Shown piece after piece: positions 1 to 64,000 of a stretch of DNA of 64,000 nucleotides. Source of the stretch: Calditrichia bacterium (lineage in GTDB: Bacteria; Calditrichota; Calditrichia; JAJRVZ01); contig CAVZSQ010000015.1 in NCBI GenBank assembly GCA_963777955.1, positions 160,001 through 224,000 on the forward strand. Direction: 5' to 3'. A program made the translations under genes and the position numbers. The number at the start of each line of letters is the position of its first letter. Position 1 is the first letter of the stretch. The notes under the pieces were generated by a model that was not told where the DNA came from, searched no databases, and worked only from the letters and a program-made list of their open reading frames with translations.

Positions 1-2
1 TT

Positions 3-452
3 CTGGGCCGGACCACTGATACTTATGATCGTACAGGTACTACTGTCGGGGAAGGTAATTTAAACCAGTTTGATCGGGCGAAAGTGGAAGGGATTCTGCC
101 GGACTTTATCGGTGAAACCGAACAATATGCTCCGCCATTCAGCGCGAAAAAGATAGCAGGAGTACGGTTGTACAAATTAGCCAGAAAAGGCAAAACCGTC
201 ACAGTCAAACCGCATAAAATAATTATCGATCAGATAAAGATACTGGACTGGGATGGTTGTGAAGTGGAACTGTTTATCCAGTGCTCGACAGGAACTTATA
301 TACGCAGCCTGGCCCATGATATCGGAATCAAAACCGGTTATGGTGCCTGCGTTGGTGAACTGAGGCGTATTTCAGTGGATGGTTTTTCATTGGAACAGGC
401 GCTGCAAATATCCGAGTTCGAAAAATACTGGCATGGGCAGGATTTGAATTGA
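3..452 (+). CDS. truB: tRNA pseudouridine(55) synthase TruB, 5' truncated by window edge
   Basis: Frame open from position 3 (LGRTTDTYDRTG); motifs QYAPPFSAKKIAGVRLYKLAR and CSTGTYIRSLAHDIG; lies upstream of ribF-rpsO-pnp. Confidence 0.95.
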   Translation: MGRTTDTYDRTGTTVGEGNLNQFDRAKVEGILPDFIGETEQYAPPFSAKKIAGVRLYKLARKGKTVTVKPHKIIIDQIKILDWDGCEVELFIQCSTGTYIRSLAHDIGIKTGYGACVGELRRISVDGFSLEQALQISEFEKYWHGQDLN

Positions 453-462
453 TCAGAACGAT

Positions 463-1386
463 ATGCAGATAATTAAAAATCTGGAAACGATCCGGATGAG
501 CCAGACCACAACGGCTACTATCGGTACCTTCGATGGGGTTCATACGGGTCACCGCAAAATAATTGATGAAGTGATACGTTTAGCCCGTGCTGAAAATCAT
601 CTTTCGATTATCCTTACGTTCGAACCGCATCCCCGAACGGTAATCGGCCAGAAGTCAAATCAACCACTGACCCTGCTGACCACTTTCGGGGAAAAAATCA
701 ATATACTGCAGAATACCGGTATCGATCAGTTGATTATCATGCCGTTTACCCGTGAGTTCGCCGGAATGGAATATCAGGATTTCGTAAGAAACATTTTAGT
801 TGAAAAAGCAAGAGTGGCCTGGATCGTGGTAGGACATGATCACACTTTTGGTAAAAACCGCCGGGGAAACTTTGAGGCATTGCAGCGCTTGAGTCTGCAG
901 TACCGCTTCCGGGTGAAGGAGGTAGGACCGCAGCAGTACCAGGGTCAGACCGTCAGCAGCAGTCAAATCAGGGATTTACTGCTGGCCGGAGATGTAAGCA
1001 GAGCCGCAGCCATGCTTGGATATCCCTACTCCATGCAGGGGCGGGTTGTAACGGGTGCCGGGCGGGGCCGCAAACTTACTTTTGCCACGGCGAATATCGA
1101 ATTGCCCGATCCGCAGAAACTGATACCGGGCAATGGCGTGTATACGGTGGAATGCCGGATTAAGGATAAACTGTATCGCGGCATGGCCAATATAGGATTC
1201 AGGCCGACTTTCGGCGGAAATACCCGTACGGTTGAGGTGCATGTATTCGATTTTACCGATATAATTTACGGGGAGCAGATAGAGATTTCCTATCTCAAAC
1301 GATTGCGCGGAGAAATTAAGTTTAAAAATGAAACAGAGTTGATACGACAATTACAGCAAGATAAGATCAATAGTATTCAAAATTAA
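463..1386 (+). CDS. ribF: Bifunctional riboflavin kinase/FMN adenylyltransferase
   Basis: IGTFDGVHTGH, TFEPHP, VGHDHTFG, SSSQIR, GRGRKLTFATAN, NIGFRPTF, VEVH. Confidence 0.97.
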   Translation: MQIIKNLETIRMSQTTTATIGTFDGVHTGHRKIIDEVIRLARAENHLSIILTFEPHPRTVIGQKSNQPLTLLTTFGEKINILQNTGIDQLIIMPFTREFAGMEYQDFVRNILVEKARVAWIVVGHDHTFGKNRRGNFEALQRLSLQYRFRVKEVGPQQYQGQTVSSSQIRDLLLAGDVSRAAAMLGYPYSMQGRVVTGAGRGRKLTFATANIELPDPQKLIPGNGVYTVECRIKDKLYRGMANIGFRPTFGGNTRTVEVHVFDFTDIIYGEQIEISYLKRLRGEIKFKNETELIRQLQQDKINSIQN

Positions 1387-1410
1387 TAATATTTATTCAA
1401 GGAGCATATT

Positions 1411-1680
1411 ATGCCAATGACTCAGGAAAAAAAGCAAGAACTGATCAAGAAATTCGGAAAGGACGAAAAAGATTCCGGGAAGACCGAAGTACAGATTGCC
1501 TTGCTTACGGAACGCATTCAGTATTTAACGGAGCATTCAAAAATTAATACGAAGGATAATCATTCCCGCCGTGGTTTACTGCAACTGGTCGGTAAAAGAC
1601 GTCGTCTGCTTGATTACCTGGCCAAGAGAGATATTAACCGCTACCGGGAATTGATTAAAGATCTCGGGATCAGACGGTAG
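1411..1680 (+). CDS. rpsO: 30S ribosomal protein S15
   Basis: [16 protein letters not shown]...[30 protein letters not shown]. Confidence 0.99.
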
Positions 1681-1694
1681 GGAAAGGGTAAAAA

Positions 1695-3788
1695 ATGATA
1701 GTTACAAAATCCGTTCCAATAGGTAAACAGAACTTAATCATTGAAACCGGCCGTCTGGCGCGTCAGGCCGATGGTGCAGTGACTGTTCGTTACGGGGACA
1801 CGATGGTCCTGGTAACGGTGGTGGCTGAAACTGAAGCCAGGGAACAGGCTGATTTTCTCCCGTTGAGTGTGGAATACCGGGAAAAAACTTATGCTGCCGG
1901 GAAAATACCGGGGGGATTTTTTAAAAGAGAAGGTAGACCTTCCGAAAAAGAAATTCTTTCGGCGCGGTTAATCGACCGTCCGCTGCGCCCGCTGTTTCCG
2001 GAAAATTATCGCTGCGAAACACAAATCATGGCGACTATTATTTCAATGGATAAAGATAATGATGCCGACGTGCTGGCCGCGGTCGGCGCTTCGACAGCAT
2101 TATGTATTTCAGACATTCCTTTCAGCACTCCGATCGCCTCTGTACGGGTCGGAAAACATAACGGTCAATTGATTGTCAATCCCACCCTCAGCGAAGTCGA
2201 GCAATGCACTCTGGAAATTGTGGTTGCCGGCAGTGAAGAATCCATCGTGATGGTGGAAGGGGAGGCCCGCGAGGTCAGCGAAAGTGAACTTCTGGAAGCA
2301 ATTCAATTTGCGCATGGTGAAATTATTAAAATTGTGCAATTACAGAAAGAGTTGGTGCAGCAAGTCGGAAAAGCCAAACGGCCGATTGTCGTTCCGGAAA
2401 TCCCGGCAGGCCTTACGGCACAGGTCGAACAAACAGGCCGGCCCGGAATAAAAGAAGCCATACGCATCCGCGAGAAAAAGGAACGGCGCACGGCGATTAA
2501 CACTTTAACCGCTGAATTAATAAAGGCGACGGAAACAGAATTTCCGGAAAGCGAAATGCTGGTCAGGGACTTATTATATAATATCGAGAAAGAAGAAACC
2601 CGCAGCATGATGCTGGGCGAAGCGATCAGGCTGGACGGCCGCAGGGAGAATGAAATCCGGCCAATCAGTTGTGAAGTCGCCTATTTGCCGCGTGCCCATG
2701 GATCGGCTCTGTTCACCCGTGGTCAGACCCAGTCACTGGGGACTGCTACGCTGGGTACCAAGATGGATGAGCAACTAATCGATGCCCTGGAAGGTGAAAG
2801 TTATAAAGCGTATATGTTGCATTATAATTTTCCTCCTTTTTCCACAGGAGAAGTTAAACCCCTGCGGGGTACCAGCCGTCGTGAGGTCGGACATGGCAAT
2901 TTAGCTGAACGCTCCTTTAAACCCATTTTACCCTCGGAAACGGATTTTCCTTATACCATCCGCATCGTATCGGACATACTGGAATCCAATGGTTCTTCCT
3001 CGATGGCCACCGTTTGTTCTGGTTCGCTGGCCTTGATGGATGCGGGCATACCCGTCCGTACCGCCGTGGCCGGTATTGCCATGGGACTGATCAAGGAAGA
3101 CAATAAGACCATGATCTTATCGGATATTCTGGGCGACGAGGATCATCTCGGAGACATGGATTTTAAAGTTGCCGGCACCGACCAGGGGGTCACAGCCGTG
3201 CAAATGGATATAAAGGTCAAGGGACTCTCGTATGAAATTCTGGCTACTGCGCTGGAACGGGCCAGAGACGGCCGCTTGCATATTTTGCAGATCATGAATC
3301 AGACCTTGGCTGCTCCCCGAAAAGAATTATCACGCCTGGCTCCCCGGATTGAGATCATTCGTCTGCCGATTGATAAGATCGGCATTGTTATCGGTCCCGG
3401 CGGCAAAACCATCAAGAGTATTATTGATCAAACCGGGGTTAAAATTGATATTGAACCCGATGGCAGCACGGTGATCGCTTCCGAGCAGGTGGAAAATCTG
3501 GAACGGGCCAAGAATATGATCATGTTGCTGATCAAAGAACCGGAAATCGGAGAATATTATAAAGGTGTAGTCAGAAGAATAACCGCTTTCGGTGCTTTCG
3601 TGGAAATAGCACCCGGAAAAGAAGGGCTGATCCATATTTCGGAAATGGACATCGGTCGTGTCAATAAGATCACCGATATAGTGAATGTGGGCGATAGTGT
3701 CGAGGTACTGGTCAAAAAGATCGATGCAGAAGGTAAGATCGGCTTAAGCAGAAAAGAGTTTTTATTAAAAAATTCCAAGAAGGATTAG
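1695..3788 (+). CDS. pnp: Polyribonucleotide nucleotidyltransferase
   Basis: ETGRLARQADG, RAHGSALFTRGQTQ, ESNGSSSMA, EDHLGDMDFKVAGT; KH and S1 domains. Confidence 0.99.
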   Translation: MIVTKSVPIGKQNLIIETGRLARQADGAVTVRYGDTMVLVTVVAETEAREQADFLPLSVEYREKTYAAGKIPGGFFKREGRPSEKEILSARLIDRPLRPLFPENYRCETQIMATIISMDKDNDADVLAAVGASTALCISDIPFSTPIASVRVGKHNGQLIVNPTLSEVEQCTLEIVVAGSEESIVMVEGEAREVSESELLEAIQFAHGEIIKIVQLQKELVQQVGKAKRPIVVPEIPAGLTAQVEQTGRPGIKEAIRIREKKERRTAINTLTAELIKATETEFPESEMLVRDLLYNIEKEETRSMMLGEAIRLDGRRENEIRPISCEVAYLPRAHGSALFTRGQTQSLGTATLGTKMDEQLIDALEGESYKAYMLHYNFPPFSTGEVKPLRGTSRREVGHGNLAERSFKPILPSETDFPYTIRIVSDILESNGSSSMATVCSGSLALMDAGIPVRTAVAGIAMGLIKEDNKTMILSDILGDEDHLGDMDFKVAGTDQGVTAVQMDIKVKGLSYEILATALERARDGRLHILQIMNQTLAAPRKELSRLAPRIEIIRLPIDKIGIVIGPGGKTIKSIIDQTGVKIDIEPDGSTVIASEQVENLERAKNMIMLLIKEPEIGEYYKGVVRRITAFGAFVEIAPGKEGLIHISEMDIGRVNKITDIVNVGDSVEVLVKKIDAEGKIGLSRKEFLLKNSKKD

Positions 3789-3809
3789 CAGATTTTCGGC
3801 TGAACCGGC

Positions 3810-5063
3810 GTGAAAACAGTACATAACTATAAACATAATTCTTACCATAAAACCGTTCTGGATAACGGACTGACGATTATCAGCGAAAAGATAGATTCAG
3901 TCCGTTCTGTAACCGTTGGGATCTGGGTTAAAATTGGCAGTCGTTTTGAAAAGGTCAGGGAAAATGGGATTTCCCATTTTCTGGAGCATATGATCTTCAA
4001 AGGAACACCTAAACGGACGCCTTTTAAAATAGCCCGGAGTTTGGAATCATTAGGTGGCACACTTAATGCCTTCACCGGCAAGGAAGTGACCTGTTATTTC
4101 GCCAATACACGGGATCGCGATCTTCGTCAGGTCATTGAAATTCTGAGTGATATTATCTGCCATTCGGTTTTTCCCGAGAAAGAAATCGGGAAAGAACAGA
4201 TGGTTATTCTGGAAGAGATCAAATCGATCAAGGATACACCCGAAGAGTATATTTTTGATATCTTCAGTGAACAGATTTTTCCCGACCAGGCGCTGGGCTG
4301 GCCTGTGATCGGACGTGAAGAAAATATCATTCGCTTTAACCGGGAGGTCACCCTTGATTTCTGGAACAGGCATTATAATCCGAAAGAGATAATCATTTCT
4401 GCAGCAGGGAATTTGGAGCATCAGCATCTGGTTGACCTGATTCAAAAATATTTTACTCTGAACGGCAAAAAAAACAGAAAACTGCATACACCGGCAAAAG
4501 CCGCCAGTTCAAAATGTTTTATTTTTAATCAGCCGGTCAACCAGGCTCATATCTGCCTTGGCGGAAAAAGTTGTTCGTATCTGTCAGCCGACCGCTTAGC
4601 GGTACAGTTTATAAGTATTTATTTAGGCGGCGGGATGAGTTCCTGTTTATTTCAAAAATTGCGCGAGAAAAAAGGATTGGTATATAATGTATACTCATTC
4701 ATTGATTTCTTTTCTGATATCGGGGTCCTGGGAGTCTATGCCGCGGCCGATCCGAAAAAACTGAATACCGTTCAGCAATTGCTGCTTGAAGAAATGAAAT
4801 TGCTGTGTAAAAATTCCATCTCAACCAAAAATATCAAAATGGTTAAAGAACAATTAAAAGGCAGTTTTGTTCTGTCGCTGGAGAGTACCTCCAGCCGGAT
4901 GTCCAAACTGGCCAAAAATGAATTGTATTTTGGAGAATATATTTCCGTTGATACTCTGTTACAGCAGATTGACCGTGTCAGCACTGCAGAGATTGAACAG
5001 GCGATTCAAAAATATGTTTGCCCGTCAAATTTTGTTACAGTCATACTTCAACCGGCCCATTAA
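3810..5063 (+). CDS. M16 (pitrilysin) family zinc peptidase
   Basis: Inverted zinc motif HFLEH in GISHFLEHMIFKGT, NAFT, LGGGMSS; usual neighbour of pnp. Confidence 0.93.
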   Translation: MKTVHNYKHNSYHKTVLDNGLTIISEKIDSVRSVTVGIWVKIGSRFEKVRENGISHFLEHMIFKGTPKRTPFKIARSLESLGGTLNAFTGKEVTCYFANTRDRDLRQVIEILSDIICHSVFPEKEIGKEQMVILEEIKSIKDTPEEYIFDIFSEQIFPDQALGWPVIGREENIIRFNREVTLDFWNRHYNPKEIIISAAGNLEHQHLVDLIQKYFTLNGKKNRKLHTPAKAASSKCFIFNQPVNQAHICLGGKSCSYLSADRLAVQFISIYLGGGMSSCLFQKLREKKGLVYNVYSFIDFFSDIGVLGVYAAADPKKLNTVQQLLLEEMKLLCKNSISTKNIKMVKEQLKGSFVLSLESTSSRMSKLAKNELYFGEYISVDTLLQQIDRVSTAEIEQAIQKYVCPSNFVTVILQPAH

Positions 5064-5077
5064 GCGATCTGATAATT

Positions 5078-6205
5078 ATGAATATCGGCATTTTACGTGG
5101 AATAAAATTTCTGGAACCGCGGGTGGCTTTGATCCCAGCCGATGTCAAAAAATTGGTCGAAGCCGGGCATAATGTTTACGTGGAAAACGGCGCCGGGATC
5201 ATGAGTAATCATGATGACTATGAATATGAGAGTGTCGGCGCAGAAGTATTACCAACATCTGAAAAAGTATATGATGTCGCTAACTTGATTTGCAAAGTGC
5301 AAAATCCCATGTCGGTAGAATTCGAATCACTTGCTGCTGATCATATCTGCATCTCTTTTTTAAATCTGGCCGATAATGTTGATTTATTGAAAGCCCTGTT
5401 AAAAACGAATTCAACCTTTATCGCCAGCGAAATGATCGGCAATCCGGAACGCGGCTTTCCAATTTTCGATGCCATGAATGAAATCGCCGGAAAACTGGCT
5501 ATTATCGAAGCAGGGCAGTACCTGCAGCAAAATTACGGCGGTAAAGGCATCCTGTTGATGGGCACCAATCTGACTAATCCCGCCCACCTGCTTATTTTAG
5601 GTTCGGGAGTAAGTGCTCAATCGGCAGCCAGCTGGGCTTTGCTCAACCAGGCACACGTGATCATGATTGATAGTGATTTTGATAATCTTCGCCAGTTCCA
5701 ACAGAGTCAGAATAATAAGAATTTAACGATTCATGAATATTCACCGGTAATCCTGCGGGAATTATTGCTGGAAGTTGATGTTTTGATCGCTGCTAAAAAT
5801 ACGGCAGGACTTAAATCACCCATTCTGGTAACCCAGGCCGATCTTAAATTGCTAAAGCCGGGCAGCCTGGTTATCGATCTGGCTATCGATCAGGGCGGCT
5901 GCCTGGAAACTTCCCGTCCCACCACTGCGGCCAAACCAGTCTTTATTCAGGATAAAATTTTACATTTTTGCGTCAGCCCGCTATCCGCTGTTGTCCCTCA
6001 TACCTCCAGCGCAGTATACTCGACACTGTTGTTACCTTATGTGAAAGCAATTGCTGACCTGGGCTGCCGGGAAGCAGTAGCGGTCAATTCCGATTTGCGC
6101 AATGGTCTTAACATATACCAGGGCAAACTGGTCAATCCGGTTCTGGCCGATACTTTTCACCTGCAAGGCTATGATATACTCGAATTATTCGAAATGATTA
6201 TTTAG
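5078..6205 (+). CDS. Alanine dehydrogenase-like protein with divergent active site
   Basis: EPRVALIP, VYVENGAG, MNEIAGK, GGKGILL, IDLAIDQGGCLETSRPTT; start moved to ATG 5078 (MNIGILRG) to match the family N-terminus. Confidence 0.85.
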   Translation: MNIGILRGIKFLEPRVALIPADVKKLVEAGHNVYVENGAGIMSNHDDYEYESVGAEVLPTSEKVYDVANLICKVQNPMSVEFESLAADHICISFLNLADNVDLLKALLKTNSTFIASEMIGNPERGFPIFDAMNEIAGKLAIIEAGQYLQQNYGGKGILLMGTNLTNPAHLLILGSGVSAQSAASWALLNQAHVIMIDSDFDNLRQFQQSQNNKNLTIHEYSPVILRELLLEVDVLIAAKNTAGLKSPILVTQADLKLLKPGSLVIDLAIDQGGCLETSRPTTAAKPVFIQDKILHFCVSPLSAVVPHTSSAVYSTLLLPYVKAIADLGCREAVAVNSDLRNGLNIYQGKLVNPVLADTFHLQGYDILELFEMII

Positions 6206-6206
6206 T

Positions 6207-6984
6207 ATGTTTTCCATCCCCATCCTGACTTACCATAAGATTTCTTATCAAAAAGAATTCGGCCTGACCACCATCAATCCTGATATATTTAAAGTACAAC
6301 TTGAAATATTAAAAAATCAACAGTATCGCTCGAAGATTTTTAAAGATTTAGACGAAAGCAATACCGGGACTGCACTCAATTTGATTCTGACCTTTGATGA
6401 CGGTTACGAATCGGTTTATCAGCATGCATTTCCGCTCATGCAGGAATTGAATTTCAAGGGTGTAATTTTCATAATTACCGATTATATAAGTAAAAAGAAT
6501 GATTGGGAATCATATCCGATTTTGAGAAAATTCACCCACCTGAGCAGTGAGCAAATTGTCGAACTTCACCGGGCTGGTTTCGAAATCGGTTCACATTCCA
6601 GGCGTCATCTATATTTAAGCAATAAACCGGACAGGATTTTAAAGACAGAAATAGAAGATTCGAAGAAACATATTGAAGATCTGACTGGAGCTGTGGTACG
6701 GTCTTTCTGTTACCCCTTTGGCCGTTATAACCAACGGGTGGTGGACTTTGTGCGGGAGGCCGGTTATAAATATGCTCTGGGCAGGACACTATATGATCCG
6801 CAATACGGCAAATGATCCCTGGCATTTGACACGGCGGACCATTTATTCGCTGGATGGGACGAAATCTTTTTTAACCAAGGTCACCGCGGCGAAATCAGCT
6901 CGGGGTAGTTTTATAGCAGAATGGATTATTCAACAGGGTGCTTTGATTAATATCTTCCGACAAAACTTGAATAAATATGATTGA
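6207..6984 (+). CDS. Polysaccharide deacetylase (CE4/NodB), frameshifted near 6780
   Basis: PILTYH, LTFDDGY, FEIGSHS, FCYPFGRY; C-terminus continues in the frame of ORF 6718..6984. Confidence 0.8.
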
Positions 6985-7052
6985 ACATATTTTTATTGCA
7001 TCCAGTCTATTAAAATGTATATTTTAAGTTAAACTTTAAATATAAAACTATT

Positions 7053-7400
7053 ATGAAAGATGACAGATTATCCATCGGCAGAGTAAGCCAGATGGTAAAA
7101 TTACCATCGTCGGTTTTACGTTATTGGGAATCGGTTTTTGAACAACTGAAACCGGAGAAGACTCCGGGTGGAACCAGAAAATATACCATGCAGGATGTGC
7201 AGGAAATCATGAAAATAAAGGATCTCCTGTATAATAAAAAATATACTATTGCCGGAGCCAAGGTTGAATTGCAGCATGGACCGCCAGCAAAAATTTCGGG
7301 GGAAGATAATACTCTGCGCGATTACGTGGTCACCGAATTGGAGAACATTATCCATGATCTGGACCATGGGCCTGAACGGCACCGGCAGAAAAAGAAATGA
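7053..7400 (+). CDS. MerR family transcriptional regulator
   Basis: SIGRVSQMVKLPSSVLRYWES...GGTRKY...LLYNKKYTIAGAK; MerR followed by tRNA-Pro(GGG) is a widespread arrangement. Confidence 0.9.
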   Translation: MKDDRLSIGRVSQMVKLPSSVLRYWESVFEQLKPEKTPGGTRKYTMQDVQEIMKIKDLLYNKKYTIAGAKVELQHGPPAKISGEDNTLRDYVVTELENIIHDLDHGPERHRQKKK

Positions 7401-7470
7401 GGTGTCCGGCCTGCAGGCACTTCCTTGATTTTCTTGTACCTGGCAATTAAATTAAACCAGTTAGTCCGAA

Positions 7471-7544
7471 CGGAGCGTAGCGCAGTCTGGTAGCGCACTT
7501 GAATGGGGTTCAAGGGGTCGCTGGTTCAAATCCAGTCGCTCCGA
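7471..7544 (+). tRNA. tRNA-Pro(GGG)
   Basis: Acceptor CGGAGCG/CGCTCCG, anticodon arm CTTGA-AT-GGG-GT-TCAAG, T-loop GGTTCAAATCC; CCA not encoded. Confidence 0.97.
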
Positions 7545-7551
7545 CAATGAT

Positions 7552-7578
7552 GGGGATTTACAACAAATCCCCTTTTTT
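7552..7578 (+). terminator. Rho-independent terminator after tRNA-Pro
   Basis: GGGGATTT-acaac-AAATCCCC followed by T6. Confidence 0.8.
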
Positions 7579-7590
7579 ATAGAACTGAAA

Positions 7591-8304
7591 ATGTTTTCAT
7601 ATCAAGTCTTAATACCAGCATATAACGCTGCCAAAACGTTGCCGGCACTGCTCGGACAATTGGAGGAGTTGCCGCAAAAACCCACCGGCATCCTGGTAAT
7701 TGATGATGGTTCGACGGATTCGACCGGTGCCGTGGCTGCAGGCGGGAATGCACAGGTGCATCGCTTCTCCTGCAATCAGGGTAAAGGAAAAGCGCTGCGG
7801 CAGGGATTTGAAATGCTCAGGGATGATCAGCAGGCAGGATACATCGTCTGCCTGGATGCGGATTTACAACATCCGGTCAGTTCCATACCGGTCATGCTCA
7901 CAGCAGCAGAAAAACTGCAGAGCCGTTTTATGATCGGTGTCAGGCCACGTTCCTCATCCAGCATGCCGCTGTCGCGGCGATTGTCGAATTCTATTACCTC
8001 CAGGGTGATTTCGTTGCTGAGCGGACAAAAAATCATGGATAGTCAATGCGGGTTCCGGCTGGTGGCTAAAAATGTACTCAGGGAAATATCACTCTCTGAA
8101 AATGGTTTTCAATTAGAAAGTGAAATGCTGTTGCGGGTGGCCGCCAGAAAAATCAGAATTGATCAGGTACCCATTCCGACAATTTATAATTCGGCAGGTT
8201 CGCATATTCATCATGTGCAGGATACCATCAGATTTATAGTTTTAATAATTAAAGAAATCGGACACCGTTTAAGATGGAATTTTCAAAGCAAAAAGCAGAT
8301 ATGA
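7591..8304 (+). CDS. Glycosyltransferase family 2 (DPM1-like)
   Basis: LIPAYN, IDDGSTD, NQGKGKAL, DADLQH, DSQCGFR. Confidence 0.92.
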   Translation: MFSYQVLIPAYNAAKTLPALLGQLEELPQKPTGILVIDDGSTDSTGAVAAGGNAQVHRFSCNQGKGKALRQGFEMLRDDQQAGYIVCLDADLQHPVSSIPVMLTAAEKLQSRFMIGVRPRSSSSMPLSRRLSNSITSRVISLLSGQKIMDSQCGFRLVAKNVLREISLSENGFQLESEMLLRVAARKIRIDQVPIPTIYNSAGSHIHHVQDTIRFIVLIIKEIGHRLRWNFQSKKQI

Positions 8305-8903
8305 TTGAGCGTTTGATGGCTCAGGGTATAAAAGATCCCCTGGTACTGCGGGCACTCGATACTGTACCCAGGGAAAAATTTGTACCCGTTGCTTTTATGC
8401 ATAAATCTTATGCTGAAGAGGCTTTACCGATCGGTTTCGGGCAAACCATATCGCATCCGTATACGGTCGCCAGAATGACCGAACTGCTGGCGGTAAGCAA
8501 CGGTATGAGAGTTCTGGAGATCGGTACCGGTTCTGGTTATCAGAGTGCAGTTTTGTGCGAACTGGGAGTGCAGTTGTACTCAATCGAAATCAACCGGACC
8601 CTGGCCCAGCGTGCTCAGAAAATTTTACAGCAACAAAAATATTATTGTGCTGCCAGAAGCGGCGATGGTAACCTGGGCTGGCCGGCCATGGCCCCCTTCG
8701 ATGCCATTATTTTTACGGCCGGGGCTGCGGCCATACCGGAACGTATTACGGGCCAATTAAAAGAGCAGGGGAGATTGCTCATTCCCCTGGGGAGCGGGCA
8801 GGAGAAAATACTGACTCTTTATCTGCAGGCCGGAGGAAAACTCGAATCACTGGCCAGAGAAAAATTTATTTTTGTCGAATTAAAGCAGCAGCAATCCGAC
8901 TGA
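8274..8903 (+). CDS. pcm: Protein-L-isoaspartate O-methyltransferase
   Basis: VPREKFVP, LPIGFGQTISHP, VLEIGTGSGYQ, APFDAIIFTAG. Confidence 0.95.
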   Translation: MEFSKQKADMIERLMAQGIKDPLVLRALDTVPREKFVPVAFMHKSYAEEALPIGFGQTISHPYTVARMTELLAVSNGMRVLEIGTGSGYQSAVLCELGVQLYSIEINRTLAQRAQKILQQQKYYCAARSGDGNLGWPAMAPFDAIIFTAGAAAIPERITGQLKEQGRLLIPLGSGQEKILTLYLQAGGKLESLAREKFIFVELKQQQSD

Positions 8904-8949
8904 AAAATTTATGGACAGGATAGTTTAACGGGTAGAGGAAAGACAGCGT

Positions 8950-9579
8950 ATGGGCATAACGGAGATTTTAATAGAAAAAATTGTCAGTTTTATTGATAGC
9001 ACCGGCTATAGCAGTGTGGCTTTCTTAATGATGCTGGAAAGTATGGTAGCCCCGGTTCCCAGTGAAGCCGTATTGCCTTTTGCCGGATTCCTGGTAGCCA
9101 GCGGCAGATTTACGTTTTGGGGCGTAACACTGGCCAGTACCGGCGGCAGCATAGTAGGATCCTGGTTATCCTATCTGATGGGTTATTATGGCGGGAGACC
9201 GCTGATAAATAAATTCGGGAGATATCTTTTACTTAATCAGCATGATCTGGAGGTAACGGAGCGTTTTTTTAACAAGCACGGATCATGGGCAATCTTTGTG
9301 GCCCGGTTTATACCAGTGATCAGGCATCTGATCTCTATTCCGGCAGGTATCGGCAGGATGAAATGGCTGCCTTTTACGATTTACACAACCATCGGTGCCG
9401 CTCTGTGGAATATGTTTCTTACCTGGCTGGGGTATCATTTACGGAACCACTGGGATCTGATCCAGCGCTACAGTAAACCGATTGATATTATCATGCTGAT
9501 CCTGCTGATCGCAGCCCTGGTCTATTTCATCCGTTCGCACCTGCGCTATAATAGACAAGGGTCAAATTCAGCTGAGTGA
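8950..9579 (+). CDS. DedA family membrane protein
   Basis: LESMVAPVPSE, ARFIPVIRHLISIPAG. Confidence 0.93.
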   Translation: MGITEILIEKIVSFIDSTGYSSVAFLMMLESMVAPVPSEAVLPFAGFLVASGRFTFWGVTLASTGGSIVGSWLSYLMGYYGGRPLINKFGRYLLLNQHDLEVTERFFNKHGSWAIFVARFIPVIRHLISIPAGIGRMKWLPFTIYTTIGAALWNMFLTWLGYHLRNHWDLIQRYSKPIDIIMLILLIAALVYFIRSHLRYNRQGSNSAE

Positions 9580-9631
9580 ATTGATTTATAGATTTTGATT
9601 CCTTAAATTCTGAAATTTGAATCAACTTTTT

Positions 9632-9707
<76 letters not shown>

Positions 9708-9736
9708 ATTTTTTGCGGATGCAGGAGCAGTTCAGA

Positions 9737-12205
9737 ATGGCCATACCTTTTACAGATATTCAGAAAAAATGGAGAAAATACTGGGAAGACAATAACCTTC
9801 ATCATCTGGATCTCAGTCAGGTGCGCAGGAAATTGTACTGTCTGGTCATGTTTCCCTATCCTTCCTCAGATAAATTACATCTGGGTCACTGGTTTAATTA
9901 CGCACCGGTAGACACCTGGGCCCGCTTTCAAAGAATGAATGGATTTGATGTTTTTCAACCGATGGGTTTCGATGCTTTCGGATTACCTGCGGAAAATTAT
10001 GCCGTAAAATCCGGCATTCATCCTCAGATAACCACCCGCGCTAATGTAGCTTTCATACGCAATCAATTAAAAGAAATCGGCGCCATGTATGATTGGTCCT
10101 ATGAGGTGGACACCAGTGCTCCGGAATATTATAAGTGGACTCAGTGGCTTTTTCTGCAATTTTATAAACATGGCCTGGCCTATCGTGCTGAAGCGGCGGT
10201 AAACTGGTGCCCTGGTTGCCAGACAGTGCTGGCTAATGAACAGGTAATCGAGACACGCTGTGAACGGTGCTCCAGTCCGGTTGAAAAGAAATTTTTAACC
10301 CAGTGGTTCCTGCGCATAACTTCTTATGCTGATCAGTTGCTGGAAGGATTGGAGCGGATCAACTGGCCGGAAAAAACAAAACTGATGCAAAAAAACTGGA
10401 TAGGTAAAAGTCACGGTGTCGAAATCACTTTCCAGATCAAGACTGCCGGCCCCCAAAAGGTGACCGTGTTTACCACCCGTCCGGATACTCTTTTTGGCGC
10501 TACCTATCTGGTACTGGCACCCGAACATCAGCTGGTCGAAAAAATAACCACCGCTGAACAAAAACAGCATGTCGCCGATTACATTAAGGCGACCTCCAGG
10601 ATAAGTGAAATTGACCGTACGTCAACAGTCAGGGAAAAAACCGGTGTCTTTAGCGGTGCTTATGCTGTCAATCCGGTCAATCAGCGCCTGATACCGGTCT
10701 GGATTGCTGATTATGTTCTGTTGACTTATGGTACAGGGGCGATCATGGCAGTGCCGGCCCACGATGAGCGTGATTTTGATTTTGCCCATAAATATAATCT
10801 GCCGGTGGAAAAAGTTATCCTGGAAGACGGACATACGGCCGATGAAACCCTTACAACAGCCTTTTGCGGTGAAGGAACCATGATCAATTCGGCCAAATAT
10901 AATGGTTTACCATCGGCTGTGGGTATGGAACGCATCAGTGCTGATCTGGAACGGGACGGGGTGGGGCAGCGCACAGTAAAATATAAATTCCGTGATTGGT
11001 TGATCAGCCGTCAGCGATACTGGGGAGCCCCGATCCCCATGATTTTCTGCGAGACATGCGGTGAAGTACCGGTACCTGAAAGTGATTTGCCTGTCTTGCT
11101 GCCGTATGAAGTCGATTTTAAACCCAGAGGAGTGCCACCCCTGGCCACAGCCGAAAAATTTGTGAACACAACATGTCCCAAATGTTCCCAACCTGCCCGG
11201 CGGGAAGTGGAAACCATGGATACTTTTGTCGATTCTTCCTGGTACTTTTTGCGCTATACCAGTAATAAACTGACGGCGAAACCATGGGATGATAAATTGG
11301 TGAACAAATGGCTACCCATTGATCAGTATGTGGGTGGTGTTGACCATGCCACGATGCATCTGCTGTATGCCAGGTTTTTTATTAAAGCATTAAAAGATAT
11401 GGGTTTGCTGAAATTTGATGAGCCTTTCAGCAAGCTGGTTCACCAGGGCGTGATCAAGGGACCGGATGGACAGCGAATGTCAAAATCAAGGGGTAATGTC
11501 ATCAATCCCGAGCAATACCTGGACCAATACGGCAGTGATATCTTTAGATGTTATCTGATGTTCGGTTTTGATTTCCAGGATGGCGGACCATGGGACGATT
11601 CAGGAATCGCTGCAATAGATAAGTTTATCAACCGCCTGTGGCGCCTGGTAGAGGATAACCGGCAGATTCTGACACATGAAACCAACAGCGACAAGTTTCA
11701 GGAGTCTGAAAAAGAACTGAATACGGTAATGCATAATTCTATTAAAGGAGCTACGGCAGACATAGAACGGTTTCACTTCAACACTGCGCTCAGCAGGATA
11801 ATGGAACTGGTCAATGCCTTATATCATTATCTGCAAAACGTTGAAGTGGGCCGGCAGAACACCACACTGTTAAAAAAGGGCATTAAAAATGTAATATTGC
11901 TGCTGGCGCCGTTTGCACCTCATTTGAGCGAGGAATTATGGGAAATGCACGGAGAAAAACCGTCGATTTTCGATCAGACCTGGCCGGTGTTTGATCCCGC
12001 AGCCCTGCATAAAGAGGAAATAACCTGGGTGATCCAGATTAATGGTAAGATCAGGGCACGTATATCGGCGGCAATTGATCTGAACCAGGAGCAGGCCAGA
12101 GAAATAGCGACTACCAGCGGCCGGATGCCGGAACTATTGACCGGTAAAAAGATTCAGAAGGTGATTGTCGTACCGAAAAAACTGATTAATATTGTCGTAA
12201 CTTGA
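9737..12205 (+). CDS. leuS: Leucine--tRNA ligase
   Basis: MFPYPS-HLGH (HIGH), RMSKS (KMSKS), FTTRPDT editing domain, DWLISRQRYWG; ATG 9737 follows AGGAG. Confidence 0.97.
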   Translation: MAIPFTDIQKKWRKYWEDNNLHHLDLSQVRRKLYCLVMFPYPSSDKLHLGHWFNYAPVDTWARFQRMNGFDVFQPMGFDAFGLPAENYAVKSGIHPQITTRANVAFIRNQLKEIGAMYDWSYEVDTSAPEYYKWTQWLFLQFYKHGLAYRAEAAVNWCPGCQTVLANEQVIETRCERCSSPVEKKFLTQWFLRITSYADQLLEGLERINWPEKTKLMQKNWIGKSHGVEITFQIKTAGPQKVTVFTTRPDTLFGATYLVLAPEHQLVEKITTAEQKQHVADYIKATSRISEIDRTSTVREKTGVFSGAYAVNPVNQRLIPVWIADYVLLTYGTGAIMAVPAHDERDFDFAHKYNLPVEKVILEDGHTADETLTTAFCGEGTMINSAKYNGLPSAVGMERISADLERDGVGQRTVKYKFRDWLISRQRYWGAPIPMIFCETCGEVPVPESDLPVLLPYEVDFKPRGVPPLATAEKFVNTTCPKCSQPARREVETMDTFVDSSWYFLRYTSNKLTAKPWDDKLVNKWLPIDQYVGGVDHATMHLLYARFFIKALKDMGLLKFDEPFSKLVHQGVIKGPDGQRMSKSRGNVINPEQYLDQYGSDIFRCYLMFGFDFQDGGPWDDSGIAAIDKFINRLWRLVEDNRQILTHETNSDKFQESEKELNTVMHNSIKGATADIERFHFNTALSRIMELVNALYHYLQNVEVGRQNTTLLKKGIKNVILLLAPFAPHLSEELWEMHGEKPSIFDQTWPVFDPAALHKEEITWVIQINGKIRARISAAIDLNQEQAREIATTSGRMPELLTGKKIQKVIVVPKKLINIVVT

Positions 12206-13707
12206 AAAATATTCTGCAAAATGTACTGTCTATCCCGGTGTCGGACTGGTTCTGGACGGCGGCGGCCCTGTTATTCATCAGCGGCTTATTAATATTTATT
12301 GAGCTGGCCACAAAAAAGTGGGGCTGGGACCGCACGATTTCCCGCAAGGCGGTACATCTTATTGTCGGCCTGTCAATTTGTTCCGCGCCCTGGATCTTTG
12401 TCAGCAAGATACCGCTGATCATTCTTTCGTCATTATTTATCGTTATAAATTACTGGGCCATCAGGACGCGGCATTTGACCGGAATTCATCTCAATGATCA
12501 ATCCTATGGTACAGTTTATTATCCAATCTCGATTTTACTGCTGGACATTTTATTATGGCCCGCCTATAAGATCTTATTTGTACTGGCTGCACTGATCATG
12601 GTCGTTGCCGATGCCATGGCCGCACTGGTTGGCAACAATTTCGCCTCCAAGTTTTATGTTTTTTATGAAGAACGGAAATCGATTCCTGGTTCCATCACCA
12701 TGTTTATCACCAGTGTTATTTTATTGTTCGCCGGTACGCAATTATTGATTGTCCAAAACCTGGGTCAGAATCTGCTGCTGGCCATCCTGGTGGGCATAGT
12801 GGTTACGGCAGCCGAACTCATATCCCGCAGGGGTTCTGATAATCTTTCAGTACCGCTCATCGCAGCTTTATTTTTATACGGTTTTTTGGGGCCGGCGGCC
12901 GAAGGTATGCGCCTGCAGTTGTCCCTGGGTATAATCCTGGCGGGTATGGTAGCCATGGTCAGTTACCGGTTCCATTTTTTAAAAATGAATGGGGCAGTGG
13001 TGACATTTCTGCTGGGCAGCATTATTTTTGGTTTTGGCGGCATTAAATATACGATACCCATACTGGTCTTTTTCATCCTTTCCAGTCTGTTATCCAGGGT
13101 CGGCCGTAGGCGAAAAACCGAAATGGAAAGTTCTTTTGAAAAAAGCGGTGTACGTGATATGTCCCAGGTATTGGCCAACGGAGGAATCGCCGGTATATTG
13201 ATGATTTTTATTTTTATTTTACAGCGAGACGATTGGTATCCTGTTTATCTGGTGGCAGTAGCAGCAGCTACAGCAGATACCTGGGCTACAGAAATAGGGA
13301 TATTTTCCCGGTCCAGGCCGCGGTTAATCACCAATTTTAAGCAAGTGGCAGCGGGTTATTCCGGTGCAATTTCGATTTTAGGCAGTCTGGCCGCGGTATG
13401 CGGCAGTACGGTTATTCTGCTGGCCGGTTTGTATTTTCTACGGGATTTCGGGCAGTGGCAGGCCGCGATAATATGGAGTGTGATCGGTTGTGGTGTTTTG
13501 GGCAGTTTTATCGACAGTTATATCGGGGCAACTGTTCAGGCGCAATATCAATGTAAACTCTGTCATAAGAGCACAGAAAAAAGGATTCACTGTCAGCAGC
13601 AAGCGCATCTGGTCAGTGGTAAGGCCTGGTTAAACAATGACTGGGTCAATTTTTTATCGATAGCGGCAGCAACTATAATTAGTTTTATCTTACTCAATAA
13701 TTTCTAA
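12202..13707 (+). CDS. Membrane fusion of a phytol/dolichol-kinase-like (CTP transferase family) domain and DUF92 (TMEM19-like)
   Basis: N-half SRKAVH, DAMAALVG, KSIPGS, GSDNL; C-half RDMSQVLANG, ADTWATEIG, DSYIGATVQ, CxxC...HC, NNDWVN. Confidence 0.8.
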   Translation: MKNILQNVLSIPVSDWFWTAAALLFISGLLIFIELATKKWGWDRTISRKAVHLIVGLSICSAPWIFVSKIPLIILSSLFIVINYWAIRTRHLTGIHLNDQSYGTVYYPISILLLDILLWPAYKILFVLAALIMVVADAMAALVGNNFASKFYVFYEERKSIPGSITMFITSVILLFAGTQLLIVQNLGQNLLLAILVGIVVTAAELISRRGSDNLSVPLIAALFLYGFLGPAAEGMRLQLSLGIILAGMVAMVSYRFHFLKMNGAVVTFLLGSIIFGFGGIKYTIPILVFFILSSLLSRVGRRRKTEMESSFEKSGVRDMSQVLANGGIAGILMIFIFILQRDDWYPVYLVAVAAATADTWATEIGIFSRSRPRLITNFKQVAAGYSGAISILGSLAAVCGSTVILLAGLYFLRDFGQWQAAIIWSVIGCGVLGSFIDSYIGATVQAQYQCKLCHKSTEKRIHCQQQAHLVSGKAWLNNDWVNFLSIAAATIISFILLNNF

Positions 13708-13723
13708 GACTAATGGTCTGGAT

Positions 13724-14002
13724 ATGTGGTATGCCTTGACGGCCAACACGTCAGTTCGTGGTAAAAAAGAAGCGCGCAAGGAATTTTACAGCAATGCTCA
13801 TGAATTGGTGGTATCTGCGGAGAGCCGGGAGTTACTGGAGGTAAAGATTCAGGAGTGTCTGAAGGAATATCCCGAGCAGGCTGAGAAGTATTTGCGTGCC
13901 GGGATCAAGATTGTCGAAGCAGATTCATTAAAAGCCGCCAAGAAGAAAGCCCTACACATAACAACGTATTTTAATCATACCGGCCAGTACAGTATCTTTT
14001 AA
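13724..14002 (+). CDS. Hypothetical protein (92 aa)
   Basis: ATG ORF 16 nt after the DUF92 gene; protein-like composition; no recognised motif. Confidence 0.6.
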   Translation: MWYALTANTSVRGKKEARKEFYSNAHELVVSAESRELLEVKIQECLKEYPEQAEKYLRAGIKIVEADSLKAAKKKALHITTYFNHTGQYSIF

Positions 14003-14307
14003 TACCATATATTTGTTCTATAATATATATTATGTAAACTAACATATATACGAAATTATCCCCTATTTAAAATAAATATAACAGGTTAAGAAAATGTTCA
14101 ATCAGTATCTTTTTTAAAGTGTTCAATCTGCTATAATGGCAGGATAATTATTACAATCGTTATAATTGCATGATGGAAAAGATTTCTATAAATTTGGCCT
14201 GGCAACAATCGATCCGTCGCGAAAACAGGGTAATAACTGATCGGCACTGCCCTGCTTTAAACAGAAGATGGAAAGAATATAAATTCAAATAATAAAAGGA
14301 GGAAGAG

Positions 14308-14517
14308 ATGGATAAGGATATAATGGTCAGTGAATATATTAGAATATATTTTTCCTGTCACCCGCAAGAACTGCCTAAAGATCCGGAAAAAGCCTTCCAA
14401 TTGATGAGTCAACTGCATAAAAAATATAAAAATATCTTCATGGATGACTTCAAAGCAAAAAGCAGCAAATTCGTTGATAAATTCATGGATAAAGACGAGA
14501 AAGAAAGATATTATTAA
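14308..14517 (+). CDS. Small hypothetical protein (69 aa)
   Basis: Strong SD AAGGAGG just upstream; isolated in AT-rich DNA. Confidence 0.65.
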   Translation: MDKDIMVSEYIRIYFSCHPQELPKDPEKAFQLMSQLHKKYKNIFMDDFKAKSSKFVDKFMDKDEKERYY

Positions 14518-14821
14518 TAAAACATTAATACAATAACTTGTGTATTAATAAATAGTAATTGGTAATTAGTAAAATTTAATTCAGCTGCCATCTTCGCTAT
14601 CTTATATCTCTGTATCAAGCAAATAGTTGCTTTATAAAATAATAGTATCTCCCGACGCTCATAAATAAACGCATTATAAATATTAGTAAAGTTAATGCAG
14701 CTATCGATTAGACCGCTGAAAAATTTAACCGCTAATTTAATATATCTAGAGTAGTTTTAATATATTGCATATATAAAGTAAAAGTTTAGATTTGAAACTT
14801 AAAAATATAGTTTAAAGAATA

Positions 14822-15652
14822 TCAGCTGTGCGCAGACAGGTGTCTCAGAACTGTTTCCAGTACCCCGCCGGCAACGGCGCGGCAATTTGCCGGCAGCGTA
14901 ACAAGTGCCTCCCTGGATTTCTGGTAACTGATCAACTCAAAAAGCGGCTGTCCGGCCAGCACAAAATGACCACTGTGCAGCAGTCCGGTAATATAACCTT
15001 TGTTCGGAGCCATTATGTTTATATTATTGAGTATACCAATGGTTTCGCGTTCCTTTACCTCATCCCCTATCCTTTTTTCCGTCTGAAAAATCCCCTGCAA
15101 AGGAGATTTTAAGACATTATCAGCTGCCGGATATTCGGGAACAATCTGATGCCGGCTGTTGAAAACCATGCCATAATATTGCTGGCTGTCACCGATAATA
15201 TAATGACCGTCCTCACCCACATTGTAAATAAATCCAATACGGATCACACAAGGAAAATCGCTCCAATTCAGCTCCGTCTTTTTAGTTTTGGAAAATGAAC
15301 GGGTACAGTCGACCAGAACCTCCGGTCTCAATCGTTCCAGTATCTGCTGGTCACCGGCAGCCATTGTATTGATCACCGGTATGATCCGGTTAAGCGAACA
15401 TTCCTGTATTTGTTCGTGCAATAAATTATCAGCGCTTGCCGCTAAAACTACGGCAGCCTGAACGTTTTCGACTGTCTTTCGCTCACAATAAATCACATCA
15501 GAGAAATTGCGGACAAAATGAAGATCGCTGGGCTGCCCCTGTTCCAGCAGCACAGGCTGGAATCCTGATTGGAACAGGCGCAGGGCTGTGGCAGTTCCCC
15601 GATCCCCTGCCCCCATAATCACGATCTTGGAGTTCCAGGGGTAAGCGATCAT
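14822..15652 (-). CDS. YqeB-like selenium-dependent molybdenum hydroxylase system protein
   Basis: IMGAGDRGTATALRLFQSGF...FSDVIY and C-terminal RAVAGGVLET resemble the YqeB termini; adjacent to YqeC-like gene. Confidence 0.75.
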   Translation of the reverse strand: MIAYPWNSKIVIMGAGDRGTATALRLFQSGFQPVLLEQGQPSDLHFVRNFSDVIYCERKTVENVQAAVVLAASADNLLHEQIQECSLNRIIPVINTMAAGDQQILERLRPEVLVDCTRSFSKTKKTELNWSDFPCVIRIGFIYNVGEDGHYIIGDSQQYYGMVFNSRHQIVPEYPAADNVLKSPLQGIFQTEKRIGDEVKERETIGILNNINIMAPNKGYITGLLHSGHFVLAGQPLFELISYQKSREALVTLPANCRAVAGGVLETVLRHLSAHS

Positions 15653-16380
15653 TTGAGTTGCAGCAGGGTTGAGTTATAGATACTGCCCATGACCACTTTT
15701 TCGATTCCGCCCAATCTTAATTTCTTGGTCAATTGAATTGCTAAATTTTCTACCAGCAAATTTTCAACTTTGTTCAGGAAAAATATCTGCGAGCTGCAGT
15801 GCTTTCTGATCTTTACAAATTTCGGATGCGCTAGATACATGGAGGCCAGATTTTGCGGAGTCATGAAAGAGTCCTGTAACAGGTATTTATTCCGGGATAA
15901 GGTCCAGTTTTCATTACGGCGCTGGTTAATTACATCGGCACCTACCACGTTGATAACCGAATGGATTTTAAACGGCAGGGTTGGATCCACCTTTTCAAAA
16001 CCACTGAGCGACCGGCCGCGGGTATTATCCGCTTCAATAAAAAAAAAGTCGGCCGGGTTGCTCCGCATAATTTTTTCCAGTTCCGTTTTAGTGAATGGCA
16101 GTATATAATTTTTATCTATCTTTTTACCGATAAAAACTATTTTATACTTGGCTAATTCACCGGCTAGTTGTTTACGCATCAAAACAGGATCTTTGCTGAT
16201 CAGCGTACTCGATTCATATGGAGCAGCCAGAGGAAAAAGCGAAGCAATGACAGTTACTTTGTTGTAATATTTGGCATCAGCGGCCAGTTTATTTATCAGT
16301 GCTGATTTTCCACCACCGCCGATAACCAGAATATTTTTATCCTGTTCGCTGAGAAACGTTTGATAGAATACAGACTGCAT
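15649..16380 (-). CDS. YqeC-like selenium cofactor biosynthesis protein
   Basis: VIGGGGKS P-loop, FIEADN..GRSL, VINVVGAD, FLNKVE; 4-nt overlap with the yqeB-like gene. Confidence 0.72.
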   Translation of the reverse strand: MQSVFYQTFLSEQDKNILVIGGGGKSALINKLAADAKYYNKVTVIASLFPLAAPYESSTLISKDPVLMRKQLAGELAKYKIVFIGKKIDKNYILPFTKTELEKIMRSNPADFFFIEADNTRGRSLSGFEKVDPTLPFKIHSVINVVGADVINQRRNENWTLSRNKYLLQDSFMTPQNLASMYLAHPKFVKIRKHCSSQIFFLNKVENLLVENLAIQLTKKLRLGGIEKVVMGSIYNSTLLQLK

Positions 16381-16381
16381 A

Positions 16382-16804
16382 CTAGATCTGGGGCATTAAG
16401 GGTATTGCCAGTGTTTTAAGCGCATCATCGAATGAAAAAATAATATTTATTCTTTTCTTTTTCACTTCCTCAAAAATATAGCAATGCTGGAGATTTACTG
16501 TTGAATCTTTAATTGAAAAGAACTGTTTTAAACTATTCCGGCGCAGACGCCTGGTAGGCCAGGATAAACGCAGATTGGTTGATAATACCGCATCCTCTAA
16601 CAAACGTGTAAATTCAACCGCCAGATCAAGACCACAATCTTTTTTTATCATGGTAATGGCAGTATCGATTTGTACCAGGTTGGAATATAACCTGGTACGC
16701 GAATCCAGCAATTGCTGAAAATATTCTCTGGCCTGGCCGTGGTAAGGGTGATCGGAATTGATCAGCGCATACCACCCGGAATAATCGATGAAAACTTTAA
16801 TCAT
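16382..16804 (-). CDS. PIN-domain (VapC-like) protein
   Basis: VFIDYSGWYAL...DHPYH..A N-terminus and IFSFDD C-terminus; follows AbrB-like gene with 8-nt overlap. Confidence 0.8.
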   Translation of the reverse strand: MIKVFIDYSGWYALINSDHPYHGQAREYFQQLLDSRTRLYSNLVQIDTAITMIKKDCGLDLAVEFTRLLEDAVLSTNLRLSWPTRRLRRNSLKQFFSIKDSTVNLQHCYIFEEVKKKRINIIFSFDDALKTLAIPLMPQI

Positions 16805-17015
16805 ATTTTGTCGTGGATTCCTTTAATTCAGATAAAAGTAAAAGTTTATGCAAAGGATTCTTGCGAATTATTACCTCCAGACGCTTACTGCGAATTTTTT
16901 TCAGAGAAATCTCGACTTTGTCGCCTGCGGTGAGACTTAACCGGTCACGGATTTCAACCGGGATTGCAATTTTACCGGCGGGATCAATTTCAGCCAGAAA
17001 CATACCTGTTTTCAT
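16797..17015 (-). CDS. AbrB/MazE/SpoVT family DNA-binding protein (putative antitoxin)
   Basis: IDPAGKIAIPVEIRDRLSLTAGDKVEI swapped-hairpin signature. Confidence 0.85.
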   Translation of the reverse strand: MKTGMFLAEIDPAGKIAIPVEIRDRLSLTAGDKVEISLKKIRSKRLEVIIRKNPLHKLLLLSELKESTTKYD

Positions 17016-17019
17016 TGGA

Positions 17020-17907
17020 TTAGTCCTTTAAATACCAATTTTTAAATTCGGTCAGATCAAATATACCGTCTTCAGTGATCAATTTGCTTAACAAACTTAA
17101 AGGCACTGATTCATAATAGATATTATGGACTTTTAGATTTTTATTCCGGGGAGTATAAATCTCACCTGAATAATGCTTGTAAAAGCGTACGGCATATTCC
17201 CGTTCGGCTAATATCTTATCCGTATCTGCGGCCAGATAAAAGGGTAATTTCAGAGAACGGGTCAGCAGGGCCAGCGGCAAAGTACCGATTTTGTTGATGA
17301 AACCTTCTTCATAAATACGGACTGCACCGGATAAAACCATTGTGGCTTGCGACAGGATGACACCCATAGCGGCATCTGCGTATAAACAGGTCGAGATGCC
17401 CTTACGGGCCAGTGTTTCAGCAAGAGTGACTCCTTCCCGTGTCGGTGTACTTTCTAAACAGTATACTTCAAACTTACGTTTTTGATTCAAAGCGGTAATT
17501 AAAATTTCAGAAACCAGGGTACTATTACCGATGGTTACGACCCGCGCGTTGGAGGAGATCAATTTACTCCCGGCCACAGCGATTTTTTCCTTGTTTTGTG
17601 CAGCCACAGCCAGCATATCCGCGATCTTCTCCAGGGTGTATTCGATTATTTCGGCATTGGTCTTTCTGGTTTTCATGGCCTTTTTTACGACATAAATCAC
17701 CGTGGATATTTTCTTTTTCAGATTAGCCATGTTCGGTTGCATTTTGACCAGGGCATGGCCCTGTTCATTCAGCGACAACAGAAAATTATCCATTTTTTTG
17801 ATCGGAGCGTCTTTAATAAAATTCTGCAAATAACGCAAGGCCAGCAAGCAGAAATCAAAGGAACTTGTCGCTTTTATCTGCTGCAACTGGTTCATAGTTG
17901 TCTTCAT
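17020..17907 (-). CDS. eIF-2B alpha/beta/delta / ribose-1,5-bisphosphate isomerase family protein
   Basis: QPNMANL, ESTP..EG, ADAA, INKIGT, LPFYLAADTDK, YYESVPLSLLSKLITEDG. Confidence 0.85.
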   Translation of the reverse strand: MKTTMNQLQQIKATSSFDFCLLALRYLQNFIKDAPIKKMDNFLLSLNEQGHALVKMQPNMANLKKKISTVIYVVKKAMKTRKTNAEIIEYTLEKIADMLAVAAQNKEKIAVAGSKLISSNARVVTIGNSTLVSEILITALNQKRKFEVYCLESTPTREGVTLAETLARKGISTCLYADAAMGVILSQATMVLSGAVRIYEEGFINKIGTLPLALLTRSLKLPFYLAADTDKILAEREYAVRFYKHYSGEIYTPRNKNLKVHNIYYESVPLSLLSKLITEDGIFDLTEFKNWYLKD

Positions 17908-17911
17908 TTAT

Positions 17912-18241
17912 TCATCCCGGGGTATCGACATTCTCAATCAGCCAGTCTACATATGCCGGCGAGGCTTCTTCAATATTTACGGCAATAATTTCCGGAACCT
18001 CGTAGGTATGTAACATCTGTATCTCTTTTTCCAGTTGATTATACTTTTTTTGCGTGGTCTTGATCAGTAACAGGGTTTCCTGAGATTCCTCTACCCTGCC
18101 CTGCCAGTGATAAAGTGAAGTAACTGCCGGCATGAAGGTACAACAGGCCGCGAGTTTTTTTGAGAGTAATCTCTGGGCCATATGCCTGGCGTCTGCTTCA
18201 CTGGCAACGGTACAAAAGATGAGTAAAATCTTTTCTTTCAT
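17912..18241 (-). CDS. cutA: Divalent cation tolerance protein CutA
   Basis: LAAC, SLYHWQG, E.LLLIKT, HTYEVPEII. Confidence 0.95.
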   Translation of the reverse strand: MKEKILLIFCTVASEADARHMAQRLLSKKLAACCTFMPAVTSLYHWQGRVEESQETLLLIKTTQKKYNQLEKEIQMLHTYEVPEIIAVNIEEASPAYVDWLIENVDTPG

Positions 18242-18326
18242 GAATCATCATTTAGTCTGATTTTAATTGTAACGAATTCCTAAAATTAAAGCAAGTGCAA
18301 TTTCCCTCGCGCCTAGCAATACATTC

Positions 18327-19241
18327 TCAGTCCAGCCCATGGCCGTGATACCAGTCTTGTAGATTTTTTATGATTTCAATACTCAGGTATTTATTTTTGG
18401 GGTGCACATGTCCGCTCGGGAGCCAGATTACAGTTTTAGTAAAGGGAATGGCTTCATGTAAAGCCTGAGCCGATTCTCTTGGTATCTTGGCGTCAAACTC
18501 ACCATTGATACAGATAACCGCTAATGGTTTCAGCCGGGCAGCCTGCTCTGCCGGTTCGAAATCGGATAGAAAGAACCAGAAAACCTCGATCATCAGCGCG
18601 TTAAGATATGAATTATAAAGTTTGAAATTAACCTGCAATAAATGTTTTAGCCCGGCACCTCCATAAACTAAGGCCAGTCCTTTAATATTTTGATCCAGGG
18701 CTGCTGTGGCACAGGCCAGGGGAACTCCGAAACTGTACCCGATCATACTTATTCTGGACGTATCCACCCGGTTCCATTTCCGCAGATAATCGAGCAGAAC
18801 AAGATTATCCCGTATCTGTAAATGCAGGGCCTGATGAGCCAAAGGAATATCACTGAGAATGTCTGGAAAACTATAATGTGTTCTTACTTCGTAGGGATAA
18901 TCCGGTGCGACTAACAAAACACTGTCCACATTATAGGCGTATTCAACCGCCTTTTTACCGGTCATCATGCCGCCCAGAAGCAGAATCGCCGGAAGTTTGC
19001 CGGGAATCCGGGGATCTTTCAGTTGCACCTGTAGATTAAAATTACGGTCATCGAACAGGCGCAGAGAGTACATTACTGCTTCTGGTTTGTCTTCGATTAT
19101 CTGAAGATCGCTGCTGTAATGGCTGGGTACCAGACTGGTAATATATGCCGAAAATTTCAGATCACCCTGTTTAAAGAAACAAATAAAGCAACTGCAAAAC
19201 CAGATCAGCACCCCTAGCAATAACTGCAAGGTTTTGATCAT
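18327..19241 (-). CDS. Alpha/beta hydrolase with N-terminal membrane anchor
   Basis: Nucleophile elbow GYSFG, GEFD, SGH triad candidates; hydrophobic N-terminus. Confidence 0.8.
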   Translation of the reverse strand: MIKTLQLLLGVLIWFCSCFICFFKQGDLKFSAYITSLVPSHYSSDLQIIEDKPEAVMYSLRLFDDRNFNLQVQLKDPRIPGKLPAILLLGGMMTGKKAVEYAYNVDSVLLVAPDYPYEVRTHYSFPDILSDIPLAHQALHLQIRDNLVLLDYLRKWNRVDTSRISMIGYSFGVPLACATAALDQNIKGLALVYGGAGLKHLLQVNFKLYNSYLNALMIEVFWFFLSDFEPAEQAARLKPLAVICINGEFDAKIPRESAQALHEAIPFTKTVIWLPSGHVHPKNKYLSIEIIKNLQDWYHGHGLD

Positions 19242-19252
19242 GCTATTTATGA

Positions 19253-19861
19253 TTAATTATTCCGACTTACTCCGGCAGGCAGGTTCTGTCTTTTAAGCAA
19301 GGTCTTGATAAAGTAATTATGAATCCGCGTATCATCGGTCAGTTCAGGATGGAAAGTACAGACCAGAATGTTATCGGCAGCAGCCATCACGATATCATCA
19401 TGATGCCGGCCTAATATCTGTATATTCTTGCCGTATTGCCCTATCTTAGGCGCGCGAATAAAAACACCGGTAAAAGTTGAAGAACTGCCGTTCAGGTTAA
19501 TCTGGATCTGATCGACGAATGATTCCCGCTGCCGGCCATAAGCATTACGTTTAACTTCAAGATCAATGAGCCCTAAAGAATAATCCCCGGTACTATCAAC
19601 GGTCCTGGCCAGAACAATTAAACCTGCACAGGTGCCCATCAGCGGATGATGTGTGGCATATTGCCGGATAGTCTTATCCAGGCCGAATTCCTTAAAGAAT
19701 TTTATCAGGGTGGTAGATTCTCCCCCGGGGATAATCAGAGCATCAGTTTGCATAAGTTGCTCGCTGGTACGGACTTCCACTACTTCCTGACCGAGACTCA
19801 GCAACATTTGCCTGTGTTTTTCAAAATCACCCTGAATAGCCAGAACACCGATAGGTTTCAC
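19253..19861 (-). CDS. pdxT: PLP synthase glutaminase subunit
   Basis: GVLAIQGDF, IIPGGESTT, GTCAGLI, RNAYGRQ, FHPELT. Confidence 0.98.
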   Translation of the reverse strand: MKPIGVLAIQGDFEKHRQMLLSLGQEVVEVRTSEQLMQTDALIIPGGESTTLIKFFKEFGLDKTIRQYATHHPLMGTCAGLIVLARTVDSTGDYSLGLIDLEVKRNAYGRQRESFVDQIQINLNGSSSTFTGVFIRAPKIGQYGKNIQILGRHHDDIVMAAADNILVCTFHPELTDDTRIHNYFIKTLLKRQNLPAGVSRNN

Positions 19862-20742
19862 TACCAGCCCCGGGTCTGTAAAAGTTCTGCGGCAGGCAAC
19901 TTGGCGACATCAATGCCGCGCATGGCTTCCCCTAATCCTTCGCTGGCTTTGGCTACCAGTTCCGGATCGTTATAGTGCGTAGTGGCCAGCACGATTGCTT
20001 TGGCCCGCAAGGCCGGATCGCTTGATTTAAATATACCAGAACCGACAAAAACCGCTTCAGCGCCGAGTTGCATCATCAGCGACGCATCAGCCGGCGTGGC
20101 AATACCGCCTGCGGCGAAATTGGGTACGGGTAACTTACCATGATCATGAACGTACTTAACCAGGAGCGAGGACGCACCGAGCGCTTTAGCATGTGCCACA
20201 ATTTCTTCATCTCCCAGGGTGGTAATATGTTTGATCCCCTGCTGCACTTTGCGCATATGGCGGACGGCTTCCACAATATCCCCGGAACCTGCCTCGCCCT
20301 TGGTGCGAATCATGGCTGCACCTTCATCGATACGGCGCAAGGCTTCACCGAGATCGCGGCAGCCGCAGACGAACGGAATTTTAAAAGGGTGTTTCCAGAT
20401 GTGGTGCTCTTCATCAGCCGGTGTCAGTACCTCACTTTCGTCAATAAAATCAATAGCCAGTGCCTCCAGAACCTGAGCTTCGGCAAAATGTCCGATACGG
20501 CACTTAGCCATTACCGGGATAGAAACATTATCCTGTATCTGCTTGATAATTTTGGGATTAGACATGCGTGCCACACCCCCATCCGCGCGAATATCAGCCG
20601 GGATGCGTTCCAGAGCCATAACGGCAACTGCTCCGGCATCTTCAGCAATTTTTGCCTGTTCCGGGGTGGTCACATCCATGATTACACCACCTTTGAGCAT
20701 TTCCGCCAGCCCTACTTTTAATAAAAAATCTTTATCCAGCAT
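19861..20742 (-). CDS. pdxS: PLP synthase lyase subunit
   Basis: [45 protein letters not shown]. Confidence 0.99.
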
Positions 20743-20906
20743 AAGAATTCTCCTAGCATTTCTAAAACCGGTAATTTACCATCTAAGCAATGTAAAGTCA
20801 ATTCAAGGCACGGACATTTAAGTTCGTAAAACGGAGTAAAAAACCGGATTCTGATACTCAGAATAAAACAGTACTTAATATACCGACAGGTTACTGTGCA
20901 GTGTTA

Positions 20907-21923
20907 CTACACAGTAACCTCTGAACGGATACGCTCATGAATAGTATCAAGTATTCGGGGAATATCCTTGATAAATCCGTGAATGAACAGACTACCCATA
21001 CCCCGGTAAGCCAGGGGCCCGGCGAAAAACAGATTCTTTATTCCGCGCGCTTCTCCGCTGGCGGAAACAGACGGGAATTGAGTCTGACGATCCAGTTTTA
21101 ATGGCAAGGCTGATAGCAGGTCTAACACAGGCTGGTACCCGGTGGCACAAATAATCCGGTTAAAATGTATAATGCTGCGGTCAAGGTGAAGCGAGGTTCC
21201 TTTAACTCTGCGAATATCCGCCTGCTGTACATGCCGGATTAATTTCATCGCGATCAGTTCCAGTAAATAACTTTCCGAAATACCGCGGATATCGCACAGA
21301 TTTCTGGTGTCACTGAAGAATTTCAGGCGGTCACGGGTTATCAGGAAGACCTGGGCTGAACCGGCCAGTTCAATGGCAATCTCCGCTCCGCTGTTTCCGC
21401 CGCCGATAATAATTACTCTCTGACCTTTAAATGAGTCAGGAGTTTTATAAAAATGCGAATGCAGTACCTGAGCATGACCACGCAGGCCGGGAATATCAGG
21501 GATATAGGGATTACCAAACATACCGGTACATACCAGAATAATTTGAGCTCTGATTTCGGCCCGGTTGGAAGCCAGTTTAAAATAGTTTTCTGTTTTTTCT
21601 ATTTTATAAATCGCGGTATCGGTGGCCAGATGCAGTTTAAAGTGTTCTGCATAGGATTCCAGGTAGTTAACAAATTCCTGCGCGCTGCAGTAAGGTCGTT
21701 TTACCCCCAGTTTCCAGATTGGAAAAGCGGGAGATATACTGGTCCAGTCACGCTGGGGATGACCGGGCGACAGCATAGGCATAGTGGCTCGTATTTCCCG
21801 CCAGGCCTGGCCCACTTTGCCCCGCTCCAGGATCAGATAATCCAGACCCAGCCGCTGTGCTTCTGCACCGGCCCGCAGTCCTGCCGGACCGGCACCGATT
21901 ATAATCAATTCTTTTTGTTCCAT
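20907..21923 (-). CDS. FAD/NAD(P)-dependent oxidoreductase (Pyr_redox_3 / flavin monooxygenase-like)
   Basis: IIGAGPAG, CTGMF, LHSHFYK, IIGGGNSG, CATGY. Confidence 0.85.
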   Translation of the reverse strand: MEQKELIIIGAGPAGLRAGAEAQRLGLDYLILERGKVGQAWREIRATMPMLSPGHPQRDWTSISPAFPIWKLGVKRPYCSAQEFVNYLESYAEHFKLHLATDTAIYKIEKTENYFKLASNRAEIRAQIILVCTGMFGNPYIPDIPGLRGHAQVLHSHFYKTPDSFKGQRVIIIGGGNSGAEIAIELAGSAQVFLITRDRLKFFSDTRNLCDIRGISESYLLELIAMKLIRHVQQADIRRVKGTSLHLDRSIIHFNRIICATGYQPVLDLLSALPLKLDRQTQFPSVSASGEARGIKNLFFAGPLAYRGMGSLFIHGFIKDIPRILDTIHERIRSEVTV

Positions 21924-21937
21924 TGCTGATTGTCCGT

Positions 21938-22531
21938 TTATTTTTTATCCTGCTCTGCCCCGGCACTCTGATTCAATAACCCGATTATTTCTTCCCGGCC
22001 GGTTTTATCTTTTGTCGAGAAAGGTATGATGATTGTTTGCGGGAATAAAACATTAATCCTTTGCCAGGCCCGCTTAAATTCATTGTACGACAGTTTATCA
22101 CATTTGGTCAGGATAATAACAAATGGGATGCGGTTGTGCTGCAGCCAGTCGATACTATACCGATCCGAATCTAATTCCGGATGGCGGCTGTCGATCAGGG
22201 CTAAAACCAGTCTGATTTGCCGGTTTTTCAGCAGAAAGTCGCCCAGCAGGTCATCCCAGTTCCGGGCGGAATCATCTTTTTTTTTGATAAAACCGTAACC
22301 CGGTAAATCGACCAGGTAGAGTTTATGATCAATATCAAAATAATTGATCAGCCTGGTTTTACCGGGTGTCGAACTGGTTTTCGCCAGGTTTTTTCGCTGG
22401 AGTACTGTGTTAATTAACGAAGATTTGCCTACATTTGACCGGCCGATAATCACTACTTCCGGATGCATGGATCCTGGTTTATCCCGCCGGCTGAGAACAC
22501 CCTTTACGTATGAGCTGTTATGAAGATTCAT
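21938..22531 (-). CDS. engB: Ribosome biogenesis GTPase EngB/YihA
   Basis: GRSNVGKSSLIN, TPGKTR, DLPGYG, TKCDK. Confidence 0.96.
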   Translation of the reverse strand: MNLHNSSYVKGVLSRRDKPGSMHPEVVIIGRSNVGKSSLINTVLQRKNLAKTSSTPGKTRLINYFDIDHKLYLVDLPGYGFIKKKDDSARNWDDLLGDFLLKNRQIRLVLALIDSRHPELDSDRYSIDWLQHNRIPFVIILTKCDKLSYNEFKRAWQRINVLFPQTIIIPFSTKDKTGREEIIGLLNQSAGAEQDKK

Positions 22532-22554
22532 TTTAAAGGGGCAAGGTTGTGTTT

Positions 22555-22878
22555 TTATAGATGTTTTGACAATTTCGATTCTAATAAGGATTTCGGTACA
22601 GCGCCAAGAAACTTATCGACAATCTGTCCGTTTTTAAATACCAGTAAGGTGGGGATGGAACGAATCCCATATTTTGTGGCCGTTTGCGGATTATGATCTA
22701 CATCCAGTTTCACCACTTTTAATTTATCTTTTTTTTCAGTGGCCAGATCTTCAATTATCGGGGCAATCATCCGGCAGGGTACGCACCATATGGCCCAGAA
22801 ATCCACCAGTACCGGAAGTTCCGCTTTTAACACTTCGGCATCGAAGTTAGCATCAGTCACGTCCACATAATTTCCCAT
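22555..22878 (-). CDS. trxA: Thioredoxin
   Basis: LVDFWAIWCVPCRMIAP, YGIRSIPTL; GGAGG SD. Confidence 0.95.
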   Translation of the reverse strand: MGNYVDVTDANFDAEVLKAELPVLVDFWAIWCVPCRMIAPIIEDLATEKKDKLKVVKLDVDHNPQTATKYGIRSIPTLLVFKNGQIVDKFLGAVPKSLLESKLSKHL

Positions 22879-23027
22879 TTTTCCTCCACACTTGTGTACA
22901 ATCCATTCGGTCTTATATTTTCATGTTTCAAATTTTAAATATTAAATTTAAACAGCTTTTGGATATTCTTCAAATCTAAATGAAAACAAATGTCCAGGTA
23001 CCAGGCTTGATATAAAATAACAGATAA

Positions 23028-23498
23028 TCAGTTTCTACCCAGGCTGATGATTCTTATGACAGCCCGGGTCGTACCCGTTGCAATCAGATCAATTTCTTTA
23101 GCTGCCTGATAAGATAAGTCCAGGATACGGTCCGCCTTAAACGGACCACGATCGTTGATCCGCACTATTACCGATTTACCATTACTGCTATTGGTTACCT
23201 GCAATACTGAATTGAAAGGCAGATACAAATGAGCAGCAGTTTTGTCGTACATATTAAAGATTTCACCATTGGCAGTTTTGCGTCCATGGAACTCATGAGC
23301 ATAATAGGAAATGATACCGGTCAGGGTCTGCCCTTGCCGGTATATTTTCTCCACGCCGTTTTTTGTTTCAGGTCCGGGTGCCGCGGAATATCTCACGCTT
23401 GGACTGCAGCCGGCCAGGATTAAAATAAATAAATTCAATATAAGAAAACCTGGAAAGCGTGAATGGCCTCGGGATCTGGTTGGTACAGGCATAGTCAA
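23028..23498 (-). CDS. rlpA: RlpA family lytic transglycosylase lipoprotein
   Basis: LAGC lipobox, SYYA..FHGRKTANGE, TAAH.YLPF, VRINDRGPF, LDLS. Confidence 0.9.
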   Translation of the reverse strand: MTMPVPTRSRGHSRFPGFLILNLFILILAGCSPSVRYSAAPGPETKNGVEKIYRQGQTLTGIISYYAHEFHGRKTANGEIFNMYDKTAAHLYLPFNSVLQVTNSSNGKSVIVRINDRGPFKADRILDLSYQAAKEIDLIATGTTRAVIRIISLGRN

Positions 23499-23502
23499 CG
23501 CG

Positions 23503-25444
23503 CTAGTCGTCAGGTCTGGATTCAGGCGGAATGAACCGGGTTGAATCGTCTGTTGGTACCGTTATTTTCTCCGGTTCCTGGATCGAGGTAGTGTCAGCAG
23601 CAGGGATTTCTTTATCTATTTCCTCTGTTTCGACAGGTATTTTAATTTTATTTTTAGCAATCTGAGCTGTCTTGGACTCAGGATATTCCTGGGCCAGTTT
23701 GGTATAGGCTTCAACAGCCTTAGCTGAAATTTCCTAATTTCCGTTCATAGATCCAGGCCACCGCATATCGTGATTTTTCCGCCCAGAGTGTGCCGGAATC
23801 CTGTATGGCAATCTGATTAAACAGTTCAATGGCATCATCATATCTGTCGGTAAACAGAAAAGATTCGGCGCGCAAATATTCAGTTTTTATCGAATCGGTT
23901 ACCATGACTTTTTCCGGTTTCATAGTTTCCGCTTTTACCCGTATATAATCAGCATATACGGATGAAGGAAACTGAGTCAGAATGATATTTCTATATTGTT
24001 CGGCATTATTAGAGTCAGCCTGAGCGTAGGTAGCAATATAATATAAAGCATAGTATGCTTTGGCGATAAGGGACGAATCAGCGGAGTGAGCAATGAAATT
24101 ATCGTAAGCCACCCGGGCACTGTCATAATATTGAATGTTCAGTAAAAAGAACTCGGCCAGCGCGAAGCGGTTCTTATCCAGTGAAATTTTTAGCTGAGCA
24201 AGCGATCGATTGGGTTGCGGCGCTTCGCTTGCTTTATCATCCTGCTTCGCTTTAAGTGCTGGTTTCGCCGCCAGGGTATCCGGTCTGGCGACGGACGAGT
24301 CTATGGCAGTATTAATCAATAACGAATCTGCTGAATTTACTGAAGCCAGTTCAGCTAGATCTTTGTTAATACTATCCTTGATTTTTAAATATGTTTGCAA
24401 TAACTGGGCTTGTTTAACTGCCTCATCCTTATATTTTGAGTTTCTGTCTTCCCTTTCGACCCGCAGGTATAATTTTTGCGCCGAATCGGGATCTGCAAAA
24501 TATGTTTCCTGTAATTGGGCCAGCCGGTAAGCAGCCATCCCTGAGCCCTCGCTGCGGGGATATTTTTCCAGGATAAAGTTGAATTTCTCAACTGCCAGGT
24601 CATATTTGTTTTGCAGTGTGAAACATTCGCCTAATCTGGCTTCAAAGTAAGCATAGTAGTCGACGAAACGGCTCTGGGTCAACAAGCCGCTTAGGGTTTC
24701 ACCAGCCTGTGCATAATCTTCCATCAGGATTAAAGTAGATACTTTTTTGGACTGAGCATCGAAATCAATTTTAAGCGGAGCAGAATACTTGCTGACCAGA
24801 TCATAATTATCAATTGCTTTAGCGTAATCTGCTCCGGTGAAGTAAATATCCCCGATTAATAATTGAGCAGACGAAGAAAGATTATCGTCGTCGGACCTGG
24901 CAATGCAGTTGCGGAGATTGTTCAGAGTCGGTTCATAATTTTTCTGCTGTAAAAAGATTTCGGCCAGGTAATAATAAGCCTGGGCGGTTATATCTTTCTG
25001 GTGGGATTCGGCAATGATCGAATTCAGATATTCACTGGCCTGGTCGGATTTGCCCAGTTTGATCATCGATTTGGCCAGCCATAGAGTCGCCTCGGGTATG
25101 AGTTTGCTTTTTGGATAGCGGCTGAGGAATTGCGTCAGGTATCGTTCCGAATTGGTATATTCCGCTATCTGGTAATGACTCTTGGCAATCAGCAGGAAGG
25201 CATCGTCGGCGTATTTACTGCTGTCACTATAGAGGTTGATTAATTTCCAGCATTTATCGATGGCTGAATTAAAATCTTTACGCACGTCTGCAGGAACCTC
25301 GGTTTCTTTACTTGCGCTTAACTTTTTATTGGCGGCATCATATACTTCAAGAGCATTAAAGAGTGTATTATAATAGGCACAGCCGGTAATAAGCAGCAGG
25401 TATAAAGTAAAAACCAGTCTGTTTATTTTAATGGTTCGCAACAT
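23503..25444 (-). CDS. TPR-repeat lipoprotein, frameshifted near 23730
   Basis: ITGC lipobox, AYYNTLFNA, multiple TPRs; alternative frame continues KAVEAYTKLAQEYPES to TAG at 23503-23505. Confidence 0.8.
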
Positions 25445-25541
25445 AATCCTGATTGAATTTTATAACTTTATACTGGGCAAGGCTGGATTGGTTTCCGCTA
25501 AAAATCATTTTAGCCTGCGGGATTTCTATGCTTAGCCCTGT

Positions 25542-26279
25542 TCACTTGATATGTATTTTTTCGATGACCATTGCCATTTGCGGCAGAATTTTTCCCGAGG
25601 GTCCACGCAAAGTTTCGTTGCTATGTACCGAAAGTGGTGTCTCTTCTTCATTAATCTCCACCAGATAAGCGCCGTTGGCTTTGGATAACAGGGGTAAGGA
25701 AGCAGCCGGTTCGACGACACCTGAGGTGCCGATGGAAAGAAATACTTCGCATTCTGCCGAGGCGTGCTGGGCTTTGCGCAATAACGTTTCATTCAGATTT
25801 TCACCGAATAGAACCACATCGGGTCTCAGCAAGGCATCGCATTTAGTGCAGGTGGGAATTGCTCCAACGGCAACTGCTGACGGGTACAGAGTATTGCACC
25901 TGCTGCAGCGGTTACGCAGAATGTTTCCATGCAGTTCAATTAATTTTTTACTGCCGGCGATTATATGCAGGTTATCAACATTCTGGGTAATGAGTGTAAA
26001 ATCCTTGAAATATCTTTCAAAATCAACCAGGGCATAATGGCCAAGGTTTGGCTTTATATTTTCCAGTGCTTTCCGTCGCCAGGAATAAAATTGCCAGAAT
26101 AACATGGGATTTTTTTGGAAAGCCTGGATAGTGGCCAATTCTTCCATTTTATGATTCTGCCATAATCCATCTTTACCGCGAAAAGTGGGCACACCGCTCT
26201 CTGCTGAAATACCGGCGCCGGTCAGAACCGTTACATTGGTTGCATCACGAAGTCTGGCTAATAATTTGTTACTGAACAT
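25542..26279 (-). CDS. cobB: NAD-dependent protein deacylase (Sir2)
   Basis: TGAGISAESGVPTFRG, TQNVDNLH, ELHG, CxxC/CxxC, RPDVVLFGE, IGTSG. Confidence 0.96.
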   Translation of the reverse strand: MFSNKLLARLRDATNVTVLTGAGISAESGVPTFRGKDGLWQNHKMEELATIQAFQKNPMLFWQFYSWRRKALENIKPNLGHYALVDFERYFKDFTLITQNVDNLHIIAGSKKLIELHGNILRNRCSRCNTLYPSAVAVGAIPTCTKCDALLRPDVVLFGENLNETLLRKAQHASAECEVFLSIGTSGVVEPAASLPLLSKANGAYLVEINEEETPLSVHSNETLRGPSGKILPQMAMVIEKIHIK

Positions 26280-26325
26280 ATTTTATGGCTTTATCTTAAG
26301 GTTTGTTACCATGATTAATAAATGT

Positions 26326-27445
26326 TCAATTCATATTTTTCAATAATGAGCCGGAATTTTCTAAATCGAAAAAATGAAGATGCTCAAGTGATAAGTATAA
26401 TGATAAATTTTGATTGACAGCCGCCTGAACAGTTGCCGGTGCACGTACGGTGAACATTTGTTCATTCTTTGAAAAGTAGAGAAAAATTTCGTTGCCCATT
26501 GGTTCGACCACTTCCACCCTGGCCTGCAGGTGCACCTGAGGGGTGCACCTCAGGACGATCCGCTGCGGGAACCAGGCTGAAATGTTCCGGCCGGACTCCC
26601 AGGACAACTTTTTGTCCGGAACTGAATGCATATCTGGCCGCGATCGGCTCAGGTATTACAAATTGCATAATATCGGCTTTAAATTCCAATTGATTATTAC
26701 GTTGCAGCTGGCCTTCAAAAAAATTCATTGCCGGACTGCCGATAAAACCGGCTACAAATCTGTTTTTTGGTTTTTCATAAAGAGTCATCGGTTGATCCAC
26801 CTGCTGCACGATGCCGTCTTTCATCACAGCGATACGATTACCCATGGTCATCGCCTCGACCTGGTCATGGGTGACATAAATCATGGTAGTAGCCAGACGC
26901 TGGTGCAATTTGCTGATCTCAATCCGCATCTGCACCCTTAATTTGGCATCGAGGTTGGACAGGGGCTCATCAAATAAAAAAACCTTGGGTTTGCGGACAA
27001 TAGCCCGGCCAAGCGCTACTCTTTGCCGTTGTCCGCCGGACAATGCTTTGGGCCGGCGCTCCAGCAGATCACTCAAACCCAGGATTTCGCTGGCATCATG
27101 TACACGTTTTTTTATCTCTTCCCGGGGATATTTGCGCAGTTTCAGACCAAAAGCCATATTTTCGTAAACCGTCATGTGTGGATACAAAGCATAGTTCTGA
27201 AAAACCATGGCTATATCGCGGTCTTTGGGAGGTAATGTATTCACGCATTGCTGGCCGATATATATTTCGCCACGGGTTACCTCCTCTAATCCGGCAATCA
27301 TCCGCAGGGTGGTAGATTTACCGCAACCGGATGGACCGACCAGCACCATAAATTCAGTATCCCGTATATGCAGTGACAGGTTTTTTACAACCTCGGTTTT
27401 TTCATCATAGATCTTAAATATATTTTTTAAAACCACTTCGGCCAT
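26326..27445 (-). CDS. Carbohydrate ABC transporter ATPase (MalK/UgpC/MsmX), frameshifted at ~26540
   Basis: [36 protein letters not shown] tail [10 protein letters not shown] lies in ORF 26326..26631. Confidence 0.92.
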
Positions 27446-27522
27446 GACTTTTTATCCTGTTGAAAAAGAAAGATTCTTCCTCGTCCGAATGACATTTTTA
27501 AGTGAAACTTAAAATAGACTGG

Positions 27523-28194
27523 TTATTGTAACACCAGTAATTGTGTTTCGGCATCTTTTGTTCTCTGCCCCGACTTGGATTCATCCACCAGTTTTTTAAA
27601 TTGTTCTTTAGCCTGTTCAATATCGCCAGCTTTCTTATAACAGATACCGGACAGATAAGCATAATTATCCGCTTCAATAAAGTCTCCGGCAATTTTTGAC
27701 GCTTTTTCGTACAGATTTGCTGCTGTGGCGAAGTTATGTTCGGTTTCATAACAAGCAGCCAGGCCGGCATAACCGGAAGCCAGTAAAATGTCACTGCCGG
27801 AGTATGAGTCGATAAATTGCTCAAAATAATCCTTGGCTTTAGTATAATCCCGGTATTGATAGTATATGTTAGCTAACAGAAACAAACCCTGTTGGCCTTC
27901 GGCCGTACCATTAAAATTCTGGATGAGATTTTGTAAACGGCTGGTGGCATTTTCATAATTGCCGTTGGTGTATTCGATTTGGGCTATGCCGAGCAGAGCG
28001 CTGGCTTCCTGACTGGTTTTTTGGCTGGAATGGCGATACCACATTATGAGTAGAATTATGACAAATAAACCAGCGACGACAAAAAATACCTGCTGGTTAT
28101 TCTCTTCTAAATAGTTCTTGACCTGCAGAGTAGTTTTGACCAGTTTATCTTCTTTCAGTTCCTGTCTGGTTATTTTGCGTTTCGGTTTGAGCAT
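27523..28194 (-). CDS. YfgM-like membrane-anchored TPR protein
   Basis: Basic N-terminus KRKITRQELKEDK, one TM helix, TPR repeats. Confidence 0.8.
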   Translation of the reverse strand: MLKPKRKITRQELKEDKLVKTTLQVKNYLEENNQQVFFVVAGLFVIILLIMWYRHSSQKTSQEASALLGIAQIEYTNGNYENATSRLQNLIQNFNGTAEGQQGLFLLANIYYQYRDYTKAKDYFEQFIDSYSGSDILLASGYAGLAACYETEHNFATAANLYEKASKIAGDFIEADNYAYLSGICYKKAGDIEQAKEQFKKLVDESKSGQRTKDAETQLLVLQ

Positions 28195-28305
28195 AAGTTA
28201 ACTCCGTTCAAATGTAATTCATCTGATTGATTGTATATTTTATCTGTGATCCTTTCTCAGTAAAATACCTTAACTAATTTATTAAAAATATTGAGTATAT
28301 ACAAA

Positions 28306-28382
28306 TGGTACCCCAGAGAGGATTTGAACCTCCGACCTTTGGTTTAGGAAACCACTGCTCTATCCTGCTGAGCTACTGGGGC
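28306..28382 (-). tRNA. tRNA-Arg(CCT)
   Basis: Minus strand GCCCCAGTAGCTCAGCAGGATAGAGCAGTGGTTTCCTAAACCAAAGGTCGGAGGTTCAAATCCTCTCTGGGGTACCA; anticodon CCT; CCA encoded. Confidence 0.97.
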
Positions 28383-28450
28383 AAAAAACAAGGATTTAAT
28401 GTATTGATTCAGAACTAACAAGGCAAGGAATTGAATTAATAAATTTTTGT

Positions 28451-28481
28451 AAAAAAAAGGGGATGTCATTGACATCCCCTT
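28451..28481 (-). terminator. Rho-independent terminator after the outer membrane barrel gene
   Basis: AGGGGATGTC-att-GACATCCCCT hairpin with an A8 run on + (U-tract on -). Confidence 0.85.
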
Positions 28482-28501
28482 CATTAAATTTAAAAAAACT
28501 A

Positions 28502-29686
28502 TTACTGACCCAGATGAATTACTGCACCCACGGTAACACGAAAATCATTGTAGGTGTAATTTACCGGATCGCCGTCTACTTCATCGCCTTCAAAGGTTTT
28601 GAATAACCCATTCGAAAGCTCCGTCAAGAATAATTCTGTCCATGATCAATCCGACACCAGCACTCAGACCAGTGAATGTAACCTGGTCATCATTGATGTC
28701 AAAATTTGTGGTGGGATTTGTAAAGAATCCCAAACGCACCGGCATCATATTATCACCGGCAGCCATCAGATATTCCAGACCTACATGGAAAGAATTACCG
28801 GTAATGTCGACATCTTCGAATATTTCAAAGGATTCGCCGTCAAATTCCAGTTCAACTTTATCTATCGGCCGTAAACGGTAATCGGCAGCCAGGGTCAGAT
28901 TGTCACTGGCGCGAAAAGCCAGACCGAAGTCCATGAACATCGGGAATTTGATACCCATTTCTTCACCTTCGGACTCAATGGTCAGGGTGTAGGGCAGTTT
29001 AAAGGCAGCGCCGATTGAGAATTGCGGTGATGGTTTTACCAGTGCTCCAAGTTCAATGGAGGTGCCGGAATAATCTTCGGATGAAGTATATTCCTCATCG
29101 GTATAAACAACTCCGCCGACTTCATAATAATCTGTCTCTTTATAATCTGTACTGCCCATGAGTATATTCAGGGTGGCACCCAGGGAGATCATTTCATTCA
29201 GTTGAAATCCAACCGCCGGTGAGATTGCATCCACACCGCCTTTGTTATCGGTCTCATATTCGGAAACAATAATCCTGCTCATCGATGGTCATGGTCATTT
29301 TTTCGGTTAGATTATAAATCCGGCGGTAGGCTATTCCACCAACCAGATTAAAATCGCTCAACTTGAACGGTATTACGAAACTGGCAAAATTAAGATTAAA
29401 ACTGGAACCGACTTCGGTTTCAGGATTAAATTCACTGTAATCAGTGGAGAGTGAACCGAATCCTAATTTACCGATCACGCTGGCTTCCATACTCATCAGC
29501 TGAGTTAAACCGGCCGGGTTCCAGGATATGGCGGTCGCATCATCCGCTAATCCGGTAAAGGCATAACCCATACCTGCAGCCCGTGCACCGTTACCATAGG
29601 GATTAAAATTGAAACCTGCCCTGAGCAAATGCTAACTGTGCCAGACAAATCATGAATACAACAACAAATAGTCCACTACGCTTCAT
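28502..29686 (-). CDS. OmpP1/FadL-type outer membrane beta-barrel, three frameshifts (~29620, ~29270, ~28600)
   Basis: GGAGG SD then signal peptide MKRSGLFVVVFMICLAQLAFAQ; GARAAGMGYAFTGLADDATAISWNPAGL plug motif; alternating beta strands; ends FRVTVGAVIHLGQ. Confidence 0.8.
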
Positions 29687-29720
29687 AGTACCCTCCTAGG
29701 TTTGTTAAGGTTTAATAAGA

Positions 29721-30890
29721 TTATTTAGTTATGAATTTATCACCGATTGAAATTACACCACCATAGATCTTTAAGGCTTTGGCCACACTGTATTTATCAA
29801 AATCTTCGGTAACAATAATTTCACCCAATTCCTGGGTATCCTTGCCTAAAACTTCTCCGGTAATGGGGTGCTTGACCACCTCCCCTTCCTTATAAACCAC
29901 GCATTTCATTCCTCGCTTCAAACCTGCTCCGCGTCCCTGATCCAGCATGATTTTTTCACCATCGATGCGGATAATATAACCCTCAACCAGCGGCAATGAT
30001 TCGGCAATTTTACGAGACAGATTTTCAACGGCATTCTTGACACTCTGGGCGTCCGAACTGCCGGAATAAGCATCCTGAGCTACGATAATAGTTGCCGATT
30101 CGGTATCGATCACCCGGGCATCTATACTGATTGCACCGGAGGCGGCAGCGGCAACACTACCGATAATAATGGCATCCACACCAATCCCTTTACCGATCTG
30201 GGCTGCTGTGTTAGCATCCACCACACCGGAGGCACCTAAACTCTGTTCGGCCAGAATTTTATCCAACTGGGCCCGTTCCATTACTTTAAAGCGTTGCTGG
30301 TTCCACAGCACAGTGATCATTTTATCCAGTACGATATTACCCAGATCCTTACTGGCCCCCTTATTTTCAAACGGCATTACCGCTACACCCATACGCTCAC
30401 CGACTTCTTTAATCGTTTTTTTGCCGATTATCAGATTGCTGTCTTTAGCAGGTGTATCCACTACCGGCTGGGTTGCTGGCTGAGTAATTACCTGCGCTGG
30501 AGCGGTGTCAGTTTTAGGCGGAGGGGCATTACCGCTGACCTGTCTGATATATTCATCGGCACGCGCTGAAGGTGCCTGATCGTTGGATAATTTTAATTCT
30601 CTCAGGGCTTCGGCATTTTCACCAAGATTGTACAGACAAATACCCAATTCACGATGTGGATAATACTCAATAAAATGCATACCGTACGTGCGTACTTTCT
30701 TATTTTCATTGGGATTACCCTGGATAGCCAGCCTGAGGTACGAGGCTGCTGCCTTATAATCCTGGTTACGCATTGCGCTGAGCCCGTTTTCATATGATTT
30801 ATACCACTCGATGGCCCAGACAGAAGTCACATAAACCAGGAAAAGAATCAAAGAGAACAATTTTATGTTCGGATACTTTTTCATATACAA
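29721..30890 (-). CDS. Secreted TPR + CsgG/FlgO-like + FlgT C-terminal-like protein
   Basis: Signal peptide, TPR, P/T-rich linker, VAVMPFEN..RFKVMERAQLDKILAEQ..AAQIGK..GVDAIIIGS, HPITGEVLG. Confidence 0.7.
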   Translation of the reverse strand: MYMKKYPNIKLFSLILFLVYVTSVWAIEWYKSYENGLSAMRNQDYKAAASYLRLAIQGNPNENKKVRTYGMHFIEYYPHRELGICLYNLGENAEALRELKLSNDQAPSARADEYIRQVSGNAPPPKTDTAPAQVITQPATQPVVDTPAKDSNLIIGKKTIKEVGERMGVAVMPFENKGASKDLGNIVLDKMITVLWNQQRFKVMERAQLDKILAEQSLGASGVVDANTAAQIGKGIGVDAIIIGSVAAAASGAISIDARVIDTESATIIVAQDAYSGSSDAQSVKNAVENLSRKIAESLPLVEGYIIRIDGEKIMLDQGRGAGLKRGMKCVVYKEGEVVKHPITGEVLGKDTQELGEIIVTEDFDKYSVAKALKIYGGVISIGDKFITK

Positions 30891-30900
30891 TCTCCGTTAC

Positions 30901-31437
30901 TTATCTATCATATTGAATTAGTGATAATATAGTAAAATTTTCCAATAGTTGCCGTCCTTTTAAAAAAGATAATTCGATCAGAAATGCTAAACCCACTATT
31001 TCCCCCTGCAGGCGCTTTAGCAAATTACAGGCAGCCCTGGCTGTTCCCCCGGTTGCCAGCAAATCGTCAACCAGCAAAACCCGCTCGCCGGGACGTAAAG
31101 CGTCCTGGTGAATTTCGATCCGGTCCGTACCATATTCAAGCTGGTATTCCTCGCTGATTTTCGCTGCCGGCAATTTTCCCGGTTTACGAATGGGAATAAA
31201 GCCGCATTTAAATTTATAGGCCAGCGCCGCAGCCAGTATGAATCCCCGGGATTCGATCCCGGCGATCTGATCAATCCGCTCAGATCTGAAATTATTATAA
31301 ATATTGTCGACGGCTAATTGTAAAAGTTCAGAATTTTTTAATAAAGTGGTAATATCTTTAAACATGATTCCCGGGCGGGGAAAATCCGGCACATCGCGTA
31401 TGGCCTGGCGTAAACGTTCTAGAGATGAAGTTCCCAT
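30901..31437 (-). CDS. apt: Adenine phosphoribosyltransferase
   Basis: PDFPRPGIMFKDIT, GIESRGF, RKPGKLP, YQLEYG, VDDLLATGGT. Confidence 0.98.
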   Translation of the reverse strand: MGTSSLERLRQAIRDVPDFPRPGIMFKDITTLLKNSELLQLAVDNIYNNFRSERIDQIAGIESRGFILAAALAYKFKCGFIPIRKPGKLPAAKISEEYQLEYGTDRIEIHQDALRPGERVLLVDDLLATGGTARAACNLLKRLQGEIVGLAFLIELSFLKGRQLLENFTILSLIQYDR

Positions 31438-31448
31438 TTTTTCAGTTC

Positions 31449-31724
31449 TCAGAATTCGATCTCAAAATTTTTATATTTGTCTTCAGATGGCAGCGTGGTA
31501 ATATTCAGATCCTGTACGTGTGAAAAATGTGGCCCTGTTCTGAGCACCTTGATGAAATGCCCTACCAATTCTTCTTCACCTTCAGCCAATACTTCCACAT
31601 CGCCATTGAGAAGATTTTTTACATAACCGGTTATACCCCGGGCCGCAGCTTCGCGGCGGCAGAAGAAACGATAACCGACACCCTGCACCATACCGCTGAT
31701 GATTATATGTTTAGCCACTTTCAT
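31449..31724 (-). CDS. acyP: Acylphosphatase
   Basis: SGMVQGVGYR, GYVKNL.NGDVE. Confidence 0.95.
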   Translation of the reverse strand: MKVAKHIIISGMVQGVGYRFFCRREAAARGITGYVKNLLNGDVEVLAEGEEELVGHFIKVLRTGPHFSHVQDLNITTLPSEDKYKNFEIEF

Positions 31725-32196
31725 GTGTCGCGACCAGTCTGCTGATTTGCTCGACTGCCTGCTGCGCTGATGTTGCTGTAATTATTTTTTCAGAGATATT
31801 CCAGGTGCCCAGACCCACTACCGGTTTGTTCAATTGCAAAGCAAAAGCAAGTTCGGATAATGTGCCATAACTTCCATTTATCGCCAGCACTGCTTCAGCC
31901 GAATGAATGATTATCAGATTACGGCCGGCTCCCAATCCTGTAGCGATGGCAATATCCACATATTGATTGGCAGTCATGGGATCAACTCCGGGCAAAATAC
32001 CCACGGTCCGTCCGCCGGCACTACGGGCGCCCTTGCAGGCTGCTTCCATGACACCCCCTAATCCGCCACAGACAACGGTATACCCTCTCCTGGCCAATTC
32101 CTGACCAGCCTGAAAAGCCAGTTCATATACCTGTTGATCACAACTGCGTGCCCCGATGACAGCGATCATCAATTGCACCCCTTCGGCCGGCCGCAT
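31711..32196 (-). CDS. TIGR00725 / LOG-family nucleotide-binding protein
   Basis: IAVIG, VCGGLGGVMEAACKGA, VGILPG, GSYGTLSE. Confidence 0.9.
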   Translation of the reverse strand: MRPAEGVQLMIAVIGARSCDQQVYELAFQAGQELARRGYTVVCGGLGGVMEAACKGARSAGGRTVGILPGVDPMTANQYVDIAIATGLGAGRNLIIIHSAEAVLAINGSYGTLSELAFALQLNKPVVGLGTWNISEKIITATSAQQAVEQISRLVATHESG

Positions 32197-33491
32197 CAGG
32201 GATAAATCCGCTGCATCAGCCTGGGAAACGGAATCGCTTCCCGTAAATGCTTCAATCCGCAGATCCAGGAAACTGTACGTTCAATACCCAGACCAAAACC
32301 TGAATGCGGAACCGAACCGTACCTGCGTAAATCAAGATACCATTGAAACGCATCTTCAGGCAATTTATGCGCACGGATTCGCTGCAGCAATGCATCATAA
32401 TCATCTTCGCGCTGGGATCCGCCGATGATTTCACCATACCCCTCCGGTGCCAGCATGTCCATGGCCAGGGCATACGACTCGTTCTGCGGATCACGTTTCA
32501 TATAAAAAGCCTTGATAGCTGCGGGATAATGGTGCACGATAACCGGCCGGTCAAATTTTTCAGAGATAACTGTCTCGTCTGCTGCACCGAAATCGCCGCC
32601 GTAGGTAAAGTCGGCATTAACCTTTTTCAGAATTTCCACGGCCTCGTCATAATGTATTCGTGGAAATGGCGTCTCAATTTTTTCCAGTTTACCGACATCC
32701 CGTTCCAACTTCTGCAATTCCGGCAGCCTGTTTTTCAATACGCTCTTGACCATATGTGTGACAAATTCTTCGGCTAATTTCATATCGTCGTTCAGATCAT
32801 AAAAAGCAACTTCCGGTTCGATCATCCAGAATTCTGTCAGATGGCGGCGGGTCTTTGATTTTTCGGCGCGAAAGGTCGGACCGAAACAGTATATTTTCCC
32901 AAAAGCCATGGCCGCCGCTTCCCCGTATAATTGTCCGGACTGAGTCAGATAGGCATTGCTGCCGAAGTAATCGGTGGAGAATAATGTGGTAGTACCTTCG
33001 GCTGCATTGGGAGTGAAAATCGGAGTATCGATCAGGACAAAATCACGGCTGTCGAAGAATTCCCGGGCGGCGCGGATAATTTCATGGCGGATGCGTAAAA
33101 TAGCATGCTGTAAAGAAGAACGAATCCACAAATGCCGGTGATCCATCAGGAAATCGGTGCCATGATCTTTTTTGGAAATAGGATAATCCTGGGCCAGTTG
33201 CAGGATCTCCACTGCAGTAGCCTGAATCTCATAGCCGATTGGAGCACGGGGGTCCTTTTTTACCCTGCCGGTCAGGCGACAGGAACTTTCCTGCTGGATC
33301 AAGTCAGCGTTCTGAAATGTTTTTTCAGATACATCCCCTTGAAACACCACACATTGAATAGTTGCCGTACCATCCCGCACCAGTAAAAATCTTAGTTTAC
33401 CGCTGGACCGTTTGTTATAAAGCCAGCCCTGCAACGTCACTTCCTGATTTTCATATTGAGCTACATCTTTAATATAGATATTATCCGCCAT
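32196..33491 (-). CDS. asnS: Asparagine--tRNA ligase
   Basis: [52 protein letters not shown]. Confidence 0.97.
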
Positions 33492-33647
33492 GTCTGGTCC
33501 ACCCTGCTGTCTGATTGTCAGAATCGTTAAAGAATATTCTTTAGTATTTTAATTTAGCAATTAGCCATATTGTATTCAAGGGATTCTTAAACCGCCGTTA
33601 TGGTCGGTTTTGCTGCTCGATATGAAAGAATCGCAAATCCGCTGATT

Positions 33648-34487
33648 TTATTTAGTCAGTATGATCGGTTTCAGCGCTTTACGCATTACCTGCACCGTCG
33701 TACTGCCAATGATCGCTTCGCGGATACGGGAATGGCCGTAACTGCCCATTAACAGCGCTGTAGGTTGCGGACTTTTTTCAGTTATCTGTATGAGCACAGT
33801 GGCAGGGTCTCCGCCTTCCGACCGAAGATTCATGGTGATTTGATAAGGCTGCAAATAATTTCTGGCTTCGCTCAGGATATTCGCACGCTCGAGTTCTTCC
33901 TCGTGTACCGAGACCACTTCCAGTGGTAGTTTTAATTCCTGGGCCAGATATGCGGATAGTTTGAGCGCCTGGGTACCCGATTCACTGCGGTCATAAGCAC
34001 AGGTGAGAGTTTTGAACGGCAGATAAGTTTTATCCACAATCATTAAAGGGGTCTGTATCTGGCGTGAGACCGCCTCCAAGGTAGCGCCAAGTAACCGGTC
34101 ACCCCAGCGGGCGTAATCACCTCGCGCACCCATGATGACCAGGTCCACCTGCCTGGCCAGTTCACAGATCATTTCAACAGGTGAACCTTCCAATTTACCG
34201 CTGTCGAAACTAAGCCCTGCTTTTTGTATCCTCTCCCCTACTTTGCCGAGTAAAGTATCTGCACGCTCATTATGAAATTTATGCGATTCTTCATGAAACA
34301 TATTTGAAGGAATCACCGGCATATATCCTTCGGCACCCGTGTTCAATACCCAATCATAGATGCGCACATCGACAATGCTATAGGCACGGATATGTGCTTT
34401 TAACTTCTGAGCCAGATCCAGCCCATAAGTAACAACTGCAGCAGTATAAACAGATCCGTCGACAGCTAAAAGTATGGATTTAATCAT
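33648..34487 (-). CDS. Universal stress protein (tandem Usp)
   Basis: ILLAVDGS, DLVIMGARG, MGSYGHSRIREAIIGSTT. Confidence 0.93.
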   Translation of the reverse strand: MIKSILLAVDGSVYTAAVVTYGLDLAQKLKAHIRAYSIVDVRIYDWVLNTGAEGYMPVIPSNMFHEESHKFHNERADTLLGKVGERIQKAGLSFDSGKLEGSPVEMICELARQVDLVIMGARGDYARWGDRLLGATLEAVSRQIQTPLMIVDKTYLPFKTLTCAYDRSESGTQALKLSAYLAQELKLPLEVVSVHEEELERANILSEARNYLQPYQITMNLRSEGGDPATVLIQITEKSPQPTALLMGSYGHSRIREAIIGSTTVQVMRKALKPIILTK

Positions 34488-34505
34488 GGCCTTCTCCTCA
34501 ATTAA

Positions 34506-35507
34506 TTAATCCCTGTTTTCGATCTTTGATTCACGGGTCATTAATTCCTGCACGGCTTTGAGGGGTGATTTATCTGCATATAATGTTTTATACACTTGTT
34601 CAGTTATAGGCATCTCTACCTTTTTATGCTGAGCGAGTTCAAAGGCCGACGCGGTGGTATAAACTCCCTCGGCCACCATGACCATGTCTTTTAATATATC
34701 CGTCAATTTGCGGCCCTTGCCAATTTCTTCGCCGACAAAACGATTCCGGGAATGCCGGCTCATGCAGGTCACGATCAGATCGCCCATCCCGGACAGACCT
34801 GCAAAAGTATCCGCATTAGCTCCACATTTAATCCCCAGACGCGTAATCTCAACCAGTCCACGGGTCATCAATGCTGCTTTGGTGTTATCGCCAAATCCGG
34901 CACCATCACATATTCCGGCAGCCAGAGCTATGATATTTTTAAGTGCACCACCCAATTCGACTCCAATGACATCGAAATTAGCATATACACGAAATGTTGG
35001 AGTACTGAACAGGTTCTGGACCAGTTTGGCTACATTCTCTGCATTACTGGCAGCAACTACTGCGGTGGGAATATTTCTGCTGACTTCTTCAGCATGACTG
35101 GGACCGGATAGTACGGCAATCTTGTCAACGGCAATACCGCCCACCCGCTGTAAAACTTCTGACACCCGCAACAAAGATTTTTTCTCGATCCCCTTGGCCA
35201 CACTCACCCAGATCGTTTCGACCGGGATATTCTCACGGATCTGTTCTAAAACGGGACGAATAACCTGGGAAGGTACAGCGACGACAATAACTTCAGCCCG
35301 GGTTAAACTATCTTCCAGCGAATTGCTGAAGGCAATTGATGCCGGGATATCTACACCGGGCAGAAACCGTTTATTCTGACCGGTATTTTTAATATTTTCG
35401 ATATCCTCTTTTTCATAGGACCAGCAGGAAACCTGGTGGTGATTCTGGTTGAGAATCAAGGCCAGACTGGTACCCCAGCTACCGGCACCCAGTATCGAGA
35501 CCTTCAA
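34506..35507 (-). CDS. gpsA: NAD(P)H-dependent glycerol-3-phosphate dehydrogenase
   Basis: GAGSWGT, AKGIE, SGPSHAEEV, GGALKN, GMGDLIVTCMSRHSRN. Confidence 0.98.
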   Translation of the reverse strand: MKVSILGAGSWGTSLALILNQNHHQVSCWSYEKEDIENIKNTGQNKRFLPGVDIPASIAFSNSLEDSLTRAEVIVVAVPSQVIRPVLEQIRENIPVETIWVSVAKGIEKKSLLRVSEVLQRVGGIAVDKIAVLSGPSHAEEVSRNIPTAVVAASNAENVAKLVQNLFSTPTFRVYANFDVIGVELGGALKNIIALAAGICDGAGFGDNTKAALMTRGLVEITRLGIKCGANADTFAGLSGMGDLIVTCMSRHSRNRFVGEEIGKGRKLTDILKDMVMVAEGVYTTASAFELAQHKKVEMPITEQVYKTLYADKSPLKAVQELMTRESKIENRD

Positions 35508-36163
35508 GCAGAACTCTCTTTCTTAGTGAATGATATTTTATTTTCATTACCCTGGATCAATCGTTTGATATTCTGGCGATGAGTGAAAATGATCAACAGT
35601 GCTAATAAGATACTCAGGACGATCATAGCAACAGGAATTTCCAGATGCAAGAGTAATTTATCAGCCAGTAAGATAATTGGCAGTAAAATGGCACTGATTA
35701 TTGAACCCAGGGAAACATAGCGTGTTTTTGCTACTATGAGTATAAAAACTATCAGGCAAATTAAAACTGGAAAGGGTTGCAGACCCAAAACGACCCCGGC
35801 TGCTGTACCTACCCCTTTTCCTCCCCGGAATCCGGCAAAAATAGTCCAGATATGGCCGAGTATGGCTATTATCCCGGCCATGATTTGCCAGTAGATGCGG
35901 GAGTCCGTATCGGACCATAATTGTGGAAACAGACGTATAAGCAGCCAGGCGGCTAAAAATCCCTTCAGGATATCAATTATTAACACAATCAGGCCGGCCC
36001 GCCAGCCCAGTACCCGGAAAACGTTAGTTGCACCGGCATTACCACTGCCGTGTTGGCGTATGTCAATGTTTTTTAAAACCTTGCCCGCAATGATTGCGGT
36101 CGGTACAGACCCTAATAAATAACCGGCAGTGGCCAGAATTATTATGGCAAATACATTATCCAT
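35504..36163 (-). CDS. plsY: Glycerol-3-phosphate acyltransferase PlsY
   Basis: YLLGSVP, DIRQHGSGNAGATN, FRGGKGV, HRQNIKRL. Confidence 0.97.
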   Translation of the reverse strand: MDNVFAIIILATAGYLLGSVPTAIIAGKVLKNIDIRQHGSGNAGATNVFRVLGWRAGLIVLIIDILKGFLAAWLLIRLFPQLWSDTDSRIYWQIMAGIIAILGHIWTIFAGFRGGKGVGTAAGVVLGLQPFPVLICLIVFILIVAKTRYVSLGSIISAILLPIILLADKLLLHLEIPVAMIVLSILLALLIIFTHRQNIKRLIQGNENKISFTKKESSA

Positions 36164-36349
36164 TTCCTTGTCCTTAAGAGCAAATCCTCAAGAATCAAAA
36201 CCTGTCAAAAATATAAGGAATATTTAAAAGAATTTCTTATTATTTAATTTATCCAGTAAAGTATTCAAAAAGTGGCCGGGCCGGCAGGCCAGATCAGTAA
36301 TTGATGGTCTGGCCTGAGCGGAATAATATTGATTACCAGGATTTAGAAT

Positions 36350-37750
36350 TTATTTATTGGTTATGGACAGTTGTTTTAATTTTCTGCACAACCATTCCCT
36401 GCTGATTCCCGCCTCCTCGGCGGTCTTTTTCATATTCCAGTTATGCTTATTCAGCAGTTCGGTGAAGTATATTCTGTTGAATTCGTCAAGGGCCTTCGGA
36501 TGTTTGCTCTGCAAAATCGCATCGATCTCCCTGTGTCCGGTTATCCGGTTCCGGTTATGAAACTTGCGCTGTTGTTTGAAGCGTAAATCGGATGGATGTA
36601 TTATATTTCCGGTACAGAATACGAAAGCATCTTCAATGATATTCCTTAATTCACGGACATTTCCGGGAAAAGTATAATTTTTCAACTGGGCCAGGGCCGG
36701 ATTAGAAAGCACCAGTTGTTTATTGCGCTGGGTATTGAATTTTTCGAGAAAAAATAAAGCCAGCGGTTCAATATCTTCCGGGTGTTCACGCAGGGGCGGA
36801 ATGGTGATTTTAATGACGTTCAACCGGAAAAAAAGGTCTTCCCGGAATCTGTTACGATGTACGAGTTGTTCGATATCCCGGTTCGAGGCAGCCAGGATCA
36901 TGACATTGACGCGGATGGGGCGTTTACCGCCGATACGATAAATTTCTTTTTCTTCAAGTGCCCGCAGCAACACTCCTTGCAGCGGCATGGGCAGTTCACT
37001 GATTTCGTCCAGGAACAAAACACCTTCATGAGCCTGTTCGAATTTTCCCTGCCGGCTGGCATAGGCTCCGGTGAAAGCTCCCCGCTCATGCCCGAATAAC
37101 TCGCTTTCCAGGAGATTGTCCGGAATCGCAGCGCAGTTGATCGGTATGAAGGGGGCATAATTGCGTTTACTCAGCATATGGATAGTCCGGGCAAACAGGT
37201 CTTTACCGGATCCGCTTTCTCCTTCGATTAAACAGGTCGCATGGGCGTCCTCGGCGATCTTCAATACCTTGCCCATCAGTTCCTTGATTTGCCTGGACAG
37301 GCCGATTATCTGGTAGTCGTTGAATTGCTGGCGCACGGTCTGGCGCAATATCTCATTTTCAATGGTCAGATGCTGGAGTTCTTTCTTTCGTTTAATCAGA
37401 TTTTCAACGCGGATCATCAATTCATCGAGAGTGAATCCCTTGACAGCGAAATCATCGGCACCTGCCTGTATGGTGGCAACCGCATTTTCCACCGACTCAT
37501 ATGCAGTCATAGCCAGAATAAGCGGCCGGTACATTTGATTGCGGGCGCATTTGATTACCGCTAAACCGTCATTTGCTTCGGGAAACATCAGATCGATAAT
37601 CACTGCATCGAATTCATCAGTTTCAATAAAATTAAGAGCTTCCTCTTTGGTATCAGCGGTTATGATTTCGAGCCCCTCCTGTTCCTGCAAATGAAAGCGG
37701 ATACCTTTGAGGATCGTCTCGTCATCATCACCAATAAGAATCCGGTACAT
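36350..37750 (-). CDS. Sigma-54-dependent NtrC-family response regulator (receiver-AAA+-Fis HTH)
   Basis: Receiver DDD...IIDL; Walker A GESGSGKD; ESELFGHERGAFTGA; Walker B LFLDEI; FREDLFFRLNV; PGNVREL; HTH TAEEAGISREWL. Confidence 0.95.
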   Translation of the reverse strand: MYRILIGDDDETILKGIRFHLQEQEGLEIITADTKEEALNFIETDEFDAVIIDLMFPEANDGLAVIKCARNQMYRPLILAMTAYESVENAVATIQAGADDFAVKGFTLDELMIRVENLIKRKKELQHLTIENEILRQTVRQQFNDYQIIGLSRQIKELMGKVLKIAEDAHATCLIEGESGSGKDLFARTIHMLSKRNYAPFIPINCAAIPDNLLESELFGHERGAFTGAYASRQGKFEQAHEGVLFLDEISELPMPLQGVLLRALEEKEIYRIGGKRPIRVNVMILAASNRDIEQLVHRNRFREDLFFRLNVIKITIPPLREHPEDIEPLALFFLEKFNTQRNKQLVLSNPALAQLKNYTFPGNVRELRNIIEDAFVFCTGNIIHPSDLRFKQQRKFHNRNRITGHREIDAILQSKHPKALDEFNRIYFTELLNKHNWNMKKTAEEAGISREWLCRKLKQLSITNK

Positions 37751-37777
37751 ATGTTCTACCTTATCTGCTGATACTCG

Positions 37778-39160
37778 TTAAACCGGTAAAATGACCTTGA
37801 AGATGGAACCAACACCCGGTTGGCTGTCAACCTGGATTTCACCGCCATGCAGGTTAATGGTTCGTTTTACCATGGCCAGGCCCAGACCGTGCCCCTGGTT
37901 TTTCATAGAAAAAAACGGGCGGAAAATTGCCTGCAATTTTTCCTTAGGGATACCGCAGCCGGAATCGCTGACAATAATATAAATCTTTCCGGACCATTCC
38001 GTGCTGACCGATACTTCGCCCTTCTCCCGGGTTGCTTCCAGCGCATTCACAATGAGATTTTTTAGCGCCATGAATAACAGGCGGGGATCACCGTTAAATA
38101 TAGGTATATTAGGATCATAATTTCTATTTTTTATTACAGAATTGTGGTTGCTGACCTCGTCGATTGCCTTATTGACCAGGGTGTTGATATCAATAGCTTC
38201 CCTGTTCAATTCTGACGCTTTAGCCATATCCAGAGTCCGGCGTACAAAGACTTCAACCTTTTGCGAAGCCGAGAGGATTTCCTCGCTGTATTTACGTAAA
38301 GGACTGTTTTCCTCTAATCGTCGATTCAGTCCGTCCGCCAGCAAGTGGATTCCGGTCAGAGGATTTTTCAGGTCATGAATTATGTACGAGGCAAATTCGC
38401 CGATCATGATCAATCCCTCGTGGGCGCTGCGCTCATTAATCAGATTCACCAATTGAGCGGATAATTGATTCAGCGAATGAATCATCTGGCCGATTTCATC
38501 TTCACCGTAACCGGTGATGGCCTGATCGAATTTACCCTGGCCATAGGCCCGGGCCAGATTAGAAACAGCGGTAATCGGTTTAACCACCCGGCGGGCCAGA
38601 TAATATGAAAGAATTATACTGAAGATAATGGCCAGCAAACCTATACCGGCAATGGTACTGAAGAGTCCGGTAAACAGATTCTCAGCCAGATATTGAATGC
38701 GGACCGTACCGATTCGTCTATTCAATTGCAGCACGGGTACATAGGTTTCCCAGACAGTTTGATCGCGCTCATCGGTCAGACGCATGAGTTGCAGTTTGTC
38801 TGTCTGCATCGCCTGCACAGTTAATGAATCGCTACAGGTAATACCGCGTTGGCCGGGATCATCGGCGGCAATGACTTTTCCGCTGGAATCCAATAATACG
38901 ATGGATAAAATATCCCGGCTTTCCATCATGCTGTCGATCAATAACTGAATCACGGCATAGTCATCGAGCAGGATGGCATTTAAACTGGTATAGGCCAGAG
39001 TTTTAGCTAAACGGAATGCTTTATCTTCTGCCTGTTTGCGTATCGTATTCTGCTGAAATAAATAGATGGCCATGGAAATCAGCATAATAATCAATGCGGT
39101 CAGACCGGCAAAATAAAGGAAAAACTTCGAGCGCAATTTCAGCTTTTGCCAGATATTCAT
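37778..39160 (-). CDS. Sensor histidine kinase (2 TM, periplasmic domain, HAMP)
   Basis: HAMP VVKPI...DEIGQM; H-box IIHDLKNPL; N-box NLIVNALEA; DSGCGI; GHGLGL. Confidence 0.95.
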   Translation of the reverse strand: MNIWQKLKLRSKFFLYFAGLTALIIMLISMAIYLFQQNTIRKQAEDKAFRLAKTLAYTSLNAILLDDYAVIQLLIDSMMESRDILSIVLLDSSGKVIAADDPGQRGITCSDSLTVQAMQTDKLQLMRLTDERDQTVWETYVPVLQLNRRIGTVRIQYLAENLFTGLFSTIAGIGLLAIIFSIILSYYLARRVVKPITAVSNLARAYGQGKFDQAITGYGEDEIGQMIHSLNQLSAQLVNLINERSAHEGLIMIGEFASYIIHDLKNPLTGIHLLADGLNRRLEENSPLRKYSEEILSASQKVEVFVRRTLDMAKASELNREAIDINTLVNKAIDEVSNHNSVIKNRNYDPNIPIFNGDPRLLFMALKNLIVNALEATREKGEVSVSTEWSGKIYIIVSDSGCGIPKEKLQAIFRPFFSMKNQGHGLGLAMVKRTINLHGGEIQVDSQPGVGSIFKVILPV

Positions 39161-39165
39161 GATAT

Positions 39166-40659
39166 TTAATTGTGTTTATTCAATATAACTGAATTAAAGT
39201 CTAAAATTTGATATGGTGACATGGATATATGCTTGATCCTTTCTGAATCTACTGCGAAATGCGGTATAACATGGTCCAGAAAAACTGCCGGCGTCTCGGC
39301 CAGAATTATCGAGACGATTTCTTTGTAGATTTGATTTCGTTCGTTCATGTCATATTTAGTCTCGGCCAGGTCTAATAAACTATCGACCTTGGAATTATAA
39401 TACTTCAGTGAATTCGCCGGAGATTTCGAATGGAACAGTGTCCATAAAAAATACCAGGGATCGCCGATTATATCGCTGTCATAGGCGTCAAAAAACATCT
39501 GTGCACGATCCGACATAATTGCGCCTATATGTTGAGGCCAGTTTTCGGATTCTTCGGTCTGCAGATATATTCCCGAAGTACGCAACTGTGCTTTTAATAG
39601 TTCAATCCAGGTATGGCGGGAACTTTTATTGGATAGCAAGAAAAAGCGGGTAACCAGGTTACCCTGAAATCCAGCTTCCTTGAACATCTTGCGGGCGAGA
39701 GCGAGGTTCTGGCCTGCCTGGACCGCTGTCCCTAAATTATAAATGGGCGGTAGCGGTCCCACGGCTGGAATTGCATTCCCGCGGTTGGAGTTATAAACCA
39801 GCCGAGGAATATTCAAGGCATATAAAATAGCTTTACGTATACGGGGATCGTTAAAAGGGGCCGCCCGATTATTGAAGCCAATAAAAATTACGTTTAAGGG
39901 CTTATTCGACACATAGTCTATCTTGCCGGTCCATTTCAACCGGTCGATGATCGATCCTGAAATAAGATAAACAATATCTACTTCCCTGTCCTCAATCGCA
40001 TAGGCTGATGATTCATAGTTGCTGTACAGAATGAATTCAATCTTTTTTACCTGTGATAATTTCTGCCAGCATTCCGGATTCTGTTTGAGGATTATTCTGG
40101 TACTGCCTTGCTGCTCATGTATAAAATAAGGGCCGGTTCCGTTACGGTTTTTATTTTTTTCTGTCATTGGCGATTGAATCAGCATGACATAAGGCGAACA
40201 CAGCGCATATAAAAACGGAGCAAAATCATTCTTTAACTGTATTGCAAAAGTCAGGGAATCAATCACGGCTACCTTTTTAATCCGGCCCTGCAGTAACCAA
40301 TTACTTTTTTCGCTGCGGTAGCGTTCTATGCTGTAGAGAATATCATCCACACTCAGCTGATGCCCGTCCTGGAAACGGACATCAGGCCTGAGTGTGAAAC
40401 GATAGATATTACTGTCAGGATTGACGGTCCAGCGCATAGCCAGATTGGGTAAAATAGTCTGGTAATCTGAATCCAACCGTAACAGGGTTTCATAAATCTG
40501 GCTTTGGATTTGCACATCATAAACCCCGTCATGATAGACCGGGTCAAATCCGTGTGGCATCTCCTCGATAGCCATGCGGATAGTTTCCACATCTGCGCAT
40601 GTCCAGGCCAGGACACTACTGCTAATAAATAAAAATATTTTCGTTATTTTTACTTTCAC
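39166..40659 (-). CDS. Family-5 (DppA/OppA-like) extracellular solute-binding protein
   Basis: Signal peptide ending in Cys; QIYETLL..PNLAMRW, FTLRPDVRFQDG, GTGPY, PFNDPRIRKAI.YALN; no permease or ATPase nearby. Confidence 0.9.
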   Translation of the reverse strand: MKVKITKIFLFISSSVLAWTCADVETIRMAIEEMPHGFDPVYHDGVYDVQIQSQIYETLLRLDSDYQTILPNLAMRWTVNPDSNIYRFTLRPDVRFQDGHQLSVDDILYSIERYRSEKSNWLLQGRIKKVAVIDSLTFAIQLKNDFAPFLYALCSPYVMLIQSPMTEKNKNRNGTGPYFIHEQQGSTRIILKQNPECWQKLSQVKKIEFILYSNYESSAYAIEDREVDIVYLISGSIIDRLKWTGKIDYVSNKPLNVIFIGFNNRAAPFNDPRIRKAILYALNIPRLVYNSNRGNAIPAVGPLPPIYNLGTAVQAGQNLALARKMFKEAGFQGNLVTRFFLLSNKSSRHTWIELLKAQLRTSGIYLQTEESENWPQHIGAIMSDRAQMFFDAYDSDIIGDPWYFLWTLFHSKSPANSLKYYNSKVDSLLDLAETKYDMNERNQIYKEIVSIILAETPAVFLDHVIPHFAVDSERIKHISMSPYQILDFNSVILNKHN

Positions 40660-40721
40660 CTACCAACAAATATTTTTAAGTATACACGACTATCATTTTA
40701 CTAATGCTGGAGAGCCTGTTT

Positions 40722-40841
40722 CTACTCAATCGTACGTGCGGCTATTCTCTGACATTGAGCCAGCACTTGTGGTGTAAAAGTAACGAACATGAAAAGCAGA
40801 ATCCATGCTTTTTTGATCCGGCGAAATAATTTCTTGTACAT
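40722..40841 (-). CDS. Small secreted peptide, candidate precursor: MYKKLFRRIKKAWILLFMFVTFTPQVLAQCQRIAARTIE (39 aa; below the ORF-track cut-off)
   Basis: Translated by hand; AAGGAGGT SD (40846-40853) 4 nt before ATG; basic n-region, hydrophobic h-region, P-Q-V-L-A c-region; co-oriented between the radical SAM and binding-protein genes. Confidence 0.75.
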   Translation of the reverse strand: MYKKLFRRIKKAWILLFMFVTFTPQVLAQCQRIAARTIE

Positions 40842-40877
40842 ATAAACCTCCTTGTTTAGATGGGTTAAAATGTTAAA

Positions 40878-42273
40878 TTAATTTTTGGATATCTTCAGCA
40901 GTTGTCTGCTAAAATTATTTCTAAGTCCGGCTGCAGGTCTGCTGTGCGACCGGTTTGAGAGATTTTTTTTCCAGCCGGAAAATTTCTTATAAATTTTATT
41001 TTCCAGCCGGGCCAGTTTCAGGCGCCAGGCGGTCAATTTTTTCAGACGAAAATCGTAGCCGTCGTACCAGTGATCAGAGGTTAACAGACCCGCCTGCTTA
41101 TATTGTCGGTAAGACAAACTGCCCCGGTACAATTCCAATCGTTCATTGATGGAAATCCTGCAATTCTTACTGTTGAAATATTTTTTCTGGACCATGAATA
41201 ACACGAAGTACTGTTTGATCAGATCGCGCAGGCGGGTATAAGCGTCAGCCAGGATCACCGAGACGATACAATCAATTTTCAACCGCTTTAAAGTGATCAA
41301 GGCCTTCAGATTCTGCCGTACCGTGGTTCCCTTGCCAAAACGGTTCAGTTGATCCTGATCGAAAGACTCAACCCCCAGAAAAACACGTTGTAAACCTGAT
41401 CTTTTAAGATGTATCAAGACCTGGCGATCGATTGAATCCACCCGGCACATCATTTCAAAACTGACCGACAGGTTCCGCCGGGCCAGTTCGGCGGCCAGAA
41501 TTTCGGCACGTTGACGGTTGTGTACGCCGCGGGTTAAGAAATTATCATCATTCAGAATGAAATAGGTGCAGCGATAAGTTCTGGCCAGGTGCTCCAGTTC
41601 ATCTACAAATTTTGCGATGGAACGGCTGCGCCATTTTTTACCCGGACTGCTGGTGTAAAAAGAATTGATGTCGCAAAATGAACAATTCCCCCAGCAACCC
41701 CGCGAAGCATAAACCCGCAGGTGACCTGTTTTTTTAATCAGCCTGTCGGCATATTTGCGATCGACCATGGGCAGACTGTCCAGATCGTAAATAAGGGGCC
41801 GGGGAGGATTATGCCGCAACTGCCCATTAAGACTGATATGAAATTCCCGGAATCCCGGTCAGAGGTTTATGGCCCCGACCTGCAAGGGAATACATCAAGT
41901 CCAGCAGGGTATACTCCCCTTCTCCACGTACAATAAAATCGATGGCAGGTACATTTTTTAAAAGTTCATCGGCATGAAAAGTTGGGAAATATCCACCAGC
42001 TAGCACAGGTCCGCTGAAACCGGTCTGTTTTATCTGTTGAATCAAGGACAGCCCCTGCTCTTTAGTCTGATCCAGCATGGAAATCCCAATAGATTTTGGT
42101 TGTATGTGACGCATTTTTTGTATGACAGCCGGGATATCCAGATCTTCCAGTACCATATCCAAGGTGTCAACCTTGAAACCGTATTGAGTAAGAAAGGCCT
42201 TCAAACTGGCAATACCCAGATGTTCACTGATAACATCGCTCTTAACACCAGGATGAATTAACAAGAGATCCAT
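40878..42273 (-). CDS. Cobalamin-binding radical SAM enzyme (class B type), split by a frameshift at ~41826
   Basis: B12-binding N-domain (HLGIASLKAFL, IGIS, AGGYFPT, FIVRGEGE); rSAM domain SRGCWGNCSFC (CxxxCxxC), DDNF, CRVD, FLGVES; start at ATG 42273 after AGAGGG. Confidence 0.9.
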
Positions 42274-42304
42274 AATAATCCCTCTAAAAGATGAAAAATA
42301 CATA

Positions 42305-42320
42305 TGCCATATTCATGCCA
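42305..42320 (-). promoter_or_regulatory. Sigma-54 (-24/-12) promoter of the radical SAM operon
   Basis: Minus strand TGGCATGAATATGGCA, GG-N10-GC, versus consensus TGGCACG-N4-TTGC; predicted +1 ~42294, 21 nt before the ATG. Confidence 0.75.
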
Positions 42321-42403
42321 TTTTATTGTAAAAACGACAACTCCAATAATATGAAGTAGTTAGCCAATCCAGGCTTTCGAGCATAAATTATAAGATCAAA
42401 AAA

Positions 42404-42489
42404 AGTGTGAACGATCGATCAAAAAAATTGACCGATCGTTCACACTCGGTATGAACAATCGGTCAAAAAATGAGAACAATCGTTCACAC
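42404..42489. promoter_or_regulatory. Four phased imperfect palindromes (consensus GTGTGAAC-N4-GTTCACAC), candidate enhancer sites
   Basis: gtgtgaacgatcgatca, ttgaccgatcgttcacac, gtatgaacaatcggtca, tgagaacaatcgttcacac; centres at 42413, 42434, 42457, 42478 (21/23/21 bp apart). Confidence 0.7.
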
Positions 42490-42828
42490 GGATGGGAAGT
42501 CCCGCACTTTTTTGCAACTTTTTTGAGATAAAGCTGAATATACGATATTAGAAATTCGGCTCTTCACTGATATTTTGAGTTGTTTTTGCAGTTCAAAGAA
42601 TGCTCTCGGTCAATTCCAGGGCAAAATAATTCTTGTATATAAATATTTAATAAACAATATCTTATATATTTATTGTCTTATCGGCGATTTAAAAATTCCG
42701 GGAAAAATTAAAACGATTCAATGGAGCAGATATCTATCCGAAGGGCTTAAAAAAAATTATAAATTTTTTTCAAAATATTTAATAAAAATTAGATCAATTT
42801 AATCGCTTAACTTCCGGTAAACTTAAGC

Positions 42829-42850
42829 AGTGTGAACTTTTGTTCACACT
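42829..42850. repeat. Perfect palindrome AGTGTGAAC-TTTT-GTTCACACT (fifth copy of the motif)
   Basis: Direct reading; same half-sites as 42404-42489. Confidence 0.7.
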
Positions 42851-42898
42851 AGCCGACGTGAGACACAATTTATCGGACAATTTGATGGATTAGCCGGC

Positions 42899-43889
42899 TT
42901 AAATAACCCCGCCAATGAGATAAGGTTGGAACTTGTCGGCTTTAATCAGCCTGTAAATTGCCTCAGTATCCACTGCCCTGACAATAAAGACCAGGCCGAT
43001 CCCCAAATTAAAGGTATTGCGCATATCTGATTCAGGGACCTGGCCCAGACGCTTTATCATCTTGAATATCGGAGGCCAGGACCAGGCCTGCCAATCTACC
43101 TGCAGTGATAATCCTGCCGGTAACAGGCGTTTGGTATTACCTATGATGCCACCACCGGTAATATGGGCTATCCCTTTAACCTGAACCCTTTTTCGTACAG
43201 ATTGGATCAGGTGAAGATAACTCAAATGGACCTGTAACAATTCAGCGCCCAAAGTACACCCCAGCTCGGGAATATAACTATCCACTTTTAATTTTTTAAG
43301 CAATATCCTGCGGGCCAGGGAATAGCCATTGGTATGTAAACCGCTGGAATTAACTCCGACCAATACATCTCCCCTTTTTATTTTTTTACCGTTAATGATA
43401 TTCAGCTTTTTCTACCACACCGATAATGGTACCCGACAGATCATATTCGCCCTGGCGGTACAGGTCGGGCATCTCCGCTGTCTCGCCGCCGATCAGGGCG
43501 CAATGATTATACTTACAACCGCGTACAAAACCTTTAATTACATTTTTAAAAGTTGCTGTTTCTAATTTTCCGGTGGCGAAATAATCCAGGAAAAAAAGCG
43601 GCTGCGCTCCGCCCACGGCAATATCGTTGACGCAATGATTTACTAAATCCTGGCCGATCGTATCATGTTTATCCATCAGGATAGCGACTTTTAATTTGGT
43701 CCCCACGCCATCCACGCTGGAGACCAGCACCGGTTGCCGGTACATACCCTTGTTGAAACTATACATTCCCCCAAAAAGACCCAGTTCAGTCAATACCTGG
43801 CGGCTATAGGTGGAATGAACCATTTTTTTAATCTGTTTTATGGCCAGGTTCCCCTTTTCGATGTCAACACCCGCCTTACGATAAGTCAT
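42899..43889 (-). CDS. purM: Phosphoribosylformylglycinamidine cyclo-ligase, frameshifted in T5 run 43407-43411
   Basis: TYRKAGVDI, DGVGTK, NHCVND, GGETAEMP, SSGLHTNGYSL, AHITGGG, TFNLGIG. Confidence 0.95.
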
Positions 43890-43913
43890 TTTCACCTGCA
43901 GTATCCTCAGCAA

Positions 43914-44462
43914 TTATTCTATTATTAAGTCCAATGGTAATTTTAACTGTCGCAGATACTCATTACGGACCTGGTTAAAAAATTCCAATATCTGCGCTTG
44001 ACGATAATCCGGATAAGTCCAGGTCTGAATTTGAAATGATTGCTGCCGATAACAGAGATGCACATCTCCGTAAATGCCCTGCCCTAAATAGATCCGGTGT
44101 GAATAATCTTTGGTGGTGGCTAATAATACTTTAGCCGAAGTAATATAACCCGGATCGACATTGACCAGGCGCTTACCCTGCGAATTCTGTTTCTGCTCAA
44201 ACTCATTGGTACTTAACTTAATACCGGGTAAAGATTCTGGTATTATCATCCCGTTAAAAGCCACAATCAGCTTCGAAAGATCCGGGCCCATTTCATCTTG
44301 ATAATAGTCAGTGAACCGGGAAAAATTATATACTTCTGATTTAAACTCAATGGCAGCCAGGAGGCCGGCGATCCCGCTTAACAGGTCATCCCTTTTCACA
44401 GTACTGGCATATGTTACGGCAGCAAAAAGTTTAACCGGTACATGAGGTTTTACTTTTCCCAT
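43914..44462 (-). CDS. DUF4416 family protein
   Basis: FTDYYQDEMG, IKLSTN..E, RLVNVDPGY, LATTKDYSHRIYL, WTYPDY. Confidence 0.85.
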   Translation of the reverse strand: MGKVKPHVPVKLFAAVTYASTVKRDDLLSGIAGLLAAIEFKSEVYNFSRFTDYYQDEMGPDLSKLIVAFNGMIIPESLPGIKLSTNEFEQKQNSQGKRLVNVDPGYITSAKVLLATTKDYSHRIYLGQGIYGDVHLCYRQQSFQIQTWTYPDYRQAQILEFFNQVRNEYLRQLKLPLDLIIE

Positions 44463-44505
44463 TAAAATTTCAAGCAGTAATTCAAGTATGGATTACAATG
44501 CCGCT

Positions 44506-46296
44506 TCAGACCTGGTACATCTTTTCGATTTCATTCTTGAATTTTTCCAGAACCACTTTTCGTTTTATTTTCAGAGATGGGGTAAGTTCACCGGTCTCAA
44601 TGCTGAATGGTGCATCGGTGAGAATGAAATCTTTGATCGATTCATAACTGGCCAAACCATTATTAATATTATCAATATCGCTCTTAAATAATTGCCGGAC
44701 AGCGGGCAGGCTTATCAATTGACGCCGGTTTTCAACGGTAATACTATTATCTTTGGCCCATTTTTCAAGAGTTTCAAAAGCAGGTACTATCACGGCTGCG
44801 CAGAAACGTCTTTTATCACCTATAATTATAGCCTGCTCAATAAATTTACAGGTCACGAGTTGGTTCTCAATGGGTTGTGGAGCGATATTCTTGCCTCCGG
44901 ATGTAACAATTATATTCTTTTTCCTGTCGGTAATGGTAAGAAAGCCCTTTTCGTCGATAAAACCGATATCACCGGTATGAAACCACTTTTCCTCATCGAT
45001 TACTTCCCTGGTTTCATTCTCTTTATTAAAATAGCCCAGCATCACGTGGGGACCCCTGGTCAATATTTCACCATCCTCGGCGATTTTTACCTCGATGCCC
45101 GGTATTACCTGACCTACCGTACCAAACCGAAACTGCTCTTCTTTATTCACAGTAATCACCGGCGAGGTTTCGGTAAGGCCATACCCTTCGTAGATCATCA
45201 GGCCGGCAGCTCCAAAAAACTCGCCGATTTCCCTGGCTAAGGGAGCACCGCCCGATACAAAAAACCGCAACCTGCCCCCCACCCGCTCGGCTAACTTGCT
45301 GAAAACCAGTTTGTAGGCCAGATTTCGTTTAAATTGCAGGGTGGCACTGATCGGTTTTTTATTCATTACACATCCGATGTACTCTCTGCCCACCCCGATA
45401 GCCCAGTAAAAAATTTTGCGCTTTAAGTGGGATCCGCTTTCGACACTTTCCAGGACCCGGGCATAAATTTTTTCATATAACCTGGGTACGCTGGTCATTA
45501 CCGTAGGTTTTACTTCCCCCATATTCTGGGCTACCGTATCGATGCTCTCGGCATAGGCAATAGTCGATGCGCTGTAACAGGCCAGATAATGACCGGCCAT
45601 CCGTTCAAAGACATGGCATAAAGGTAAGAAAGAGAGAAATATATCTGTCTCATCGACATGCAGGCATTGCAAGGCACCTTCGATATTACTCATAAAATTA
45701 CCATGGGTTAACAGGGCGCCGCGTGGTTCTCCGGTAGTGCCGGAGGTGTAGATGATGGTAGCCTGGTCGGCTAAACTGGTTTTGGCAATTTCATTTTTTA
45801 TAAAATCGGGATTTTGTTTTAATAAATCTTCGCCCTGATTCATCAATTGCGCCAGGGTCATATACTGGCCATTGCCTGCCTCGGCATCGAATAAAATAAT
45901 GTTTTTCAAAGCCGGACAGTGGGCTTTAACTGATTCCAGTTTGGTCAACTGGATCCGGTTGGAACAGAGTACAGTTTTTGCCGCTGAATCTTTGAGCAGG
46001 TATTCCACCTGGTTAGGCAGCAAAGAGGGATAAATGGGGACATTGATCGCACCCAGCATAAGGATAGCGTAATCAGCAAAAGCCCATTCATAGCGGTTTT
46101 CGGAAAGCACGGCTATTTTTTCACCGCGTTTTACACCCAGAGTATTAAGTCCGGCGGCGATTCTCTTTACTTGCCCTAAAGATTCATTAAAACTGATGGA
46201 TTTATATTGACCTTCATGTTTGTACATATAGGCGCTGCGCTCCTGCATCCGCTCAGCATTTACTACAAACATTTCTGCTAAATTTTTAAAACGCAT
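44506..46296 (-). CDS. Long-chain fatty acid--CoA ligase (AMP-dependent synthetase)
   Basis: IIYTSGTTG, SFLPLCHVFER, SGGAPL, EGYGLTETSP, FHTGDIG, GELTPSLK. Confidence 0.93.
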   Translation of the reverse strand: MRFKNLAEMFVVNAERMQERSAYMYKHEGQYKSISFNESLGQVKRIAAGLNTLGVKRGEKIAVLSENRYEWAFADYAILMLGAINVPIYPSLLPNQVEYLLKDSAAKTVLCSNRIQLTKLESVKAHCPALKNIILFDAEAGNGQYMTLAQLMNQGEDLLKQNPDFIKNEIAKTSLADQATIIYTSGTTGEPRGALLTHGNFMSNIEGALQCLHVDETDIFLSFLPLCHVFERMAGHYLACYSASTIAYAESIDTVAQNMGEVKPTVMTSVPRLYEKIYARVLESVESGSHLKRKIFYWAIGVGREYIGCVMNKKPISATLQFKRNLAYKLVFSKLAERVGGRLRFFVSGGAPLAREIGEFFGAAGLMIYEGYGLTETSPVITVNKEEQFRFGTVGQVIPGIEVKIAEDGEILTRGPHVMLGYFNKENETREVIDEEKWFHTGDIGFIDEKGFLTITDRKKNIIVTSGGKNIAPQPIENQLVTCKFIEQAIIIGDKRRFCAAVIVPAFETLEKWAKDNSITVENRRQLISLPAVRQLFKSDIDNINNGLASYESIKDFILTDAPFSIETGELTPSLKIKRKVVLEKFKNEIEKMYQV

Positions 46297-46383
46297 AAAT
46301 CCTCCGCATATTTTGAAAAGGAAGGAAGGCTACAAAGAATTATTTTTTGAAAATATAGGTAAGCCTGAGAATTGAATCAATAC

Positions 46384-47628
46384 TTATGTATTTTTCTTTT
46401 GACCTGCAATCTTTTGCCTTAAGCGCTGCAGGCGATGCCGGAATTGGTTTTGTTCAACATGATAAGTATCTGCATCCGCAGTGCTTAATTCAGCCATCAA
46501 ATCCAGATATTCCAGGGCTTGTTCGGTATGGAATTTCGCCTGAACCAGATCGGCTTTATAATGTTCATAATATTTGGCCAGTTCTTCATGGGCGAACAGG
46601 GTATTTTTACCCAGGCGTATCAATTCATGCCAGATTGATTCAGCCTGTTCCCATTTACCTGATCGTTTCAGCAACAGGCTGAACGCTGTCAAGGTCAGGT
46701 CGGAAGGAAGATTGCCCCTGTTTCTGATTTGCTCCAGGAAAACCGCCGAACGATCCAGATCCAGGTTTCTGATTGCAACGTTGCACAGGTTCTGCAATTC
46801 CTGCTCATGCAGCGATTGCTGATCAGCAATATTTTCCAACCAGTTAAAATGAAATAATAACCGGCCCAGGGTGAGAATGTCCTGCTGATTATGCTCAATT
46901 ACACGCAGTATATCCGCGGTGTTTCCGGCGCGGATGAATTCGAAATAAACCTGCGGGATCAGCGCACCGGGAATGTCATTTACCCGGGAAAAATTAAATA
47001 TGCGGGTTTCAATATTGTTCAAGCTGCAGGATTCTAACAGCGTTTTCCAGACGCGCCGTGCCGGATGCAGCAGGTCCAAATGCCGGTACGCTCTGAATGG
47101 ATTCTCAAGTCTGTTCATGATAAAACGGTTATTCAGTACCGGATAATCAAAAGACTTGCCATTAAAGGAAACCAATATATTTTTTCCGCTAAATGAGCGG
47201 ATCAGTTCCAGAAAGGCCGTATTCTCCAGGCCGTAATCGGGCAGGAAATATTGAATGATTTCGAGGCCATGTGCGCTGAAGACTCCGAATCCCAGCAGGA
47301 AAGGAAACGTGCCGGTCCCGCCTGCTAAACCGGTGGTTTCAAGATCAAATAAAACGGTATCGCTGAGTGAAACCTGTTCAGTGAATTCTCTCCGCGTCAA
47401 TACCGGCAAATGGATGGACGGACTGCTGCCGGAGGCAAAGTCCTGCTTTGCTTCAGGCCAGAAGGAGGCATAAGGGTATTCCTTTACGATGCGGATTACT
47501 GTTGGAGAATCCGGATTGAGCGGGTATCCCCCCGATTGCAGGCATAACTCTTTGATAGGAATCGCTGCTTTTGGTTGTGGAACAGTACCGGCAACTTTGT
47601 ATCTTTTCAGTTTTTCGATGATGTCCAT
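46384..47628 (-). CDS. YprB/MrfB-like RNase H-fold exonuclease with C-terminal TPR
   Basis: FDLETTGLAGGTG, SFNGKSFD, HLDLLHPARR, HNQQDIL, ELAKYYEH. Confidence 0.88.
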   Translation of the reverse strand: MDIIEKLKRYKVAGTVPQPKAAIPIKELCLQSGGYPLNPDSPTVIRIVKEYPYASFWPEAKQDFASGSSPSIHLPVLTRREFTEQVSLSDTVLFDLETTGLAGGTGTFPFLLGFGVFSAHGLEIIQYFLPDYGLENTAFLELIRSFSGKNILVSFNGKSFDYPVLNNRFIMNRLENPFRAYRHLDLLHPARRVWKTLLESCSLNNIETRIFNFSRVNDIPGALIPQVYFEFIRAGNTADILRVIEHNQQDILTLGRLLFHFNWLENIADQQSLHEQELQNLCNVAIRNLDLDRSAVFLEQIRNRGNLPSDLTLTAFSLLLKRSGKWEQAESIWHELIRLGKNTLFAHEELAKYYEHYKADLVQAKFHTEQALEYLDLMAELSTADADTYHVEQNQFRHRLQRLRQKIAGQKKNT

Positions 47629-47667
47629 GACATAAGGAACTTAGTGCTTCTTCGGTGTATCCCAGGT

Positions 47668-49933
47668 TCAGAGCAGGGCTTTCAATATTTTCTGTGCGCT
47701 GGCTTTTCCATACAACCCCGCTTCAAGCGGCGGTCCGATACAGGAAGGACAGCCATTCTCACAACTGCAGCTGCCGATGTGATCGAAGACGGTCTGGAAG
47801 ATCAGGTTATCCAGATTATAGACTTTTTTACTCAGTCCCACTCCACCCGGATACTTATCATAAACATAAATAGTCGGCTTGTTGGAGAATGGCGAACGAA
47901 CCATAGGTACCACGCTGATATCGTTCCGGTCGCACATAATATACAATGGTATCAGGTTTTGCAGAACATAAGCGATACCCTTAATGCCCTCCCCGATCAC
48001 CGATTCCTGAAAGTAGGGATCGGAGAACAGTTGTTCGGGAAATTCAAACCAGGCTGAGGTGGAATGCATTTCCATTTCCGGCAGAAAAATTCTACCCATC
48101 CCGACGTTCTCATGCGTAAAGAATTTTACTTTTTTAAAAGAGGTGGCCACGGTAGTAACCGCAACTTCACCCAGACATTTTTTATAGCGCCGGGCTATCA
48201 ACTCCTCCTGATCAACCTGCAATACTTTAAGATCGGTTTTGGCAATTGCATCCGTATAATAATCGCATTCGGTCTCGCTGACATAGGCTTTCTTGCCTTC
48301 CCAGTCCAGTTCGTTCACCTGGAACTGCCGGCTTTCATGCAGGTAGATTGCTTCCTTGTGGACTAACAGCGGAGCAGAAAACAGATCCACTTCACCAATG
48401 ATCCGGTTATTATCTGATTGATTGATGATGACCACATTATTGGGATTGGCATTGCGCAGGCTTACTTCATCCGCAGGAAAAACTTCCTGCATCCAGAAAT
48501 ATTTGCCCGTCTGTTTCTCTCAGGATGCGTTCATCACGGAGATACTGCAATAGTTTCTGGGTGGCATCGGTACCAAAATGTTCCTCGGTGGTAAACGGCA
48601 GTTCGAAGGCGGCACATTTAAGATGACTCATCATCACCAGCAAATTATTGGCATCGATATTGGCGGTTTCGGGATTTTTACCAAAAAAATAGGAGGGGTG
48701 CTCAATAATGTACTGATCCAGGGGTGCGCTGCTGGCCACCATTATTGAGACTGAAGTAGTCTGACGCCTTCCGGCTCGTCCGGCCTGTTGCCAGGTACTG
48801 GCAATACTGCCCGGATATCCGGATAGTATCGATAAATCAAGTTGACCGATATCGATGCCCAGTTCCAGGGCATTGGTACTGACGACTACCTGGATACTGC
48901 CATCGCGTAATCCGCGTTCGATCTCCCTGCGTTCATTGGGCAGGTAACCGCCGCGATAACCCCGGATTTTATTGGGTTCAATTTTCAAGGATTTGGCAAC
49001 TTCCTTAAGATAGGTTACCAGAATTTCAACATTAAGCCTGCTGCGGGCAAAGACGATGGACTGTATGCCTGTCGGCAGGAACAGCCGGACTATTTTTCTT
49101 ATTTCATTCAGTACCGAATTGCGTATGCCCAATTCCTTATTTACCACGGGGGGATTATAAAAAATAAAATGTCTTTCCCCGCTGGGAGCGCCGTTTTCAT
49201 CCACAAGTTCCACCGGTGCTTCGATAACTTTCGCAGTTATTTCTTCCGGATTGGCAATAGTAGCAGAGCAACAGATAAAGACGGGATGACTGCCATAGAA
49301 TTCACAGATACGCTTCAACCGCCGCAGCACATTGGCCAGATGGCTGCCGAAAATACCTTTATAGGAATGTATTTCATCGATGACGATATATTTTAAATTC
49401 TCAAACAATTTGATCCACAAGGTATGATGAGGCAATATTCCCTGATGCAGCATATCGGGATTGGTCACGACTATATGCCCGGCCGAGCGGATGGTCCGGC
49501 GCACATCTGCCGGTGTATCTCCATCGAAGGTATAGCACAGAATGCGCTCCCCTAATCTTTCGATCAGATCGTTTAATTCATGCACCTGATCCTGGGCCAG
49601 GGCTTTGGTCGGAAACAGATACAGCGATCTTTGTTCGGGATTTTTCAGCAAATTGCACAGAACGGGCAGATTATAGGTCAGGGTCTTGCCCGAAGCGGTG
49701 GGGGTGACGACCACAACATTCTTACCCTGCTGAATTTTCTCAAAAGTCAGGACCTGATGCCGGTAAAGTGCAGAAATTCCACTTTGTTTCAAAACCTGAA
49801 TAACCTTATCCGGAATAGAGTCCGGAAAGGGGGCATAAACGGCTGACTGGGCGGGAATAGTTTTCCAGGAAGTTACATTGCGTGTGAATTCAGGTTTGGA
49901 GCCTAAATATTCAATTAATTGGGCAAGGTTCAT
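47668..49933 (-). CDS. YprA/MrfA-like DEAH helicase with DUF1998, frameshifted at ~48507
   Basis: TPTASGKT, PTKALAQDQ, DEIH, SAT, TNALELGIDIG, QQAGRAGRR; C-terminal YDKYPGGVG and CSCENGCPSC. Confidence 0.92.
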
Positions 49934-50023
49934 TCAAACCCTAATAACAGCATAAATTTACCTGCTTACACCCGCAGCGATCGACGTGCAAGGTTGTCGG
50001 CAGGAATATCGCTCGAAGATAAT

Positions 50024-51351
50024 TTATAAACTCGCCATAGCGGCGTCGATCTGTTCAAGTACTTTGGATAAACTAAAATCTTCGTTTTTCTGATCCAGAT
50101 CGAGTTCATAGATATCATAATTTCCACGGCGATCACTGTGAAATAAAATTTTCCGGCCATCCGCTGAAAAAATCGGATTTAAATCATCAGCCGGATTTGC
50201 GGTCAGCTTTTGTTCATTGCTGCCATCACTATTCATCATATAAATTTCATAATTGCCGTCACGGTCCGAGAAGAAGACCAGGCGTGTGTTGTCAAAATTA
50301 AGATCCGGAGCAACATTATCAGCAGGCATACCGGCACTGATTTGCTGAACGTCTGCAGTATTTGGAGTCATTTTATATATGGCATAATTCCCGTCCCGGT
50401 TGGAATCATAATACAGGGCATCTGTTTCGCCGCCCGACATTACGGGTCCGCCATCCATTTGTTCACCCTTGGTGAGTTCCTGTTGAAAACTGCCATCCGT
50501 TTCCATTATGAAGACATGGCTGAATAATTCAACCGGACTTACATCTCTCAAGTCATTTCTCTCTGAAACAAAGGCAATAAACTTACCATCGGAAGAAAAC
50601 CGCGGGCGCCAGTCATTGGAACTATTGGCGGTTAAATTGATTTCGCGGTTGGCCGAACGGTCATATACATAGATGTCTCTTAATTTTTGATTATAATCCA
50701 CATCCCGATGATCATCCTGGTTGGAAGTGTAAACAATTAATTTAGAGTCGGGCGAATAATCCGGATTTTCTTCATCCGAAGTTTTGAAAGTCAACTGGGT
50801 GCTGCTCTGGGCGGCCAGGTTATATTCAAAAATATCCCAGTTGTTTCCCTGGTAGGTCTGATACAGTATTTTCGTGCCATCCGGCGAGTATACACCGAAA
50901 GCTTCCGGCGCAGGACTGGCAATAATGGGAGTCACTTTATACAAGTCCAGGAATTTAGGCGCAATGCGAGACAGGTACTGCTGGCTATCCAGTCCGAGTA
51001 AAATTTCTTTATAGGCCTGGTATGCTTTTTTTCTTTCCCCGATTTTCAGTGCTAAATCCGCATAATTATATTTCAGGTCTGTCTGGGTGGGATTAATGCG
51101 CAGGGCCTCTTCATAGGTTTGCAGGGCTTCCGTATCGCGGCCGATCTGCTCATATTCTTTCGCCAATTGATACCGCCATTCCATTTTATTCGGTTCATCC
51201 TCAATATGCTTGCGCAGTTCAACGATACGGGCGTTGGATTCTTTTTCCAGAACTTCACGGGACATGGCCTTCACTACCCTTCCTGGCATTACCGCAGGCC
51301 GCAATCACAATCATTAGCAGACAGACTGACAAAAATTTTTAAATATTTCAT
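50024..51351 (-). CDS. TPR + TolB/PD40 beta-propeller lipoprotein, frameshifts near N-terminus
   Basis: GGAGGAG SD and ATG 51351 (MKYLKIF); IAAC lipobox in an adjacent frame; repeats SPDG.KI, F.SDRDGNYEIY, NP.FSADG. Confidence 0.8.
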
Positions 51352-51377
51352 GACTCCTCCTGAGGAGAAATTTATTA

Positions 51378-54300
51378 TTATTTTATCTGTTCTATCCGTT
51401 TTTGCGCTTCTTTTTTCAGAACCATATCAATTCCCGGCCTTTTGATGATCTCTTCGTACATGCGAATTGCTTCATCATTACGGCCTAGTTTCTCATACGA
51501 CTGCCCGGAATAATATAAAGCACTTGCTTCCCATTGTAATTTGGTTTTACGGGAAAGAAATGGTATTTTAACAAATTCAGTAATGGCTGTTTCATACTGC
51601 CCCACCTGGAAATAGGCCTCGCCGATATAAAATTGAATCTCCGGTTCCTGTTCACTGTCCGCCAGTAATTTGGTCTCTTTCAGTAATTCGACAGCCTGCT
51701 CCACCTGGCCCAGCTGAATATAGGCTCTACCCATCAGGATCTTTTTATCAACCAGGTCATTAGCCTGGGGGTAATCGCGGATATAATCCCGGGTCAGCGC
51801 CAAAGCCGCATCCCAAAAATTAACAAAAGTATAGGCTTTAATCAAGTTACTCATTACTTGCGGCTTGAGATCTGCGTTTAATGGTTTATCCAGGGCGCTT
51901 TTAAAACTGGACAAAGCACTTTCATATTTTTCAGAGCGGAAGTAGATGGTACCCATCGTATTCAAAACTGCACCCAGATTATCGCTGTTGGGATAAAGAC
52001 TGGCGAATTGAGTTAAGATGGCCAGAGCATCCTCATGCCGGTTCAGCGTCAGATAGGTTAAAGCCAGCGCATAGTCGGCGTCATCGACATAACTGGTTTT
52101 GGAGTATTTGTCTTTAACGGTTTTGTAATGCTTGACCGCAGCATCATAATTGTTATGTTGCCGGTAATACTCGCCGAATTCATACTGGAATTCAGCCAGA
52201 GTATTCGGTGCTGTCTTTAAATTTTTTATTATAGGCACTGATTGCGGTTTCGGCCTGCTGCTTCTTGCCGTCTCTGATTAAAGCAATGACATATCTGGCG
52301 GCAACATTTATTTCTTCCGGTTTTCCCGCGACCAATTTTTGCAGGTCAGCATAACTCTGGGCAGCTAAATCATTTTTCCCGGTGTTCAGATAAGTCTGAG
52401 CGATATTACTTAAAGCTTGTTGATAGCGTTCTGCATCGGAGGCAGTGACTTTGTTAAAACTGGTGATAGCGCTGCCGGGATCATTGAGGGTAAGATAAAT
52501 TTCGCCCAGCAGAAAATGGGCGGCATCGGAATATGGTCCCTGCGGATCCCAGGCCAGATAAGTGGCTAAATATTTCTGAGCGTCATCCCACTTTTTCAGA
52601 GCTGAGTAAGCACGTCCCAGTTTATATATTACTGATTTTTGAGCCGGTGATACAAATTCCCGGTTTAATACGACGTCGTCCAGCGCAATGGTTTTCAACT
52701 GGTTTTTATATAATCCGATGGCTGCATCATACTGACCTGAAAATAAATAAGTATCGGCAATCAGAGATTGATCTGCTTCTGCCTGCCGCGTATAATAATA
52801 ATCATCCCGCAACTTGCTGAATAACTGGCCGGCTTCCTTATAACTGTCCTTTTCCATATAAATCAAACCCAACTCATGTACAGCCCGGGCAGCAGTGCTG
52901 GAATTGGGATAAGAACTGATAATGCGGCGGTAATCATCCGCAGCATTACCGGTTTTTAATTTCTGACTGATCATCGCCCGGTTATAAAGATAATCGGGAT
53001 AAGCCTGGCTCACGCTGTATTGCTTGCTCAGCAGGTCATAGGTTTGATAGGCATCCGTCAGGGTGGAGTCATTCTGGGCATATAGTGCGGCCAGTTGCGC
53101 GTACCAGGTTTCACGATTCTTGCTGGTTTTATATTTTTCCAGCAGTGTCTCCAGATAACCAATTTGTTTGCGCCGCGGCGATTTTTCGGCGGCAATTCCT
53201 ATCTGCACAAAATCCCAGGCCAATTGGTCCGGCTGACTGGAAGTACCGATATTGCTCATCGCCTCACTCAGATTATCCTTGGCTTTTTTCAGGCAGGATT
53301 CAGTTTCAGCTGCACTATTTTCCCGGCGCTCAGCCAGGTGCCAGTAAGTAAGACCGATCTGCTGCAGCACATCAGTGCGCACGGACTGACTATCGGCACT
53401 GTTCAATGCATTCTGAAACTGGAGCAAAGCACTGTCGTAATCTTTCAGATTCTCGAATAATTTGCCCAACTGTACCTGCAGTTTACTGTCTGCCTGTTTG
53501 TTGATCACATTACCCAGCAGTACTGCCAAATTACTGAAGCCGACACTCTGATCAACAATTTTATACCTTTCTAAGTAGGTCAGATTCTGCTGAGCCTGGG
53601 GCAGGAAATCACTGCTGGCATACTTTTCGACTATTTCCCGGTATATCCTGGCACTTTCGGCATTTCGTGACAGTTTTTCACAGGCTAGTGCATATTCGTA
53701 AAGCAGATCGTCCTTCTCAGCAAATTTTTCCTCGGTATATAAATCAGGCTCGATATCGCGGATAATGGACAGCCAGTCATTTCTGCTCTTATAAAAAGCA
53801 ATCAGAGTAATCTTATCCTGGCGGTTAAAATGCCCTGCCGACTTAAGATAATTTAACGCAGCAATACCCTGCTCATATTTGTTGAGATTCAACAGCCACT
53901 CGAAAAATAATTGCTTGGCTTCCTTAAATCCAAAACTACTATAATAACTGGAATCGCCGAGAAGTTCTTCGAGATACTCGGTACCTTTCGACAGATTTTT
54001 TTGATTGGACCAGCATAAGGCACCTTTCAGACGGCGCACCACATAAGCGGTTTCCTGTTTGTCTACCGCACTCTGATCGTATGCTTTTAAGGCCAGGCCG
54101 AATTGTTTAGCCAGATAATAAGCATCACCTAACTTCTCCTGCAAGCTGTGCTTTCAGGATTGCCGGCGGATTTGAATTGATGCCCTGATTGAGTACTTTC
54201 TGGGCGTCAGTGTGCCGGTTTTGCACCAGATAAACCTGCGAGAGCGCCAGGGCAGTTGATTGATATACAGAACTTTTATTATAGCGGTCGCAGATCTTCT

Positions 54301-55015
54301 GGTAGTACTCGACAGCGCTGCTCAAATACCCACTGGTCCGGTCCATCTCACCCAGCGCATAGAGTGCCTGTGCTTTTAACTGATCGCTGCTATTACTATC
54401 CAGCACTTTGTTCATCTTTTCAATAGCTTTGCTGCGCTCCCCTTTCTGGATGAATATCGTGCCATGATCCAGCACAGCAGAAAAATATTCCGGAGATTCT
54501 AAATAGCGGTTCTGGATTAAAATGTAAAGTTGCTCGGCTTTATCCAATTCCTGTAACTTCTGATAGGCCTCACCGGCGCGCAGAATACTCTTGGCAGCCA
54601 CCGCATGATCCGGATGCAGATTCTTTACTATTTCATAGGACTTGGCGGCTTCTTCATATTTACCCAGCAGGGTGTAACATTCACCCATCATGTACCAACT
54701 GTCGGCAGCCCGCGAACTGCTGGGATAATTGACAGCCACACCCTGAAATTCCACCCGGGCGTTGGAATAATCCTTGAGGTTATAGAGGCTTAAGCCGGTA
54801 TAGTAGGCTGCCTCAGCCACCCGGTTACTGTTGGGATAACGATTGGTAAAGCGGGAAAATTGTTTAGCGGCTAATTCGTAAAATTGTTCATCGAATAATT
54901 TCAGGGCATATGAAAAATCATCACTTTCTGAATTTACCTGGGCAGAAAGTATGGTCAGGCCCGAGAGCAATACAATAAACGTAATAAGATTAAACTGGCA
55001 TTTGCATAATTTCAT
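51378..55015 (-). CDS. Very large secreted TPR protein (~1200 aa), split by frameshifts at ~54135 and ~52200
   Basis: ORFs 54125..55015 (signal peptide), 52192..54144 and 51378..52238 overlap end to end and are all TPR repeats. Confidence 0.8.
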
Positions 55016-55018
55016 AAG

Positions 55019-57235
55019 TTACTCATCAAGTTCCACGGGAGTTAGATTTGCATACTGGGCAATTAATTTTTTATGAATGTTGCCCTCGAAGTTAACCGAA
55101 ATTTTCATTTTATCGCCATGCCCTTCGATACCGACTACCTTTCCCCGGCCGAACGTTTCATGATAGACCAGGGTGCCGATTGCGAAACCGATATCACTCT
55201 CCTGAGACATTTCATGATGCCGGAAATAGTCCAGTACCTTTTTACGGTGCGATTGTTTGCGCTTTTTGGAATAAATACGCTCTGTTTTGCGGGAAGTTCG
55301 CAGTTCGGTGAATTCCGGAGGTATTTCATCGAGAAATAGAGAAGGTTCATTGCTTACTACACTATTGTACTTTCTTCTGCTGCGGGCAAAACTGAGATAT
55401 AAATTATCCTGAGCCCGGGTCATGCCCACGTACAACAAACGTCTTTCTTCTTCAAGTTCAGCATGCTCGGCTGTGTTGCGTTGCAGTGGAAACAGACCCA
55501 TTTCCAGACCGGTGATAAACACTACCGGGAACTCGAGTCCTTTAGCCGAATGCAGGGTTAACAGAGTGATTGCATTTTTGTCTGTTTCATATTCATCGAC
55601 GTCGGACATCAGGGCGACTTCTTCCAGGTATACGCTCAAGCTATTATCTTTCTTTTCCCTGGTTCTTTCCGCGGTAAAATTTTCAATCGAATTGAATAAT
55701 TCATAGATATTTTCCAGACGGTTCTCGCTCTCATACTGATCGTATTCATTTTTAATGTGAGTCATGATTCCGGTTTCCTGCGCCAGGGATGAGGCCAGTT
55801 CCGCCGCCGAGATATCTTTACTGAGCGCCCGGTACTTCTTGATCAGATCGTAAAATTCAACCACCCGGTTGGACATTCCTGCCGAAATTGAAGCTATTTC
55901 AGTGACCCGGCCCATACCTTCGAACAGGGATATTTTTAGTGTCTCAGCATATTTCTCAATCTTGTTGACTGTAGTCTCCCCTACACCCCGCAGCGGAAAA
56001 TTGACTATACGACGCAGACTCACGCTGTCGGCAGGATTGGTGATTACCTTGAGATAGGCCAGGATATCTTTTATTTCCTTGCGCTCATAAAATTTTAGTC
56101 CCCCCACCACCGCGTAGGTCAGGGCATTCTTGCGCAATTCATCTTCCAGGGCTCTGCTCTGCGCATTAGTCCGGTATAAAATAGCGATATCCCGGAAAGT
56201 CCGTTTGTTGGAGTACATTTCATTATGAATGATTTCGACCACCATCTTCGCTTCTTCCGTTTCATTCTCAGCTTCCATGATAACGATGGGATCGCCTTTT
56301 TGTTTGTTGGTAAACAGGGTTTTACCCAGTCGTTCCTGATTATGCGCTACAACTGCATTGGCCCCTTGCAGTATGTTCTTATTCGAGCGATAATTTTCCT
56401 CCAGTCGGAATATACAGGTATCGGGAAAATCTTTATCAAAGTTCAGAATATTATTTATATCGGCGCCGCGCCAGCGGTAAATGGACTGATCTTCGTCTCC
56501 CACCACGCAAATATGGTTATCTTTATGCGCCAGACGGTGGACAATCTGATACTGGGGTTTATTGGTATCCTGGTACTCATCGACCAGTATGTACTGAAAT
56601 TTCTTTTGATACTTGCGCAGCAGTTCCGGATATTGATCGAACATTTTTAGCGGTACCAGCAGCAGATCATCGAAATCCATGGCGTTATTTTCAATTAAAT
56701 AGTGATTATAACGCCTTAATACCTCGGCCAGACTCTGTTCGAACTCATCTTTGGCCTTTTTTTCGATTTCTTCCGGTGTGGCCATCATATTCTTAGCATG
56801 GCTGATCCGTGTCTGATACAATTTGGGCGGATAAACCTGTTGTGGTATATTGAGGGAACTCAAAACCTTGCGCACCGCGCTGACCTGGTCGTCGGTATCG
56901 TATATCACAAAATTCCGGTTGTACGGCAAGCGCTCCGCTTCCACACGCAGAATACGGGCAAAAATCGAGTGGAACGTACCGATCCACAATTTATTAAAAT
57001 CTGTTTTAATCAGGGAGGTCAGGCGGTCACGCATTTCCTGGGCTGCTTTATTCGTGAAGGTCACGGCCAGGATACGTCCGGCATCTACTTTTCTTTTCTG
57101 TACGAGATGAGCAATGCGATAGGTAAGAGTACGCGTTTTGCCGCTACCTGCTCCGGCCAGGATCAGCAGATGCTTTTTCTCGCTGGTAACTGCTTTTTGC
57201 TGTTCCTGATTCAGATCTTTCATATTGAGCAACAT
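55019..57235 (-). CDS. uvrD: UvrD/PcrA ATP-dependent DNA helicase
   Basis: LAGAGSGKT, VTFTNKAA, VDEYQDTN, VGDEDQSIY, LYRTNAQSR, TLHSAKGLEFP, EERRLLYVGMTRA. Confidence 0.96.
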   Translation of the reverse strand: MLLNMKDLNQEQQKAVTSEKKHLLILAGAGSGKTRTLTYRIAHLVQKRKVDAGRILAVTFTNKAAQEMRDRLTSLIKTDFNKLWIGTFHSIFARILRVEAERLPYNRNFVIYDTDDQVSAVRKVLSSLNIPQQVYPPKLYQTRISHAKNMMATPEEIEKKAKDEFEQSLAEVLRRYNHYLIENNAMDFDDLLLVPLKMFDQYPELLRKYQKKFQYILVDEYQDTNKPQYQIVHRLAHKDNHICVVGDEDQSIYRWRGADINNILNFDKDFPDTCIFRLEENYRSNKNILQGANAVVAHNQERLGKTLFTNKQKGDPIVIMEAENETEEAKMVVEIIHNEMYSNKRTFRDIAILYRTNAQSRALEDELRKNALTYAVVGGLKFYERKEIKDILAYLKVITNPADSVSLRRIVNFPLRGVGETTVNKIEKYAETLKISLFEGMGRVTEIASISAGMSNRVVEFYDLIKKYRALSKDISAAELASSLAQETGIMTHIKNEYDQYESENRLENIYELFNSIENFTAERTREKKDNSLSVYLEEVALMSDVDEYETDKNAITLLTLHSAKGLEFPVVFITGLEMGLFPLQRNTAEHAELEEERRLLYVGMTRAQDNLYLSFARSRRKYNSVVSNEPSLFLDEIPPEFTELRTSRKTERIYSKKRKQSHRKKVLDYFRHHEMSQESDIGFAIGTLVYHETFGRGKVVGIEGHGDKMKISVNFEGNIHKKLIAQYANLTPVELDE

Positions 57236-57238
57236 GGA

Positions 57239-58291
57239 TCATCTACTCGGTTTAAGGGTTCGATTCCGTTGATAGACTTCACGTCTTATTTTATCAAATT
57301 TTGCTTTTTCCTGCACATGTTCCACAGCACTTCTGGTAAAAGTATGCCGTCCATCTCCCCGGGCTACAAAATATAAATAATCAGTTTGGCGCGGGTAAAT
57401 CGCAGCCATGATAGATTTTCTGCCAGGATTATTTATCGGACCCGGAGGCAGACCGTGATACTTATAGGTATTATAAGGATTATCTATCTCCAGATCCTTT
57501 AAGAGTAAACGTCGAGGTGAATCCTGAAGAATATACTGAATAGTCGGGTCTGCTTGCAATTTAATTCTGTGCAACAGCCTATTATGATATACCGAAGAGA
57601 TAGTCGCTCGTTCATCATCGAAAATGGCCTCGCCTTCAATAATCGAAGCCAGGGTGAGAATCTGGTGAGGCGTAAAATTTAAACGGTCTAATTGAACCTG
57701 TACCGTATCGGAAAAAATCTGCAGGCACTTTTTGACCAGCAGATCAACAATTTCCCTTTCAGACGTATTCCAGTAGAAATAGTATGTATCCGGTAAAAGA
57801 TAACCTTCAAGTGACCGGGCGGCCACTCCCAACCGGGCAATTACCTGCTGATCATAACACAGCGCTTTGAATTTTTCCGGATCTATGTTGAGTTCCTGCT
57901 GTAACTCAGCAGCAATCTGAGGGATGCACCACCCTTCCAGCAAGGTGACCCGCAATTCTTTATTATGTGCAGTGGATAGGAAAGTGACCAGTTGGGGATA
58001 ATTAAGATCAGCCGGTACCTCAAAGTATCCTGCTTTCAAGGAGCGGTCCCGCTGCAGGGTTTTGGCCCAGAACAGGAAGGTCTTTTTATCGCCAATCAAC
58101 TGCTTGCTCAATAATGTATCAGCTATAGCTTCGATATCCACCCCTTTGGGAATCTTCACTACTTTTATCTCTGCGGACCTGATCTGAGCCGGTAACTGGA
58201 AATAATCCACCAGCCGGGCTACCACAATGGGGATCAGCAGTAAAGTCACAATTAACAGATACCATGCAATTTTCCTGATTATCAGTTTCAC
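57239..58291 (-). CDS. mltG: Endolytic transglycosylase MltG
   Basis: LEGYLLPDTY, LASIIEGE, NRL...LQADPT, PYNTY..GLPPGPINNPG, YLYFVA. Confidence 0.95.
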   Translation of the reverse strand: MKLIIRKIAWYLLIVTLLLIPIVVARLVDYFQLPAQIRSAEIKVVKIPKGVDIEAIADTLLSKQLIGDKKTFLFWAKTLQRDRSLKAGYFEVPADLNYPQLVTFLSTAHNKELRVTLLEGWCIPQIAAELQQELNIDPEKFKALCYDQQVIARLGVAARSLEGYLLPDTYYFYWNTSEREIVDLLVKKCLQIFSDTVQVQLDRLNFTPHQILTLASIIEGEAIFDDERATISSVYHNRLLHRIKLQADPTIQYILQDSPRRLLLKDLEIDNPYNTYKYHGLPPGPINNPGRKSIMAAIYPRQTDYLYFVARGDGRHTFTRSAVEHVQEKAKFDKIRREVYQRNRTLKPSR

Positions 58292-58324
58292 TGGCCCATC
58301 CGCCGTAGCAGCACTTCCTGCTTT

Positions 58325-59362
58325 TTATTCCTGAATAAGGTTGACACGGTTGGTGAATTCTATCAGTTTTTCCAGTTTGTTCAGGGCCGCTCCGGATTCA
58401 ATCGACTGGCGGGCGCGACTGATACCTTCCCAGATAGAATCAACTTCGCCACCCACCTTTATAGCCGCACCGGCATTGAGCAGAACAATATTCAGGGCGG
58501 CCGAAGGAACTCCATGCAATACATCCATCAATAGGCGTTTGTTGTCTTTAATCGATTGAGACTGGATGTTTTGAATGGGAGCAGTTTCCATGCCAAAGTT
58601 ATCAGGACGGATCATGTATTCATAAATATTGTCATCAACCAGTTCACAGATGATGGTAGGACCGCTGATCGAGATCTCATCAATGCCTTCACAGCCGTGC
58701 ACGGCCATTACCTGTACAGATCCCAGTTCCTTTAATACTTCCACCACCAGTCGCACCAGACCCCGGTCGTATACTCCGATCAACTGCCGCTTGATACCGG
58801 CCGGATTGGTCAGTGGATTGAGAATGTTAAAAATGGTGCGGACACCGATCTCTTTCCTGGGTCCCAGGGCATAACGGCCGGCTGTCTGCAATCTGGGTGC
58901 AAACAGGAAGGCAATGCCGATTTCGTTCAAACAGCGGGACAATTCGCCCGGTGATACATCAAGGTTGACCCCCAGAGCCATTAATACATCAGAACTTCCG
59001 CATTTACTGGAGATCGACTGGTTGCAGTGCTTAGCTATGACCACACCGGCACCGGCGGCTACCAGGGCTGCTGCGGTGGATATATTAAAAGTATTGAGAT
59101 TATCCTCTCCGGTGCCACAGGTATCAACCATGTCATCAATTTTTGCAGGCACACGCAGGGTTTTAGTATTTATCGCCTCCACAACACCCGCGACCTCTTC
59201 GACAGTTTCTCCCTTCATTCTTAAGGCAACCAGGAAGGCTGCAATCTGTGCATCGGTAGCCTCCCCGTTCAAAAGTTTCAACATCAGTTTTTTACTTTCA
59301 GCCCGGTTTAAATTCTTACCCTGAATTAAATTATTGATGGCGGTTTGCATGATGTTGGACAT
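58325..59362 (-). CDS. trpD: Anthranilate phosphoribosyltransferase (divergent motifs)
   Basis: IAAFLVALRMKGET, DTCGTG, FNIST, RTIFN, GIDEIS, LNAGAA. Confidence 0.85.
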   Translation of the reverse strand: MSNIMQTAINNLIQGKNLNRAESKKLMLKLLNGEATDAQIAAFLVALRMKGETVEEVAGVVEAINTKTLRVPAKIDDMVDTCGTGEDNLNTFNISTAAALVAAGAGVVIAKHCNQSISSKCGSSDVLMALGVNLDVSPGELSRCLNEIGIAFLFAPRLQTAGRYALGPRKEIGVRTIFNILNPLTNPAGIKRQLIGVYDRGLVRLVVEVLKELGSVQVMAVHGCEGIDEISISGPTIICELVDDNIYEYMIRPDNFGMETAPIQNIQSQSIKDNKRLLMDVLHGVPSAALNIVLLNAGAAIKVGGEVDSIWEGISRARQSIESGAALNKLEKLIEFTNRVNLIQE

Positions 59363-59378
59363 AGCTTTTACCCGGTCT

Positions 59379-60221
59379 TTATTTTATATTAAACTTTTGT
59401 TTATACTGTTTAACTAATAAAGACATCTGTTCATGTACAGGTATGGATTCTGTCAAATTAATGCAGGTTTGATCTATTTCCCAGCCTGCGTTTGATCTTG
59501 TAACCTGCAGTAAAGCTACACCTTCGCCATCCCGGCCCGATCCGAGAATAGTAGTATTACCAATCAACTGGGCTGAAGGGTATTGTTCATGCCCCAGCAA
59601 AATTAAATCTAGTCTGGGATATTGCCGGGCTAAGGTATTGGCTTCCGCTAAGGTTCCGTGGTAGATCATACAATTAAACGTATTTGTATCGTCTTCCGGA
59701 AAGACGGGAAGTATTTTGTCCAGCTGCAGGTAATCCGGTTTGGGTATAAAAGAAAAACATGCCGGAGATAAGTAGGCGGAGATATTAATCCGCTGTGATT
59801 TAAAGTTAAAGGTCCGGACAGCCGATCTGGATTGTCCGGTATTGGCTGCAAACCAGCTCTTGCCCAGCAAAGTCTGAATCCGGGCAGTGAATTGCTCATT
59901 CTCCACAAATTCCTGGTCACCCGGTACAAATAGATCAAAATGCAATAACCGCAATGCTTCCAGCATGGCGGTATTCAGAGGTAAGAAAGAATAAGAATTG
60001 AAGTAGTCGCCGCCGCTGAGCACCAGAAGATCCTGATATTTTTCACGGGATTGTTCAATGACCGTCATTAGCCGGTCCACCCCGCCAAGCGGTTCTTTAC
60101 CGCATCCGCAATTTTCCAGTGTACCGTTAATATTGGCAACATAGAGAATGGTAAATGAAGCCTGAGCCGGCAGTATCAGCGGGATCAATGAAACGATCAG
60201 GATAATAATTACTTTGTACAT
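59379..60221 (-). CDS. Secreted UshA/5'-nucleotidase-like calcineurin-fold protein with CGC motif
   Basis: Signal peptide; NINGTLENCGC..PLGGVDR, GGDYF, PGDQEF, DLILLGH. Confidence 0.7.
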   Translation of the reverse strand: MYKVIIILIVSLIPLILPAQASFTILYVANINGTLENCGCGKEPLGGVDRLMTVIEQSREKYQDLLVLSGGDYFNSYSFLPLNTAMLEALRLLHFDLFVPGDQEFVENEQFTARIQTLLGKSWFAANTGQSRSAVRTFNFKSQRINISAYLSPACFSFIPKPDYLQLDKILPVFPEDDTNTFNCMIYHGTLAEANTLARQYPRLDLILLGHEQYPSAQLIGNTTILGSGRDGEGVALLQVTRSNAGWEIDQTCINLTESIPVHEQMSLLVKQYKQKFNIK

Positions 60222-60239
60222 GCCTCTGGCCTGTTTTAC

Positions 60240-61521
<1,282 letters not shown>

Positions 61522-61697
61522 TCGCTGGATTTAATTTATTTCCCGCAAAAAAACACCCTCCGCTACTAAATTGCCTGACGCTCTATAAAACTTTTTCGCA
61601 CATCGGAGGGTTATAGGATAAAATAGTACGTCTAACTTCGCAAGTATATGTAGTATATGTGCTTTATCCAGTCAGAATGTACAGTTAATCCCGGCGG

Positions 61698-62033
61698 TCA
61701 GAACGAAGCAACTGCTTCTTCGAACGTACCGCATATATGAAAAACCGTATTTAATTTTGTCGATTTAAGCAAGGCCAGCACTTTATCAGGAACATGGATC
61801 AGGCGAAGTCCGCCTTTATTATTTTGCAGCAGGGTAACTGCACCGATCAGAATACCCAGGCCCGAACTATTCATCAATTCAACATTTTTCAGGTTGATAA
61901 TTATCTTGATCTTTTTCTCATCGATCAGCCGGTTGATGGCATCGTTTATTTCAGTCGCTTCGGGCCCGCCCATAATTTTTCCGGTCAGGGCCAGGGTAAC
62001 CAATCCTTTTTCTTCGCTGACAGTATACTTCAT
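61698..62033 (-). CDS. STAS-domain anti-sigma factor antagonist
   Basis: INLKNVELMNSSGLGILI phosphoserine motif. Confidence 0.9.
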   Translation of the reverse strand: MKYTVSEEKGLVTLALTGKIMGGPEATEINDAINRLIDEKKIKIIINLKNVELMNSSGLGILIGAVTLLQNNKGGLRLIHVPDKVLALLKSTKLNTVFHICGTFEEAVASF

Positions 62034-62043
62034 ACCTTATCCC

Positions 62044-62954
62044 TTATTTTTGTTTGGCAGGCCGTAAATGCCAATCGACTACCAGGGCGGTGGCTATCCA
62101 GATACTGGAATAGGTTCCGATGATGATACCGAAAATCAGAGCCAGCGAGAAATCACGCAGTACTTCTCCGCCGAAAAAGAATAGTACCACCACAACCAGC
62201 TAAGGTAGTCGCAGAGGTGATGATCGTCCGGCTCAGGGTTTCATTAATACTGCGGTTGACAATCGCCACATATCCTGCCGAATCTTTGGCCCGCACTCTC
62301 AGATTTTCTCTGACCCGGTCAAATACCACAATTGTATCGTTAATCGAATAACCGATCAGGGTAAGCACGGCCGCGACGAATCTGGGAAGATATTTCGATA
62401 TCGAGTACAGAAAAGAATTCCAATGGTTATCAATGAGTCATGAAACAGAGCCAGGATGGCAGCCACTGCCATATTTGAACTGAAACCGCCACATGATATA
62501 GATCAGCATCAGCACCATCGCCCAGAGTACAGCATATAATGGCATCTGTGATCAATTCTTTACCGATTTTAGGACCGACTTTTTCAACCCGGGCCTCGAT
62601 AAACGGATTATCCGGTAAGACTTCTCGGATAATAGGTTCAATGATCGGAGCCAGTTCCTCGCCTTCCTTTTTGATATTGGCCCGAATGACGACTTCGTTC
62701 TAACGCACCATAATGTTTTATTTCACTATCGCCATACCCCGCGGCGGAAAGTCGCGGAACGGATTTGTTCGATCTGTACATCCTTTTCAAATCTTAATTG
62801 AAGCAGAGTACCACCGGTGAAATCCACATTATAGCGCGGACCACCGTGCATGATCAGGGAAATAATACCGATTAACAAAAGAGTGGCACTGAAAATATAT
62901 CCATATTTTCGTTTACCTATAAAATCGAAATTAGTATTCAGTAGAAAGTTGCAT
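62044..62954 (-). CDS. secF: Protein translocase subunit SecF, multiple frameshifts
   Basis: [57 protein letters not shown] spread over several frames; downstream of secD. Confidence 0.88.
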
Positions 62955-62977
62955 TTTAAATAGGCTCCCTGGCTAAA

Positions 62978-64000
62978 TCAGATACTCAATCGTTGAACAT
63001 TCCATTTTTCAATTAAATAATCATAAATCAATCTGGTAATGATAATGGCGGTGAACATACTGGTAACAAGTACCAATCATCAGGGTCAAGGCAAATCCTC
63101 TTATCGAGCCGGTACCGAACTGTGTATAAAACCACTCCGGCAATAAAGGTGGTAACATTGGAATCCAGGATAGCCCGGAAAGCATTGCTGTAGCCCTGAT
63201 CGACAGCTGCTTTGATTGTTTTGCCGTGACGAAGTTCTTCCCTGATCCTTTCATTGATCAGCACATTGGCATCGACCGACATACCCATGGTCAGGATGAT
63301 ACCGGCGATACCGGGCAGGGTCAAAGTGGCGTTAAAGTAAGCCATAACAGCCAGTATAAATAAAATATTGGCGAACAGCGCTAAATCGGCTATGACACCG
63401 GACCAAAGGTAATATATAATCATAAACACAGCGACAATGATGAAACCCAGTAACGCTGAAAAACTGCCCTGATTAACGGAATCCCGTCCCAGCGAAGGAC
63501 CGACAGTCCGTTCTTCAATTGTTTTCACCGGCGCAGGTAACGCACCCGCCCTCAAAACTATGGCCAGGTCCTTCGCTTCCTCCATTGAATTTAATCCGGT
63601 GATCCGGCTGCGACCGTCGCGGATCTTTACCTGGATTTCCGGAGCCAGGTACACTTTATTATCCATGATGATCGCCAGGCGTTTCTTGATATTGGCACCG
63701 GTTACGCGGGAAAAGATACGGGCACCTTCATCGTTTAAGGTCAGGGATACTTCAAATTTTCCGATGGCATTGGGATCCATCTGGCTGCCGGTCATGGGAT
63801 CTGCTTCGGTAATGGTTTCACCGCCCAGTTCCGTCTGGCTGAAAACCAGGTAAAGTTCATAATAACGATCATACTTGGCTTCGGATCCCCACAGGTATTC
63901 AGCGGATCCGGCTTCATCACTGATAATTTTTTTGACTTGCGGTAATAATAATAGCTGTCTGAATTTTGCTTCCTTCTCGATAGGCACCAGGATTACCTGC
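62978..64000 (-). CDS. secD: Protein translocase subunit SecD, 5' part outside window, frameshifts near 63060-63120
   Basis: RLAIIMD, LRAGALPAP, RTVGPSLG, TLTLPGIAGIILTMGMSVDANVLINERIREE, DSNVTT, GFALTL. Confidence 0.95.

Follow-up and report, generated by a model that had tools for sequence, protein, structure and literature searches.

Within a 64,000-nucleotide stretch of contig CAVZSQ010000015.1 from a Calditrichia bacterium (the window), a short operon lies between the housekeeping genes purM and plsY, and raises the question of whether an outer-membrane bacterium encodes a peptide signal that induces its own operon. A preliminary description of this DNA had proposed such a self-inducing circuit. 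Comparison with related loci bears the proposal out in part: the DNA-reading helix of the activator co-varies with the palindromes upstream, and peptide and binding protein form a co-varying block. Modification of the peptide, its Sec export and trimming, and its presentation to the kinase are predicted steps.

Organisation and occurrence of the operon

The operon consists of five units on the minus strand, and the co-orientation, position and gaps (36, 62, 5 and 27 nt) originally given for them were confirmed. The first is a B12-dependent radical SAM gene, present in this assembly as an N-terminal B12-binding half (41827..42273, minus strand; Pfam PF02310) and a C-terminal half with an intact CxxxCxxC motif (40878..41819, minus strand; PF04055). 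The five-gene set therefore holds as to order, but not as to the radical SAM gene being a single open frame. It is followed on the same strand by a 39-residue peptide, the predicted signal precursor (40722..40841), with a GGAGG ribosome site, and by a family-5 solute-binding protein, the predicted receptor (39166..40659; PF00496). A sensor histidine kinase (37778..39160, minus strand) combines two membrane helices and a single Cache-type sensor with HAMP, HisKA (H-box at residue 262) and HATPase domains. The last gene (36350..37750, minus strand) encodes an NtrC-type sigma-54 activator with a receiver, an AAA+ domain and a Fis-type helix-turn-helix, its claimed GAFTGA motif being located at residue 224. 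No exporter, protease, outer-membrane channel or membrane immunity gene dedicated to the peptide was found in the loci mapped.

The cassette is present in 28 of 86 Calditrichota genomes, with the enzyme in 25 and the kinase in 27. A search for the peptide gene covered the 86 phylum genomes and the fetched loci, and recovered it in 21 of the genomes. Of 23 metagenome loci, 21 carry it, and the remaining two lie on contigs that stop short of the expected place. Matches in two further genomes (G067 and G001) were weak, partial and within long frames, and were discarded. Recurrence of the small open reading frame, gene order, sigma-54 site and palindromes had been set as a test in the preliminary description, and all four are seen again among relatives. 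When a genome collection was scanned with generic patterns, three family members were found among the 80 loci listed, while the other 77 contained no convincing peptide match (best E 0.42) and no binding protein or kinase of family level. No enzyme match at 1e-85 was obtained around other-phylum loci in two overlapping samples (151 genomes), a search run without a positive control. The enzyme family comprises about 110 full-length sequence clusters, and there is also an enzyme labelled KSB1 with 38% identity. Among sequencing runs, no RNA dataset with the locus was listed.

Tandem palindromes and predicted autoregulation

The claimed GG-N10-GC promoter was found at 42305..42320 (minus strand), and is a predicted sigma-54 promoter of the -24/-12 type. 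The palindrome array reported upstream of it was also recovered, as four tandem 18-bp palindromes spaced 21-23 bp apart (42406..42488), predicted enhancer sites for the operon's own activator, and a distal single palindrome of the TGTGAA-N6-TTCACA type (42831..42848), the best-scoring site in the genome. Extra distal palindromes also occur in several relatives. The array is the sole tandem array of this motif in the 4.24-Mb genome. Of 37 upstream regions, 28 have tandem palindromes ahead of a sigma-54 site, compared with 1 of 1850 shuffles, and a sigma-54-type site is seen in 36 of the 37 when a relaxed pattern is used; no sigma-70 excess was observed (13 found, 15.2 expected). At the level of whole genomes, tandem sites are found in 19 of the 28 that bear the cassette and in 2 of the 58 that do not.

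The DNA-reading helix of the activator carries REW in 22 of 25 sequences. For the three exceptions, the canonical tandem site is absent from all three genomes, and in one of these (G056) the palindrome is symmetrically changed. The genome encodes rpoN, so that receiver, AAA+ domain with GAFTGA, helix-turn-helix, -24/-12 promoter and tandem upstream sites are accompanied by the sigma factor that completes an NtrC-type system. Promoter architecture and helix-site co-variation together make it very likely that the activator binds the tandem palindromes and drives its own operon promoter.

Global regulators also recognise inverted repeats, with an N6 spacer for CRP, an N4 spacer for Rex and the pattern GAAC-N4-GTTC for LexA. 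This reading of the palindromes was rejected because the tandem copies are almost confined to cassette genomes and are phased to sigma-54 sites. Two of the palindromes also form a hairpin followed by a T-run that could terminate purM transcription, a possible side role that leaves the palindromes in relatives unexplained.

Relatives have the same predicted sites in front of a gene for a stand-alone receiver with a PAS hybrid kinase, as well as in front of varied and often secreted proteins, and these are likely to be the output of the system. In the genome studied here, neither a further tandem site nor a clear orthologue of the relatives' downstream receiver was found (best 33%).

A conserved 39-residue peptide

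The peptide has a basic amphipathic start, a hydrophobic middle, a G/P hinge and an 11-residue tail. It is under purifying selection, pN being lower than pS for codons 12-39 in every one of the 10 pairs computed. Across 36 peptides, residue classes are conserved at position 21 (T/S, 36/36), 38 (I/L/V, 36/36), 17 (F, 33/36) and 32 (N/R, 32/36); no invariant modifiable residue, conserved Cys or conserved-Trp column is found among them, and the tail is near neutral. The peptide matches none of the Pfam/NCBIfam peptide families.

Residues 1-11 make up an amphipathic helix with a strong positive charge (net +5.3, moment 0.85), and the n/h/c layout of the peptide is conserved. By a heuristic (not a trained predictor), a -3/-1 site can be placed within residues 24-30 in 29 of 36 peptides, but in just 17 of the 36 does it fit after residue 28; hydrophobicity, moreover, lies on the border that separates signal peptides from membrane anchors, and both observations tell against the export step. 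Secretion by Sec with trimming by signal peptidase is a prediction, and a signal peptidase I gene is present in the genome. Alternatively, the peptide could be a small membrane adaptor or feedback brake acting on the binding protein or kinase, as MgrB and SafA are, with the enzyme making a small-molecule signal from a metabolite. An almost fixed length (39 residues in 33 of 36), the basic inside end followed by an uncharged run of 14-24 residues, and the lack of a fixed cleavage site would all suit an adaptor. On the other hand, the best stretch of 19 residues averages just 0.9-2.1 in hydropathy. Furthermore, one genome (G056) has a tandem duplicate of the peptide gene and another (G048) has enzyme and peptide duplicated together, which suits an enzyme substrate better. 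We consider an adaptor role unlikely.

The B12 radical SAM enzyme

The N-terminal enzyme frame ends at a one-base break near 41831-41833, and the two halves are in different frames. This is probably an assembly error, because one base fewer is present at this point in 6 of 6 related-strain contigs that cover it. The enzyme is also intact in 9 of 9 full-length relatives aligned. A system that is real in the phylum and dead in this strain, the break being a true recent mutation, would also account for the two frames; the contigs without the extra base come from relatives (roughly 87-95% identity) and not from the same strain, and decay does occur, one relative (G004) having a binding-protein gene with many stops. 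Against this, adjoining purM is likewise split, a near-identical contig having one base fewer at 43403, and neither the promoter nor any of the other four genes is broken. A genuine loss of function here is thus rather improbable.

The B12-binding and CxxxCxxC radical SAM domains, intact in relatives, place the enzyme in the B12-dependent radical SAM superfamily. The closest solved structure to the enzyme model is OxsB (Z 36.4, rmsd 3.2, 429 aligned, 25% identity), and MgmA, TsrM, CysS and TokK share the same two-domain fold (Z 30.1, 29.5, 30.7 and 23.0), with identity to the enzyme at or below 25% throughout. OxsB is a small-molecule enzyme; this counts against modification of a peptide and agrees with the adaptor alternative. 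An extra leader-binding domain, such as a RiPP recognition element (RRE), is not apparent in the model, as judged from secondary structure read by eye.

The enzyme reaches none of the NCBIfam family cut-offs. Among the families of RiPP B12 methyltransferases (PoyC, rSAM_ocin_1, ApyD and TsrM), an intact relative scores 105.9 for TIGR03975 (cut-off 281.85) and 100.1 for the ApyD family (cut-off 750). By Pfam, the SPASM domain typical of RaS-RiPP and geopeptide maturases is absent from the enzyme; the SPASM-type maturase model TIGR04280 stays below cut-off everywhere in this genome, with no match at this locus. The pairing of enzyme and peptide is based on linkage and joint duplication, from which it is reasonably likely that the enzyme modifies the peptide. 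The reaction would most likely be C-methylation of a conserved residue, with aliphatic 38, Asn/Arg 32 and Thr/Ser 21 as candidates.

A binding protein and a sensor kinase

The binding protein had been described as an orphan, and an Opp/Dpp permease was indeed not found in this genome: the OppB/OppC N-domains PF12911 and PF19300 gave no match, whereas each was positive in 11 of 14 controls. The protein is DppA-like by profile comparison. Where DppA has Asp408, 23 of 26 binding proteins retain an acidic residue, and where it has Trp405, 21 of 26 retain an aromatic one, both of which we take to be positions with functional roles in DppA; the loops beside them are variable. The binding protein very likely works with the operon's kinase. 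Long proteins among the binding-protein matches (7 and 19 in two scans) proved to be multi-domain repeats and no fusions to this kinase. A predicted complex of the binding protein with peptide residues 10-39 scored 0.02 (mark 0.32), and is uninformative either way.

A Cys among the first 55 residues in 24 of 26 sequences makes the binding protein a likely lipoprotein. This would also suit a peptide kept in the producer's own periplasm, reporting the activity of the oxygen-sensitive B12 enzyme and hence acting as a cobalamin or anoxia switch, and an outer-membrane channel gene is absent from the loci mapped. The old, divergent peptide and receptor versions found among close strains (see below) would bring no clear benefit to such a private sensor, and we regard it as improbable.

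Peptide and binding protein diverge as a block

Three close strains (L023, L025 and L163) have enzymes that are 92-99% identical and binding proteins that are 48-58% identical. The divergence is confined to a block that begins with peptide codon 12 and takes in most of the binding-protein gene, with three versions in the three strains. Between L023 and L163, DNA identity is 94-100% up to peptide codon 11 and 52-69% thereafter; pS is 0.67 for the peptide and 0.70 for the binding protein, as opposed to 0.08 for the enzyme, so that synonymous sites in the block are near saturation. L023 and L025 differ over the same block, with identity back at about 90% for the final ~100 residues of the binding protein and for the kinase. 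In a control pair (L158/L159), the peptides are 91-100% identical by segment and the binding proteins 80%. Clean exchange of the block is known from this one trio, a member of which is a metagenome contig.

Across 19 loci, which are not independent by kinship, peptide residues 13-39 track the binding protein (partial r 0.42) and not the kinase (-0.09), with a weak relation to the enzyme (0.14). Within the trio, changes in the peptide are not matched by changes in the enzyme, an observation that we count against the self-inducing model. The sharp differences between close strains, shared by peptide and binding protein as a single block, suggest a strain-specific signalling loop, and the peptide is likely to be the ligand of the binding protein. 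Direct contact between an adaptor peptide and the binding protein would give the same co-variation; in that case, however, a 99% identical enzyme making one molecule leaves a 48% identical binding protein unexplained.

Block variation is also known from toxin-immunity pairs, and some antimicrobial peptides, such as nisin and EpeX, induce their own operon. The peptide might accordingly be a membrane-active antimicrobial with the binding protein as immunity factor and sensor, as its cationic N-terminal helix would permit. Yet this cationic part is identical across the three strains and the variable part is nearly neutral; neither an exporter nor a membrane immunity gene was seen in the loci mapped, and the predicted outputs are signalling and secreted proteins. 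An antimicrobial role appears quite improbable.

A model for the operon

On balance, we favour the operon as a self-inducing peptide signal read by binding protein and kinase. In this model the B12 radical SAM enzyme would modify the 39-residue precursor, which would be exported and cut near residue 25-28, and the tail thus set free would be captured by the family-5 binding protein, for which no transporter was found. Once loaded, this protein would stimulate the kinase, the kinase would phosphorylate the sigma-54 activator, and the activator, on the tandem palindromes, would turn on the promoter of the operon itself. Strains may exchange peptide and binding protein, as a lock-and-key pair, in one block, giving strain-specific dialects on a nearly constant enzyme and kinase. 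Gene order, coding constraint on the peptide, promoter layout, helix-site co-variation and the divergent block are the elements of this model that can be read from the DNA itself. More tentatively, and with chances slightly short of even, the operon may represent a new form of outer-membrane quorum sensing, in which a peptide pheromone, modified by the B12 radical SAM enzyme and exported by Sec, is recognised by a repurposed peptide-binding lipoprotein that acts as swappable specificity module on a constant kinase. A change of dialect would then amount to exchange of the peptide tail and binding protein alone.

Comparison with known systems

No description of the operon was found among the best 15-25 literature matches, as judged from titles and abstract starts within open-access coverage. 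Peptide autoinduction with strain dialects is textbook knowledge for Gram-positive bacteria. The staphylococcal agr system (AgrB, AgrD, AgrC, AgrA) likewise unites modifying enzyme, precursor, kinase and self-inducing regulator in one operon, roles that are predicted here. The available part of one account describes a variable agr region that links peptide and sensor and is exchanged by recombination (PMC8768832). The variable peptide-plus-sensor block within conserved flanks resembles the agr specificity groups, as far as one trio and a partial correlation over 19 loci go. Here, in contrast, what varies along with the peptide is a binding protein distinct from the kinase, with kinase and enzyme constant, the output is through sigma-54 and the host has an outer membrane. 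The AgrB peptidase PF04647 has no match in the operon or in this genome (91.8% complete), and the AgrD core (conserved Cys/Ser for the thiolactone, acidic tail) is not seen in the 36 peptides. In place of an AgrC-type membrane sensor and LytTR regulator, both absent, the operon has a two-helix Cache kinase and an NtrC-type regulator. Bacillus ComQXPA also comprises an enzyme-modified secreted peptide, kinase, regulator and strain-specific pherotypes, all features predicted here, but differs from this operon with its binding-protein receptor and B12 radical SAM enzyme, where the ComQ prenyltransferase and conserved peptide Trp are absent.

Streptococcal RaS-RiPPs use SPASM-type enzymes, and a separate pheromone is read by cytoplasmic Rgg. 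Those under SHP/Rgg control, in the excerpts available, resemble this operon in having a radical SAM enzyme beside a short peptide and a tie to peptide signalling; a B12 enzyme, a single peptide and a predicted extracytoplasmic receptor set the present operon apart. Kinases stimulated by binding proteins include CBP-ChiS, LuxP-LuxQ, TorT-TorS and AioX-AioS, and the accessible part of that survey (PMC8050422) describes binding proteins encoded beside signalling genes and Cache-type kinase sensors, as here. CBP belongs to family 5, like the binding protein of this operon, and AioS has a single Cache-like domain, like its kinase. The ligands named in the same part of the survey are sugars, AI-2, TMAO, arsenite and citrate, with no peptide encoded in the same operon among them (PMC8050422).

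The operon has the defining features of none of these known families. Three peptide/receptor versions on nearly identical enzymes and 36 peptide variants provide a natural test set, together with a B12 radical SAM family yet to be characterised and a defined promoter with its predicted binding sites. If confirmed, an exchangeable receptor acting on an unchanging kinase would also be a useful orthogonal signalling part. If the model is true, the operon is a fully encoded example of peptide autoinduction in an outer-membrane phylum, built from a set of parts unlike that of any known family.

Layout of the locus and integrity of the enzyme gene

The five co-oriented units of the preliminary description were confirmed on the minus strand, within the purM-plsY interval and separated by gaps of 36, 62, 5 and 27 nt. 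Pfam assigns B12-binding and radical SAM domains to the enzyme, no family to the 39-residue ORF, family-5 solute-binding protein to the binding protein, single Cache, HAMP, HisKA and HATPase domains to the kinase, and a receiver/sigma-54 AAA+/HTH architecture to the regulator; in an NCBIfam search of the operon products no family reached its cut-off. A -24/-12 (sigma-54) site is located at 42305-42320. At 42406-42488, four palindromes make up the sole tandem array of their motif genome-wide. Both domains of the B12 radical SAM gene are present, but the gene occupies two frames in this assembly, which corrects the preliminary description. The gene is intact in all nine full-length relatives aligned, one base at 41831-41833 is missing from 6/6 covering related-strain contigs (5 runs), and the peptide gene has no indel in the contigs spanning it. 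The frame break is likely an assembly error, judging by comparison contigs that come from relatives, not the same strain. Separately, there is a small chance that the system is dead in this strain. The adjoining purM is likewise in two frames (window 42899-43913), and a 206-base near-identical contig is one base shorter than the window at 43403, in purM, which points to indel errors in the assembly.

Distribution of the cassette

The enzyme was found in 25 of 86 Calditrichota genomes, the kinase in 27, and either one in 28, spread over 5 of 8 families. Among the matches listed, family-level relatives carry Calditrichota labels. The enzyme family is tight, with ~110 full-length clusters; the next ones are distant, at 35-38% identity (best 120 of 263). 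The nearest named relative beyond it, among the matches listed, is a KSB1-labelled enzyme (P0120, 38% identity). In favour of the preliminary interpretation, a small ORF recurs beside homologous enzymes: the peptide gene directly follows the enzyme in most genomes, with a receiver gene intervening in G055 and G056 and an assembly gap in G036. A peptide profile matched 23 of the 86 genomes, 21 of which were accepted as real; the other two were discarded, their matches being weak, partial and within long frames. The peptide and a ribosome site are present in 21/23 metagenome loci (some of them duplicates of genomes already counted), the remaining two being contigs that end too early.

Promoter, palindromes and predicted regulon

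The expected recurrence of promoter and palindromes also held. A sigma-54-like site (relaxed pattern) occurs in 36 of 37 distinct upstream regions, and tandem palindromes in 28/37 versus 1/1850 shuffles, mostly at ~-103 and ~-124 relative to that site. The tandem pattern was detected in 21/86 genomes, 19 of the 28 with the cassette and 2 of the 58 without, using a strict form that fails to pick up the source genome itself; the reversed control gave no match in any of the 86. The activator recognition helix reads REW in 22/25 complete copies. The exceptions (G055, G056 and G077) are all without the canonical tandem site, and the G056 palindrome is altered in both halves. Upstream of the enzyme in G077 (L118), where the helix is changed, no canonical palindrome is found and, judged by eye, there seems to be a different inverted repeat. 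In G004, two tandem arrays (L031; G004:C11:110394-110649) lie between divergent sigma-54-like sites, so that small genes lined up on the opposite strand may be further targets of the activator.

Around further sites, a sigma-54-like site lies <=330 bases away in 26/30 fetched regions, a count made with no shuffle control. Among the predicted targets are a stand-alone receiver, seen in 12 genomes and frequently with a PAS kinase after it, and varied proteins, many with a signal-peptide-like start. Neither a second tandem array nor a clear orthologue of the stand-alone receiver was found in the source genome. G007 (L026, L126, L197-L205) has 21 tandem-site matches in about a dozen places, well above any other genome and mainly preceding unannotated genes, a predicted expanded regulon. 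G050 (87% complete), in which no cassette was found, has a lipoprotein-like gene preceded by three tandem sites together with a sigma-54-like site (L216; G050:C234:1641).

The peptide and the enzyme

The peptide set comprises 36 distinct sequences of 38-40 residues (39 in 33/36), two 36-residue copies being excluded. A basic, amphipathic stretch spans residues 2-12 and a hydrophobic one 13-24; positions 24-25 are mainly G/P/A, and the tail is weakly amphipathic. Conserved classes are F17 (33/36), T/S21 (36/36), N/R32 (32/36) and I/L/V38 (36/36). By our own heuristic, the -3/-1 rule is met at 24-30 in 29/36 peptides and after residue 28 in 17/36; in the window, the predicted cut would free QCQRIAARTIE. 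In 10/10 pairs computed, the synonymous distance over codons 12-39 exceeds the non-synonymous one, so the ORF is a gene. That its product is an antimicrobial appears improbable.

The peptide gene is in tandem in G056, and enzyme and peptide are duplicated together in G048. Both are duplicated in L120 (2459-6033) and L171, where the first peptide copy has 36 residues and ends WIES, and a sigma-54 site and palindromes precede the second enzyme copy. In L123 and L124 (G056 and G055) the peptide gene(s) sit between two divergent stand-alone receiver genes, with a short upstream remnant resembling the peptide start.

For the model of an intact relative's enzyme (pLDDT 93.8), OxsB is the best structural match (Z 36.4, rmsd 3.2, 429 aligned), with CysS, AprD4, MgmA and TsrM next. 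The comparison settles the superfamily but not the reaction; C-methylation is a guess from the family's usual chemistry. The putative enzyme-peptide tie rests on adjacency and joint duplication. As the enzyme is constant while the peptide tail varies, it would need to target a conserved residue or else recognise the peptide's constant start. The substrate of OxsB is a small molecule. A peptide serving as adaptor, with a small molecule as the signal, is an unlikely alternative here.

The binding protein as predicted receptor

The binding protein has a DppA-like profile. At the positions of DppA Asp408 and Trp405, presumably functional residues, D/E occurs in 23/26 and W/Y in 21/26 binding proteins, and the neighbouring loops are variable. 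An early Cys in 24/26 suggests a lipoprotein. It is the source genome's only family-5 match, and no OppB/OppC N-domains were found in that genome (91.8% complete). A loop acting as a private periplasmic sensor is, like the antimicrobial, a poor prospect. In G004 (L031; G004:C11:105575-108482) decay has left the binding-protein gene with many stops, and stops also occur in the kinase match; enzyme, peptide, activator and sites are all intact. This is possibly a signal-making but deaf strain, or an assembly error.

The enzymes of G025 (L023), G031 (L025) and a metagenome contig (L163) are 92-99% identical, but identity is 48-58% over the N-terminal ~400 residues of the binding proteins, and the peptides diverge beyond residue 11. 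Between L023 and L163, DNA identity is 94-100% through peptide codon 11 and 52-69% afterwards, with a pS of 0.67-0.70 in the block versus 0.08 in the enzyme. Between L023 and L025, identity returns to ~90% over the last ~100 binding-protein residues, and the kinases are 95% identical. In the control pair (L158/L159) the peptides are similar and the binding proteins 80% identical. The sharp edges of the divergent block lead us to infer that it was exchanged between strains through recombination. Over 19 loci with all parts, and with kinship inflating such tests, peptide 13-39 covaries with the binding protein (r 0.42, permutation p 0.0005, kinase and enzyme similarity removed; r 0.43 excluding L025), tracks the enzyme weakly (r 0.14) and does not track the kinase (r -0.09).

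Comparison with known systems

On sequence evidence, we moderately favour the cassette as a self-inducing peptide loop. Literature searches found no published description of such an operon. Kinase-stimulating binding proteins, including the family-5 example CBP-ChiS, are encoded with signalling genes; in the available part of that account, no self-encoded peptide ligand is seen (PMC8050422). An agr-like ThiF peptide system exists in lactic acid bacteria, as outlined in 10.1101/2024.05.13.593846. The cassette lies outside the defining features of RaS-RiPP and geopeptide systems, and also of agr and ComQXPA, although these two work similarly. As described in part of PMC8768832, the variable agrBDC region is internally linked, unlinked to agrA and swapped by rare recombination, the same logic of an exchangeable variable region as in the divergent peptide/binding-protein block.

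Follow-up and report, generated by a model that had tools for sequence, protein, structure and literature searches.

A short gene of Calditrichota, lying between genes for a B12-binding radical SAM (rSAM) enzyme and a family-5 solute-binding lipoprotein (SBP), probably codes for the precursor to an autoinducing peptide that is matured by the rSAM enzyme, expressed from a five-gene sigma54 operon and sensed by an exchangeable SBP. We consider the signal-precursor role of the 39-aa peptide quite likely, and, granted that role, give the rSAM enzyme somewhat better than even prospects of acting on it.

The peptide gene and its cassette

The window, a 64,000-nucleotide stretch of a Calditrichia bacterium contig, carries on its minus strand a B12 rSAM gene (read in two frames), the 39-aa ORF, an SBP_bac_5 gene, an sCache-HAMP kinase gene and a sigma54 regulator gene (Table 1). 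A sequence-only reading of this DNA had tied the ORF, as a precursor-like gene, to the rSAM, SBP and kinase genes, and had described a textbook Shine-Dalgarno (SD) sequence 4 nt upstream. Synteny agrees with the former and the site AAGGAGGT at 40853-40846 with the latter. GGAGG was found upstream of just 8 of the 2544 ATG-started ORFs of 38-40 aa in the genome; the 39-aa ORF thus stands out beyond chance. As a check, the same reading had named an equivalent ORF beside homologous rSAM genes. Indeed, in 17 of 17 phylum genomes with both genes on one stretch, and at 12 of 12 metagenome loci with both genes (including three that duplicate genome loci), the rSAM and SBP genes flank a 38-40-aa homologue with a GGAG-type SD. 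This order was not seen in G055 and G056, which have rearranged forms, in G036, where a scaffold gap intervenes, or at contig ends. Of 86 genomes of the phylum, 23 carry an orthologue of the rSAM gene and 19 an SBP match below 1e-100; the range of the cassette is at least as wide as the matches listed.

Profile searches enlarged the set to 61 distinct peptides, 58 of which are 39 aa long. Across nine independent homologue pairs pN/pS was 0.38, with 93, 50 and 142 mismatches at codon positions 1, 2 and 3, indicating that the peptide is under purifying selection. The ORF, whole or in its 3' part, was gap-free in three contigs of close relatives (three public runs), and its stop codon was bridged by at least 31 nt in two of them, which argues against the earlier worry that the TAG at 40722 arises from an indel in a longer gene. 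Collectively, these comparisons show the 39-aa ORF to be a genuine gene, conserved as part of a Calditrichota cassette.

The ORF had been called unannotated, which is correct for the ORF track then used; publicly, the same 39-aa protein has been deposited (P0005), and its named relatives are labelled 'hypothetical protein'. Pfam and NCBIfam searches of 28 peptides gave no credible match. The ESM Atlas returned no usable match for the peptide and generic B12-rSAM clusters alone for the enzyme, and no paralogous peptide was found in G000 (next E 0.08). A literature search, mostly of open-access papers, found no account of the cassette; the available text of PMC13635244 mentions Calditrichota just in passing.

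Table 1. Positions of the cassette genes, peptide segments and regulatory sites in the window
Feature	Position	Strand	Remarks
39-aa precursor peptide gene	40722..40841	-	ATG to TAG; 61 distinct homologues, pN/pS 0.38
Residues 1-12, basic amphipathic helix (putative leader or membrane anchor)	40806..40841	-	column charges, 105-degree hydropathy periodicity
Residues 13-28, hydrophobic stretch	40758..40805	-	Phe17 58/61, Ser/Thr21 60/61, small residue 28 in 51/61
Residues 29-39, putative mature signal	40725..40757	-	Arg/Lys36 45/61, Ile/Leu/Val38 57/61
Shine-Dalgarno site AAGGAGGT	40846..40853	-	4 nt 5' of ATG; GGAG-type site 5' of homologues too
B12-binding radical SAM gene	40878..42273	-	frame interrupted in this assembly by a single extra base near 41831-41833; PF02310 and PF04055 on two pieces
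Family-5 solute-binding lipoprotein (SBP), putative receptor	39166..40659	-	conserved Cys21; cassette without permease genes
sCache-HAMP histidine kinase	37778..39160	-	
Sigma54-dependent (NtrC/AtoC-type) response regulator	36350..37750	-	
Sigma54-type -24/-12 promoter	42304..42320	-	GG-N10-GC in 19/23 upstream regions, relaxed form in 22/23
Four palindromic enhancer-like sites	42406..42488	.	21-23 bp apart; fifth at 42831-42848

Peptide anatomy and the radical SAM enzyme

The first 28 residues had been read as a Sec signal with six Lys/Arg and a -3/-1 motif ahead of a cut at 28|29. The count of basic residues agrees, and residue 28 is small (Ala, Ser, Gly or Thr) in most homologues, but the -3/-1 rule fits just 32 of the 61 peptides and fails in 29. 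In 26 of the 61, position 26 carries an aromatic residue, His or Asn. A canonical signal peptidase (SPase) I signal therefore appears not to be general, and we give a cut at 28|29 an even chance. Other details proposed for the window's peptide did not extend to the family: Gln29, suggested to form pyroglutamate, occurs in 5 of 61 peptides, and Cys, suggested as a modification target, at position 30 in three and anywhere in seven, leaving the L-A-Q-C lipobox (SPase II) with no conserved Cys. Among the four residue types put forward as enzyme targets, Gln and Cys are thus sporadic, whereas Arg and Ile have counterparts in the conserved Arg/Lys36 and Ile/Leu/Val38. Residues 29-34 showed a pN/pS of 0.23, which is purifying and not positive selection. 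Trp was present in three peptides, at position 31 only, and absent from 29-30 and 32-39.

The near-invariant residue 21 could serve as an agr/fsr-type nucleophile (Ser/Thr in 60 peptides, compared to Cys in 7). It might then close an AgrD/FsrD-like lactone with residue 26 or 27, the tail being removed. Residue 27 is mostly hydrophobic, and the amphipathic N-terminal helix recalls the AgrD layout (described in the available text of PMC9388083). Against a lactone, AgrB was over the cut-off in none of five cassette genomes searched, in a search whose control set also gave no positive over the cut-off, and peptide pairs identical at residues 21-28 have SBP identities ranging from 58 to 82%. The AgrD model matched none of 28 peptides. 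We consider a lactone highly improbable.

The rSAM gene is a single ORF in homologues and encodes a CxxxCxxC radical SAM domain. The extra base that breaks it in the window was absent in four of four covering contigs, all from related strains; unless the base was introduced in assembly, the window's strain would be a non-producer. A DEAD/DEAH-helicase-like gene (family assigned by eye) at 47668-49933 of the window also seems to be broken up, with overlapping ORFs of 488 and 274 aa that another assembly indel may have created. Elsewhere, locus L172 (G004:C11, 6573-11258) has intact rSAM, peptide and regulator genes, an SBP gene with many stops and a short kinase ORF; the SBP of G002 is split and an rSAM match in G051 contains a TGA. 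Such damage may reflect repeated decay, or assembly errors.

The structures nearest to the rSAM model (pLDDT 71) were OxsB, TsrM, CysS, MgmA and TokK. OxsB, a small-molecule enzyme, was the top match in both structure and sequence, and TsrM and MgmA are peptide or protein methylases. No NCBIfam rSAM model scored over its cut-off, the best match, BchE, being far below. The highest scores for named maturase families (TIGR03975, ApyD and others) were 106 and 100 bits, where the cut-offs are 282 and 750. The rSAM clade has no RRE domain; a 653-aa B12 rSAM protein that is 31% identical to the clade (P0244) has a C-terminal PqqD/RRE domain.

The peptide gene moves with the rSAM gene: the two are co-duplicated in G048, the peptide gene is in tandem beside rSAM in G056, and it lies by an rSAM gene without an SBP gene in G055. 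At the G048 locus (L180, G048:C82, 4021-7500) the two copies of rSAM share 68% identity, and the first of the peptides has 36 aa and a changed tail. At L245 (G056:C154) and L232 (G055:C405) the order is rSAM, CheY-like, peptide (tandem in G056), CheY-like, and the SBP-kinase-regulator block of G056 is on a separate contig.

The exchangeable block and the putative receptor and regulon

We compared the cassettes of two congeneric genomes, G025 and G031, in 100-nt windows. DNA identity was 44-66% from mid-peptide to about SBP residue 400, compared to 75-98% in the flanks, which comprise the promoter, rSAM, the first 16 peptide codons, the SBP end and the kinase, and in which one upstream window was at 63%. 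Residues 30-400 of the two SBPs were 49% identical; the rSAM enzymes were 92% identical, the kinases 95%, their periplasmic domains 98%, and an unrelated family-5 SBP taken for comparison 84%. The block boundaries were the same in a third allele, L114. This pattern indicates that the variable peptide-SBP block is pherotype-like. It resembles the comQXP polymorphism (as described in the available text of PMC6334282), yet the enzyme and kinase are constant here.

The exchange also bears on a rival explanation that we hold to be unlikely. The peptide could be an uncleaved small membrane protein, on the model of MgrB and SafA, that tunes the SBP-kinase complex while the rSAM enzyme makes a small-molecule or lipid signal. 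Helical periodicity of 90-105 degrees along the whole peptide, the fixed length and a small-residue face made by residues 17, 21, 24 and 28 would suit such a protein, and OxsB and BchE are both small-molecule enzymes. In G025 and G031, by contrast, the transmembrane and periplasmic parts of the kinase are 88-100% identical while peptide residues 18-34 are replaced, and rSAM enzymes so alike should yield the same molecule, yet the SBPs have diverged. In addition, the peptide gene duplicates with rSAM, not with the kinase gene.

Returning to the signal-precursor reading, two sharing patterns bear on where the signal lies. Residues 17-28 are common to G025 and L114, whose SBPs are 60% identical, and residues 35-39 to G025 and G031, whose SBPs are at 49%. 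Only a segment including residues 29-34 therefore explains both. Among 11 close pairs, SBP identity correlated with differences in residues 29-39 (rho -0.83) and not with those in residues 1-16 (rho -0.15) or 17-28 (-0.24); for residues 35-39 the correlation was weaker (-0.42, p 0.2). These were the closest pairs, picked after an analysis of 230 pairs in which partial correlations with SBP identity were weak for all segments (0.04-0.21) and singled out none; they share members, form about four clusters and are non-independent, so that the correlation is a lead and not proof. Moreover, since peptide and SBP adjoin, a single recombination event could swap both without co-function. Read in this way, the correlation supports the 11-residue core (29-39) proposed by the sequence-only reading as plausible.

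A shorter active species, a Phr-like C-terminal pentapeptide (residues 35-39), would match a basic residue at -4 from the C-terminus (45 of 61 peptides), which the available text of PMC3601965 gives for all B. subtilis Phr peptides, the basic-hydrophobic-C-terminal precursor layout (PMC10075063, in its available part) and an SBP fold common to OppA with PhrE peptide (8are). But the last five residues are the same in G025 and G031, whose SBPs differ by half, differences in residues 35-39 predict SBP identity poorly, and the cassette has no TPR receptor, nor was one found in the flanks. This makes the pentapeptide improbable in our judgement.

With the enzyme unchanged between G025 and G031 and only residues 1-17 and 35-39 near-constant, recognition and modification target are most simply placed in those residues. 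Co-variation of rSAM segments with residues 35-39 was inconsistent. Our best guess for the chemistry, taken from the clavusporin case (PMC10849626), is C-methylation at residue 38 or 36.

The SBP model (pLDDT 88) matched peptide- and metal-binding family-5 proteins, and its fold matches included AapF with a signalling molecule bound as well as the OppA complex. Complex prediction for SBP residues 22-497 with peptide residues 10-39 scored 0.02 against a mark of 0.32, which counts neither for nor against binding. SBP-gated kinases are known, and CBP-ChiS is a case with a family-5 SBP (PMC8050422, available text). Across 31 flanking regions, no permease, exporter or protease was conserved.

Upstream of the cassette, a TGAAC-N4-GTTCA palindrome occurred at least once in 22 of 23 regions, in arrays often spaced 21 bp. 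An initial sigma54 pattern matched 4 of the 23 regions and was relaxed after inspection; three further regions beyond the 19 with GG-N10-GC have a relaxed -12 element. L124 was left out of this set (wrong region taken). In whole genomes, the tandem enhancer pattern was found in 21 of 86 phylum genomes and not in a reversed control. It was present in 18 of 26 cassette-bearing genomes compared to 3 of 60 others; the strict form missed eight of the 26, G000 among them. Matches at the cassette are circular because the pattern was built from cassette promoters, and the comparison of genomes is thus partly so. From these sites we infer that the cognate regulator would bind the enhancers, with possible positive feedback on its own promoter.

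Eight of 29 non-cassette enhancer clusters examined precede a single-domain CheY-like gene, and many others have a lipoprotein, T9SS-tailed protein, peptidase or regulator gene close by (from Pfam searches of 36 selected proteins), the targets being assigned by proximity only. In G000 tandem sites were found at the cassette alone, and single sites numbered 16 compared to 16-24 in shuffles, giving no sign of a wider regulon there. G007 has eleven enhancer clusters (L175, L182, L207-L215), many before exported-protein genes, and its putative regulon is much larger than that of its relatives. At L216 (G004:C12, 3338-4475) an enhancer pair and a sigma54-like site lie 5' of a gene for a 318-aa tyrosine integrase, the N-terminus of which we take to be integron-type. 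A recurring 350-440-aa lipoprotein type is found by enhancer sites at L217, L219, L225, L235, L237 and L238, in several cases with a large exported protein next. In the same-genus genome G001 (92% complete), an enhancer pair directly precedes the regulator gene (L234, G001:C187, 1044-2700) and no rSAM or SBP orthologues were found, as if the genes that make and sense the signal had been deleted.

These enhancer positions bear on a further alternative, a clavusporin-like RiPP that serves externally as an antimicrobial or surfactant, for which the SBP would provide immunity or recapture and the two-component system only regulation. Immunity proteins, too, co-vary with their products, and the precursor genes occur in tandem copies. 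B12 rSAM enzymes are also reported, in the available text of PMC10849626, to C-methylate 39-mer RiPP precursors (clavusporin). The cassette, however, has no transporter or peptidase gene, and enhancers are found as well in front of genes for unrelated exported proteins and regulators, which suits a signal over an end product; we therefore rate an external RiPP as very improbable.

Proposed circuit and comparison with known systems

The gene order, its conservation, the promoter with its enhancer array and the swapped block (the second half of the peptide and most of the SBP) were read directly from sequence, and from them we infer the export, cleavage, chemistry and SBP binding of the peptide. 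In the circuit we favour, the cytoplasmic B12 rSAM enzyme would bind the conserved N-terminal part and modify the peptide while it is still inside the cell; C-methylation, at the aliphatic residue 38 or on the long side chain at 36, is the most likely change. Export would follow, a housekeeping protease (SPase I or other) would cut the precursor near 28|29, and the resulting ~11-mer would bind the SBP lipoprotein, in which specificity would reside. The conserved C-terminal part of the SBP may then pass the signal to the sCache domain of the kinase, which would phosphorylate the sigma54 activator. Bound to the enhancer array, the activator would re-induce the operon together with a CheY-like gene and exported-protein genes. 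The cassette thus looks like a self-activating peptide signalling circuit. This reading is weakened by the lack of an exporter or protease gene in the cassette and of an RRE in the rSAM clade, by OxsB as top match, by the frequent failure of the -3/-1 rule, by the purifying selection on residues 29-34 and by the position of the most invariant residues (17 and 21) outside the proposed core.

Tentatively, the cassette may represent a new class of diderm quorum-sensing signal, in which a ribosomal peptide is matured by a B12 rSAM enzyme, an exchangeable SBP gives pherotype specificity to a constant kinase, and the output is a sigma54 regulon of exported proteins. If so, the signal would be made only with B12 present and oxygen absent, and versions of the design with other peptides, such as the G096 cassette, would exist outside Calditrichota. 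Specificity would be placed in a swappable binding protein, and many natural peptide variants are available, more than 25 with their SBP, so that synthetic 11-mers and purified SBPs could be used to probe ligand-receptor co-evolution. A defined candidate substrate would also be at hand for a B12 radical SAM clade that is uncharacterised.

The G096 cassette (L251, G096:C7, 903-3947, minus strand) encodes an rSAM 37% identical to the window's, a 28-aa ORF (start 2573, strong SD), a family-5 SBP and a HAMP kinase. Its peptide is unrelated to that of the window, no enhancer or sigma54 match was found, and it is the single example outside the phylum set. Related rSAMs are labelled KSB1 and Gemmatimonadota. 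Searches for the sister-clade rSAM gave 0/151 in the phylum of G086, 0/7 in that of G091 and 0/33 in that of G088; in the phylum of G296 (401 genomes) there were four more distant rSAM matches, none beside a peptide or SBP gene, and plasmids gave matches of ~31-35% only.

Among known systems, those that pass a ligand from an SBP to a Cache-type kinase domain (LuxP-LuxQ, CBP-ChiS and AioX-AioS; CBP is also an SBP_bac_5 protein, PMC8050422) resemble the sensing half, but in the sources' available text their ligands are small molecules or sugars and not a co-encoded variable peptide. In the B12-rSAM RiPP systems of clavusporin (MpcB) and polytheonamide (PoyC), the enzyme likewise adjoins a short precursor (PMC10849626, available part); here there is no RRE partner, peptidase or transporter. 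Peptides modified by rSAM enzymes, the SCIFF ranthipeptides, have been reported in clostridial quorum sensing (listed in PMC8326336), although their chemistry, thioether formation on Cys, has no counterpart here. With Rap-Phr/RRNPP systems the cassette shares the basic-hydrophobic-C-terminal layout and a family-5 SBP that would handle the peptide, and the -4 residue is basic in 45 of its 61 peptides. Unlike them, it has a modifying enzyme and neither a TPR receptor nor a permease, and sensing appears to be extracytoplasmic, through the kinase.

Staphylococcal agrBDCA resembles the proposed circuit as an autoinducing operon of four functions whose precursor has an amphipathic leader (PMC9388083, available text), and it too has allele groups, but no AgrB (five genomes and flanks searched), conserved Cys or acidic tail was found here, and the kinase and regulator classes differ. 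Bacillus ComQXPA has the same order of enzyme, precursor, receptor and regulator on one strand, and a polymorphic block over peptide and receptor that gives pherotypes (available text of PMC4008528 and PMC6334282). It differs in that the enzyme here is a B12 rSAM (PF02310 and PF04055), lying outside the variable block, and not the isoprenyl transferase ComQ; the Trp within the last 5-10 precursor residues has no counterpart; and specificity would reside in a separate SBP, not in the kinase, with sigma54 output in a diderm host. Enzyme-modified peptide pheromones with pherotypes are known mainly from Gram-positives; in its available text, a comQXPA census records none outside Firmicutes (PMC4008528). 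Together, these comparisons suggest that a diderm phylum arrived at pherotype logic by way of unrelated components, and that the Calditrichota system would work like comQXPA or agr while being a member of neither.
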